A stretch of 64,000 bases of DNA, from positions 145,638,001-145,702,000 of the forward strand of contig NC_091984.1 of NCBI RefSeq assembly GCF_044704955.1, written 5' to 3'. This stretch comes from Pristiophorus japonicus (taxonomy: Eukaryota). Each line of letters starts with the position of its first letter. Positions within the stretch are counted from its first letter, which is position 1. The notes below the pieces were generated by a model that was not told where the DNA came from, did not search any database, and worked only from the letters and a program-made list of their open reading frames with translations. Shown here piece after piece: positions 1-64,000 of this stretch. The position numbers and the translations under genes are program-made.

Positions 1-3000
1 TAGACCTCCCCAAATGCATGACCTCACACTTCTCCGGATTAAATTGCATTTGCCACTGTTCTGCCCACCTGACCATTTCATTGATATCTTTCTGCAATCT
101 GCAGCTCTTTTCTTCATTATCAACCACACGACCGATTTTAGTGTCATCTGCAAACTTCTGAATCATTCCCCCTACATTCAAGTCCAAATGATTGATATAT
201 ACCACAAAAAGTTAGGGACCTAGTACTGACCTCTGCGGAACCCCCCTGGAAACAGTCTTCCAGTCACAAAAACACCCATCAACCATTACCCTTTGCTTCC
301 TGCCTCTGAGCCAATTTTGGATCCAACTTGCAACTTTGCCCTGGATCTCATGGGCTTTTACCTTCGTGACCAGTCTGCAATGTGGCACCTTATCAAAAGT
401 CTTGCTAAAATCCATATATACTACATCAAATGCACTACCCTCATCGACCCTCCTTATTACTTCTTCGGTGAATTCAATTAAGTTTGTCAGACACGACCTT
501 CCCTGAACAAATCCATCCTGACTGTCCTTGATTAATCCCTCTATCTTAATGAAGATTTAACCTGTCTCTCAGGAGTTTTTTCCAATAATTTTCCCACCAC
601 TGAGGTTAGGCTGACTGGCCTGTAATTACTCGGTCTATCCCTTTCTCCCTTTTTAAACAAAGATACAATGTTAGCAGTCCTCCAGTCCTCCTGCACCACA
701 CCTGTAGCCAGAGAGGATTGGAAAATGATGGTCAGAGCCTCTGCTATTTCCTCTTTTGATTCTCTTAATAGCCTGGGATACATTTCATCCGGGCCAGGGG
801 ATTTATCCACTCTCAAAGCTGCTAAGCTCCTTAATACTTCCTCTCTCACTATGTTTCTTTCATCTCATATTTCCCACTCCTCCTCCCTGATTGCAATGTC
901 TGCATCGCCCCTCTCTTTTGTGAAAACAGACGCAAAGTGTTCATTAAGAACCAGACCCACGTTTTACGCCTCCACACACAGATTACCTTTGGTCTCTTAT
1001 AGGCCCAACTCTTTCTTTAATTATCCTCCTGCTCGTAATGTATTTGTAAAACATCTTTGGGTTTTCCTTGATTTTACTTGCCAAAATGTTTTCATGCTCT
1101 CTCTTTGCTTTCCTAATTTCCTTTTTAATTGCACCCATGCACTTTCTATACCCCTCTAAAGTTCCTGCAGTATTGAGCCCTTGGTATCTGTCATAAGCCT
1201 CCCTTTTTTACTTTATCCTACACTGTATTTCCCTTGACATCCAGAGGCCTGAGATTTGTTAGTCCCACCCTTTTTCTTTAAGGGAACAGACTTACTCTGA
1301 AACCACAGGATTTCCTCCTTGAATGCCTCCCACTGCTCTGACACTGATTTACCTTCAAGTAGCCGTTTCCAGTCCACTTTGGCCAAATCTCATCTCAGCT
1401 CAGCAAAATTGGCTTTTCCCCAACTGAGAACTTTTATTCGTGCTCTATCTTTGTCCTTTTCCATAACTACCCTAAATCTAACTGAATTATGATCACAGGC
1501 ACCAAAATGCTCTCCCACTGATACCCCTTCCAACTGCCCCTCTTCATCCCCCCAAAACCAAGTCCAGAACCGTCCTCTCCCTTGTTGGGCTTGTTACAAA
1601 CTGGCTAAAAAAGTTCTCCTGAAGGCATTTTAGGAATTCCGCACCCTCTATATCTTTCACACTAATTTTATCCCAGTTAATATTAGGGTAGTTGAAATCC
1701 CCTGCTATAACTGCCCTATAGTTTTTGCACTTGTCAGAAATGGGCCTACATATTTGATCTTCTCTCTCCCTCTGACTGTTTGGGGTCTATAGTACACTCC
1801 CAGCAGTGTGATTACCCCTTTTTTGTTCTTCAATTCGACCTATTTGGCCTCATTTGATGATCCTTCCGACATATCATCCCTCCTCACAGCTGTAATTGTT
1901 TCTTTCAATTGTTTCAGAACTGCGACCCCCTCCTTTTTTATCCCCCTCTCTATCCCGTCTGAAAACCCTGTAACCAGGAATGTTGAGCTGCCATACCTGC
2001 CCTTCTTTCAGCCATATCTCAGTAATAGCTATAATATCGTACTCCCAAATGTCTATCTGTGCTCTCAGCTCATCTGCCTTATTCCCTATACTCCTTGCAT
2101 TGAAGTATATACCATTTAGCACTGCCAAACTGCCTTGTTGTCTATTTTCTCGGCTTTGTTTCCTCTGTCTTCCAAAATCACTTTCTATTTTTCTGCTTTC
2201 CAATTCCAGCTTTGCTTCTCTTCCCACTGAATCCATTCTCAGGTTCCCATCCCCTGGCAAGCAAGTTTAAACCCTCCCCAAAGGCAATAGCAAATCCCCC
2301 CACAACGATATTCGTCCCGGCTCTGTTGAGGTGCAACCCATCTGGCTTGTACAGGTCCCACCTGCCCCAGAAATTGTCCCAATGCCTCAGGAAACTAAAG
2401 CCCTCTCTCCTGCAACATCTTTCTAGCCATGCAGTCATCTGCTCTACCCTCCTATTTCTGTAGTCACTATTGTGAGCTCAAAATAAAGTGTGACGTTAGT
2501 CTTTTTTGCAGGTCTCCAGAGTGCCCCCGCATCCTGTGAAGCCTCCTTAAATACCTTTGCTCTCAAGGGATTATGGGATTCCTTGGGACTCCAGGGGATG
2601 AGCCCTTTGGTGGCTGTACATAGTAAATACAAGTCCACATATATAACAACTAGCACGTGGCACTGGCAGTAATACGGAGATTACTACCTTTGAGGTCTTG
2701 CTTTTTTATCTCTCTCCTTGGTCCCTACTCTCCCCCTGTAGGATCTCATCCCTCTTTCTACCTGTGTCATTGGTACAGATATGGACCACAACCTCTGGCT
2801 GTTCACCCTCCCCCCTCAGAATGTACTGCAGCCACCCAGTGACATCCTTGATTCTGGCAACAGGCAGGCAACATACCATCCTGGAGTCACGTCTGCGGCC
2901 GCAGAAATGCCTGTCTGTTCCCCTAACTATCAAATCCCCTACCACGATTGCTCTTCCACTCTTCTTCCTCCCCCCCTGTGCAGCTGAGCCACCCGTGGTG

Positions 3001-3470
3001 CCGTGGACTTGGCTCTGGTTGCACTTCCTAGAGGAACCATCGCCCCCACCAGTACTCAGAACAGAATACTGGTTGGAGAGCGAGATGGACTCAGGGGACT
3101 CCTGCACTACCTGCCTGGACCTCCTCTTCTGTCTGGTGGTCACCCATTCCCTCTCGGCCTGCACAGTCTTAAGCTGCGTGGTGGCCACCTCTAGAAACGT
3201 GCTATCCACGAAGTTCTCAGCCTCGCGGATGCACCGCAGTGACTCCAGCCACCGCTCAATCTCCAACACGCGGACCTCGAGTTGCTGTAACTGGTGACAC
3301 TTCCTGCACATGTGGTCGTCCAGGCCACGAGAAGCGTCCAGGACTTCCCACATGGCACAGGATGTGCACTGCATGGGACAGAACTGCCCTGCCATGCCTC
3401 TATTTAATAGACTGAGAAATGACTGAGCAGAGATAAACTTAAAACTATTAAAAAAACAAATAATAGCCTG
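1..3470 (-). mobile_element. CR1 LINE, 5' part (ORF1 with Zn-finger/coiled coil/SGNH esterase, APE endonuclease, start of RT), degraded
   Basis: Minus-strand ORFs: MAGQFCPMQCTSCAMWEV..CRKC..LQQLEVRV, RAIVVGDLIVRG, VVHICTND, DGLHLN (ORF1); YFNARSIGNKADEL..ITEIWL (endonuclease); [40 protein letters not shown] (RT). Confidence 0.92.
2471..2648 (-). mobile_element. short solo LTR (Gypsy-like) inserted in CR1 ORF1
   Basis: 178-bp insert TGT..ACA interrupting CR1 sequence tcactagcacg; near-TSD actat/actag; TATA-like tatttaagg on minus strand. Confidence 0.6.
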
Positions 3471-3564
3471 GCCTACATCAGTTAGGCCATAATTTGTGGA
3501 TTCGTTCACCCCACTGAGGGCGAACACTGTCGATGGGCCATTAATGGTCTTAAGTTTTCAGCTC

Positions 3565-4487
3565 AGTCAGCTGTGGCTCAATGGGCAGCACACTCACCTC
3601 TGAGTCCAAAAGTTGTAGGTTCAAGTCCCATTCCAGAGACTAAGCTCAGAAATCTAGACTGACAGTCCCAGTGCAGTACTGAGGTAGTGACGCACTGTTG
3701 GAGGAGCCGTCTTTCAGGTGAGAGGTTAAACCGAGGCCTTGCCTGCCCTCTCAGGTGGGTGTTAACGATCCCATGTCACTACTTTGAAGAAGAGCAGGGG
3801 AGTTCTCCCCGGTGTCCTGGCCAATATTTATCCCTCAATCAACATTACAAAATCAGACTGGGGACGAAATTGCCCTGCTGTGCACCTACCATTAGTGCCT
3901 CCAGGGGCCACTCGGGGGATGTGTCAGTGTTTTCCCCGGGGAGGTGGGGGTGGCTACCAGCTTCCGCGGGATTTGGCAGAAACACGCAACGGAGAACGTC
4001 CCATGAGCCGTGTCTGTGCCAGTCCCGAGGGTCACGAACCGGTCTGCACTTCGCTGGCGAGGTGAAGCTTACTGCGATGTGCGCGTCGCCATTTGTTTTT
4101 GCCGAATTACCGGTCGGGCCTTTCTGTGCCAATGTGGCGGGGTCGGTGCTGCGATGGTGCAGCCCAACACTCGCTCCCTGAGCCCACCCCCAGGGGAAGT
4201 GCAGTGCACCACATTGCGCTCCACTTCCTGTCAGGGGCCGTGACCTCAATTTCGCTTCCGGGGTGGGACTTCGGCGTGGGAAAAGTTACTGCACCATCCG
4301 GGGCAATATGCAATTTGGGCCCATTATCTGGTCATAGTCACATGTGGGAGCTTGCTATGCACAAACTGTCTGTCGTGTCTCCTCCATTACCGCAGTGACT
4401 ACACTTCAAAAATACTTCATTGGCTGTAAAGCGCTTTGGGACATCCTGAGGTGGTGAAAGGCGCTATATAAATGCAAGTCTTTCTTA
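3565..4487 (+). mobile_element. tRNA-derived HE1-like SINE, interrupted by a MITE
   Basis: A-box-like tggctcaatggg and B-box ggttcaagtcc; core gcagtactgagg..tgcactgttggagg; tail gcgctatataaatgcaagtctttctt, shared with other copies (e.g. near 8640 and 52900-53070). Confidence 0.75.
3860..4322. mobile_element. non-autonomous TIR element (MITE-like)
   Basis: GC-rich insert bounded by imperfect inverted termini ggggacgaaattgc / gcaatttgggccc; the SINE resumes on both sides. Confidence 0.6.
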
Positions 4488-5895
4488 CCAATTCAGCTCA
4501 ACATCTTTGAAACCCAAACCCGCGGACAGTGACGGACAGGTAAAGACCCTGTGGTCCATCCAGCCCGTCCCACACAATTGTGATACCTTGTGTATCACAG
4601 AATAGACTCTCCACCCCACGCAAAACTACCTGATCTCCTAGGAGAGGCAAAAAACCAGGGAAAAAACCCATTGGGGGAAATAAATCTGGGAAACTCCTCT
4701 CCGACCATACCCCGCTCTCCCCCCAGGCGATGGAAACTAGTCCATGAGGTCACTGTGGCCCTGAATTCCCTGCAGTAACTACCTTCTGTAAGTGGTGATC
4801 TCCGCACCGGCCACAAACAGGTCCTGCTCTCGCTTATGTACAGCTCATGGATTTAAAATTACAAGCTTTCCCCACAGTGTCAAGTGCTGCAAATACTGTG
4901 TTACATTATCAGGGTTATATTCTCACTGTCTGTCATTGTCACAACACTCGCTATATAAATGCAAGTTGTTGTTGTGTTCAGGGGCCGCTGCATCTGGCTC
5001 AGGCTTCTTATCCATCTCCCCTTCCCTTCCCCTCCATTGGGGGCCGTGCCTTCAGCTGCCTGGGCCCTAACTCTCTGCTCCCTAAACCTCTTTGCCACTC
5101 CCCCTCTCTCCTCTTTTAAGATCTCCCTTCAAACCCAATCTGTGACTATCCCTCCCAGCCCCTCCCCCTTTGGCTCAGCACCACTTTGACCAGATTACGC
5201 CTCTGTCAGCTGCCACGGGATATTGTTCTAATGTTCCAGTTGTATAGCAAATCAGGTTGTTGCTGCTGTACCTGGTGGCAGAGCGTCTCTGTGTAGATAT
5301 ACCCCGTGCACCGAGCTCCGCGGTGAGGCCTCCCACAGTGGAATGGCCTGCCGATGCTCGCTGCAGTGCGGAGTGGCTACTGACCCACCAATCGGTCTGA
5401 GACACTGCCTCACGAGCGGACGAGGAGATACACGCTGAGATCCACCATCAAATGACACGTGGGGAACTGGAAATGATTCTGCAAACCTGACTGGAGGCTT
5501 GCTACAAACGGGTTTTACAAACCAATCAATTGAGTGACACAGTAATTGTCCAAAAATTTGGTCTTTTCAGAATCAACATCGCCTCCTTTTGGTATGAAGA
5601 CAGCACTGCCAATTTCCCTCACAATTTGACTGAGCTGCAATTTTCAATGTCTCCTTACATTGCTCGCTGTCAATCTTTATTCTATAACGCTCCTGTGAAG
5701 CGCTCGGGGAGTTTTACTGTGTTAAAGGTGCTGTATAAAAGTTGCTGTTGTTGTTTGTTCTGAGTTAGCTGTTTCAACTGAGGTCGGGATATGACTCACA
5801 GCTCAGACTGTGCGGCATCCAGTGATGCAATGTTGTATCTGGGTTCAAGCACCACTCCAGGGACCTGAGTGTAAAATAAAGACATACAGCACTGT

Positions 5896-6027
5896 GCAGT
5901 CCTGAGGGAGTGCTGCACTGTCAGAGGGGCAGTATTGAGGGAGTGCCGCATTGTCAGAGGGGCAGTACTGAGGGAGTGCCGCACTGTCGGAGGGGTGGTA
6001 CTGAGGGAGTGCCGCACTTTCGGAGGG
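5896..6027 (+). repeat. tandem repeat, about 34-bp unit x about 4, derived from SINE core
   Basis: gcagtactgagggagtgccgcactgtc(a/g)gaggg repeated; the same motif occurs at 3673-3705 in the SINE. Confidence 0.8.
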
Positions 6028-6423
6028 TGTGCGTGTATGCATTGGGAAATTTCAGTCCTAGTCACACAGCAATTGTTGGCAACGGTCTCTGATGAAATCC
6101 ATGTAACCCCTGTTGGGTTCCCCTGGATTATTCTCAGTTACTGAGGAAGTCTCGGCAGATCCAATACATGGGAACACCGAGCGCAGTGTTGACCGACTGG
6201 ACCTGGTGACCTGCAGCAACATCTGGACCCTCCGATTCCCCCCTTGGCCAAGTTTCCCAGCACACTGAGCGCTTCAGTCCTCACTTTATCTCACGGCATC
6301 TCAGAGCGGTTGAATCGTTGCATGGGATTTGTCTGCAAACAGTTGGATGGTGTCTGCTCTCAACTGGATTATGTTCTTACAGAGGCTCGACAGCGCCTCC
6401 TTCTGGTTCTCCTTGTTCCCCCA

Positions 6424-7112
6424 CAACAACAACAACAACTTGTATTTATATAGCGCCTTTAATGGAGTGAAACATCCCAAGGCGCTTCACAGGAGTATTA
6501 CGGGGTACAAATTTGACACCTAGCCGCATAAGTAGAAATTAGTGCTAGTCAAACAGGTCGGTTTTAAGGGGCGTCTTGAAGGAGGAAAGAGAGGTCGAGA
6601 GGCGGAGAGGTTTAGGGAGGGAGTTCCAGAGCTTGGGGCTCAAGCAACAGAAGGCATGGCCACCAATGGTTGAGCGATTATAATCAGGGATGCTCAGGAG
6701 GGCAGAATTAGAGGAGCGCAGATATCTTGGTTGGTTGTGGGGCTGGAGGAGATTACAGAGATAGGGAGGGGCGAGGCCATGGAGGGTTTTGAAAATAAGG
6801 ATGAGAATTTTGAAATAAAAGGCGTTGCTTAACCGGGAGCCAATGTAGGTCAGCGAGCACAGGGGTGATGGGTGAACAGGACTTGGTGCGAGTTAGGGCA
6901 CAGGCAGTTGAGTTTTGGGTCACCTCTAGTTTACGTAGGGTAGAATGTGGGAGACCATCCAGGATTGCGTTGGAATAGTCGAATCTAGAGGTAACAAAGC
7001 ATGGATGAGGGTTTCAGCAGCGGATGAGCTGAGGCAAGTGCGGGGACACGTGATGTTGTGGAGATGGAAATAGACGGTCTTAGTTATGCTGCGGATGTGT
7101 GGTCGAAAGCTC
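6424..7112 (-). mobile_element. L2-like LINE 3' fragment
   Basis: Minus translation LSFRPHIRSITKTVYFHL..LSSSAAETLIHA; (caa)n tail; a related copy lies at 57820-58240. Confidence 0.75.
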
Positions 7113-8157
7113 AGACTAATCAATGTGCCCGTCACTTTATGAGAACAGTAATGGGCTCCAATTGTAATGTTGCCCAGGCCCGTGACACACAGAAACTGGA
7201 CAAGTGTAGGGCAAACACCCCAACAATCTGCTCACCAGCGTGTCTGTGAGCTGCAGCTGTGAAACCCGTGGAGATTTGAACAGCTCTCCGAAGGAGGAAG
7301 CCACGGTGATTGGCTGACAGTCTGGGACGGTAAGGATCGGAGCTGCCTGCCCTTCCACAATGCCAGGCAGGCTGAGGCCAGTGTATTTCACCATTGCTCT
7401 GGCCGGCAGGACAGCCTCCTTGTCGGACTTGCCCAGGTCCATCATCTGGTCCCATCCCCCCCTTTTCACCGTGTCCTTACTGACTGTTTTATTATTGGTC
7501 GGAGCCAGTGGGTCCTTTAGTGCCCCCACACAGTCCATGCCCATCTCTGCTTCTCCATGTTTCACACCCAGCTGAGAAATCTCTCTGGTTGGATTTGCCG
7601 TGGGGAGCAGTACCATTGAGCAGAGAAACATTAACACAGGGGTTGAGATGAATGAGCAGGGCGCGGAATAACAGCGGGAATAATGTAGTCACCGCCTCTG
7701 CCAACTCGGGCTTAGTGTTCAGATGGCGGCCAGGGATCGAAGGGTTAATTAGATTGAAGCTCTTTCCTCGTTGCCCTCTCAGGCACAAATACACAGTCTG
7801 TAGCACTTTGCTGTGATTGGTCCACCCCTGCGGTTTCTGTGTTGCCATGGTTTCCATTGTGAGGCCAGGGGACATGTGCCCTCAGTGGTGATGTGTCCCG
7901 CGGGGGTCATGTGCCCATATAAGTCCTGCCCGCTGTGTGTGTCAGTTTAATGTGAGTGTTGGGGATGAAGGCCCAGACCTGAGATACAGGCGAGACGGAC
8001 AAGGCAACATTCACATCCCTGGGCAGCCATGTTGGATTGAGCAGCTGTTTCTTCCTAATAGACAACCCTCCACACCACAGACTCTCAAAGTCCTTGTGGG
8101 AAAAGGTGTAGAAATGGGAGTGTCCCACAGACATTTCCAACAGCATTGACCCAAATT

Positions 8158-8245
8158 GGGATTTTCATGTGTCGGGAATTGAAACTGTTTAATGACGTCA
8201 TGAGGAAGTGGTTGTGACATCAGAGCATTTTGTTGTGACATCAGA
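8158..8245. promoter_or_regulatory. candidate immune-type enhancer/promoter motif cluster
   Basis: kB-like GGGATTTTC 8158, EICE/ISRE-like GGAATTGAAA 8175-8184, perfect CRE TGACGTCA 8193-8200, ETS GAGGAAGTG 8202-8210, duplicated gttgtgacatcagagc, all in non-repeat DNA. Confidence 0.4.
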
Positions 8246-8714
8246 GCGGGCCATTGTGACATGTGTTCCAGTCTTCGCCCCTTTAAAATGGCAATCTATT
8301 GCCGACCAGCCCAGGTTCCTCCCTGCTTTCCTCCTTTGGCCTCGAGAGAGAAATCTCAGATCACACACAGATCGGGAGAACTTTATCCGGGAACATTGCG
8401 ACACACTTGTATAAACACACTTCAGCAAGGCTTCATGTTGGGTGTTGGTGTAGAAGCTTCTAGATTGCATTTAAAAGCTTGCTGCTCAGCACGGGGGTGA
8501 GGTCAAGGGTGAGGCTACAATTAGCCTCAGTTTACCGGGGTCAGGCAGGGTCACTGCTCCCAATGATCCTGTGACCTCCTGGAAGGTCAGAGTGCGTGGA
8601 CAATGGGCGAGGGTCAGGATCAGGGACCTCTCACTTCAATGAAAGAAAGCCTTGAATTTATATAGCGCCTTTCACAACCTCAGGACGTTCCAAGGTGCTT
8701 TACAACCAATTGCA

Positions 8715-10510
8715 CACAGAAAGGTTTACGAGGATGTTGCGAAGACTGGAAAATTTTAGCTATGAGGAAAGATTGGATAGGCTGGGTTTGTTTTCTTTGG
8801 CACAGAGGAGGCTGAGGGGAGATTTAATTGAGGTGTATAAAATTATGAAGGGCCTAGATAGAGTGGATTGGATGGACCTATTTTTCTCAGCAGACTGGTC
8901 AACAACCAGGGCATAGATTTAAAGTAACTGGTGGGAGGTTGAGAGGGGATTTGAGGGGAAATGTCTTCACCCAGAGGGTGGTGGGGGTCTGGAACTCACT
9001 GCCTAAAAGGGTGGTAGAGGCAGAAACCCTTAGCACATTTAAGAAGTACTTGGATGTACACTTGAAATGCCGTAACCCACAGGGCTACGGACCCAGAGCT
9101 GGAAAGTGGGATTAGGCTGGATAGATCTTTGTCCGCCAGCGTGGACACGATGGGCCGAATGGCCTCCTTTCATGCTGTAAATTTCTCTGATTCTACGAAG
9201 CTCCAGACTGCAATGAGATCATGACCAGATCATCGGTTTTAACTATGTTAGTTGTGGGATAAATATTGGCCAGGACACTGGGAAGAATCCCCTTGTCCTT
9301 CCAATCATGATTATATGAGCTTTCATGCCCACCTGAGTTAGATTTAGCGTAGTTATGTAAAAGGACAAAGATAGAGCAGGAATAAAGGTTCTCAATTGCG
9401 GAAAGGCCCATTTTACTAAACTGAGAGGTGATTTAGCAAAAGTGGGCTGGAAACAGCTACTTGAAGGTAAATCAGTGTCAGAGCAGTGGGAGGCATTCAA
9501 GGGGGAGATAGTGAGGGTTCAGAGCAATTATGTTCCCACAAAGGAAAAGGGTGGCACTCCCAAATCTAGAGCCCCCTGGATGGCAAAGGGCATACAGGGT
9601 AGGATAAGGCAAAAAAGGGAAGCTTATGTCAGATACCCAGAGCTAAATACTGCAGAAAGCCCAGAGGCATATAGGAAGTGCAGGGGTGAAATTAAAAAGG
9701 AAACTAGGAATACAAAGAAAGGGCATGAAAAAATATTGGCAAGTAAAATCAAGGAAAACCCGAAGATGCTTTGTAAATACATAAAGAGCAAGAGGATAAC
9801 TAAGGAAAGAGTTGGGCCGATTGGAGACCAAAAAGGTAACCTGTGTGTGGAGGTGGAAGATGTGGGTATGGTTGTAAGTGAATACTTTGCATCTGTCTTC
9901 ACAGAAGAGAGGCACGATGCAGGCATTGTAATTAAGGAGAAGTATGAAATATTAGATGTGATAAACATAGTGAGAGAGGAAGCATTAAGGGATTTAGCTT
10001 CTTGGAAAGTGGATAAATCTCCAGGCCCAGTTGAAATATATCCCAAGCTTTTAAGAGAAGCAAGGGAGGAAATAGCGGAGGTTCTGACCATCATTTTCCA
10101 ATCATCCCTGGCTACAGGTGTAGTGTTGGAGGACTGGAGGACTGCTAACGTGGTACCTTTGTTTAAAAAGTGAGAAAGGGATAGCCCAAGTAATTACAGG
10201 CCAGTCAGCCTAACCTCGGTGGTGGGAAAATTATTGGAAACAAATCTGAGGGAGAGGATAAATTGTCATATAGAAAGGGACGGATTAATCAAGGACAGTC
10301 AGCATGGATTTGTTAGTGGAAGGTTGCGCCTGACTAACTTGATGAATTTTTTGCGGAGATAACAAGGAGGGTCGATGAATGTTGCACCTTTGATGTTGTC
10401 TACATGGATTTTTGCAAGGCATTTGGTAAAGTCTCACATGGCAGAAAAGTTAAAAGCCCAGGGATCCAAGGGAAAGTGGCAAGTGGGATCCAAAATTGGC
10501 TGAGTGGCAG
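8715..10510 (+). mobile_element. CR1 LINE fragments (3' end 8715-9195; ORF2 middle 9335-10510)
   Basis: SYEERLDRLGLFSL..RLRGDLIEVYKI; WKQLLEGKSVSEQWEAFK..KSPGPVEIYP..DWRTANVVPLFKK. Confidence 0.88.
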
Positions 10511-11551
10511 TCTCTCACTCTGTCTCCGTCTCTCGCTCTCCCTTCCCCACAGACTCCCAGGTGCAGCACACTGAAATGCAGAGTAAACCGGCCTGTGCCC
10601 TGCCCCACCAATGGATGTTAACCCTTGACCCCAGAGCATGCCTTCTCCTGGAGTAAGGCCCCATTCCCACAGTGGCCATCCCGTGGCCTCTCTCAGTACA
10701 CTGGCTGTTTATTGCCCAATTAAGGGCCATTCTGTGCTGTGGGCCTATTCTCAGTGGGGACCGGTTTGGACAGAAAGCTCATTTCATGAAGGCTCAACAG
10801 AGGGAGGAGATCCTCACCCCATTAGTGTGAGCTGGAGTGACAGGACAGGGTCTGACCCACTGCCCCATCCTGTCTGCTCAGAACATCTTCGAATCCCTTC
10901 CCCTCTCCTTCCCCTTCCATGGCCCGGCTCCAGGTCAGGGTGTGCCAATGATCCAAAATTTGCACCAGGAAGGGTCCGCACTCCACGTCGACCATGGACT
11001 CCATATCCCACTGGTCCTCCAATCGAGCCCAGGCAACATGTTTCCTTCCTATTGGTTCCCCAGTAGGGACCAGGAAACATGGCTCCTTCCTATTGGTCCC
11101 GCAATAGGGACCAGGCAACATTGCTCCTTCCTATTGGACTACACTGACCTACTGCCCCTGACATCCCTGCCCTCTGAGAGTCTGTGCTGAGGGTGAGGCG
11201 CACTGTGGTCAGTTATCCTGTTGGCAAGCATCTTGAGAATGTTGGCACATTAAAGGCACCAGATCAATGCAGACTGTGCGTGGATTTCGGGTGTTGATAG
11301 TGCTGGACACAGTGGTGAGGCAGTCGGATATCCTGCTGAGAGTCCAGGCTTTCACACGTGGAATGGGGAAGTGGGTGAGGTTAGAACGTGCTGTCAGGGC
11401 CCATGGAACTGGACCCCAGCATGAAGCCTTCCTCAGGAGAGGAGAGGGAATGTTCAGAGCCCTGGGCTCCATTTTCCACACCAGGCATTTCCTGTCCCAG
11501 TGAATGAATGAGATGCCAATTTTGTGCCCAGGTTAGGGGCAGTCTCGTGCT

Positions 11552-13945
11552 GTGGAAAACTGCAAAAGTAATGCTCCTCTTTCGAAAAGAAGGCAGTCAA
11601 AAAGCAGGAAACTATAGACCAGTTAGGCTAACATCTGTAGTTGGGAAAATGTTGGAGTCCATTATTAAAGAAGCAGTAGCAGGAGATTTGGGAAAGCATA
11701 ATTCAGTCAGGCAGAGTCAGCATGGATTTATGAAGGGGAAGTCATGCTTGACAAATTTGTTGGAATTCTTTGAGGTTGTAAAGAACAGGGTGGATAAAGG
11801 GGAACCAGTGAGTGTGGTGTATTTGGACTTCCAGAAGGCATTTGACAAGGTGCCACATAAAAGGTTACTGCGCAAGATAAAAGTTCATGGGGTTGGGGGT
11901 AATATATTAGTATGGTTAGAGGATTGGCTAACTAACAGAAAACAGAGAGTCGGGATAAATGGTTCATTCTCAGGTTGGCAATCAGGAACTAGTGGGGTGC
12001 CATAGGGATCAGTGCTGAAACCTCAATATTTACAATCTATATTAACGACTTGGATGAAGGGACTGAGTGTAATGTAGCCAAATTTGCTGATGATACAAAG
12101 ATGGGAGGAAAAGCAATGTGTGAGGAGCACACACAAAATCTGCAAAAAGACATTGACAAGCTAAGTGAGTGGGCAAACATTTGGTAGGTGGTGTATAATG
12201 TTGGAAAGTGTGAGGTTATGCCCTTTGCCACAAATAATCGTCAAGCAAGTTATTATTTAAATGGAAACAAATTACCAAGTGCTTCAGTACAGCAGGACCT
12301 GGGGGTCCTGGTGCATGAAGCACAACAGGATAGTATGCAGGTACAGCAATTGATCAGGAAGACAAATGGAATCTTGGCCTTTATTGCAAAGGGGATGGAG
12401 TATAAAAGCAGGGAAGTCTTGATACAATTATACAGGGTATTGGTGAGGCCACACCTGGAAAACTGCATACAGTTTTGGTTTCCATATTTACGAAAGGATA
12501 AACTTTCAAGCAATTCAGAGAAGGTTCATACAAACATACAAACAAAGAAAATAGGTGCTGCAGTAGGCCATTCGGCCCTTCGAGCCTGCACCAACATTCA
12601 ATATGATCATGGCTGATCATGCAACTTCAGTACCCCATTCCTGCTTTCTCTCTATACCCCTTGATCCCTTTAGCCATAAGGGCCATATCTAAATCCCTTT
12701 TGAATATATCGAACAAAGTGGCCTCAACAACTTTCTGTGGCAGAAAATTCCACATGCTCACAACTCTCTGACTGAAGAAGTTTCTCCTCATCTCGGTTCT
12801 AAATGGCTTACCCCTTATCCTCAGACTGTGATCCCTGGTTCTGGACTTCCCCAATATCGCAAACATTCTTCCTGCATCTAATCTGTCCAATCCCGGCAGA
12901 ATTTTATATGTTTCTATGAGATCCCCACTCATTCTCCTAAATTTAATTGAGTATAAGCCTAGTCGATCCAGTCTTTCTTCATTTGTCATTCCTGTCATCC
13001 CGGGAATCAGTCTGGTGAACCTTCGCTGCACTCACTCAATAGCAAGAACGTCCTTCCTCAGATTAGGAGACCAAAACTGTACACAATATTCAAGGTGTGG
13101 CCTCATCAAGGCCCTGTACAACTGTAGTAAGACTTCCCTGCTCCTATACTCAAATCCTCTCGCTATGAAGGCCAACATGCCATTTGCCTTCTTCACCGCC
13201 TGCTGTACCAGATGTGTCATTGAGCAAGATGCGCTTCAGGTGCCTGGACAGGTCTGGAGGCGCCCTTCAGTACTCACCAGCGAGGATGTACAGGATAATC
13301 GTGGTGTGCTGCATTGTGAAAAACATAGCACATCAATGAGGACTATTTGTGCAGGAGGAACCAGCAGCTCAGCACTCCTCATCTGATCTGCATTCCAATG
13401 AAGTGGAGGAGGACAAGGAGCAGGAAGAGAAAGAAGAAGCCGCCAAAGTCACCATTGGGGTGATTCCGGGGATGAGGGGATTGACTTATGAGGAAGGTTG
13501 AGTCAGTTGTGCCCTTGCTCATTGGAATTTAGAAGAATGAGAGGTGATCTTATCGCAACGTATAAGGTTATGAGGGGGCTCGACAAGGTGGTTGCAGAGA
13601 GGATGTTTCCACTGATAGGAGAGACTAGAACGAGGGGGCATGATCTTAGAATAAGGGGCCACTCATTTAAAACTGAGATGAGGAGGAATTTTTCCTCTCA
13701 GAGGGTTGTAAATCTGTGGAATTCGCTGCCTCAGAGACCTGTGGAAGCTGGGTCATTGAATAAATTTAAGACAGCGATCGACAGTTTCTTAACCGATAAG
13801 GGAATAAGAGGTTATGGGGAGTGGGCACGGAAGTGGAGCTGAGTCCATGATCGGATCACCCATGATCTTATTAAATGGTGGAGCAGGCTCGAGGGGCCAT
13901 ATGGTCTCCTCCTGCTCCTATTTCTTATGTTCAATATGTTCTTAA
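11552..13945. mobile_element. nested CR1 RT/3' fragments (+ 11552-12530, - 12530-13210, + 13460-13945)
   Basis: [53 protein letters not shown] motifs. Confidence 0.88.
13214..13450 (+). mobile_element. PIF/Harbinger transposase C-terminal fragment
   Basis: Translates KMRFRCLDRSGGALQYSPARMYRIIVVCCIVKNIA, resembling the HARBI1-type DDE transposase C-terminus, followed by an acidic run. Confidence 0.75.
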
Positions 13946-14526
13946 AGTGAGGGGGAGTGGGACTAAATGGGTAATTCTTTCAAAGAGACGGCACAGGCAC
14001 GATGGGCTGAATGGCCTCCTTCTGTGCTGTAAGATTCTAGGCTGTGAGCGCGGTTCACAGTTTTCTCCCGTGTCATTAACAAACGTATAGCCGTGACAAC
14101 CTCCCTCTTTCACTTCCTCTGTGGGTGAAGTTTCATTCTTCTGATCTGACAATCTCTTCAGTTATTTTTTGCACGGGGGATTTCTGCTGTGGTCTGTGTC
14201 TCTAATAATAACCGTCCAATCAGGCAGAATAACAGCAGCTCGGACCGGCTAGGACAGCGGACCCAGGCTCAGTACTGACCCTGCAACGTCCTCCTCACCA
14301 ACATCTGGGGACTTGTGCCAAAAGTGGGAGAGCTGCCCCACAGACTAGTCAAGCACCAGCCTGACATAGTCCTACTCACAGAATCAGACCTTTCAGCCAA
14401 TGTCCCACAGCCCACCCCTCACACCGCACCCCCCCACCCCCCGAATCCCGTGAAAAATAAACAGCAACTCTTTTGAAGAAGAGTCTGTTCTGAGATTCTG
14501 GGTGTGAGATATTCTGTGCTGAGAAA

Positions 14527-15450
14527 ACAATCACTATCACTACAGAAAAAGTACTTGGTAAAATGATGGAACTAAAGGTGGACAAATCCCCTGGACCTGA
14601 TGGCTTGCATCGTACGGTCTTAAATGAAGTTGCTGCAGAGATAGTGGATGCATTGGTTGCAATCTACCAAAGTTCCCTGGATTCTGGAAAGGTCCTAGCG
14701 GATTGGAAAACTGCAAATATAACGCCCCTATTTAAAAAAGGAGGGAGACAGAAAGCAGCAAACTATAGACCAGTTAGCCCAACATCTGTGGTTGGGAAAA
14801 TGCTGGAGTCCATTATTAAGGAAGCAGTAGCAGGACATTTGGAAAAGCATCATTCAATCAAGCAGAGTTAGCATGGTTTTATGAAGGGAAAGTCATGTTG
14901 ACACATTTGCTGGAGTTCTTTAAGGATGTAACGAGCAGGTTGGAAAAGGGGGAACCAATGGTTGTGGTGCATTTGGATTTCCAGAAGGCATTCAATAAGC
15001 TAACACAAAAGATTACTGCGCAAGATAAGTTGGCCCCTCGAGCCTGCTCCGCCATTAAATAAGATCATGGCTGATCTGATCATGGAGTCAGCTCTACTTC
15101 CCTGCCCGCTCTCCATTACCCTATATTCCCTTATCGCTCAAAACTCTGTCGATCTCCGCCTTAAATATATTCAATGACCCAGCCTTCACAGCTCCCTGGG
15201 GCAGAGAATTCCATAGATTTACAACCATCTGAGAGAAGAAATTCCTCCTCATCTCAGTTTTAAATGGATGTCCCCTTATTCTGAGATTATGCCCCCTAGT
15301 TTTAGTTTCCCCTATGAGTGGAAATATCCTCTCTGCATCCACCTTGCCGAGCCCCCTCATTATCTTGTATCTTTCAATAAGATCACCTTTCATTCTTCTG
15401 AACTCCAATGAGTATAGGCCCAACCTACTCAACCTATCTTCATACGTCAA
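14527..15450. mobile_element. CR1 fragments (+ 14527-15030, - 15030-15450)
   Basis: KSPGPDGLH..DWKTANITPLFKKG; YEDRLSRLGLYSLEFRR. Confidence 0.85.
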
Positions 15451-15859
15451 CTTCTCATCCCTAATTGCCCTTGAGAAGATGATGGCGAGCCGCCTTCTTG
15501 ATTTGCTGCAGTCCCAAAGTGCTGTTATTGAGGGGTATCACTCCAGTGTGTGGGTTTATCACTCCATTGGAGGCACTGAGGCCGATGAACACCGTAAAAA
15601 AGAGGCAATCGTATTGGAGGGCAACTATTAGAAAAGGAAGATTGAGGTTGTAATTAAAGAATATCATAAATGGAGGAACTATTTTAAAAATAGATCACAC
15701 AAGAATAGAGATGATGATTTGTCCAGCCTGGAAAACGAGGATATCATTGCAAAGAATGTGGAAAAATGGTCACGTCAAATATTACAAGATTCAGTCCCCA
15801 TGGAGGAGGGGGACACAATTCTCTGCGACTTAGAATACCTTCTCTCCGATATCTCCGAT

Positions 15860-16340
15860 ACGCTGTTCACCATGACGCAGCAGACAAAGCCATGGCCAAA
15901 TGCAGGCCGGGACCATTAGAGGGAGCAGCACCTGCTGATGCACTGTGGGCAGGTACAGCAGGAATGGCAATGTCGGGACGAAGGAGCGGCAATAGTTTGT
16001 AGAATGATGTGATCGGTGCCCAGGAGAGGCGAGGGCCCGGGGACAGCACGGGCCAGCCCACATTATTATATGTGTGTGCACTAGGTCCATGCAGCAGAGC
16101 TGGTCTCCAGTCCTCTTGGTTAATCCTTGCCACTAGACCAAGACCTAGCTCTTTCAAGCCCGTGTAGTGGCTGATGTGCAACGGCCACCACACGTTAAAA
16201 AAAGTCCATGCACAGAAATCTTCCACCCTTCAGGATGTAGTTTGGGATCCGGAATAGCAATGAAATATCTGTGAACTCATCCCTTTTCGGCGTGGAAGCA
16301 AGTCATCCTCGTTTCGAGGGATTGCCTATGATGATGATGA
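15860..16340 (+). mobile_element. non-autonomous retroelement with (ATG)n tail, probably RTE-associated; second copy at 37015-37690
   Basis: Two highly similar copies (cagcacgggccagcccaca..ggtctccagtc..gcaagtcatcctcg), both ending atgatgatga. Confidence 0.6.
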
Positions 16341-17045
16341 CATTGAGGAAGTTCCATGATTTTGAACTCGTGACGATGAAGGAACAGAATATACGTTTCC
16401 AAGTCTGGATGGTGTGTGACTTGGAGGGGAACTTGGAGGTGATGGTGTTCCCATGCGCCGGCAGCACTTTCATTCCAGGTGGTAAAGGTCGTGGGTTTGG
16501 GAGGTGCTGCCGAAGAAGCCTTGGCAAGATGCTGCAGTGCATCTTGTACATAGTACACACTGCAGCCATGGTTCGCTTGTGGTGGAGGGAGTGAATGTTT
16601 AAGGTGGTGGATGTAGTGCCAATCAAGCGCGCTGCTTTGTCCTGGATGGTGTCGAGTATCTTGAGAATTGTTGGAGCTGCCCTCAGCCAGGCAAGTGGAG
16701 AGGTTCCATCACACTCCTGACTTGTGCCTTGTAGATGGTGGAAAGGCTTTGGGGAGTCAGGAGGTGAGACACTCGCCACAGAATACCCAGCCTCTGACCT
16801 GCTCTTGTAGCCACAGTATTTATGTGGCTGGTCCAGTTAAGTTTCTGGTCAATGGTGACCCCCAGGATGTAGGTGGTGGGAGGTTTGGTGATGGTAATGC
16901 CGTTGAATGTCAAGGGGCAGTGGTTAGATTCTCTCTTGTTGGGAGAATGCTCATTGCCTGACACTTGTTTGGTGTGAATGTTACTTGCCACTTATCAGCC
17001 CAAGCCTGAATGTCGTCCAGGTTTTGCTGCATGTGGGCATGTGCC
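16340..17045 (-). mobile_element. CR1/L2-group LINE 3' fragment; related RT piece at 28995-29810
   Basis: QAWADKWQVTF, ILGVTIDQKLNWTSHI, IYKAQVRSVME, LDTIQDKAARLIG. Confidence 0.75.
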
Positions 17046-18139
17046 AGTTCATTGGATATATTCAAGAGGGAGTTAGATATGGCCCTTACGGCTAAGGGGA
17101 TCAAGGGATATGGAGAGAAAGCAGGAAAGTAGTACTGAGGGAATGATCAGCCATGATCTTATGGAATGGTGGTGCAGGCTTGAAGGGCCAAATGGCCTAC
17201 TCCTTCACCTATTTTCTATGTTTCTATGCTTCATTATCTGAGGAATATTAATTAAGGAAAGCCAACATAGATTTGTTGAAAGTAAATTGTGTTTTGCCAA
17301 TTTGATTGAGTTTTTTGATGAGGTAACAGAGAGGGTTGATGAGGATAATGCGGTTGACGTATTCCAAAAGACATTTGATAAATTGCCACATAATAGGCTT
17401 GCCAGCAAATTTGGAGCCCATGGAATGGGGAATGGTAGCATAGTGGTAATGTTACTAAACTCATAATCCAGAGACCTGAACCAATAATCCACAGACATGA
17501 GTTCAAATCCCATCACAGCAGCTGGAAAATTTAGATTTAGTTAATTAAATAAATCTGGAATAAAAAAGCTAGTGTTAGTAATGGTGACCATAGAAACATA
17601 GAAAATAGGTGCAGGAGTCGGCCATTCAGCCCTTTGAGCCTGCACCGCCATTCAATAAGATCATGGCTGATCATTCCTTCAGTACCCCTTTCCTGCTTTC
17701 TCTCCATACCCCTTGATCCCTTTAGCCGTAAGGGCCATATCTAACTCCCTCTTGAATATATCCATGAACTGACATCAACAACTCTCTGTGGCAGGGAATT
17801 CTACAGGTTAACAACTCTGAGTGAAGAAGTTTCTCGTCATCTCCATGCAAAATGGCTTACCTCTTATCGTCAGACTATGTCCCCTGGTTTTGGACTTCCC
17901 CAATATCGGGAACATTCTTCCCACATCTTGCCTGTCTAGTCCCGTCAGAATCTTGTATGTTTCTATGAGATCCCCTCTCATCCTTCTAAACTCCAGTGAA
18001 TAAAGGCCCAGTTGAGCCAGTCTCTCCTCATATGAGAGCCCAGCCATCCCTGGAGTCAGTCTGGTGAACCTTCGCTGCAATCCCTCAATAGCAAGAACGT
18101 CCTTCTTCAGACTAGATGAACAAAAATGAAGACAATATT

Positions 18140-18500
18140 TGATAGATAATTCAAACTGGCTGCATTCAGACAGGCTGTGAAAATTCACAGACACCAAGTC
18201 AGAGCTGCTATGTGAGTGGGAGCATGTTGCATTAAGTCATCAATCAACTTGACATTTTAGGACTTTGGGTAGCGAGCCAATTAAAAGGTTAAAAGACTAT
18301 TAATTAAGTCAATGAGGTCAAAGAAGGCGAGTTCTTTTCTGTAAATTGATCCAGGTATAAGTACAGCCATTTTGACCATGTGATATCAGAAGGACAAAGA
18401 CCTGGCTTAAAGCCAAGAGCTTCTTACTGCTGCCAAAAATAAATTGACATTAAAACTACAATCGGAGTTCGTATTTCATTGGAAATTAAGAGATCTAACA
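18140..18500 (+). repeat. ERV-A 5' LTR (361 bp)
   Basis: TG..CA termini, TATAA and AATAAA; about 15 substitutions plus 1 indel versus the 3' LTR, counted by eye. Confidence 0.95.
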
Positions 18501-18504
18501 ATTT

Positions 18505-18522
18505 TGGTGTCACGAACAAGAT
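18505..18522 (+). promoter_or_regulatory. ERV-A primer-binding site, tRNA-Ser(CGA)-type
   Basis: TGGTGTCACGAACAAGAT vs TGGCGTCACGAACAGGAT, the recalled complement of a vertebrate tRNA-Ser(CGA) 3' end; 2 mismatches. Confidence 0.75.
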
Positions 18523-18788
18523 CGCTGAGGGAAGAAACTGAATTTTGGACATCGGACCTACATACTGAGGTAAGGACTCCTATTTATAAAAGTCCTCGGT
18601 CAAAAGTCGAAATTCACCTCTCCTTCTTCGTGATTCCAAAAGGCTCCGGTTTGCGAACCCTCCAGTTGGTAGTCGGTTCGAGGTCCCATAGACGTCTAAA
18701 CTTCGGCGGTGTGTTAGTTAATTAATCACCGACCTATTGATCGGCTAGAAAGCCTACGACTCGAGACTCCAGTAAAAAAATCAGTATT

Positions 18789-20350
18789 ATGGCAGCAGGA
18801 GATAAGAGCAAAGAATTGCCTACAACTGTTAAAGGTGAGCAAGCACCACCTGAGGTTTCGCTAGATGAAATTCTCGAACAGTTGAAAGAATACATAGAGC
18901 AACAATTCAATTTATCTAAAACCTATATTAAGATCGAACAAAAGTACGGAACCTCCAAAGGACAATGGTCCTTGGACGAGATTAAAAAGGTCTGGGGAAA
19001 AACGATCCGTGTGAAAAATAAAGAGCGAACTAGATGGTCCCTAGCCATTATGAGAACGATCCGAAACTGGAATGAAATTATAATGCGTTCCCAACCTGAT
19101 CGAGAACTGACCAGTACAAAGGATCAATTGCAAGCTGTTGGTGCACAGCTGCAACAGAAAAAGCTTGAACTTGAAAAGCTGGAAGCGGAAGTTAAAGATC
19201 TTAAAGGTGAAATTAAAGAATGGAAAAAATCATTCGGTCAAGAGACAGTAATAGGAAAAGGAAAATGTATTGGTCAATTCCCAGGGTACCCATGTTTGGA
19301 TAAATTAAAAGCGCAAACCCCAAGACACGACCGAGGAATAGATACGAATTCTGAATCCTCCGACGATACAGGGTCGGAGGATGAAGAATTAGGGGTGCGC
19401 TTTGCCCCATTTAAAAAAAGACGAGTTGTAGTCAAATCAGAAGAGACTGCGGATGAGGGCGGAACCAAAAAAACGAGGAAAAGGGTGTACGAAAAATACT
19501 TGGTTCATGATCCGGCAGACCCAGAGAAAATTGATAAATGGTCCAAGGAATTGGCCAATCCAAAGAAAGGGGGAGTGAAAACGTGGGACCAATTGGACCG
19601 CTTAAGAAATATATATCAACTTCATCCCTGGGACGGAGTGCAAATTTTGACCATAATGGTGCCAAAAACACAGGGAAGAAAATTGCACGACAAGGTAGAA
19701 GAAGCTTTGGGGCAGGATAAGCAAGAATTAGACTCAGGGTGGGAGGCGATTAAACACTGGCTGCAAGCCTTCAGTCCAGCTAAGACAGACTGGGGAAAAA
19801 TTGCAGCCTGCCAACAGAAAGGAACAGAGGAGATCCTGGAGTATGACGAGCGGTTTAGATGCACGTGGCTAGAACATTCAGGTATGAATAATACAGATGA
19901 GGAAATGGATGAACAAGTGTTTGGACCCCTGAAAGCAGCTTTCGTGGCAGGTCTAAAGCCAGAACTGTCCAAAATGCTTAACGTAGTGTTACCGGACTGG
20001 GAAGGTCGAGGAACTACCTTTGCAGCATTGGTGGATCGATGTAACCAATTAGATCGGGATATGGGAGCTAAAGTCCGAGCTGTACAGGATATGGGATAGA
20101 AATCCCAGGATTCCGATAAACAGTTAATGGGAAAATTACCCGGAAAATGTCATTATTGTGGGAAAGAAGGTCACTGAGCCAAGAAGTGCAGGGCAAAACA
20201 GAAAGGTCGTGGCTGGGGAAGAGGACGCAGCCAGGGATACATTCAGCCAACAAACCAGGCTTGTCACAAGCTAACGACCTCATAGAAGCGTTTAAGCGAC
20301 TGACAATACAACAACAGAAGGAGTTACTTGGGATAGCAAAAAACGATTAG
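18789..20350 (+). pseudogene. gag: ERV-A gag (coiled coil, CA, CCHC knuckle); stop at 20097 and further lesions
   Basis: 436-aa ORF with CQQKGTEEILEYDERF (MHR-like); in-frame downstream CHYCGKEGH*AKKC. Confidence 0.88.
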
Positions 20351-23300
20351 AGCCCACCCTGGCCTCCCTCCTCATACTAATATAACAGAGGGGAGATGGG
20401 CTATATATAACTGTGAGGGTGGGCGATAAGGATGTGGACTGTCTTTTAGACACAGGGGCGGAATTAACATGCTTACCCCTACAATATGGAGACTTTTTGC
20501 CGTTGGATGGTAGGGCACGTACAGCCTATGGAGTTGGGGGCCATAAAATGGAAATTAAAAGGACAACACCGGTACTTATAGGGCTGGGTCCACATGAACT
20601 AACCACGCTGGTCTGGATAGGCCCAGTAGATCAACCCCTTTTGGGAATGGACGTTCTAATCCAAATAGATTCATCGTTGCATTTTGAGGATGGTCGGGTG
20701 ACATGGTCAATTGGAACTTTGAAGAAAGAAAAATTGAAGGAACACCCAATATGGGCTAAAGATAAGAACGATTGTGGCCTACTCCAGATGGAGCCTGCGT
20801 CATTTACCGGGACCAAGCCTCCATGCACTAAACAGTATCCCATCAGTCCAACTGCCATCGCGGGAATCTTACCGGTTATTCAGCAATTGGAGAAACAAGG
20901 GGTGCTTATTAAAACGCATAGCTCCTCCAATAGCTCCGTGTGGCTGGTACAGAAATCTAATGAGACTTGGCGTTTGACTGTCGATTATAGGAAAACTAAT
21001 CAGTGTATTGATCAAAAAGCTCCTTTGGTCGCAGATCCCGCCACCATTTTTAATGCCCTCAAACTGGAACATAAATATTTCTCGGTTATAGATATGGCCA
21101 ACGGATTTTGGTCGGTGCCTCTGGCACCGGAGATTCGACAGTGGTTGGCTTCACGGTCCAAGGACAACAGTATACTTGGACCCGGTTACCGCAGAGTTTC
21201 CACAACAGCCCTACGGTATTCCACATGGCTTTAAAAGCCATTTGCGAGAATTACCTCCCCTGTCATCCACAGTCATCCAATATGTAGATGATATCCTGCT
21301 AGCTTCAACCACGGAAGACCAGCATGAACAAGATTTACGAGCTTTGCTGGACCACCTTCGGCTGAAAGGACATAAAGCCAGCATCGACAAAGCACAAATA
21401 TCCCAAGAAGAGGTTGTATACCTGGGACAAAAGATTTCACAAGGAAAGACAGAACTTACCCGGGATAGAACTGCAGCCATTCGGGCTGCTAAAAAACCCA
21501 CCACTATTCAGGAACTAAGATCTTTTTTGGGATTGTGTAACTTTAACAGAAATTGGATTGACTCCTTCACACAGCTTGCTCAGCCACCGCATGATATTTT
21601 AAAGAGGAAAAGTGCCTCTAAAGAAGCCATCACCCTCACTAAGGAACAACAAGAGGCCTTCCTGAGTTTGAAAAAGGCTTTGTGTTCGGCACCGGCTCTG
21701 GGAATCCCCGACAGTGGTAATCCATTTATCCTGTTTGTCCATGAGAAAGAAGGATATATGACAGCTATACTGACACAAGACCATGGGGATCGGCAAAGAC
21801 CTATTGGCTATTATTCCGCAAAACTGGATGCGGTAGCCCTTGGATGGGGAAGTTGCCTAAGGGCCATGGAAGCTACATGTCGAGCGGTAATGATCACTGC
21901 GGGTCTAGTCCTCAACCAAAAGCTGATTGTCAAGTGTCCCCACAACGTACATGCTTTGCTGTCTATGAATAGAATGTCTCAGGTGATGGCAGCTAGATGG
22001 ACCCGCTGGACAGCAGTTTTGGAAGCTCCAAATCTCCATATCGTCCGGGCCAGCCCGGTTAATCCCGCAACAATGCTCCCGATGTCAGAATCGAGGGAAT
22101 AAGAGGGGGGGGGAATGTGAAGAGCATGACTGCGTGGAGATTTGAAAAGAAACAGAAGAAGCAGCCTTAGCAGCAGAGGAGCCTCTACACAACCCAGACC
22201 TCATCCTGTTTACAGATGGTTCCTCCTTTGTTGACAATGGTACCAGAAAAGCAGGATGGGCAGTTACAACCTTATATGAGGTAGTGGCAAAAGGATGTTT
22301 ATCCTCAGGAACGTCAGCACAACAGGCCGAGTTATGGGCCCTGTCAGAAGCATGTTGAATAGCAGAAGGACAGACAGCTAATGTCTACACAGACTCACGT
22401 TATGCTTTTGGAGTCGCTCACGACTTTGGTCTGTTATGGCAGAAAAGAGGATTCCTCACTGCTGCTGGTACACCTATCCGAAATGGAAAAGAAGTCCGAG
22501 ACTTACTGGAGGCCATACAATTACCTCAGGAAGTGTCCATCCTGAAGTGTAAAGTCCATACAAAGGAAAATACCCACAGAAGCTCAGGGAAATGCCCTAG
22601 CCGACCAGGCAGCTAAAGATGCCGCCTCACAGGGCGTTCCTCCAGAAGAACCAACACAGATGTGCAGATTGAAAGCACTCAGGACTCTGACACGAGACCT
22701 TCAAACAATGCAAGGCGAGTGCTCCCGAGAGGAAAAATGGACATGGATTGAGGCAGGAATTAAGCTATGTGAAGATGGTGTCTGAAGACAAAGAGTTACC
22801 GACAAGCCAGTCGCGCCACAAGCGCTTATGCCTTTGTTAGCCCAACAGATCCACTCGTGGGGACACTTGGCCTCACAACAGATGACGGCGCGGTTCCAGA
22901 AAAGCTGGTGGGGTCGGAGATTTAAAAAACATGCCCAGCTGGTAACAGACCGCTGTGTGGTCTGCCAGAAAAATAATTCTGGACCTATCACGGTAATGCC
23001 CCAACTGAGGCTCCCTGCCCCTGTCGGACCATTCCAGCATCTGCAGGTTGATTATATATCTCTTCCTTCATGCCAAGGATACACTAACATTCTTGTCATG
23101 GTCGACAGATTCTCTAGATGGGTAGAAGCTGTCCCAACTAAAAGAGCCACAGCCAATCAAACTGCAAAGGTCTTGTGTAAGGATTACATTCCCCGATGGG
23201 GAGTCCCGAGTAGCATTGACTCAGATCAGGGAACATACTTCACAGGTGCTGTCTGCCAAGAAGTCTGTAGGTTACTGAACATTACGTGGGATTTACACTG

Positions 23301-23823
23301 TCCTTATCATTCACAATCATCAGGACAAGTAGAGCGAATGATTCGAACTCTGAAACAACAGCTTGCCAAATATTACCAAGAAGGAACACCATGGCCCCAG
23401 GCACTACCAATAGTGCTATGTAGCATTAGGGCAACCCCGAACAGAACTACAGGTCGAAGCCCATTTGAAATTATAACAGGAAGACCCATGTCGCTGCCAG
23501 GAACTATCGATTTACGGAAAGCTGATGTTTACTTAATGAGTGACACTTTGTTATCATACTGTCAGAACTTAACCAATGCTACTAGTTCTGTTTCCCAACA
23601 GGTATCGGCAGCTTGGGGTAATCCACCTGAAGGAGGACACGACATCATCCCGGGAGTCTGGGTGTATGTGAAAAAATTGCATAAAGAACCTTTGGGTGCC
23701 AAGTGGGAGGGACCTTATCAAGTGTTATTGACCACCCAGGCAGCTGTTAAAGTCCAAGGAAAGAAAGCCTGGATCCACGCTTCAAAAGTTAAACGAGCAC
23801 CCGTAACTGAAGCTGAAATCTAA
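20341..23823 (+). pseudogene. pol: ERV-A pro-pol (protease, RT, RNase H, integrase), frameshifted
   Basis: LLDTGAE; WRLTVDYRK, DMANGFWS, QYVDD; FTDGSS..SAQQAEL..YTDS; HSWGH..CVVC, DYI/DSDQG/QVER, GPY. Confidence 0.95.
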
Positions 23824-23825
23824 TA

Positions 23826-25200
23826 AGGACAATTACTTTTTGCCAAAATATATAAATTTACTGTATTACTGATTGAAGGTATTCTCGGCATTTGCCTACT
23901 TCTTACTAGCCGACCCTCTGCACCAAAGGGAAATAGTAGGGTAGCAAGGGAATTACATGTAAATACCTTTTTATATATGTCATACATTTATGCCAAACAA
24001 GGTAACATTTCTAGTTGTTGGGTGTGTGCGCATATTCCTATCCACTCAAAGGGAGGGATTCCCTTGAGGCCAGTTCCTTGAATATCTCGGAAATGGCTGA
24101 GTGGATAATTAATCAAAACAAAACAGGCAATACGTTTCAGGATCAGGAAAACTGGGCACGTAAATGGAAGCCAGCAGGTTACAAACTGACTACCTTTGAA
24201 GGGGGATACCAACCGTGCTACAATAATTCCAAACGGCCCCCATTTTTTGTTGTCACTAATATAACGGGAATAGGAAGACCGGGGGAAATCGGTCTGTCTG
24301 ATTAGAAACATCAAAGGAGGCCAAAATATGGGGTATAGTAACTGCTCCAGGAATTATAATATAATCAAGCCACGGAACCGTCCAAGCTGGGCCGATGTGG
24401 GAATTCTTAACGTAACGGGGATTCTGAATAAAACAGATGGAAAAGCCTGGACAGGCCCCGGAGTGTTGCTGACAAAGAAACAGCTAACATTCATTGCCTA
24501 TAATGGCACCTATTGGGTGTGTGGCCACAAGGCCTACCCTTGGCTGCCCCAGAATTGGACGGGATCCTGCTATTTAGCCTACATTGTGCCTTATATGTAT
24601 CATATAAAGTCACTGTCGGAACATTTACACCGTCCTAAGAGAGCTTTCACAGAAACAGAGAGGTTCTTTGCCATTCTGATCCCCAGGTATGGGATCGCCA
24701 CACTGGCAAGGGAATCCATTAACATGGCATCCGTTGTGGAACGGGTAGCCAATGATACCTCAGAGGCCCGAGTTAAAATCAATGCAGAAATGGTAGCAAT
24801 CCGCACAGTAACCTTACAGAATAGACTGGCACTTGATTACATCCTGGCGGAAAAGGGAGGTGCTTGCGCCCTACTCGGAACTGAGTGTTGCACATATATC
24901 CCAGATAGCTCCGAACAAATCACCCACTTAACGGAGCATATAAAAAAGGAGGTAGAAAAACTTAAGCAACCCCCATTATTCACTTTGTGGAGTGGAGCTA
25001 CTGAATGGCTAGGTTCAATAGGAACTTCATTGGTAGAAGGTTTAATTATATTTGTTGTAATTATTTTACTTTTGTATTGTTTGTTTATGTTGATTAAATG
25101 TTGTTGCGACCAGGCGGCTTTAGCTTCTGTCCCACAGGTGAGACACCTTGCAGGTCCCAGCAGACCATCTGTACATGGCACAGGGGTATGTTATGCTTAA
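23826..25200 (+). pseudogene. env: ERV-A env, gamma-type (SU disrupted, TM ORF intact)
   Basis: CWVC in SU; furin site RPKR; immunosuppressive domain LQNRLALDYILAEKGGAC; CX6CC; hydrophobic TM LIIFVVIILLLYCLFMLI. Confidence 0.92.
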
Positions 25201-25465
25201 GGGAAGGTTGTTTACTGGTTGAATTAAGATATTGATTTGGATTAAATTGGAATAAGGTTAATTAACCTCCTAAAACCAGACTTCCATTGTGGCCACGATG
25301 GAATTCGGGTTGGTGTAAATTTGTGTCGAAGCTACTAGTGGCGAAACACATCAACAAATTTTAGAAGGAGACACTATTAAAATCTATGAAATTATTTTGA
25401 AGAATGTTTAACCAGTGATAGCTGATGTTTTATGATTCAGTTTGTGAAAGAATCAAAGGGGTGAT

Positions 25466-25825
25466 TAATAGAGAATTCAAACAGGCTGCATTCAGACAGG
25501 CTGTGAAAATTCACAGACACCAATCAGAGATGCGACGTGAGTGGGAGCATGTTGCATTAAGTCATCAATCAACTTGACATTTTAGGACTTTGGGTAGTGA
25601 GCCAATTGAAAGGTTAAAAGACTATTAATTGAGCCAATAAGGTCAAAGAAGGCGAGTTATTTTCTGTAAATTGATCCAGGTATAAGTACAGCCATTTTGA
25701 CCATGTGATATCAGAAGGACAAAGACCTGGCTTAAAGCCAAGAGCTTCTTACTGCTGCCAAAAATAAAGTGACATTAAAACTACAATCGGAGTTCGAATT
25801 TCATTAGAAATTAAGAGATCTAACA
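25466..25825 (+). repeat. ERV-A 3' LTR (360 bp)
   Basis: Direct repeat of 18140-18500 following a purine tract; the initial TG reads TA. Confidence 0.95.
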
Positions 25826-26555
25826 ATATTCCAGGTGAGGCCTCACTAAGGCCCTGTACAGCTGCAGTAAGACCACCCTGCTCCTATACTCAAATCCCCT
25901 TGCTATGAAGGCCAACATACCATTTGCCTTCTTTACTACCTGCGTGCCCACTTTCAGTGACTAATGAACCATGGCACCCAGGTCTCGTTGCACCTCCCCT
26001 TTTTCTAGTTTGCCACCATTCAGATAATATTCTGCCTTCGTGTTTTTGCCCCCAAAATGGATAACCTCACATTTATCCACATTATACTGCATCCACCATG
26101 CATTTGCCCACTCACCTAACCTGTCCAAGTCAGCCTGCAGCCTCTTACAGTCCTCCTCACAGCTCACAATGCCACCCAGTTTAGTGTCATCCGCAAACTT
26201 GGACATATTACACTCAATTCCTTCATCTAAATCATTAATGTACATTGTAAAGAGCTGGGTTCCCAGCACTGAGCCCTGCGGCACTCCACTAGTCACTGCC
26301 TGCCATTCTGAAAAGGACCCGTTTATCCCGACTCTCTGCTTTCTGTCTGCCAACCAGTTCCCTATCCACATCAGTATATTACCCCGAATACCATGTGCTT
26401 TGATTTTGCACACCAATCTCTTGTGCGGGACCTAGTCAAAAGACTTTTGAAAGCCCAAATACACCACATCCACTGGTTCTCCCTTCTCCACTCTGCTAGT
26501 TACATCCTCAAGTGGTTGACATTTAACTGCCCTGTGAAATGGCCCAGTGAGTCAC

Positions 26556-27272
26556 TGCAAGATGTGTGGGTTTACCTCTCACCCATCCAACAGTTTATAG
26601 AGTTCGGACCCATGGAACAGACAGCTCAAGACAAAGATTTCTGGAATAAGTTCTCTTTACTTAAAATCAACAAGAGGTTACAAGTAAGCCTCGAATAGTA
26701 CTGTTACACACAGTAATCTTGGATTATAAATAAGCCTCTAATAGCACTGTTACAAACTTTCGCAGCTTTTTTTATACCCCAAAACTGGGCAGTCCCTCAG
26801 TGTGTCCGTGTCTCATTCGATGGGAGTAATCGGCAGTCCCTCAGTATGTGCATGTCCCATTCAATGGGAGTAATGGGCAGTCCCTCAGTGTGTCCGTGTC
26901 CCATTCGATGGGAGTAATGGGCAGTCCCTCAGTGTGTCCGTGTCCCATTCGATGGGAGTAATGGCCGTAGATGTTCTTCTCCTCTCCTGATCAACCAACT
27001 AGACAGTTAATCAGTGGGCCTCAAAACTGGAGACTTCATGTGTGCTGATGTTCCTGTTTCTGGGTCTGTTCTCGCAAAGCTCTCACGGTCTGAAGGCCAC
27101 TATTTCCCTTACCTGTGAAACACAGCTTTCGAAGTAGCTCAACCACAGGACAGCTTGCAGCGTTCAGCAGCTTTAATGGACATTTGTGCAGCAGAAAGTC
27201 CTGTTGGCCTCGCGAGGCATGCTGGTACATAAAATCTGGTCAAGTTACAGCAAACTTGTACAAAATCTTTCC
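26556..27272 (-). mobile_element. LTR-like insertion, probable solo LTR; boundaries approximate
   Basis: Interrupts a repeat tail; minus strand has ggggTATAAAAAAA and AGTAAA; U3-like tandem repeats; no clean TSD found. Confidence 0.45.
26787..26963. repeat. 44-bp tandem repeat x4
   Basis: gggcagtccctcagtgtgtccgtgtcccattcgatgggagtaat, with internal hairpin tcccat-tcg-atggga. Confidence 0.92.
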
Positions 27273-27399
27273 CCACTCAGTTGTACAAACCACTATTAAT
27301 AAAAGGAACAGTGGTTCTTCTCAAGGGCAATTAGGGATGGGCAATAAATGCTGGCCTTACTGGCGATGCCCACATCCCAGGAACAAATAAAACAAATAA

Positions 27400-28985
27400 A
27401 AGGGACAGTGGCAGCATGGATACGAAATTGGCTAAGGGACAGGAAACGGAGAGTAGTGGTGAACGGTTGTTTTTCGGACTGGAGGAAGGTATACAGTGGT
27501 GTTCCCCAGGGGTCGGTACTGGGACCACTGCTTTTCTTGGTGAATATCAATGATTTGGATGTGAGTACACAGGGCACAATTTTAAAATTTGCAGATGAAA
27601 CAAAACTTGGAAGTACAGGTTGTACCTCCCTTATCGAGAATTCCCTTATCCGGAATCACTCCTCGACCAGAACCATTCCCGACCACTCCGACATGAACAA
27701 ATTGAAGAAATTGAAGTCCTTCCTCACTGCCGACTCTCACAATCGCTGGCCTGACCCCATGATCCACCGCCTCTCCTAATGATCTCTCTACCACACTCCC
27801 AGCCCCAAGCCAGCCAGCCCCGATAACCCCTTGCTCAGTACCTGTACCATCCAATTTAACATGACCATCCTTTGTCTGAAAAAATCCCTTATCCAGAACA
27901 GGCCAGGTCCCGAGGGTTCCGGATAAGGGAGGTTTAATCTGTACAGTGATCAATGAGGAGGATGCTGATAGGCTTCAAAACATAGACAGGCTGGTGGAAT
28001 GGGCGTAGACGTGGCAGATGAAATTTAACGCAAAAAAGTGTAAAGTGATACATTTCGGCAGAAAGAATGATGAGAGGAAATATAAACTAAAGATTACAAT
28101 CATAAAGGGGGTAGCATGAACATAGCGACCTGGGGGTATATGTGCACAAATCGTTGTAGGTGGCAGATAGAGAGAAACTGTTCCCATTGGCTGAAGGGTC
28201 GAGAACCAGAGGACACAGATTTAAGGTTTTTGGCAGAAGAACTAAAGGCGACATGAGGAAAAACTTTTTTACACAGCGAGTGGTTAGGATCTGGAATGCG
28301 CTGCCTGAAAGCCTAGTGGAGACAGACTCAATCGTGGCTTTCGAAAGGGCAGGTTGATAAAACGATTTCAAGAAAGCACACGGGATCCTGCATTGTATAA
28401 ATAGAGGCATAGAGTAGAAAAGCGTGGAAATTATGATGAACCTGTATAAAACACTGGTTTGGCCTCAACTGGAGTATTGTGTCCAAGGAGGTGAAAGCCT
28501 TGGAGAGGGTGCAGAGGGGATTTACAGGAATGGTTCCAGGGATGAGGGACTTCAGTTACGTGGATAGACTGGGGAAGCTGGGGTTGTTCTCCTTGGAGCA
28601 GAGAAGGTTGAGAGGAGATTTGACCGAGGTGTTCAAAATCATGAGGGGTCTGGACAAAGTAGATAGAGAGAAACTGTTCCCATTGGCTGAAGGGTCGAGA
28701 ACCAGAGGACACAGATTTAAAGTTTTTGGCAGAAGAACTAAAGGCGACATGAGGGAAAACTTTTTTACACAGCGAGTGGTTAGGATCTGGAATGCGCTGC
28801 CTGAAAGCCTAGTGGAGACAGACTCAATCGTGGCTTTCAAAAGGGAATTGGATAAGTACCTGAAAGTAAACAATTTGCAGGGCTACGGGGAAGGGGGATT
28901 GGGACTTGCTGAAGTGCTCTTGCAGAGAGCTGGCACATGCTTGATGGGTCGAATGGCCTCCTCCTGTGCTGCAACCATTCTATGA
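27400..28985 (+). mobile_element. CR1 3' part with an internal duplication (about 28165-28347 = about 28660-28843)
   Basis: [13 protein letters not shown]; DREKLFPLAEGSRTRGHRFK occurs twice. Confidence 0.85.
27616..27941. mobile_element. Tc1/mariner (Tigger/pogo-like) MITE, 326 bp
   Basis: TA TSDs at 27614-27615 and 27942-27943; TIRs CAGGTTGTACCTCCCTTATC / GATAAGGGAGGTTTAATCTG. Confidence 0.85.
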
Positions 28986-29809
28986 TTCAGTGAGTTGCGA
29001 ATGGAACTGAACACTGTGCAGTCATCAGTGAACATCCCCACTTCTGACCTTATGGTGGAGGGAAGGTCATTGGTGAAGCAGCTGAAGATGGTTGGGCCTA
29101 GGACACTGCCCTGAGGAACTCCTGCAGTGATGTCCTGGGGCTAAGATGATTGACCTCCAACAACTACCACCATCTTCCTTTGTGCTCGGTATGACTCCAG
29201 CCAGTGGAGAGATTTCCCCCTGATTCTCAATGACTTCAGGTTTAATGGGCCCCTTGATGCCACACTCGGTCAAATGCTGGCTTGATGTCAAGGGCAGTCA
29301 CTCTCACCTCACTCTGGAATTCAGCTCTTTTGTCCATGCTTGGACCAAGGCTGTAATGAGGTCTGGGGCCAAGTGGTCGTCGCAGAACCCAAACTGAGCA
29401 TCTGTGAGCAGGTTATTAGTGAGTAAGTGGCGTTTGATAGCACTGTTGATGACAACTTCCAGCACTTTGCTGATGATTGGGAGTAGACTGATGGGATGGT
29501 AATTGGCCGCATTGGATTTGTCCTGCTTTTTGTGGACAGGACATACCTGGGCAGTTTTACACATTGTCGGATAGATGTCAGTGTTGTAGCTGTACTGGAA
29601 CAGCTTGGCTAGAGGCGCGGATAGTTCTGGAGCACAAGATTTTAGCATGACAGCCAGGATGTTGCCGGGGCCCATAGCCTTTGCTGTATCCAGTGTGCTC
29701 AGCCATTTCTTGATATCACGTGGAGTGAATTGAATTGGCTGAAGACTGGCTTCTGAGATGGTGGGAACATCAGGAGGAGGCCAATATGGATCATCCACTC
29801 GGCACTTCT

Positions 29810-32800
29810 GCCTGAATGCTAGGAGAGACATTAAAAAGCAGCACCTCAAAGGTAGTAATCCCCGGATTACTCCCGGAGGCACCTGCTAGTGAGTACAGAA
29901 ACAGGAGGATAGAGAAGGTGAATGTGTGTCTGGAGAGATGCTGCAGGAGGAAGGGCTTTAGATTCCTGATGCATTGGGACCATTTCTGGGGGACGTTGGA
30001 CCTGTACAAACTGGACGGGTTGCACCTCAACAGAGCCGGGACCAATATCCTCGCGGGGGGGGATTTGCTCGTGCAGTTGGGGAGGGTTTAAACTAGCTTG
30101 GAAGGGGGATGGGAACCGGAGAATAGATTCAGTGGGGAGAGAAGTAAAGCTGAAATTGGGCAGCAGAGAAGTAGAAAGTGTATTTGCAAGACAGAGTAAA
30201 CAAGGGCTGGAAAATAGACAACAAGGCAGTTTGGCAGTGCGAAATGGTATATACTTCAATGCAAGGAGTATAGGGAATAAGGCTGAGATGAGCTGAGAGC
30301 ACAGATAGACACTTGGGAGTACGATATTATAGCTATTACTGAGACATGGCTGAAAGAAGGGCAGATATGGCAGCTCAACTTTCCTAGTTACAGGGTTTTC
30401 AGACGGGATAGAGAGGGGGATAAATGGCAGCTCAACATTCCTGGTTACAGGGTTTTCAGACGGGATAGAGAGGGGGCTAAAAAAGGAGGGGGTCTCAGTA
30501 TTAATTAAAGAAACAATTGCAGCTGTGAGAAGGGATGATATGTTAGAGGGGTCATCAAACGAGGCCATATGGGTTGAATAGAAGAACAAAAAAAGGGGCG
30601 ATCACACTACTGGAACTGTACTGTAGACCCCCAAACAATCCAAACGAGATAGAAGAACAAATATTTGGGCAAATTGCTGCGAAGTGCAAAAACTATTGAG
30701 CTGTAATCGTGGGGGATTTCAACTACCCGAATATTAACTGGGAAAAAAGTAGTGTGAATGGTGCAGAAATTGCTAAAATGCATTCCGGAGAATTTCTTTA
30801 GCCAGTATGTAACAAGTGTACCAGATGGCGGGCGGTCGAGGGGGTCGTTCAGCCCGAATGCCTGCCTCTTTTCTGCGGGTACATTCGAGCTACGGTGTCC
30901 CTGGAGATGGAGCACGCGGTGTCCACCGGTACGCTCGCGGCCTTCCGCGAAACGTGGGCACCGGAGGGACTGGAGTGCATCATCACCCCCGGCAACCAAA
31001 TTTTAATTTGATCTTTTAAATGTCAAAAGTTGAATTTGTTTAATGTGTCGATTTTAGTGCATCTTTAAGAATGGGGCACTTTATTCATCATTTCATCAAA
31101 ATAGTTGTAACAAGTCCAACAAGGGAGGGGGCAGTTCTGGACTTGGTTTTGGGGAGTGAAGAGGGGCAGGTGGAAAGGGTATCAGTGGGAGAGCAATTTG
31201 GTGTTAGTGATCATAATTCAGTTAGATTTATGGAAGTTATGGAAAAGGACAAAAGTGGACCTGGAATAAAAGTTTTCAATTGGGGAAAAGCCAATTTTGC
31301 TGAGCTGAGATGGGATTTGGCCAAAGTGGACTGGAAACGGCTACTTGATGGTAAATCAGTGTCAGAGCAGTGGGAGGCGTTCGCGGAGGATACCTCTACC
31401 ACCCTTTCAGGCAGTAAGTTCCAGACCCCCGCCATCTTCTGGGTGAAGTAATTTCCCCTCAAATCTCCTCTATACCTCCCCCCAATTACTTTAAATCTAT
31501 GCCCCTTGGTTTTTGACCCCTCTGCCAAGGAAACCAGGTCCATCCTATCCACTCTATCCAAGCCCCTCATAATTTTATACACCTCAAGCAGATCTCCCCT
31601 CAGCCTCCTCTGTACCAAAGAAAACAACCCCAGCCTATCCAATCTTGCCTCATAGTTAAAATTCTCCAGTCCAGGCAACATCCTCGTAAATCTCCTCTGT
31701 ACCCTCGGTTTAATGTCTCATCCGAAGAAATCGTACTGTTAATGAAACACTGAAGACAAGAACTTTGAAGTGTTGGGAATACTCAATGTATCAAGACAGG
31801 AACATTGTAAACATTGATTGTGACATCATGCACTCACAACCTCCCCATAGTATGCACAATGTGAGCACCAGACCCGAGGACAGAACCCAAGGAGATGTGC
31901 CCAGCACCAATCCAGGACAATGATCAATGTAAAGCCAAAGCTGAATGTTATCAGGGCTGCTTTGCCGATGATTGCCCTGTGATCGCGGGCACCAGCAGCA
32001 CACACACCTCTTGTGGGTACAGTCGTGTTGTGGTTATGTTGCTGCAGAGCACTCCACAGGCCTGCACTAATAATCCCCACAATCTCACCATGGCCCTTTG
32101 ACTATTTCAATTCAGCTCTTTTTTAAATTCTAGAAATAAAAAGCTGGTCTCAGTAAAAGTGACCACAAAGCTGTCAAATTGTCACAAAAGCCCAATTGGT
32201 TCAGTGACATCCTTTAGGGAAGGAAACCTGCCGTCCTTGACACATAAAAGGTTACTGCCCAAGATAAGAGCTCACGGGGTTGGGGGTAATATATTAGCAT
32301 GGATAGAGGATTGGCTAGCTAACAGCAAACAGAGAGTCGGGATAAATGGGTCATTTTCAGGTTGGCAAACTGTAATTAATGGGGTGCCGCAGGGATCAGT
32401 GCTGGGGCCTCAACTATTTACAATCTATATAAATGACTTGGATGAAGGGACCGAGTGTAATGGAACCAAATTTGCTGATGTACAAAGATAGGTGGGAATG
32501 CAAGTTGTGAGGAGGACGCAACGATTCTGCAAATGGATCTAGACAGGTGAAATAAAAGGTTAAAGATTTGTCAGATGGAGTATAATGTGGGAAAATGTGA
32601 GGTTATCCACTTTGGTAGGAAAAACAAAAAAGCAGATTATTATTTAAATGGGGAGAGATTACAAAATGCTGCGATACAGTTCATTGATATCTTCCTGCAG
32701 TCTACAGCTTTCTTCTTCATTATCAACCACACAGCCGGTTTTAGTATCATCTGCAATCTTCTGAATCATACTCACGACATTCAAGTCTAAATCATTGATA

Positions 32801-33300
32801 TATACCACAAAAAGCAAGGGACCCAACACTGAGCCCTGCAGAACCCCACTAGAAACAGCCTTCCAATCACAAAAACACCCATCAACCATTACCCTCTACT
32901 TCCTGCCTCTGAACCAATTTTGGATCCAACTTGTCACTTTGCCCTGGATCACTGGGCTTTTACTTTCATGACAAGTCTGCCATGTGGGACCTTATCAAAA
33001 GCCTTGTTAAAATCCATACACACGACATGATATGCACTGCCCTCATCGATCCTCCTGGTTACCCCCGCAAAAAATTCAATCAAGTTATTCAGACATGACC
33101 TTCCCTTAACAAATCCATGCTGACTGTCCTTGATTAATCCGTGTTTTGTTCAATGAAGATTCCTCCTATCCCACCCCCGAGGTTAGGCTGTCTGACCTGT
33201 AGTGACTTGAACTATCCCTTTCTCCCTTTTTAAACAAAGGTACCACGTTTGCAGTCCTCCAGTCCTCCGGTACCTGGGATTGCAATGTCAGCATCGCCCC
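29810..33300. mobile_element. mosaic of CR1 fragments (ORF1 end and endonuclease + 29810-31380; 3' end - 31385-31705; RT + 32240-32675; RT - 32680-33300)
   Basis: [40 protein letters not shown] motifs. Confidence 0.8.
30818..31010 (+). mobile_element. Tx1/L1-like LINE 3' end
   Basis: Translates CLPLFCGYIRATVSLEMEHAVSTGTLAAFRETWAPEGLECII; related to the element at 41885-42475. Confidence 0.6.
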
Positions 33301-34564
33301 TCTCGGCCAGCTCGGTCAGTAGTGGTGCTACCGAGACACTCTTGGTGATGGACAGTGAAGTCCCCCACCCAGAGAACACTCTGTGTTCTTCTTCCAAGTG
33401 GTGTTCAACATGGAGGAGTACTGATTCATCAGCTGAGGGAGGGCGGGAGGTGGTAATCAGCAGCAGGTTTCATTGCCCGTGTTTGACCTGATGCCATGAG
33501 ACATTATGGGGTCCGGAGTCAATGTTGAGGACTCCCAGAGCCACTCCCTACCGGCTGTGTACCACTGAGCCGCCACCTCGGGTGATGGAGGAGTCTGGGA
33601 CATTGGCTGAAAGGTCTGATTCTGTGAGTAGGACTATGTCAGGCTGGTGCTTGACTAGTCTGTGGGGCAGCTCTCCCACTTTTGACACAAGTCCCCAGAT
33701 GTTGGTGAGGAGGACGTTGCAGGGTCAGCACTGAGCCTGGGTCTGCTGTCCGAGCCGGTCTGAGCTGCTGTTATTCTGCCTGATTGGACGGTTATTATTA
33801 GAGACTCAGACCACAGCAGAAATCCCCCGTGCAAAAAATAACTGAAGAGACTGTCAGATCGGAAGAATGAAACTTCACCCACAGAAGAAGTGAAAGAGGG
33901 AGGTTGTCACAGCTGTACGTTTGTTAATGGCATGGGAGAAAACTGTGAACCGCGCTCACAGCCTGGAATCTTACAGCACAGAAGGAGGCCATTCGGCCCA
34001 TCGTGCCTGTGCCGGCTCTTTGAAAGAATTACCCAATTAGTCCCACCCCCCTCTCTTTCCCCGTAACCCAGCAAATTGTTCCTTTTCAAGTATATATCCA
34101 ATTCCCTCAGCATTAGACTGCCCCTAACCTGGGCACAACATTGACATCTCATTCATTCACTGGGACAGGAAATGGCTGTTGTGGAAAATGGAGCCCAGGG
34201 CTCTGAACATTCCCCCTCCTCTCCGGAGGAAGGCTTCATGCTGGGGTCCAGTTCCATGGGCCCCGACAGCAAGTTCCGACCTCACCCACTTCCCCATTCC
34301 ACATGTGTAAGCCTGGACCCTCTCAGCATGATATCCGACTGCAGGAGGCCTCACCACTGTGTCCAGCACTGTCCTCACCTGAAACCCACACACAGCCTGC
34401 ATTGATCTGAGGCCTTTAACATGCCAAAGGTCTCAAGATACTTCACATCGCTGCTGTAAGAGCGGGGAGAGTGGAGGTTCAGGGGGCTTTAGGAAGGATG
34501 ATTGAAGGCCTGGGTGAAAGAATGGTTTTTGATGAAGGAGAGAGAGCTAGAGATGGGGAGGGAT

Positions 34565-37010
34565 TAGAACATAAGGAATAAGAGCAGGAGTAGGCCATAC
34601 GGCCCCTCGAGCCTGCTCCGCCATTTAATATGATCATGGCTGATCCGATAATGGACTCAATTCCACTTCCCTGCCTGTTCCCCATTACCCCTTATTCCCT
34701 TATCGGTTAAGAAACTGTCTATTTCTGTCTTAAATTTATTCAATGACCCAGCTTCCACAGCTCTCCGAGGCAGCGAATTCCACAAATTTATAACCCTCTG
34801 AGCGAAGAAATTCTACCTCATCTCAGTTTTAAATGGGCGGCCCCTTATTCTAAGATTATGCCCTCTCATTCTAGTCTCCCCTATCATTAAAAACATCCTC
34901 TCTGTATCCACCTTGTCAAACCCCCTCATAATCTTATATGTTTTGATAAGATCACCTCTCATTCTTCTGATTTCCAATGAGTAGAGGCCCAACCTACTCT
35001 ACCTTTACTCATAAGTCAACCCCCTTATCCCTGGAATCGACCTAGTGAACCTTCTCTGAACTGCCTCCAAAGCAAGTATGTCCTTTCTTAAATATGGAAA
35101 CCAAAACTTTATGCAGTGTTCCAGTTGTGGCCTCACCAATACTCTGTATAACTGTAGCAAACACTTCCCTGCTTTTATACTCCATCCCCTTTGCAATAAA
35201 GGCCAAGATTCCATTGGCCTTCCTGATCACTTGCTATACCTGCACACTAACCTTTTGTGTTTCATGTACCAGGACCCCCAGTTCCCACTGTACTGCAACA
35301 CTTTGTTATTTTTCTCCACATAAATAATAACTTGCTCTTCGATTTTTTTTCTGCCAAAGTGTATAACCTCACACTTTCCAACATTATACTCAATCTGCCA
35401 AATTTTTGCCCACTCACTTAGCCTGTCTATATCCTTTTGCAGCATTTTTGTGTCCTCCTCATACCTTGTTTTTTCTCCTATCTTTGTAGCATCAGCAAAC
35501 TTGGCTACATTACACTCGGTCCCGTCTTCCAAGTTGTTAATATAGATTGTAAATAATTGGGGTCGCAGCACTGATCCCTGTAGCACCCCACTAGTTACTG
35601 ATTGCCAACCCAAGAATGAACCATTTTTCCCGACACTGATTTCTGTTAATTAGCCAATCCTCTCTCCAAGCTGATATATTTCCCCCAACCTCATTAACTT
35701 CTATCTTGTGCCTTTTATGTGGCACCTTATTGAGTGCCTTCTGGAAATCCAAATACACCACATCCACTGGTTCCCCTTTATCCACCCTGCTCGTTAAATC
35801 CTCAAAGAATTCCAGCAAATTTGTCAAACATGACTTCCCCTTCATAAATCCATTCTGACTCTACCTGACTGAATTATGTTTTTCCAAATGGCCTGCTACT
35901 GTTTCTTTAATAATGAACTGCAACATTTTCCCAACCACAGATATTAGGCTAACTGATCTATAATTTTCTGCTTTTTGTCTGCATCCTTTTTTTAATAGGG
36001 CATTACTTTGCAGTTTTACAATCTGCTGGGATCTCCCCAGAATCCAGGGAATTTTGGTAAATTACAATCAATGCATCCACTATCCCTGTCACTACTTCTC
36101 TTAAGACCCCAGGATGTAAGCCATCAGGTCCAGTGGATTTATCCGCCTTTAGTCCCATTATCTTACTGAGTACCACCTCCTTCGTGATTGTGATTGTGTG
36201 AAGTTCCTCCTCCCCACTATAAACCCCTGACTATGCACTATTGGGATATTTTTAGTGTCTTCTACCGTAAAGACTGCTTCAAAATATTTGCTCAGAGTTT
36301 CTGTCATCTCCATGTTCCCCATCACTAATTCTCCGGTCTCGTCCTCGAAGGGACCAACATTGACTTTAGCCACTCTTTTCTTTTAGTGTACCGGTAGAAA
36401 CTCTTGCTATCTGTTTTTATATTTTGTGCTAGTTTACTTTCATTTTCCCTTTCTTAATCATTCTTTAGTCATTCTTTGCTGGATTTTAAAAGCTTCCCAA
36501 TCTTCTGCCCTCCCACATTGTATGCCCTTTTTAAAAAAAAATTGGATACCGTCCTTTATTTCTTTAGTTAGCCATGGATGGCTATCTTTTCTTTTACACC
36601 CTTTTCTCCTCACTGGAATATATTTTTTGAGAGTTATTAAATAGCTCCTTAAATATACGCCACTGTTCATTAACCGTCCTACATTTTAATCTATTTTCCC
36701 AGTCCACTTTAGCCAACTCTGCCCTCATACTTTGTAGTCTCTTTTATTTAAGCTGAGTACGCTTTCTCACCCTCCATCTGAATTTGAAATTCAACCATGC
36801 TATGATCACTCATTGCAAGGGGATCGTTGACTGGGAGATTGTTTATTAATCCTGTCTCATTACACAGGACCAGATCTAAGATAGCCTGTCCCCTGGTTGG
36901 TTCTGTTACATACTGCTCAAGGAACCCATCCCTTATGCACTCTATGAACTCTTCTTCAATGCTATCCTGACCAATTTGATTTGTCCCATCAATATGGAGG
37001 TTAAAATCAC
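34565..37010 (-). mobile_element. CR1 LINE, endonuclease through 3' tail, degraded
   Basis: MGDFNLHID..ILDLVLCN..SDH; YLDFQKALNKVPH; KFADATK; RPQLEHCIKFW. Confidence 0.9.
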
Positions 37011-37690
37011 CCATTACAAGTCATACCACGACAACTTCCAGTGTGAGCTGCTCCATGTGAGCAACGGCTTCGAGGTGGGCGATTGGGTGATGTCATCAGG
37101 ACCCAGGTCGCCATTTGGAGCGTGGGCAGGAGCATCAGCTGGGCCCAGGTAAAGCAGAGAAGCTGGAAGGTCGCGGCGGAGGTGTGGTGAGTGATCGAGG
37201 TGGAGGAGCGATGAGGGATTGTGGCTGAGATTCGGTGTGTGATCATGGCAGAGGTCCAGCAAATGTTTAGTGCGGCGATGCGGCGAGAGATCGTGGCAGA
37301 GGTCCGACAAATGTTTAGTGCTGAGGAGCGGCGAGAGATCGTGGCAGAGGTGTGACTAATGAGGGTTCGGAGTCCAAAAGAGCCGAGGGCCCAGGGGCAG
37401 CACGGGCCAGCCCACACTGTGATATGTATGCGCACTAGGTCCGTGCAGCAGAGCAGGTCTCCAGTCGTCCTGGTTTACCCTTGTCACTGGATAAAGGCGT
37501 AGCTCTTTCAAGCCCGTGTGGTGGCTGATGTGCAACAGTCACCACATGTTAAAAAAAATCTACACACAGGCATCTTCCACCCCCTCAATTGGCGTTCAGG
37601 TCTAGAATATCGGGTTCTTCATTGAGACATCTCTGAACTCATTTGGAAGCAAGTCATCCTCGTTCGAGGGATCACCGAAGATGATGATGA

Positions 37691-37828
37691 GTAGGTCAGT
37701 GAGGTCAGGGGCAGTATGTCAGTGAGGTCAGGGGCAGTAGGTCAGTGAGGTCAGGGGCAGTAGGTCAGTGAGCTCAGGGGCAATAGGTCAGTGAGGTCAG
37801 GGGCAACAGGTCAGTGAGGTCTGGGGCC
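37691..37828 (+). repeat. 23-bp minisatellite x6 built from AGGTCA half-sites (DR3)
   Basis: Unit gtAGGTCAgtgAGGTCAggggca; units 1, 3 and 5 are perfect DR3. Confidence 0.92.
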
Positions 37829-37835
37829 AATACGT

Positions 37836-38350
37836 GAGTGAGGGGGGGCGGTGAGAGAGGAGGGGAAGTGAGGGGGAGGGGGGGAGAGAGGAGGGGGAGT
37901 GAGGGGGAGGGGGGTGAGAGAGGAGGGGGGGGAGGAGATGGGGGAGAGACGAGGGGGAGAGAGGCGGGGGAGGGAGGGAAGGGAGGGAGTGGAGGGGGGA
38001 GGGGAAGGGGGAAAGGGGAGGAGGAGGGGGGAGAGAGGGAGTGGGGGGAGAGNNNNNNNNNNNNNNNNNNNNNNNNNNNNNNNNNNNNNNNNNNNNNNNN
38101 NNNNNNNNNNNNNNNNNNNNNNNNNNNNNNNNNNNNNNNNNNNNNNNNNNNNNNNNNNNNNNNNNNNNNNNNNNNNNNNNNNNNNNNNNNNNNNNNNNNN
38201 NNNNNNNNNNNNNNNNNNNNNNGGGGAGAGGGAGAGGGGGGGAGAGGGAGAGGGAGAGGGAGGGGGGAGAGCGGGGGGGAGAGGGTGGGCCGAGCGTCGG
38301 CGGAGGGAGGGAGGGTGGCATGAGCGTCTCCGGGGGGGAGGGAGGGTAGG
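37836..38350 (+). repeat. G/A-rich low-complexity tract containing a 170-N assembly gap (38053-38222)
   Basis: Direct reading of the sequence. Confidence 0.95.
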
Positions 38351-38639
38351 AGGGCCGAGCGTCGGCGGGGGTAGGGAGGCACGAACGTCACCGGGAGGAA
38401 GCCTGTACGTAAGGGCGAGACGTGAAGTTCGGGCCCAAACCTGTGGATGGAGGGGGTTGAGGCTCACAGCCGTTGAGATCACCGGGGATTGTTCGGAGAA
38501 GCTGAGTCGGCCAATGGGGAGTGAGAAATGAGAAGCGTGGGTCCAGCTGGATGGACATGGCAGCAGGCAGGTCGACCTGGAAGGTAGGCTGAGTATGGGG
38601 GATGGACAGTGGGACCTTGTGCACGGGATTTTAGGGCTT

Positions 38640-39972
38640 TAGGGGTAGGTAAAATACTTTCACCGCAGTCAAGTCCACCAAAGGCCCAAGGCCCCACCCC
38701 ACTGCTGGCCAAGAACAGGGAGACACTCACCAAGGACACCAAGGCAGTCAGGACTCACTGGAAGGAGCACTTTGAAGATCTCCTTAATTGAGACTCAGCC
38801 TTAGACACGAGTGTCCTCGGCTCCATTCGCAGCATGCTACCCGCGACCTTCCCAGTAAAATCCCAGCCCTGCACGAGGTTGAAACATAGAAACATTGAAA
38901 ATAGGTGCAGGAGTAGGCAATTTGGCCCTTTGAGCCTGCACCACCATTCAATAAGATCATGGCTGATCATTCACCTCAGTACCCCTTTCCTGCTTTCTCT
39001 CCATACCCATTGATCCCTTTGGCTGTAAGGGCCATATCTAACACCCTCTTGAATATATCCAATGAACTGGTATCAACAACTCTCTGCGGCAGGGAATTCG
39101 ACAGGTAAACAACTCTCTGAGTGAAGAAGTTTCTCCTCATCTCAGCCCGAAATGGCCTACCCCCTATCCTGACTGTGTCCCCTGGTTCTGGACTTCCCTA
39201 ACATTGGGAACATTCTTCCCTGTCCCGTCCCGTCAGAATCTTAAATGTTTCTATGAGATCCCCTCTCATCCTTCTAAACTCCAGTGTATAAAGTCCCAGT
39301 TGATCCAGTCTCCCCTCATATGTCATTTGTCAGCTCAAGAACAACAATGCATCGGGAGCAGATGGAATCGCTGCTGAGGCATTAAAGTATGGCAGAGAGG
39401 CACTATTGGCACAAATGCATAACCTCACCTCTCTCATCTGGAGGGAGGAGAGCATGCCGGGAGATATCCGAGATGCAGTAATCCTGATCCATCTTTGAAA
39501 AAGGGGACAAGTCCGACTGCGGCAACCGCAGAGGAATCTCCCTGTTATCAGCCATTGGGAAAGTCATCGCGAGAATCCTCCTCAACCGTCTTCTCCCTGT
39601 GGTTGAGGAGCTCCTGTCGGAGTCACAATGCGGATTCCGTCCACTACGGGATACAACGGACATGATATTTACGACGCGACAACTGCAAGAGAAAAGCAGG
39701 GAACAGCACCAACCTTGTCCATGGCCTTCTTTGACCTTATAATGGCCTTTGACACTGTTAACCACAAGGGTCTGTGGAGCGTCGTCCTCCGTTTCGGCTG
39801 CCCCCAAAAGTTTGTCGCCATTCTCAGTCTGCTCCACGATGACATGCAGGCTGTGATCCTGACCAATGGATCCATCATAGACCCAATCCACGTCCGGACC
39901 TGGATCAAGCATGGCTGCGTCATCGCGCAAACTCTCTTCTCGATTTTCCTCACTGCAATGCTCCACCTCACA
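38640..39972 (+). mobile_element. RTE-clade LINE RT fragment, interrupted by a CR1 3' end (- 38883-39325)
   Basis: HWKEHFEDLLN; ASGADGIAAE; DMIFTTRQLQEK; AFFDLIMAFDTVN..LRFGCPQKFV; IKHGCVIAQTLFSIF. Confidence 0.85.
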
Positions 39973-39974
39973 CT

Positions 39975-40155
39975 ATTGGGGGACCAATAGGAAGGGGCCA
40001 TGTTTCGTGGTCCCTACAGGAAGGCCAATACAGGAATGAGCCATGTTTCTTGGTCCATATTGGGGAACCAATAGGAAGGATCTATGTTTCCTGGTCCCTA
40101 TTGGGGGACCAATCGGAAGGAGCCATTTTTCCTGGTCCCTATTGGAGGACCAGTG
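39975..40155. repeat. about 36-bp degenerate tandem repeat x about 5 with palindromic core; inverted copy at about 11005-11140
   Basis: ggtccctattgggggaccaataggaaggagccatgtttcct-type units. Confidence 0.75.
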
Positions 40156-40778
40156 GGACATGGAGTCCATGGTCAACGTTGAGTGCGACCCTTCCTGTTG
40201 TAAATGTGGGATCGTTGGCACATGATCCCAGTAAAAACACCCTGACCCGTAGCGGGGCCATGGAAGGAGAAGCAGAGGGGAAGGGATTCGAAGATGTTCT
40301 GAGCGGAGAGGTTGGGGCAGTGGATCAGACCCTGTCCAGTCGCTTCAGCTCACACTGATGGGGTGAGGATCTCCTTGCTCTGCTGGGCCTTCATGAAATG
40401 TGCTTTCTGTCCAAACCGGTCCCCACTGAGAAGAGGCCCACAGCACAGAACGGCTCTTAATTGGGCAATAAGCAGCCAGTGTAATGAGAGAGGCCAAGGG
40501 ATGGACATTGTGGAGAATAGGCCCTGACTCCAGGAGAAGGCATGGTCTGGGGTCAAGGGTTAATTGCTGGGGCAGGGCACAGGGAGGTTTACTCTGCAGT
40601 TCAGTGTGCTGCACCTGGGAGTCTGTGGGGGAGGGACAGGGAGCGAGAGAGAGGCTGTGAATCAGAGTCAGAGAGGTGTAGAGAGAAGCTGTGAGACAGA
40701 GGGCGATGAAGGCTGAGACAGACAGACAGACAGAGAGACAGAGACAGGGAGATGGAGTGCGGGAGGGAGAGAAGAGGA

Positions 40779-40873
40779 GGAAGTGAAATGTGCTGACGTT
40801 GCTTTCTCTGGGTGAAGATATTTACATACTGAGGGATGGGCAGTGAGGCTCTCACAGGCTGCAGGTTTATAAA
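40779..40873 (+). promoter_or_regulatory. Ig light-chain V promoter
   Basis: EICE GGAAGTGAAA 40779-40788, TGACG half-site, variant octamer ATTTACAT 40820-40827, TATAAA 40868-40873, 60-150 nt upstream of the ATG. Confidence 0.7.
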
Positions 40874-40932
40874 GCAGAGCCCAGTGAAGGGCAGTTTATC
40901 AGTAAGCAGGCACAGGGACAGGAGCAGACACC

Positions 40933-40981
40933 ATGATTTCACCCATCCAGCTGATCTGGCCTCTGGCATTCTGCGTCGCAG
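40933..40981 (+). CDS. IGKV: Ig light chain (kappa/NS4-like) leader exon
   Basis: ATG..MISPIQLIWPLAFCVA G|gt; 49-nt phase-1 exon; GT-AG intron 40982-41161. Confidence 0.93.
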
Positions 40982-41161
40982 GTACCAATCTTTCTCCTTC
41001 CACGTTTAATATCTCCCTGCTGTCGATTCTTTCCAACTCTACTGACCAGTGATTGAAGGGCAAATGCTGACACTAGAGGAGAGCTCAGTGTCTCGAGCAA
41101 TCTGTCATTTTACAGCGTCTTTCTGTGACAGTGCTTACTTCAATTTTTTTCCCCATTTCAG

Positions 41162-41459
41162 GTATCAGTGGGGACATCATCATGACCCAGTCTCCCCCGG
41201 TGCTGTCAGTGAGTGAGGGACAGACTGCAAAGATCACCTGTACTGCCAGTGCATACATTGGTGTTGCCCTTGCTTGGTACCAGCAGAAAGCCGGGCAGAA
41301 ACCCTCTCTGCTGATCTATGCGGCAACATCTCGTTTCACTGGAACCTCCAATCGCTTCACCGGCAGTTACCAGTCCAACACGTTCACCCTGAGCATCAGC
41401 AACGTGCAGAGCGAGGATGTCGCAAACTATTACTGTCAGCAAGGGGAAAGCTCCCTCTA
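41162..41459 (+). CDS. IGKV: Ig light chain V exon (kappa type), open and germline
   Basis: (G)ISG-DIIMTQSPPVLSVSEGQTAKITC..WYQQKAGQKPSLLIY..FTLSISNVQSEDVANYYCQQ; conserved Cys, Trp and YYC. Confidence 0.96.
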
Positions 41460-41487
41460 CACTGTGATACACAGCCGGACAAAAACC
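41460..41487 (+). other. V recombination signal sequence, 12-bp spacer
   Basis: CACTGTG-atacacagccgg-ACAAAAACC. Confidence 0.95.
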
Positions 41488-41884
41488 TCAATATACACAG
41501 GCCCACCTCCTGTATTGACTCACCCCACAGTTATATATAATATATAATAATGGACACACAGCCCCACCTCCTGTACGGTTTTACACATGACTGACACAGC
41601 TCGATGGGAGTGATGGCAGGAATATTCAGCTGGAAGCTGCAGTGAATTGGGAAAGGATGGAGTGGGTCAGAGAGGAGTTGGGGCTGTGTCTTCATCACTG
41701 ACAATCTCACAGCTCTACTCTGTACATTCAGACAGCACGGAGACACTGGGTGGTCCTGTGTGCTCAATCCAAATAATCTCACAAACCTCCCACTATTGAG
41801 AGGGCCACAACTTATAAAACCCAAAGCATAAACATGAAAGGAAAGTGAACAAGTGAAATGTTCGTGCTCTTTCCCTGCCCACCC

Positions 41885-42475
41885 CACACTCCAGGCCCTG
41901 CGGTGCCCAGCCGTCGCAGAGGCCTCAGGCCTGTCCCCATGGCCAGCTGGATGTGGACAAAGCATCTGAAGGGAGGGAGACAGGCAGACAGTGCAATCAC
42001 CCCATGGGCCCTGTGGATGGCCACCTTGGCCCGATCCAGGAGCAGGCCCACGGGGAGGCCCTTCGACCTGTCCGATTCCCCTACACCGCGTGACCAGGCC
42101 CAGGAGCGTGGGACTGAAGTGGAGCCAGAAATCGAGGAGCAGCCCCTTCAAATAGTGGAAGAGGGGCTGCATCCTCTCACACTCCACATACACACGGGTC
42201 ACGGACTGAGGAAACAGGTTTCTAAAGCCCCTGAAACTCGTTATTTTATAATGATCCCGAGGAAGGCCTGTGTCAGCAACACAAACATCTCGCTTGCAGA
42301 CGGAGCCCGTTGTTCAAGGGGCACAAAGAGGTGAGCCCTATGTGATGGGGACTTTCATTCTCCAGCAATTCCGTGGCCCCAGGGTTACCGTCTGATGGGG
42401 CGGGAAGGGCAGCTGGGAGATTTCTCCCAAACACGTCGGATCCCCAACTCTCCCGGGCACTGCCACAGGAAACTC
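41885..42475 (-). mobile_element. Tx1/L1-like LINE fragment between V and J
   Basis: VECERMQPLFHYLKGLLLDFWLHFSPTLL..GLLLDRAKVAIHR. Confidence 0.65.
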
Positions 42476-42479
42476 GTCA

Positions 42480-42740
42480 CAGAGAGAGAGGGAGGGAGTG
42501 AGTGAGGGACAGGGAAAGAGAGTGAGTGAGGGACGGAGTGAGGCAGAGTGAGTGAGTGAGTGAGGGAGGTGGAGGGGAGAGGGAGGGAGTGAGAGAGGCA
42601 ATCAGAGAGAGAAACAGAATGAGAGAGAGAGAGAAAAAGTGAGGGAGAGTGAGACACTGAAAAAGACACAGACACACACACACAGACACAGACACAGACA
42701 CTCACACACAGACAGAAAGAGGGGGAGAGAGACTGAGTGA
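42480..42740 (+). repeat. compound (GA/GAGT/CAGACA)n microsatellite next to the J-RSS
   Basis: Direct reading of the sequence. Confidence 0.85.
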
Positions 42741-42752
42741 GCCAGGGACGGA

Positions 42753-42791
42753 GGATATTGTACAGCAACTGCACTGGAAGCTGTCACTGTG
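42753..42791 (-). other. J recombination signal sequence, 23-bp spacer, degenerate nonamer
   Basis: GGATATTGT (42753-42761) - 23 nt - CACTGTG (42785-42791). Confidence 0.9.
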
Positions 42792-42826
42792 GCTCACTTT
42801 CAGTAAAGGAACCAAGCTCAGACTGA
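42792..42826 (+). CDS. IGKJ: Ig light chain J segment (kappa type)
   Basis: LTFSKGTKLRL followed by donor GTAAGT at 42827; FGxG altered to FSKG. Confidence 0.92.
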
Positions 42827-42944
42827 GTAAGTAAACCCCAATGTTCCATTATTAACACTTTAAATACTGAATCTTTCTAAGACACAAATGCTGAATATGC
42901 GAAGGTGTTAGTTTACAAATGATTACACTCGATCCTCCCGTCTT

Positions 42945-43350
42945 TCCTCATCTAAATCTATCAGCATAACCCTCTATTCCCTTCTCCCTCATATCCCTGT
43001 CTAGCCTCCCCTTAAATACATTGATACTATTCACTTCAATCACTCCCTGTGGTAGCCAGTTCCACATTCTCACCACTTGCTGGGTAAAGAATTTTCTCCT
43101 GAATTCCCAATTGGATTTCTTGCTGACTATCTCATATTGATGGCCTCTAGTTCTGCTCTTCCCCACAAGTGGAAACACTCTCTCTGTATCCACTCTATCA
43201 AAACCTTTCCGAATGTTAAAGACCTCGATCAGGTCACCCCTCAGCCTCAAGAGAAAAGAGCCCCAGCCTGTTCATCCTTTCCTGATATGTGTACCCTCGC
43301 CTTTCTGGTCCCATCCTTGTAAACCTTCTCTGCACCCTCTCCAGTGCCTG
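42945..43350 (-). mobile_element. CR1 3' fragment
   Basis: RLRGDLIEVFNI..FFTQQVVRMWNWLP. Confidence 0.8.
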
Positions 43351-45453
43351 TGTATGGGTTATATAATATGGTGGGGAGCTGCGGTGAATGAAAGGGTTAA
43401 TTGAAGAGTGCTGTGTATGACAGGGAGCCCGGCTGTATTCCTTTACCCACACTCCCCCTTCACCCAGCAAAGTATAAGTAACGAACTGTTACCCACCGTA
43501 TGGAGGAGATCTGGACGTTGGCACACTGCGGTCCCATCCCTGCACCATCCCCGGAAATCGCTCCCAAGCCTCCTGCCTGTCTCAGTGTGACAGACACGGT
43601 GTGTGAGACACGGTCAGAGTGTGGGTGTGAGTGAGTGAGCTCGCTGGGGGCAGTCTGTGCTCCTGTCACAGTCTCTGATATAACTGAGCTCAGCCTCAGC
43701 ACACTGACACTCCCGAGGTCCTGCCTCCCCCAGCTCCAACTCTGATCTTTCCAGCCCCCGCTCACCTCCTGTCCAACTTCTGATCGCAAACAGGGGCAGC
43801 AGGGCTCGCAATCCGGCGGCTGCAGTGCTCCAGGGTTGTGGGGAGACTCTCAGTTGCGGTTTCTGTGGCTCGAGTTCAGGCCGATATTTATCCCTCAACC
43901 TACATCGCTTAAACATAAAAACATAGAAAATAGGAGCAGTAGTAGGCCATTCGGCCCTTCGAGTCTGCACCACCATTCAATATAATCATGGCTGTTCCTC
44001 TATCTCAACACCATATTCCCGCTTTTTCCCCATACCCCTTGATGCCTTTTTGTTTCTAGAAATCCATCTATCTGCCTCTTAAATATATTCAGTGACTTGG
44101 CCTCCACAGCCTTCTGTGGTAGAGAATTCCACAGGTTCACCATCCTCTGAGTGAAGACATTTCTCCTCATCTCATTTGTAAATTTCCTACCTCGTATCCT
44201 GAGACTGTGACTCCTTGTTCTAGACTTCCCAGCCCGGGAAACCATCCTCCCCACATCCAGTCTGTCCAAACCAGTTAGAATTTTATACGTTTCAATGAGA
44301 TCATCTCTCACTCTTCTAAACTCTAGTGTATACAGACCTAATCGATCCAATCTCTCGTCATACGACAGTCCTGCCCATCTCAGGAATCAGTCTGGTGAAC
44401 CTTCGCTGCACTCCGTCTATGGCAAGTATATCCTTTCTTAGGTAAGTAGACCAAAACTGTACACAATACTCCAGGTGCGGTATCACCAAGGCCCTGTCAT
44501 AAGACATCCTTGCTCCTGTACTCAAATCCTCTTGCAATGAAGGCCAACATACTATTTGCCTTCTTAACTACTTGCTGCACCTGTATGTTTGCTTTCACTG
44601 ACTGGTGTACAAGGACACCCAGGTCCCTCTGTCCATCGACACTTCCCAAGTTATCACCATTTAAATAATACTTTGTCCTTATGTTTTTACTACCAAAGTG
44701 AGTAACTTCACATTTATCCACAATATGTTACATCTGCCATGTGTTTGCTCACTCACTCAACCTATCTAAATCGCCTTGCAGTGTCTTTGCATCCTCCACA
44801 CAACTCACAATCCCACCTAATTTTGTGTCGTCAGCAGACTTGGAAATATAACATTTGGTTCCCTCATCCAAATCATTTATTTATATATATATATATATAT
44901 ATTGTAATAGCTGGGGCCCAAGCACTGATCCCTGTGGTACCCCACTCGTCACTGCCCGCCACCCTGAAACACACCCATTTATTCCGACTGTTTCCTGTCA
45001 GTTAACCAATTTTCAATCCATGCCAATACATTACCCACAATCCTATGTGCTTTAATTTTGCACACTAACCTCTTATGTGGGATTTTTATCAAAGGGCTTC
45101 TGAAAATCCAAATACACTACATCCACTGGTTATCCCTTATCTATTCTGTTAGTTGCATCCTCCAAAAACTCCAATAGATTTGTCAAACGTGAATTTCCTT
45201 TCATAAATCCATGTTGATTTTGTTTAATCCCGTTGATATTATCTAAGTGTGCCGTTATCACATCCTTTATAATAGACTCTAGCATCTTCCCTACTACTGA
45301 TGTCAGGATAACCGGTCTGTAATTCCCCGTTTTCTCTCTCCCTCCTTTTTTTAAGTAGTGGGGTTACATTTGCCACCCTACAATCTGCAGGAACTGTTCC
45401 ATAATCTTTAGAATTTTGAAAGATGACAACCAATGCATCTACTATTTCCATGG

Positions 45454-45996
45454 TGTGGAAGAACTTTAGTTCACGATATAGGAAGGGGTTAAATTTCTCT
45501 CTTCCTTTTAGTAAGTTTAATTCTGTGCTGAGACTGCAGAATCCTGCAAGGCCAGAAAATACTTGATGTCTCTTCTTTGTTAGAAAAGAACAGATAACAT
45601 GAAAGCTGTACATCTGGTATTTGTATATGTTAAGATACCCCCATTGCCTGGACAAACTGATTTCTCTGATAAGAGGGGCTTTTAGTGATGATCTTGCTGA
45701 CCCTCGAAAAGATTGAATAATGACGTGACAAGATACTGTTGGGCTGTGTAAACTGACCTTTGTGCCCTGTTTAGAATTGGTAATGTTCCTGAATAATGTA
45801 GGTGTCAATTGTAGAGATAAAATTCCTTTTTTTCTGTATAAAGATGGAACAAGTTTCTATAGAATTTCAGAGTATTGCCTTGATAAGGACCAAGCATCTC
45901 TCCGAGATATCTCGCCTGTACATATTAAAAGAATCTCTTGAAGCAAGACTCTGAAATCTCCGCTTGAGTTACTTTAACTTAGAAATTTCCTCGACA
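45454..45996 (+). repeat. ERV-B 5' LTR
   Basis: TG..CA; TATAAA 45837, ATTAAA 45924; one A/G difference from the 3' LTR seen by eye (tgAtaagg vs tgGtaagg). Confidence 0.97.
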
Positions 45997-46001
45997 GTTT
46001 C

Positions 46002-46019
46002 TGGCGTAGTCTGCAGGAC
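46002..46019 (+). promoter_or_regulatory. ERV-B primer-binding site, tRNA-Ser(AGA/TGA)-type
   Basis: TGGCGTAGTCTGCAGGAC vs TGGCGTAGTCGGCAGGAT. Confidence 0.8.
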
Positions 46020-46348
46020 CTCTGATAACGAGATCCCAAACGAACAAGTTTAAAAGTAAAAATTGGCTTAAAAGAAAAAGAGGAATTTTAAAAGGATTTT
46101 CCCAGCTTAAGGGGGAAAGTGCCTAGGCTGTCCTAGAAAAGGGGGCAAGCCGCCGAGATCCCGGAAGGGTGAGGCATAGGGTAGCTACCGTAAGAAGCTA
46201 AAATAACAAGAAAGCTAAAGGAGACCCGAGCTGAGCCGAAAAGAGACACCGGTGAGCGCTTTGTAAATACTGTGTGTGTATATATTTTTGTGGGCGTGTC
46301 TTAACCTCTCGTTTCAGGAAACACCGCGAGAAACTGCACCCGGAGAGA

Positions 46349-47786
46349 ATGGGAAACAGCTCTAGTCGAGCAGGATGCTTGCGTCCAGTTCCTAGAAAAG
46401 GGAAGAAAACCGACCCTCCAACTAAAAGAATGAGTATGCAGCGTAAAACTGAAAAAAGGATTCGTAAGGTAGTAAAGCAACGAGAGAAGGTAGGAGATCC
46501 AATTGTGCCACCCGGCTCGCCGGCGGACACTGTAATTAAAGAAACAGGAGATGACCGATACGCGGTAACATTTAGTAGCGATTTATATGGTTGGTCTGAT
46601 GGGGACTGGCCATATGGAGGAAGTTTTAAATTGTCTTTAATCGAAGAATGGAGGAAAATAACTAAGGAAGGGGGAGGAGACCCTACTTGGGACAAAGATT
46701 ATATGGATAAATGTTTTATTAAATGGCTAGAGGTTGCAAAAAGACATCAGCCTCCGAAAGTAAAAATATCAGAGAATAAATCAGGAGAGAAAGAAAGGGG
46801 GAGCCAATCTGAGAGCTGGTATGGTCCTAAGGTCACAAACAACCCCAGCTCAGGCAGAAGCCGACTCTACCCTCCTCCTCCAAAATCCCCGAGTAATGAT
46901 AGGAACCACAGCGGTTTTAAAACCCTGGTCTCCGGGAGAGGCCAGAGATATGATCTCTGCAGCCCCAAACCCGGTAAAGAAACCTGTTGCATTTCATAAC
47001 TGGCTTGAGCAGACCTGTACAATTTATAATCCGCTACCAGGGGATGTTAAACTATTATTACAAGCAGCGTACGGATCTTCCTGGCAGGGAGTAAAAGATA
47101 TGTTCCATATCCCGCCCGGAGAAGAAGGGGATTGGAGAGCTAATAATGATTTGCTAAATGAAGGAAACGAATCTTTAACACACTGGCTACAGAATAGAGG
47201 ACGGAATGCAATTCTACAAGGGGCTAGACAACATGGGGATATAGGGGAGGTTACTCGCTGTTTGCAGAAAGCGGAAGAATCAATGATAGATTTCGCAGCC
47301 AGGTGGAAAAATAGCTGGGAGGAGTATGCAGGAATACCCTTAGATACGAATGAACCTTTAGCAGTACAAACACTGCTGAACTGCATGTTACCACAGCATG
47401 CAAAGACCTACAAAATTAAAGTTTTAGATTGGCAAGGAAAAACCTGGAAAGAGACAGTCACTGTCTTGGCAAACATGGACAGGGAGGGATTGTTCAATTA
47501 CGTAAGTAAAACCAAAGCAACAGGTCAATATTACCAGCAGAGAGGCGGAGGGCAGGCGCAGAATCGAGGGGGATTTAGGGGTGGAGGAAGAGGAAGAGGA
47601 CAGTGGTCACAGCGAGATCGCTCTCAAGATGAGTGTAGAAATTGTGGAAGAATAGGGCATTGGGCTCGCGACTGTAGATGCCCGCCCAAACAGAATAGAG
47701 GGTCGCAAGGGAACTTTTCCGAACCTCCACCTCCACCAGCCCCTCAATTTTCCTTTTCTAACCCCAATCCGTATCAATCAGCATAG
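46349..47786 (+). pseudogene. gag: ERV-B gag, with one frameshift near 46880
   Basis: MGNSSS myristoylation motif, LYPPPP, CA (KPWSPGE; CLQKAEESMIDFAARW), RGG-rich stretch, CRNCGRIGHWARDC knuckle; ends in TAG. Confidence 0.9.
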
Positions 47787-48866
47787 GGATGCCCCAGAGG
47801 CATAACGGTACAGGCAGCGACTCTTCGCTTATCAACGGACATAGAAGAAAATCCCTTAGCAATACTAAAAGTAGGAAACACTTGTGTAAAGTTCCTGGTG
47901 GATACCGGCGCCACTATGTCCTCTGTACCGCCCTCTGTGGGATTACCCGTAAGCAACACCACTGTTTTAAGCATGGGTGTGGCCGGCGTCCCCTTGAAAG
48001 ATTTTTTATCCGAACCTACTAAATTGACAATTGAAGGACAACAAGTTAATGACGAAACCCTGATAGTCTCTAAGACAACGCCTCTCCCTCTATTAGGAAG
48101 ACAGACTTTGTGCAAACTAGGAGCCACAATATATTGCACAAAGGGAGGGATGTTTATGGAGATCCCTCCAAATAACATTCATCAGTTCTTTAATGGGATA
48201 GAAAGAGAGAAAGAGGAAAAGAATGAAGAAAGTGCTGCCCTTTATAGTTGGCAACTGAGTGGCAACTTCTACTCCTCCCTGATAAAAGAGGCAGTGGAAA
48301 ACTTAAAGATTAAAATTGACCCTAATATTAAAGAGTTATTGTATATCATCTTAACAAGCTTTGAGGCAGTTCAGCTTCACTGTACAGCCTGGTATACTCG
48401 ACACAGGGCTGAAGACTATCAGCGCTTTGTGCAACCGTTCTTAAATAAAAACGAAGTAATAGAAGCTACTCCCCACATTTATTTCGGATCTGAAGGGTTG
48501 GGGGTGGCCGTGGAGCTAACACCGTTACAACAAAAACGATTTAAAGAAGAAAATACGACACCCCATCTGACATTGGCTGTAAAGCCCCCAGCAAAACCTA
48601 AAGACATGGGCGGGATGATCTTAGACATAGAAGAGAAAAGACAGCGACCAGGTTATCAACCATGGGCGATGATAGAACTGCAGGATATACGGCTAGAATT
48701 TATCACCCGTGACAGAGGAATTCTCCACTGGGAGAGAAAAGGGCACGATGCTACGTTTGAAAAACAGCAACCCCCCGGACAAACTAGCCCTAACATACCA
48801 ATGGCACTGAGTCAAGTGTCCCCCGAACTCTGGGCTAAACATAAAAACCATGTTGGACAAGTCTAA
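47787..48866 (+). CDS. ERV-B protease plus 2H-phosphoesterase-like domain, in frame with gag across the amber codon; ends at the RT deletion
   Basis: FLVDTGAT..LLGRQTL protease; LHCTA (His 48378) and PHLTL (His 48564); then RT N-terminus PELWAKHKNHVG and a stop. Confidence 0.85.
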   Translation, partial: GCPRGITVQAATLRLSTDIEENPLAILKVGNTCVKFLVDTGATMSSVPPSVGLPVSNTTVLSMGVAGVPLKDFLSEPTKLTIEGQQVNDETLIVSKTTPLPLLGRQTLCKLGATIYCTKGGMFMEIPPNNIHQFFNGIEREKEEKNEESAALYSWQLSGNFYSSLIKEAVENLKIKIDPNIKELLYIILTSFEAVQLHCTAWYTRHRAEDYQRFVQPFLNKNEVIEATPHIYFGSEGLGVAVELTPLQQKRFKEENTTPHLTLAVKPPAKPKDMGGMILDIEEKRQRPGYQPWAMIELQDIRLEFITRDRGILHWERKGHDATFEKQQPPGQTSPNIPMALSQVSPELWAKHKNHVGQV

Positions 48867-50973
48867 TGTATGTGAATGAAAAAGAAGGATTCGCAACAGC
48901 AGTGTTAACCCAAGAACATGGTGGGGGAAATAGACCAGTTGCTTATTATTCGGTAATGCTCCCCCCAGTAGTACGAGGAATGCCTGCTTGTCTGCGTGCT
49001 GTAGCCGCTACTGCGGTCATGGTGTAAAAATCAGTACCAATTGTATTGGACTATCCGTGCACTGTTATCACCGCGCATGCGGTGCTGTTATTGTTGAATT
49101 CCGCAGCAACTCAGCATTTCACAGCATCCCGAAGGACAGGCTACGAGGTGCTGCTGTTGTCACACCCTAACTACACTTTTCGCCGTGCACCTGCAGTAAA
49201 CCCTGCTGTTTTTGTTCCTACCAGCTCCACTAGAGAAATAGAGGACCCAGACCAGCACGACTGTCTGTCAACAGTGGAGATGGCTACCATGCCTAGACCA
49301 GATTTGCTTACGGAACCAATGGACAATCCCGATCTCATTCTTTATACAGATGGGTCGTCTCACAGACCATCAGACAATTTGCTCCTGGCAGGCTATGCTA
49401 TTGTGAACCCATATGAAATTGTTGAGGCATTTGCCTTGCCCCCCGGAACCTCGGCACAGGCAGCTGAATTGTTCGCCCTAACTAGAGCATGTATATTAGC
49501 TAAAAAATCAATCTTCTAATATATATACCGATTCAAGATATGCATTTGGTGTAGTCCATGATTTTGGACAACTATGGAAAAACAGAGGCTTCATCACCTC
49601 TGGCGGGAAGCATATTAAGCACTCACAATTAGTGCTTAACCTGATAGATGCCATTCAATTGCCAAAAAGGGTTGCTGTTATTAAATGCGCAGCCCACACA
49701 ACTGGTGAAGATGAAGTATCATTAGGAAATAGGAGGGCCGACGAGGCGGCCCGACGAGCCGCTTTGGAACAGACGTGCTGCCTACAGGCAGCCTCAGTCT
49801 CCCCTCTGCCAACACTGAGCGCCCAACAACTTGAAATAGCACAGCAACAAGTTACAGTGCAGGAAAGAAAAACATGGGAGAAACAAGGATGTTTTTTTAA
49901 AAAATAATATCTGGACCCATCCTGACGGACGAACTGTATGTCCCAGGTCTTTGTTTTTGCCCTTGTCTCGCCTAGCTCATGGTCAGGCTCACATGGGCAA
50001 AGGAGGGATGATACATGCTATCAATGCGCCATGGTATGCACCAGGAATAACAGTAATAATTGAGAAAATTGCTAAAACCTGCCAAATTTGCCAACAAAAC
50101 AATAGAGGAAAGACGCCTGCAGAATATGACCATCTACCCCAACCAAGCATGCCCTTTGAAAATTTGCAAATTGATTTTGTCCACATGCCTCCAGTATTAG
50201 GCTTTAAGTATCTATTAGTAATAGTAGATATGTTTACAAGGTGGGTAGAGGCATATGCAACAAGGAAGGATGATGCCCGAACAGTAGTGAAGATCCTATT
50301 TAAAGAAATAGTGCCAAGATATGGGATACCTATGGGAATCAACAGTGACAGAGGAACACATTTTACAGGAAAAATAGTGCAGAATCTAGCCGAAGCGCTA
50401 GGTTTCCAGTGGAAATTGCACATACCGTATCAACCTCAGTCCTCAGGCATGGTGGAAAGAGTCAATGGAGTGATAAAGTCCACCCTTACTAAAGTATGTC
50501 AAGAAACAGGACTAAAATGGCCAGATGCCCTTCCATTGGTACTATATACCATAAGAAACCAAAAGAACCGAAATACTGGTTTGACACCCCATGAAGCCTT
50601 ATTAGGAAGGCCAATGCCTACTGGTGTAAAACCGCCACTAGGAGCAGAAAAGGTAGCATTAATTTGGAATGACGAAAAGTCGCTAAAATATGCTCAGGCC
50701 ATGTGTGAAATAGCGAGAAGCCTGCATGAGCGAATAAAACAGACCCAAGTACCTCCGTCAGAGGGAAACATGCACCCTTTCAGGCCGGGAGAGCAAGTAT
50801 TAGTGAAAACTCTAAACAAGGAATCTTTTTCTCCTAGGTGGAAGGGACCATATCAGATAATCCTCACAAGAACCGCCCTGAAACTGGAAAAACATCCAAA
50901 TTGGATACACGCCACCCGATGTAAATACTACCTTCCAGACGAAACACAGCAAGAAGAAGAAATACCGAGCTAG
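48863..50973 (+). pseudogene. pol: ERV-B pol remainder: RT connection, RNase H, integrase (integrase ORF 49951-50973 open)
   Basis: YVNEKEGFATAVLTQEHG..RPVAYYS; LYTDGSS, SAQAAEL, YTDSRY, KCAAH; HGQAH..CQIC, IDFV/SDRG/MVER, WKGPY. Confidence 0.93.
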
Positions 50974-51068
50974 GGCGGACACACCCCGAAAAGAACTGTA
51001 CTCATCCCCTTTTGTTTCTACCGAGCCAGGCTGGACTAAGAGCATAATACCCCGAAGTATCAAGCTAG

Positions 51069-51269
51069 ATGTCAGAACTTGCCTGTATACCAATTTGGGT
51101 CTTTATCTTGTGGATCACTGTTACTATTGTACTAGTAAGCTATTATTTTAACGAATTGGTTCAGGAGCATTATAGAAGAAAACAAAGGGAGGAAGATGAG
51201 GAAGGACTCCTGGCAAAACTATCAGGGGACACTGGGTATGTTAATCCTTCTGGCAGTGGGAAGAGTTAA
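51069..51269 (+). CDS. ERV-B 66-aa accessory membrane protein with Vpu-like architecture
   Basis: ATG ORF between pol and env, overlapping the env start; N-terminal TM IPIWVFILWITVTIVLVSYYF; EHYRRKQR; DEEGLL; DTGYVNPS. Confidence 0.65.
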   Translation: MSELACIPIWVFILWITVTIVLVSYYFNELVQEHYRRKQREEDEEGLLAKLSGDTGYVNPSGSGKS

Positions 51270-52090
51270 AACAGAAGAAAGGTTTATAAAAGAAGGTAAA
51301 ATATGGAAAGGAGAAATGGCCTGGGGCACGATTGACAAAGCAGGACAGCAGGACACTTATGTATGTTCGGAAAAAAGAGGATTGCAAAGTGGGGAACTTC
51401 ACAGTAAGGTGTGAGGCCTGCGGAATGACATGCCTGACCAGCAAGGAAATAGCTGAGAGCCAAGAAACTAATGGCACGTTTTGTGACCCCGAAGAAGATT
51501 GTCATTTTAAAATAGAAAACAGAGGATGGGTAAAGTGCATGAACCGTACAAAAATACTACATGGGGGAACCTATATTAAACAGTGGACACATAATAAAAA
51601 TAGGCATTCCCCCAGAGATCCGGGCCATTTAAAACAGATATTGACCACCTGCATATCGGTAGTAAGATCCCCAGGTATAGTAAATTTAACCATACAAATC
51701 CTATATCCGCTAAGGGAGAGGGATGGTTGCAACACGACCAGTGTTGGAGTCACACTGGACCGATCCTTGAGAAAAAAGCGAGACGTGCTGGGAACTGTAT
51801 TAGGTGGGGTAGGAGTAGGAATGGGAGCCTTGAACACAATAGATATAGAGACCCTGCAAAACAAAATCCAGGTTGTAGGAGGACTAATAGGAGAAAGTAT
51901 AGAGTTGAGAAACGCGTGGGATGAAGGGCTACAGCAACTACAGGTATCTGGCTACATAACAGACAAGTAATGAACCTAGTAGAAAAAATAGAGCAGAAAA
52001 ATGTGATCGTGAAAGGAAGGTTAAACAGAATAGAGGGACAGTTAGATGACTATAATGAAAAAGAATGTTTAGAGATGAGACCTTACCCCG
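51196..52090 (+). pseudogene. env: ERV-B env, frameshifted with TM truncated
   Basis: Signal peptide GMLILLAVG; Cys-rich short SU with NxT/S sites; furin site RKKR; fusion peptide DVLGTVLGGVGVGMGALN; heptad; no membrane anchor before the LTR. Confidence 0.85.
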
Positions 52091-52169
52091 AGGGGTATGA
52101 GCCTCCCTTTTCTTTCTAAGAAGGAAAGCATGTTGATCATTAAAGATAAAAGATCAACAAGGAGGGAGT

Positions 52170-52712
52170 TGTGGAAGAACTTTAGTTCACGATATAGGAA
52201 GGGGTTAAATTTCTCTCTTCCTTTTAGTAAGTTTAATTCTGTGCTGAGACTGCAGAATCCTGCAAGGCCAGAAAATACTTGATGTCTCTTCTTTGTTAGA
52301 AAAGAACAGATAACATGAAAGCTGTACATCTGGTATTTGTATATGTTAAGATACCCCCATTGCCTGGACAAACTGATTTCTCTGATAAGAGGGGCTTTTA
52401 GTGATGATCTTGCTGACCCTCGAAAAGATTGAATAATGACGTGACAAGATACTGTTGGGCTGTGTAAACTGACCTTTGTGCCCTGTTTAGAATTGGTAAT
52501 GTTCCTGAATAATGTAGGTGTCAATTGTAGAGATAAAATTCCTTTTTTTCTGTATAAAGATGGAACAAGTTTCTATAGAATTTCAGAGTATTGCCTTGGT
52601 AAGGACCAAGCATCTCTCCGAGATATCTCGCCTGTACATATTAAAAGAATCTCTTGAAGCAAGACTCTGAAATCTCCGCTTGAGTTACTTTAACTTAGAA
52701 ATTTCCTCGACA
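52170..52712 (+). repeat. ERV-B 3' LTR
   Basis: Direct repeat of 45454-45996. Confidence 0.97.
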
Positions 52713-53169
52713 CATGGCTACCTCATTTTTAGTAGTCTGGGATGCAGATCATCAGGCCTTGGGGATTTATCGGCCTTCAGTCCCATTAGTTTCTCCAGCT
52801 CTATTTTGTTACGAAAAATCGTTTCCTTTAATTCCTCTTGCTCACTAGACCTTAGGTTCCCTCGCATTTCTTGGATGTTATTTGTGTCCTCTTCCATGAA
52901 GAGGTCATTCAACCCATTGCTGTGTGTGAGAGCTTGCTGTGCACAAATTGGTTGCCGTGTTTCCCACATTACAACAGTGACTACACTTAAAAATGTACTT
53001 CATTGGCTGTGAAGCACTTTGGGACCTCCTCAGGTATGAAAGGTGCAATATAATTGCAGGTCTTTCTTTAATTTGGCTTTTCTTTTTATTAACTGGGACT
53101 CGCACAATTCCCCTGCTGATTAAACCTGGACCCAGCAGAAAATCCCCAGAACACGGACTAATGTTCCAT

Positions 53170-54880
53170 AAGAACATTAGGAGCAGGAGGAGGCCATTCG
53201 GCCCCTTGAGCCTGCTCTGCCATTCAATAAGATCATGGCTGATCATTCCCTCAGCACCCCTTTCCTGCTTTCTCTCCATACCCCTTGATCCCCTTAGCCA
53301 TAAGGGCCATATCTAACTCCCTCTTGAATATATCTAATGAACTGGCATCAACAAATCTCTGCGGCAGGGAATTCCACAGGTTAACAACTCTCTGAATGAA
53401 GAAGTTTCTCCTCAGCGCAGTCCTAAATGGCCTACCCCTTATCCTAAGACTGTGTCCCCTTGTTCTGGACTTCCCCAACATCAGGAACATTCTTCCTGCA
53501 TCTATCCTGTCCAGTCCCATCAGAATTTTACATGTTTTTGTGAGATACCCTCTTATCCTTCTAAACTCCAGTGAATAAAAGCCCAGTTGATCCAGTCTCT
53601 CCTCATATGACAGCCCAGCCATCCCTTGAATCAGTCTGGTGAACCTTCGCTGCACTCTGTCAATAGCAAAAACATCCTTCCTCAGTCTAGGAGACCAAGA
53701 CTGAACACGATATTCCAGGTGAGGTCTCACTAAGGCCCTGTACAGCTGCATTAAGACCTCTCTGCTTCTATATTCAAATCCCCAAACTATGAAGGCCAAC
53801 ATACCACTTGCCTTCTTTACCGCCTGCTGTACCCGCATGCCAACTTTCAGTGACTGATGAACCATGACACCCAGGTCTCATTGCAACTCACCTTTTCCTT
53901 GTTTGCTGCCATTCAGATAATATTCCGACTTTGTGTTTTTGCCTCCAAATTGGATAACCTCACATTTATCCACATTATACTGCATCTGCCATGTATTTGC
54001 CCACTCACCTAACCTGTCCAAGTCACCCTGCTGCCTTTTAGCGTCCTCCACACAGCTCACACCGCCACCCAGTTTAGTGTCATCCACAAACTTGGAGATA
54101 TTACACTCTATTCCTTCATCTCATTCGTTAATGTACATTGTAAAGAGCTGGGGTCCCAGTACTGAGCCCTGCGGCACTCCACTAGTCACTGCCTGCCATT
54201 CTGAAAAGGACCCGTTTATCCTGACTCTCTGCTTCCTGTCTGCCAACCAGTTCCCTATCCATGTCAGTATATTACCCCCAATACCATGTGCTTTGATTTT
54301 GCACACCAATCCCTTGTGTGGGACCTTGTCAAAAGACTTTTGAAAGTCCAAATACACCACATCCACTGGTTCTCCCTTGTCCACTCTGCTCGTTACATCC
54401 TTGAAAAATTCCAGAAGATTCGTCAAGCATGATTTCCCTTTCATAAATCCATGCTGACTTGGTCTGATCCTGTCACTGCTTTCCAAATGTGCTGCGATTT
54501 GATCCTTAATGATTGATTCCAACATTTTCCCCACGACTGATGTAGGGCTAATGGGTCTATAATTACCCATTTTCTCTTTCCCTCCTTTTTAAAAAAAGTG
54601 GTGTTACATTAGCTACCCTCCAGTCCATAGGAACTGATCCAGAGTCGATAGACTGTTGGAAAATGATCACCAATGCATCCACTATTTCTAGGGCCACTTC
54701 CTTGAGTACTCTGGGATGCAGACTATCAGGCCCCTGGAATTTATCGGCCTTCAATCCCATCAATTTCCCTAATACAATTTCCCACCTAATAAGGATATCC
54801 TTCAGTTCCTCCTTCTCACTAGACCCAGTGTCTCCTAGTACCTTCGGAAGGTTATTTGTATATTTCTTCATGAAGACAGT
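53170..54880 (-). mobile_element. CR1 RT through 3' tail
   Basis: [42 protein letters not shown]. Confidence 0.9.
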
Positions 54881-55089
54881 ACCGCGGAGGGGAGGGTTCT
54901 CAGGGGACCAGGGTGGGGGATGGCGGTCGGTGAGTGGGCTCGGGGACCAGGGCACCAGCCAGTTTCCACTCTGCACACACTCTGTTCCCTCTGTGTCTCA
55001 GTCCAGTGTTGCAGTGAGGAGTTTAGGATCTGAGGCTCAGGCTGGTTCTCCGGCACCAACAGCGCCCTGTTGGGAAAGGGTATTAAAGG

Positions 55090-57750
55090 TTAAGAACATA
55101 AGAAATAGGAGCAGTAGTAGGCCACCTGGGCCCTCGAGTCTGCCCCGCCATTTAATAAGATCATGGCTGATCTGATCTTGGACACAGCTCCACTTCCCTG
55201 CCCGCTTCCCATAACCCTTTATTCCCTTATCGCTCAAAAATCTGTCTATCTCCACCTTAAATATAATCAATGACCCAGCCTACACAGCTCTCTAGGGCAG
55301 AGATTTCCACAGATTTACAAGCCTCAGAGAGAAGAAATTCCTCCTCAACTCAGTTTTAAATGGGCGGCCCCTTATTCTGAGACTATGATCCCTAGTACTA
55401 GTTTCCCCTATGTGTGTAAATATCCTCACTGCATCCAACTTGTCGCCCCCTCATTATCTTATATGTTTCGATAAAATCACCTCTCATTCTTCTGAACTCC
55501 AATGATTATAGGCCTAACCTACTCAACCTATCCTCATAAGTCAACCCTCTCATCTTCAGAATCAATCCAGTGAAACTTCTCTGAACTGCTGCCAATGCAA
55601 GTATATCCTTTCTGAAGTATGGATACCAAAACTGTACACAGTACTCCAGGTGTGGCCTCACCAATACCCTGTATAGATGTAGCAGGATTTCTCTGCTTTT
55701 ATACTCTATCCCCCTTGCAATTAAGGCCAACATTTCATTTGCCTTCCTGATTATTGCTGTAACCGCATACTAACTTTTTGTGTTTCATGCACAAGGTCCC
55801 CTTTGCAATTTTTCTCCATTTGAAAATTAATTTGCTTTCCTCTTCATTCTGCCAAAGCGGAAAACCTCACATTTTCCCACATTACACTCCAACTGCCAAA
55901 TTTGTGCCCATTCACTTAGCTGGTCTCTATCCCTTTGCAGACTATTTGTGTCCTCCTCACAATTTGCTTTCCCACCCATCTTTGTCTTATAGGGTGATTA
56001 TTTTTCATTCTACTCTGATACTTAGAAATCGGCTGAAGACATACAATCGCCCTTCCTGGCTGTATCTATTGTAGGTTTGTGGTCGTTGGTTCTGTGACCA
56101 GTTGATCTTCTTTTGGCCATTCTCTGCAGTGTTGTTCCGTCCATGTACGTTCCGTACTACATGTCCTTCTGTCCATTCATCTGTTTGTTCTTTCGACCTG
56201 TGTCCATCTGTACACGTGTCCTTCTATTTCTTCTGTGTGCTTCTTCTTCCGTCTGTTCCTGTCCTTCTTCCGTATTCTGCAGAGCTGCTTCTAGCTCGCA
56301 TATTTATATCCAGGTTATGACTGATCTCCCACCACTGCGGTTTCTGATAAAGTGTTTGCATCAATATATTGTTTTGTGGTCCCCTTGGTTGATTGACTGC
56401 AATAATGGACTCATCTGTTTTCCCATTTGCACACTGAGTCTGTAAGGCTCAAGTTGATTTCTCATCTTCACACCTCATCACAAAAGATGTGCACCTAGTG
56501 TGGTTCCCTTGTTGTCTGGTCTTTTTACAGACTTGGTGTCTCCAGTGAGCTTGTTTTCCCCACCCTGGTCAATCAAGTTCAGGGCCTCATGTAACAACTC
56601 CATTCTTGTTATGCATGGAGTCAGTTTTGTTCCCTGACCAAGAATGCCCTTAATTGTCCAGCTTCATTCCAAAAGTTTTTATTAATCTTTAGTTCATGGT
56701 CTCCTTCTGTGCTTTTCTGAAGATTAGTAACCTTACACTCCCTCCTTTAATGTTTCGCTGATATGAAACTAGAGACATTACTTGTGGAGTTATTTTTCCA
56801 TGAGCTCTATTTGGGTGTATTGCAGTCTCAGTCAAAAACTTCAGATTACATTCCTGTTTTACATCAAAAAACAGTACTTTTTCCTGACAAACCAACACTT
56901 GTACAACAAAAATGTTCGGCCTTGATCTGACTTCAGTTTTATATACAAACACTTTGGCTTTGGTTCATCTAAACAACCCTTCAACATTCCCTTCCTTTGT
57001 ATTCTGTTTTAACTTACAGGATAAGATAAATAGTTACACCAAAGAACCAACGATACACTGGCTAGTGCATGAGACACGATCAGAACCCAGGAGAGAATCT
57101 GAATATTGAATCCCAAATCCCATTTTGGAGCGGCCATTATTTCCTCAATTTCCTCCCTTACTTTTTCATTTGTTTGGTGTAATGTGTAATAGTCTTTGTT
57201 GGATAGCTCAATGTCCTTCTTTGTATCATCAGCAAATTTGGCTACATTACACTCGGTCCCTTCATCTAAGTCATTAATGTAGATTGTAAATAATTGAGGC
57301 CCCAGCACCGATCCCTGCGGCACCCCATTAGTTACCGTTTGCCAATGGGAAAGTGAACCATTTATCCTGACTCTCTGTTTTTTGTTAGTTAGCCAATCTT
57401 CTATCCATGCTAATATATTACCCCCAACCCCGTGAACTTTTATCTTGTGCTTTTTATGTGGCACCTTATCGAATGCCTTCTGGAAATCCAAATACACCAC
57501 ATCTACTGGTTCCCCTTTATCCACCCTGCTCGTTACATCCTCAAAGAATTCCAGCAAATTTGTCAAACATGATTTCCCTTTCATAAAACCGTGCTGACTC
57601 TGCTTGATTGAACTATGCTTTTCCAAATGTCCTGCTACTGCTTCCTTAATAATGGACTCCAGCATTTTCCCAAACACAGATGTTAGGCTAACTGGTCTAT
57701 AGATTCCTGCTTTCTGTCTGCCTCATTTTTTAAATAGGGGCGTTGCATTT
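55090..57750 (-). mobile_element. CR1 split by an ERV fragment (55090-55982 and 57218-57750)
   Basis: cccacccatc-tt(tgt)|atcatcagc is continuous across the insert. Confidence 0.85.
55983..57217 (-). mobile_element. ERV-C fragment: env TM end, PPT and LTR (LTR about 56737-55983)
   Basis: Minus strand [41 protein letters not shown]; aaaggaggag-TGTAAGG; TATAAAT; ends ..taagaCA; TCTT duplicated at both flanks. Confidence 0.6.
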
Positions 57751-58449
57751 GCTGTGCGTGCTTTGGAGAGGGCGTTAAAAGTAGCGGTGACATCCAGAAT
57801 ACCAGATTTTGCCTCAATTCAACAACAACAACTTGTATTTATATAGCGCCTCTAACGTAGTGAAACGTCCCAAGGCACTTCCCAGGAGTATTATGAGATA
57901 CAAAATTTGATACCGAGTCACATAAGAAGAAATTAGTGTAGGTGACCAAAGAGGTATGTTGTAAGGAGTGTCTTGAAGGTGGAAAGAGAGGTCGAGAGAC
58001 GGAGAGGTTTAGGGAGGGATTCCAGAGCTTGGGGTCTCGGCAACAGAAGGCACGGCCACCAATGGTTGAGCGATTATACTCAGGGATGCTCAGGAGGGCT
58101 GAATTGGAGGAGCGCAGACATCTCGGGGGTTGTGGGGCTGGAGAAGATTACAGAGATAGGGAGGGGCGAGGCCATGGAGGGATTTGAAAACAAGTATGAT
58201 AATTTTTAAAAAGAGGCGTTGGTTAATAGGCAGCCGATATCGGTCTCCACTTCCCCACCAGCCTCCCCTCACCGAGCCATTCTCACCGCCCCTCACCTCC
58301 AGCCGCTCCCCTGCCTTCCTCCCTCACTTCCGCCCTCCTCACACCACATCTCTCACCCTCCCTCCCCCCATCCCAACTCACCCCTCACTCCCTCCCAAAC
58401 TCCCGACCTCACATGCCCCTCCCCCCTCCCATCCCCTCTGCCCCTCCCG

Positions 58450-59690
58450 AACCGGAGTAGACCATTCGGTCCCGAGAGCCTGCTCCGCCATTCAATGAGA
58501 TCATGGCTGATCATCTACCGCAACTCAACTTTCCTGCACTGTCCCCATATCCCTTGATTCTCTTTGTATCCAAAAATCTATCGATCTCCGTCTTGAATAT
58601 ACTCAAAGACCGAGCCTCCACAGCCCTCTGGGGCAGAGAATTACAGAGATTCAACACCCTCTGAGTGAAGAGGTTTCTCCTAAATAGCCGACCTCTTATT
58701 TTGAGACTGTGACCCCTGGTTATAGACTCCCCAGCCAGAGGAAACATCCTCCCTGCATCTACACTGTCAAGCCCTGTCAGAATCTTATATGTTTCAATGA
58801 GATCCCCTCTCATTCTTCTAAACTCTGGAGAGTATAGGCCTTGGAATTGCGAAACCAAGGCGGGTAGATGGAGTTCAGATACAGATGAGCCGTGATCTGA
58901 TTGAATGGGGAACAGGCTCGAGGGGCTGAATGGCCTCCTCCTGTTCATTGTGTCCAGCAGCAGCTGTGTACCTCCACAACCTCATCTTGACTTTTATCAG
59001 TCGCATCAGAGCCTTGATTCCCTCACCAGGGGGCTGGTGTTTCCAGATCAATGTCCAGCTGATCGATGCCATGAGTCAGACTCAATGAGTGCTGTCAGCG
59101 GGTGGAAAGGCTGCTCTAACTGCAGCCTTGTTCTAATGCATTTGGGGAGGGGCAACAAGGCAAGGGAATACATAATAAATGGGAGGGTACTGAGAGGGTT
59201 GGAGGAACGGAGGGACCTTGGAGTGCATGTCCACAGATCCCTGAAGGTAGCAGGCCAGGTTGATAAGGTGCTTAAAAAGTCATTCGCAATACTTGCCTTT
59301 ATTAGCCGAGGCATAGAATAGAAGAGCAGGGAGGTTATGCTTGAACTGTATAAAACACTAGTTAGGCCACAGCTAGAGTACTGCGTGCAGTTCTGGTCAC
59401 CACATTACAGGAAAGATGTGATTACACGAGAGAGGGTACAGAGGAGATTCACGAGGATGTTGCCGGGACTGGAGAATTTTAGCTATGAGGAAAGATTGGA
59501 TCTGCTGGGGGTGTTTTCTCACTACATTTAAAAAGTACTTGGATGTGCACTTAAAGTGCTATAACCCACAGGGCTATGGACCCAGGGCAGGAAAGTGGGA
59601 TGAGGCTGGGTCGCTCTTTGTTGGCCGGCGCGGACATGATGGGCCGAAATGGCCTCCATTTGTGCTGTAATTTTCTGTGATTCTATAATC
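58450..59690. mobile_element. CR1 3' fragments (- 58450-58840, + 58855-58945, + 59135-59690)
   Basis: FRRMRGDLIETYKI; [13 protein letters not shown]. Confidence 0.8.
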
Positions 59691-60119
59691 GTGCTGGTGG
59701 TGTTGACCACTTTAAAAGTCACAGCATACATTTTATTGAAGCTATTTCCGTCCCCGGTTTTCCCGCTGCCAATAGTTGGATCAATCGATGCTGTAACTCC
59801 CCCTTGTGGTACATCTATATGGGCTCCACCCAAACCCCTGTTTTCAACCCTTGAACCCACATTGCCCACGCTAGCTGGAGCCCTGCTTCTTAATTACAGC
59901 ATCTCACAGCACAGAGGGAGGCCATTCAGCCCATCAAACCCATGCTGGCTCTTTGAAAGAGCTATGGACTACAATGGCCTGGACTAATGATCCAGAGACA
60001 CGAGTTCAAATCCCACCACGGCAGCTGGGGAATTTAATTCAGTTAATTAAATAAATCTGGAATAAAAAGCTAGTGTCAGTAATGGTGACCACGAAACTGC
60101 CAGATTGTCGTAAAAACCC

Positions 60120-63100
60120 ATCTACCTGGCCTGCTACCTTCAGGGATATGTGGACATGCATACCAAGGTCCCTTTGTTCCTCAAAAATCCTCAGTGTCCT
60201 ACAATTTAATATGTATTCCCTTGCCTTGTTATCCTTCCCCAAAAGCATTACCTCAGACTTCTCTGGATTAAATCCCATTTGCCACTGTTCTGCCCACCTG
60301 ACAATTTCATTGTTATCTTCTAGCAGTCTCCAGCTTTCTTCTTCATTATCAACAACACAGCCGATTTTAGAATCGTCTGCAAACTTCTTAATCATACCCC
60401 CTACATTAAAGTCTAAATCATTGATATATACCACAAAAAGCAAGGGACCTAGTACTGAGCCCTGCAGAACCCCACTGGAAACAGCCTTCCAGTCACAAAA
60501 ACACCCATCAACCATTACCCTTTGCTTCCTGCCTCTGAGCCAACTTTGGATCCAACTTACCACTTTTCCCTGGATCCCATGGACTTTTACTTTCGTGACC
60601 AGTCTGCCATGTGAGACCTTATCAAATGTCTTGCTAACATCCATATACAGTACATCAAACGTGCTGACGTCAGAGATCCTCCTTATTTCTTCCTCCATTA
60701 ATTCAATTAAGTTAGCCAGACATGATCTTCCCTCAACAAATTCATGCTGACTGTCCTTGATTAACCCATCGATCTAAATGAAGATTTATCCTGTCTCTCA
60801 GGAATTTTTCTAATAATTTTCCCACCACCGGGGTTTGGCTGACTGGTCTGCAATGTACGTAGTTAATGTAACACCACTTTTTAAAAAGGGAGGGAGAGAT
60901 GAAATGGGGTATTTATAGACCAGTTAGACTGACAGCAGTAGTGGGGAAAATGTTGGAATAATTTATTAAGGATGAAATAACAGCGCATTTGGAAAGCAGT
61001 GACAGGATCGGTCCAAGTCAGCATGGATTTGTGAAAGGGAAATCATGCTTGACAAATCTTCTGGAATATTTTTAGGATGTAACTATTAGAGTGGACAAGG
61101 GAGAACCAGTGGATGTGGTGTATTTGGACTTTCAAAAGGCTTTTGACAAGGTCCCACACAAGAGATTGTTGTGCAAAATCAAAGCACATGGTATTGGCGG
61201 TAATGTACTGACGTGGATAGAGAACTGGTTGGCAGACAGGAAGCATAGAGTCGGGATAAATGGGTCCTTTTCAGAATGGCAGACAGTGACTAGTGGAGTG
61301 CCGCAGGGCTAAGTGCTGGGACGCCAGCTCTTTACAATATACATTAATGATTTAGATGAAGGAATTGAGTGTAATATCTCCAAGTTTGTTGATGATACTA
61401 AACTGGGGAGTGGTGTGAGCTGTGAGGAGGACGCTAAGAGGCAGCAGGGTGATTTGGATAGGTTCGGTGAGTGGGCAAATGCATGGCAGATGCAGTATAA
61501 TGTGGATAAATGTGAGGTTATCCAATTTGGGGGCAAAAACACAAAGGCAGAATATTATCTCAATGGTGACAGATGAGGAAAAGGGGAGTTGCAACGAGAC
61601 CTGGCTGTCATGGTTCATCAGTCATTGAAAGTTGGCATGTAGGTACAGCAGGCGGTGAAGAAGGCCATTGGTATGTTGGCCTTCATAGCTAGGGGGTTTG
61701 AGTATAGGAGCAGGAAGGTCTTACTGCAGCTGTACAGGCCTCAGCTGGAATATTGTGTTCAGTTTTGGTCTCCTAATCTGAGGAAGGATGTCCTTTCTAT
61801 TGAGGGAGTGCAGCGAAGGTTCACCAGACTGATTCCCGGGATGGCTGGACTGCCATATGAGGAGAAACTGGATCAACTGGGTCTTTATACACTGGAGTTT
61901 AGAAGGATGAGATGGGATCTCATAGAAACATATAAGATTCTGACGGGACTGGACAAGTTAGATGCGGGAAGAATGTTCCCAATGTTGGGAAGTCTAGAAG
62001 CAGGGGACATAGTCTGAGGATAAGAGGTGAGCCATTTTGCACTGAGATGAGGAGAAACTTCTTCACTCAGAGATTTGTTAACCTGTGGAATTCCCTGCCG
62101 CAGAGAGTTGTTGATGTCAGTTCATGGATATGTTCAAGAGGGAGTTAGATTTGGTCCTTACGGCTAAATGGATCAAGGGGTATGGAGAGAAAGCAGGAAA
62201 GGGGTACTGAGGGAATGATTCGTTATAATCTTATTGAATGGCGGTGCAGGCTCGAAGGGCCGAATGGCCTGCTCCTGCACATATTTTCTGTGTTTCTATT
62301 TTTCTTTGTAATTAATTGGTCTATCCCTTTCTCCCTTTTTAAAAAAAGGTGCAACATTAGCTATCCTCCAGTCCTCTGGCACCACACCTGTATCCCGAGA
62401 ATTGGAAAATGATGGTCAGAGCCTCTGCTATTTCCTTTTTGCTTCTCTTAATAGCCTGGGATACATTTCATCAAGGCCTGGGGATTTATCCACTGTCAAA
62501 TCTCGGAAACCCCTTAATACTTCCTCTCTCACTATCTTTATTTCATCTAATATTTCACACTTCTCTTCCCTGATTGCAATATCTGCATCGACCCTCTCTT
62601 TTGTGAAAACAGACACAAAGTATTCATTAAGAACCATACCGACATCTTACATCTCCACACACAGATTACCTTTATGGTCTTTAATAGGCACTACTCTTTC
62701 TGTAATTATCCTCTTGCTCTTAATGTATTTACAAAACATCTTTGGGTTTTCCTTGATTTTACTTGCCAAGATGTTTTCATGCTCTCTCTTTGCTTTCCTA
62801 ATTTCCTTTTTAATTGCAGCCCTGCACTTTCTATACTCCTCAAAAGTTCCTGCAGTATTGAGCCCTCGGTGTCTGTAATAAGCCTCCCTTTTTTACTTTA
62901 TCCTACACTGTATTTCCCTTGACATTCAGGACCTCTAGATTTGTTAGCCCCACCCTTTTTCTTTCAGGGAACAGACTTACTCTGAAACCACAGGATTTCC
63001 TCCTTGAATGCCTCCCACTGCTCTGACACTGATTTACCTTCAAGTAGCCGTTTCCAGTCCACTTTGGCTAAATCTCATCTCAGCTCAGCAAAATTGGCTT

Positions 63101-64000
63101 TTCCCCAATTGAGAACGTTTATTGCTGGTCTATATTTGTCCTTTTCTATAACTATTCGACATCTAACTGAATTATGATCACTGGCACCAAAATGCTCTCC
63201 CACTGATACCTCTTCCACCTGCCCCTCTTCATTCCCCAAAACCAAGTCCAGAACCGTCCCCTCCCTTTTTGGGCTTGTTACAAACTGGCTAAAAAAAGTT
63301 CTGCTGAAAGCATTTTAGGAATTCCACACCCTCTATACCTTTCACACTAATTTTATCCCAGTTAATTTTAGGGTAGTTGAAATCCCCTCCTATTACTGCC
63401 CTATAGTTTTTGCACTTGTCAGAAATGTGCCCACATATTTGCTCTTCTCTCTCCCTCTGACTGTTTGGGGGTCTATAGTACACTCCCAGCAGTGTGATTA
63501 CCCCTTTTTCGTTCTTCAATTCGACCTATATGGCCTCATTTGATGATCCTTCCGACATATCATCCCTCCTCACAGCTGTAATTGTTTCTTTCAATTGTTT
63601 CACAACTGCGACCCCCTCCTTTTTTATCCCCCTCTCTATCCCGTCTGAAAACCCTGTAACCACGAATGTTGAGCTGCCATACCTGCCCTTCTTTCAGCCA
63701 TGTCTCAGTAATAGCTATAATATCGTACTCCCAAGTGTCTATCTGTGCTCTCAGCTCATCTGCCTTATTCCCGAGACTCCATGCATTGAAGGATATACCA
63801 TATAGCACTGCCAAACTGCCTTGCTGTCTATTTTCTAAGCTTTGTTTCCTCTGTCTCCCAAATTCACTTTCTACTTTTCTGCTTTCTAATTCCAGCTTTG
63901 CTTCTCGCCCGACTGAATCTATTCTCTGGTTCCCATCCCCCTGCCAAGCTAGTTTAAACCCTCCCCAACCACACTAGCAAATGCTGCCGTGAGGATTTTG
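60120..64000 (-). mobile_element. CR1 (endonuclease-RT) with a second CR1 nested on the + strand (about 60858-62305)
   Basis: FNAWSLGNKADEL, GVYYRPPN, GDFN, KSPGLDEMYP, KFADDSK; the nested copy has [13 protein letters not shown] through its 3' tail. Confidence 0.9.

Follow-up and report, generated by a model that had tools for sequence, protein, structure and literature searches.

Evidence for an accessory gene of Vpu-like layout between pol and env in a shark endogenous retrovirus

Introduction

Small membrane-anchored antagonists encoded on the env mRNA are regarded as a lentiviral trait. Among small accessory genes in comparable positions, EIAV S2 (about 65 aa) is located at the env 5' end, and ORF1 of snakehead retrovirus (SnRV) lies between pol and env. 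HIV-1 Vpu uses an ExxxLV motif with AP-1/AP-2 (PMC4810257), S2 uses ExxxLL against SERINC5 (10.1101/065078; PMC10436108), and an 'adaptors of adaptors' model has been put forward (10.1101/065078). Complex fish retroviruses also carry accessory ORFs, such as the 52-aa SnRV ORF1 (PMC12193657), SnRV being a clade separate from epsilon-like elements (PMC4977317).

In this study, we analyzed a stretch of 64,000 nucleotides from the sawshark Pristiophorus japonicus, hereafter named the window, which contains a provirus. An initial annotation of the window, made from its letters, had pointed to a Vpu-like gene between pol and env of this provirus, named ORF X here.

Results

A young provirus assigned to the epsilon-like class I ERVs

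Features of the provirus are collected in Table 1. The identity of its LTRs, together with the target-site duplication, indicates a very young insertion. The stretch downstream of the 5' LTR resembles what we take to be a tRNA-Ser primer binding site. In pol, about 320 codons are absent at 48865/48866, the expected place of the RT core, and env has a frameshift near 51371-51399 and has lost about 350 codons, membrane anchor included. Gag has a single zinc knuckle, and gag and pro-pol share one frame. The nearest named relatives of the integrase are from Pristiophorus japonicus (94% and 81%), the first of which fits a shark host, then from tunas (55%), turtle, newt and WEHV-1 (38%). In the integrase tree the provirus joins the tuna group (support 94/96), and IMG/VR searched with the integrase gave no relative. 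Judged from integrase, zinc knuckle and gag/pro-pol frame, on which the assignment relies as the RT core is missing, the provirus is an epsilon-like class I ERV.

The env of this family has its furin site at about residue 220, followed by a long post-cleavage ectodomain; among database proteins, one from Heterodontus francisci (40%) is its sole relative. An older family of the genome (loci L131-L159) carries the same unusual env with an integrase about 30% identical, presumably class III-like, which suggests an env exchange between distant retroviral lineages. Outside 45454-52712, the window is full of dispersed repeat fragments with LINE-type RT-like translations, which we take to be CR1/L2-like. 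Between protease and RT, two H-x-T motifs (HCTA and HLTL, 48378-48575) form a pair that is presumably 2H-phosphoesterase-like. A 2',3'-cyclic nucleotide phosphodiesterase ORF is mentioned for fish epsilon-like elements (PMC4977317).

Table 1. Coordinates of proviral features in the window
Feature	Position	Strand	Remarks
Provirus	45454-52712	+	flanked by 5-bp target-site duplication CATGG
5' LTR (TG...CA), 543 bp	45454..45996	+	
Primer-binding-site-like stretch	46002..46019	+	from sequence
Candidate leader splice donor CCG/GTGAGC, exon end 46251	46249..46257	+	from sequence
Splice donor inside gag AAG/GTAGGA, exon end 46489	46487..46495	+	three integrated copies have it joined to 50838
Integrase part of pol (rve and MLVIN_C domains)	49993..50973	+	stop codon 50971-50973
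Splice acceptor, pyrimidine tract and TAG/G, exon start 50838	50822..50838	+	inside integrase C-terminus
Acceptor candidate of the initial annotation: branch-point-like, pyrimidine tract and AG	51001..51029	+	from sequence
ORF X, 66 aa in the window's subfamily	51069..51269	+	conserved core codons 1-51 = 51069-51221
Predicted single transmembrane (TM) helix, residues 5-23	51081..51137	+	hydropathy, helix model
L30-[VI]31-Q-E-x-Y-R36 block, IQ-like motif	51156..51176	+	
Acidic dileucine D43-x-x-G-L-L-x-K-L51	51195..51221	+	overlaps env codons 1-9
env, broken in window copy	51196..52120	+	RKKR furin site and fusion-peptide-like stretch still present
15-aa tail with DTGYVNPS, subfamilies A and B only	51222..51266	+	env signal-peptide DNA, other frame
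3' LTR	52170..52712	+	99.8% identity with 5' LTR

ORF X in the window copy

As initially described, an intact ORF lies between the integrase stop and env and overlaps the latter out of frame: it starts 96 nt past the pol stop (50973), and 74 nt are shared with env. The N-terminal TM helix proposed for its product is borne out by prediction, the top 19-residue hydropathy window scoring 2.59 from residue 5 (2.3-2.7 across five subfamilies), and the AlphaFold model consisting of one helix, residues 6-55, with a mean pLDDT of 76. When 50974-51270 was base-shuffled 5000 times, an ATG ORF of at least 51 aa arose 421 times, and an ATG ORF with a TM-like window never did.

DEEGLL (residues 43-48) does match [DE]xxxLL, as the initial annotation had it, and L51, which ends the dileucine block, is the natural C-terminus in subfamilies C1, C2, C3 and D. 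On its own the motif is weak, since about 9-13% of shuffled versions of residues 25-51 contain [DE]xxxL[LI]. The further suggestion that DTGYVNPS is a beta-TrCP degron was rejected: the sequence is not DSGxxS, and it sits in a tail found in two of the six subfamilies and absent from C1, C2, C3 and D. DSGxxS is missing from all five subfamily proteins examined.

X is kept at a fixed position before env in six subfamilies

A DNA search, in which 40 of 412 candidates were scored, returned 30 loci. Five of them have an open X, and the other 25 carry a TAG at codon 15; 29 have a broken env, which in the remaining one runs past the locus end. A protein search (150 of 635 candidates scored) gave 86 matches of full length at 97% or above; 54 of these are stop-free and 32 have a single TAG, at codon 15. 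A similar search with a divergent copy had 150 of 643 candidates scored, 8 of which contain stops. Both protein searches revealed further subfamilies, from which 40 stretches were fetched. Counted on 122 distinct loci out of 130, X is open in 36/61 copies of A, 0/3 of B, 7/8 of C1, 28/31 of C2, 4/4 of C3 and 15/15 of D; these counts are biased toward open copies, as matches were score-ranked, and A includes a few copies with altered C-termini.

The codon-15 stop is one shared change, mostly in copies whose env is broken too. The initial annotation had named an ORF broken in relatives as the outcome that would speak against a gene; this is what we found in the copies stopped at codon 15, but X is conserved across six subfamilies. 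The stop shows that X is dispensable for copying within the genome, not that X never was a gene. The linker function discussed below would explain why copies spreading within the genome with a broken env could lose it.

Six subfamilies, whose X proteins are as little as about 60% identical, place X at an identical offset to env, and the env ATG comes 127 nt after the X ATG in all undeleted subfamilies. No indel occurs between subfamilies across 42 X codons, next to a gap-ridden spacer: the 60 nt before X align at 45-58% with 3-7 gap openings (A or B versus the others). The protein has 51 aa and ends with L-L-E-K-L-stop in C1, C2, C3 and D; A and B extend it by 15 codons. Its anatomy consists of a short acidic N-terminus, the TM helix, an L-x-Q-E-x-Y-R helix and a terminal DxxxLLxKL. 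Among 47 distinct open copies, L30, Q32, E33, Y35 and R36 are invariant, T17 (47/47) and T19 (44/47) lie within the TM helix, and 42 have juxtamembrane cysteines; a C-C-x-C/F cluster follows the TM helix in subfamilies C and D, and is absent from the window copy. L47 and L48 are each found in 46/47, and D43 in 47/47, but D43 was a selection filter.

A long Env signal peptide was considered for X and rejected. X is out of frame with env in undeleted copies, as the initial annotation had claimed, and Env has its own hydrophobic N-terminus. Two in-frame X-env fusions, L061 and L062, are internal deletions, with ORFs of 238 and 332 aa.

In one region (G000:C32:4.78-5.91 Mb), nine subfamily-D matches follow each other on one contig at a regular spacing of about 110-220 kb, which suggests a tandem segmental duplication including a provirus.

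Purifying selection in the X frame

Selection tests were restricted to codons 2-41, outside the env overlap. Among natural copies, pairwise dN/dS of X was 0.16-0.59 in 14 of the 15 subfamily pairs, which are not independent of one another. The exception is the A-B pair (0.78), subfamily B being broken. The other two frames gave values of 0.45-2.15, and the X frame was the lowest in 13/15 pairs. A codon model was then applied to the 40 distinct open sequences that remained of 130 loci once subfamily B and any copy with a stop or frameshift had been dropped, with a tree built on the same 120 nt. The maximum likelihood omega was 0.46 in the X frame (versus 1, LRT 12.1, p=5e-4), compared to non-significant values of 1.37 and 1.41 in the other frames (p=0.21 and 0.15).

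Between A and C/D, dS of X (0.56-1.81) is like that of integrase (0.83-1.05), so X is not merely a conserved RNA element. Taken with the dN/dS values and the unalignable upstream DNA, this indicates that selection acts on the protein, more weakly than on integrase (0.03-0.05). Inside the overlap, six representative copies show five changes at L47, L48, K50 and L51. None of them alters X, and three alter Env (S>F, N>S, Y>C); the by-hand probability of this pattern is about 0.03 if all are transitions, a modest support. Since the env ATG constrains D43, and the env start context E42, the acidic residue is not separately judgeable.

Could X be a chance or relic ORF, without protein function? Many copies are broken, no homologue was found, and the codon test drew on open copies and 40 codons only. 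Such a reading nevertheless seems very improbable to us in the face of frame-specific purifying selection, of 42 indel-free codons beside a gap-ridden spacer, of a conserved ATG and stop, and of shuffles that never yield a TM ORF. We conclude that ORF X is very probably a real accessory gene.

Start codons and splice sites

In the window copy, the X start is weak (ctagATGt), the env start is strong (aagATGa, with A at -3) and no ATG lies in between, which agrees with the initial claim. Start codons were counted in 126 loci, including a few fetched twice. In 122, a pyrimidine precedes the X ATG at -3 and a T follows it at +4, though upstream DNA varies by subfamily, the env ATG has A at -3 in all 126, and no out-of-frame ATG separates the two starts in 119. 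This conserved weak/strong pair would fit leaky scanning.

Three integrated copies (L161, L163, the same as L054, and L164, the same as L060), out of four junction-search matches, have 46489 joined exactly to 50838, and look like reverse-transcribed spliced RNAs. As they sit on both X alleles, at least two junction events are likely; template switching is also possible at this junction, given a 4-nt overlap there. All six subfamilies have the 50838 acceptor, and its use with a gag donor recalls, we presume, the alternative-donor transcript of MLV. The gag-donor RNA puts a 76-codon Gag-N fusion ORF ahead of X, so that the working mRNA more likely comes from the leader donor, 46251; the one ATG-stop lying between 50838 and X in the window copy is weak. 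For the junction of leader donor to 50838, the search of genomic copies gave one match, a point variant of the acceptor, and for the leader donor joined to any other G-initial exon it gave none; this is a weak negative, as such RNAs may lack the packaging signal.

The acceptor that had been proposed near 51029 fared less well: its pyrimidine tract and AG exist, but two genomic searches gave no junction copy. In the three subfamily-D copies inspected (L115, L119, L127), which do keep X, this AG is missing or shifted. Contig joints 46487->50836 and 49386->50837 come from three runs of unrecorded kind in one study, and genomic copies may be their source. The leader also contains, just before the gag ATG, a 66-nt mini-intron look-alike (46252-46317, GTGAGC ... 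pyrimidines-CAG), of which no spliced genomic copy was found.

The fixed coupling to the env start and the conserved ATG pair could both mean that X acts on behalf of its own Env, either as a partner in trafficking or by setting Env dose as an upstream ORF, without a host target. This is unlikely in our opinion. A second genomic family with the same env type and a distant integrase (about 30% identity) shows no X, and so this Env type does not need it. In that family, whose env is about 50% identical to a Heterodontus francisci protein, a search with the X profile drew a blank in 29 loci (best E 1.3), a C-type copy making up the 30th, and env directly follows pol in the rows displayed. From these loci, X is seen to travel with the pol lineage, not with the env type. 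As for a pure translational attenuator, selection at the amino-acid level speaks against it.

Homologue searches and other readings of the helix

A word-indexed search for X homologues with a 3-sequence alignment gave seven candidates, none of which was scored. Two matches from a full HMMER search of 1.84 billion representatives were discarded, being tandem-repeat proteins whose weak repeats sum. With nine X members, Pfam returned sub-cut-off TM-type matches only (WBP-1 in 2/9, best E=0.009). Literature searches, which missed most subscription journals and supplements, gave no prior description of X, and the available parts of PMC4977317, PMC8672886, PMC4422223 and PMC1224870 describe no such gene for shark ERVs. 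X is very probably a real accessory gene, and apparently an undescribed one.

The nearest named ESM Atlas clusters include coronavirus E (0.80), influenza B NB and M2 (0.78), all below 0.9 and taken as leads only. X could accordingly be a viroporin of this type, an oligomer altering compartment pH or membrane permeability at assembly or release, and the polar T17 and T19 of its TM helix, as well as its juxtamembrane cysteines, would agree with this. However, shuffled proteins reach those Atlas scores a third of the time, and the host family SMIM18 gets the same score. No viroporin of Pfam or PDB matches X, and the selection on LLxKL would be left unexplained. We rate this possibility as low.

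Among PDB entries, the IQ peptide of CaV1.2 comes closest to the X profile (E=0.15, over positions 25-50). The helix might then mimic the IQ motif of an L-type calcium channel, making X a membrane-anchored protein that recruits or sequesters calmodulin, a role compatible with that of an adaptor. An IQ-like core [FILV]Qxxx[RK] (as defined in PMC12828991) is found in 47/47 distinct open copies, with R/K ten residues further on in 41/47. Four of 7 host loci are CaV1-type IQ exons, with which X agrees at 4-8 of the 17 residues from 25 to 41. Moreover, the TM-proximal region of Vpu binds Ca-calmodulin (PMC12828991). The E value, though, is not significant and arose after many searches, a single X sequence gives no match as a query, X has no Pfam IQ match, and the host-exon shuffle test relied on a partner picked afterwards. 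The core itself appears in 4-8% of tail shuffles. The canonical G is absent (position 37, 0/47), so that the full [FILV]Qxxx[RK]Gxxx[RK]xx[FILVWY] does not match; the phenylalanine positions of the channel are missing in X, and the window's own subfamily is without the second basic residue. All in all, calmodulin binding appears quite unlikely. Capture of a host calcium-channel exon is unsupported, third codon positions agreeing with those of the host exons in 1-7 of 17 cases, about what chance would give.

Discussion

The reading that we tentatively favour, though we would not count on it, is that ORF X is a convergent linker of the Vpu/Nef/S2 type, bridging clathrin adaptors and a membrane protein of the host. 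X, a predicted single-pass membrane protein of 51-66 aa, would clear a host surface or antiviral protein from the cell surface. One mRNA, spliced from the leader donor to 50838, would serve both X and Env through leaky scanning. The protein would be N-out/C-in, its juxtamembrane cysteines in subfamilies C and D may be palmitoylated, cargo binding would run through the TM helix, and DxxxLL would bind AP-1/AP-2. Its predicted anatomy best matches the 'adaptor of adaptors' class.

Gene conservation, protein-frame selection, the fixed position before env, the ATG pair and the use of the 50838 acceptor are the basis for the linker reading. Against it, the function is carried by motif and layout, as X has no homologue in any library searched. 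AlphaFold places the dileucine within one continuous helix, whereas adaptor-bound dileucines are extended. X is also broken in 32 of the 86 near-identical copies and in all three distinct B copies, and the only splice found starts at a donor inside gag. A bolder version, in which a shark retrovirus independently invented Vpu, an IQ helix (through calmodulin) and a terminal dileucine together stripping an antiviral membrane protein, is a long shot; if true, it exposes a restriction-factor arms race in cartilaginous fish.

A homologue-free X with the layout of Vpu, selected in a recently active shark retrovirus lineage, would amount to convergence. The 51-aa X, combined with a surface-proteome readout, is a potential probe for the antiviral membrane proteins of cartilaginous fish, which are undescribed in the literature that we found. 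More generally, an ERV annotation that stops at gag, pol and env overlooks micro-ORFs under selection, and integrated spliced copies can locate splice sites without RNA data.

Compared to known systems, the provirus is like the epsilon-like class I ERVs known from fish and sharks (WEHV/WDSV) in its MLVIN_C integrase, single zinc knuckle and gag/pro-pol frame (PMC4422223, PMC4977317). A membrane ORF between pol and env is not described for them in the available parts of these two papers, and the env of the family differs by its early furin site, without CX6CC and without Pfam or PDB match. SnRV ORF1, a 52-residue accessory ORF of a complex fish retrovirus (PMC12193657), was compared by description only, and is the main risk to the novelty of X: if the two are homologous, X would belong to an already known gene of fish viruses (GenBank U26458.1, as cited in PMC12193657). 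EIAV S2 is, like X, a small accessory protein, and its ExxxLL is predicted to recruit AP-2 (10.1101/065078, PMC10436108); it is anchored by Gly2 myristoylation, whereas X has a TM helix and Ser2 (47/47), and no homology is shown between the two.

The likeness to Vpu put forward in the initial annotation holds for the layout (TM helix, acidic dileucine, weak ATG, out-of-frame env overlap), but neither for homology nor for the degron. No Pfam Vpu family was found at E<=1, nor for nine X members at E<=0.5, and no Vpu chain in PDB at E<=10; without a sequence homologue, X is not a member of the Vpu family. Like HIV-1/SIV Vpu, X has a short luminal N-terminus, one TM helix and a cytosolic tail with an acidic dileucine, its topology being predicted, and both precede and overlap env in another frame (PMC4810257). 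X may also share the env mRNA, as Vpu does. The tail of X is about 28 aa in the core, versus 56 in Vpu, its dileucine is C-terminal and without an accompanying DSGxxS, and most X subfamilies have a cysteine cluster. Finally, unlike Vpu, X is encoded by a non-lentiviral virus, whose integrase falls among class I ERV proteins of shark and tuna.
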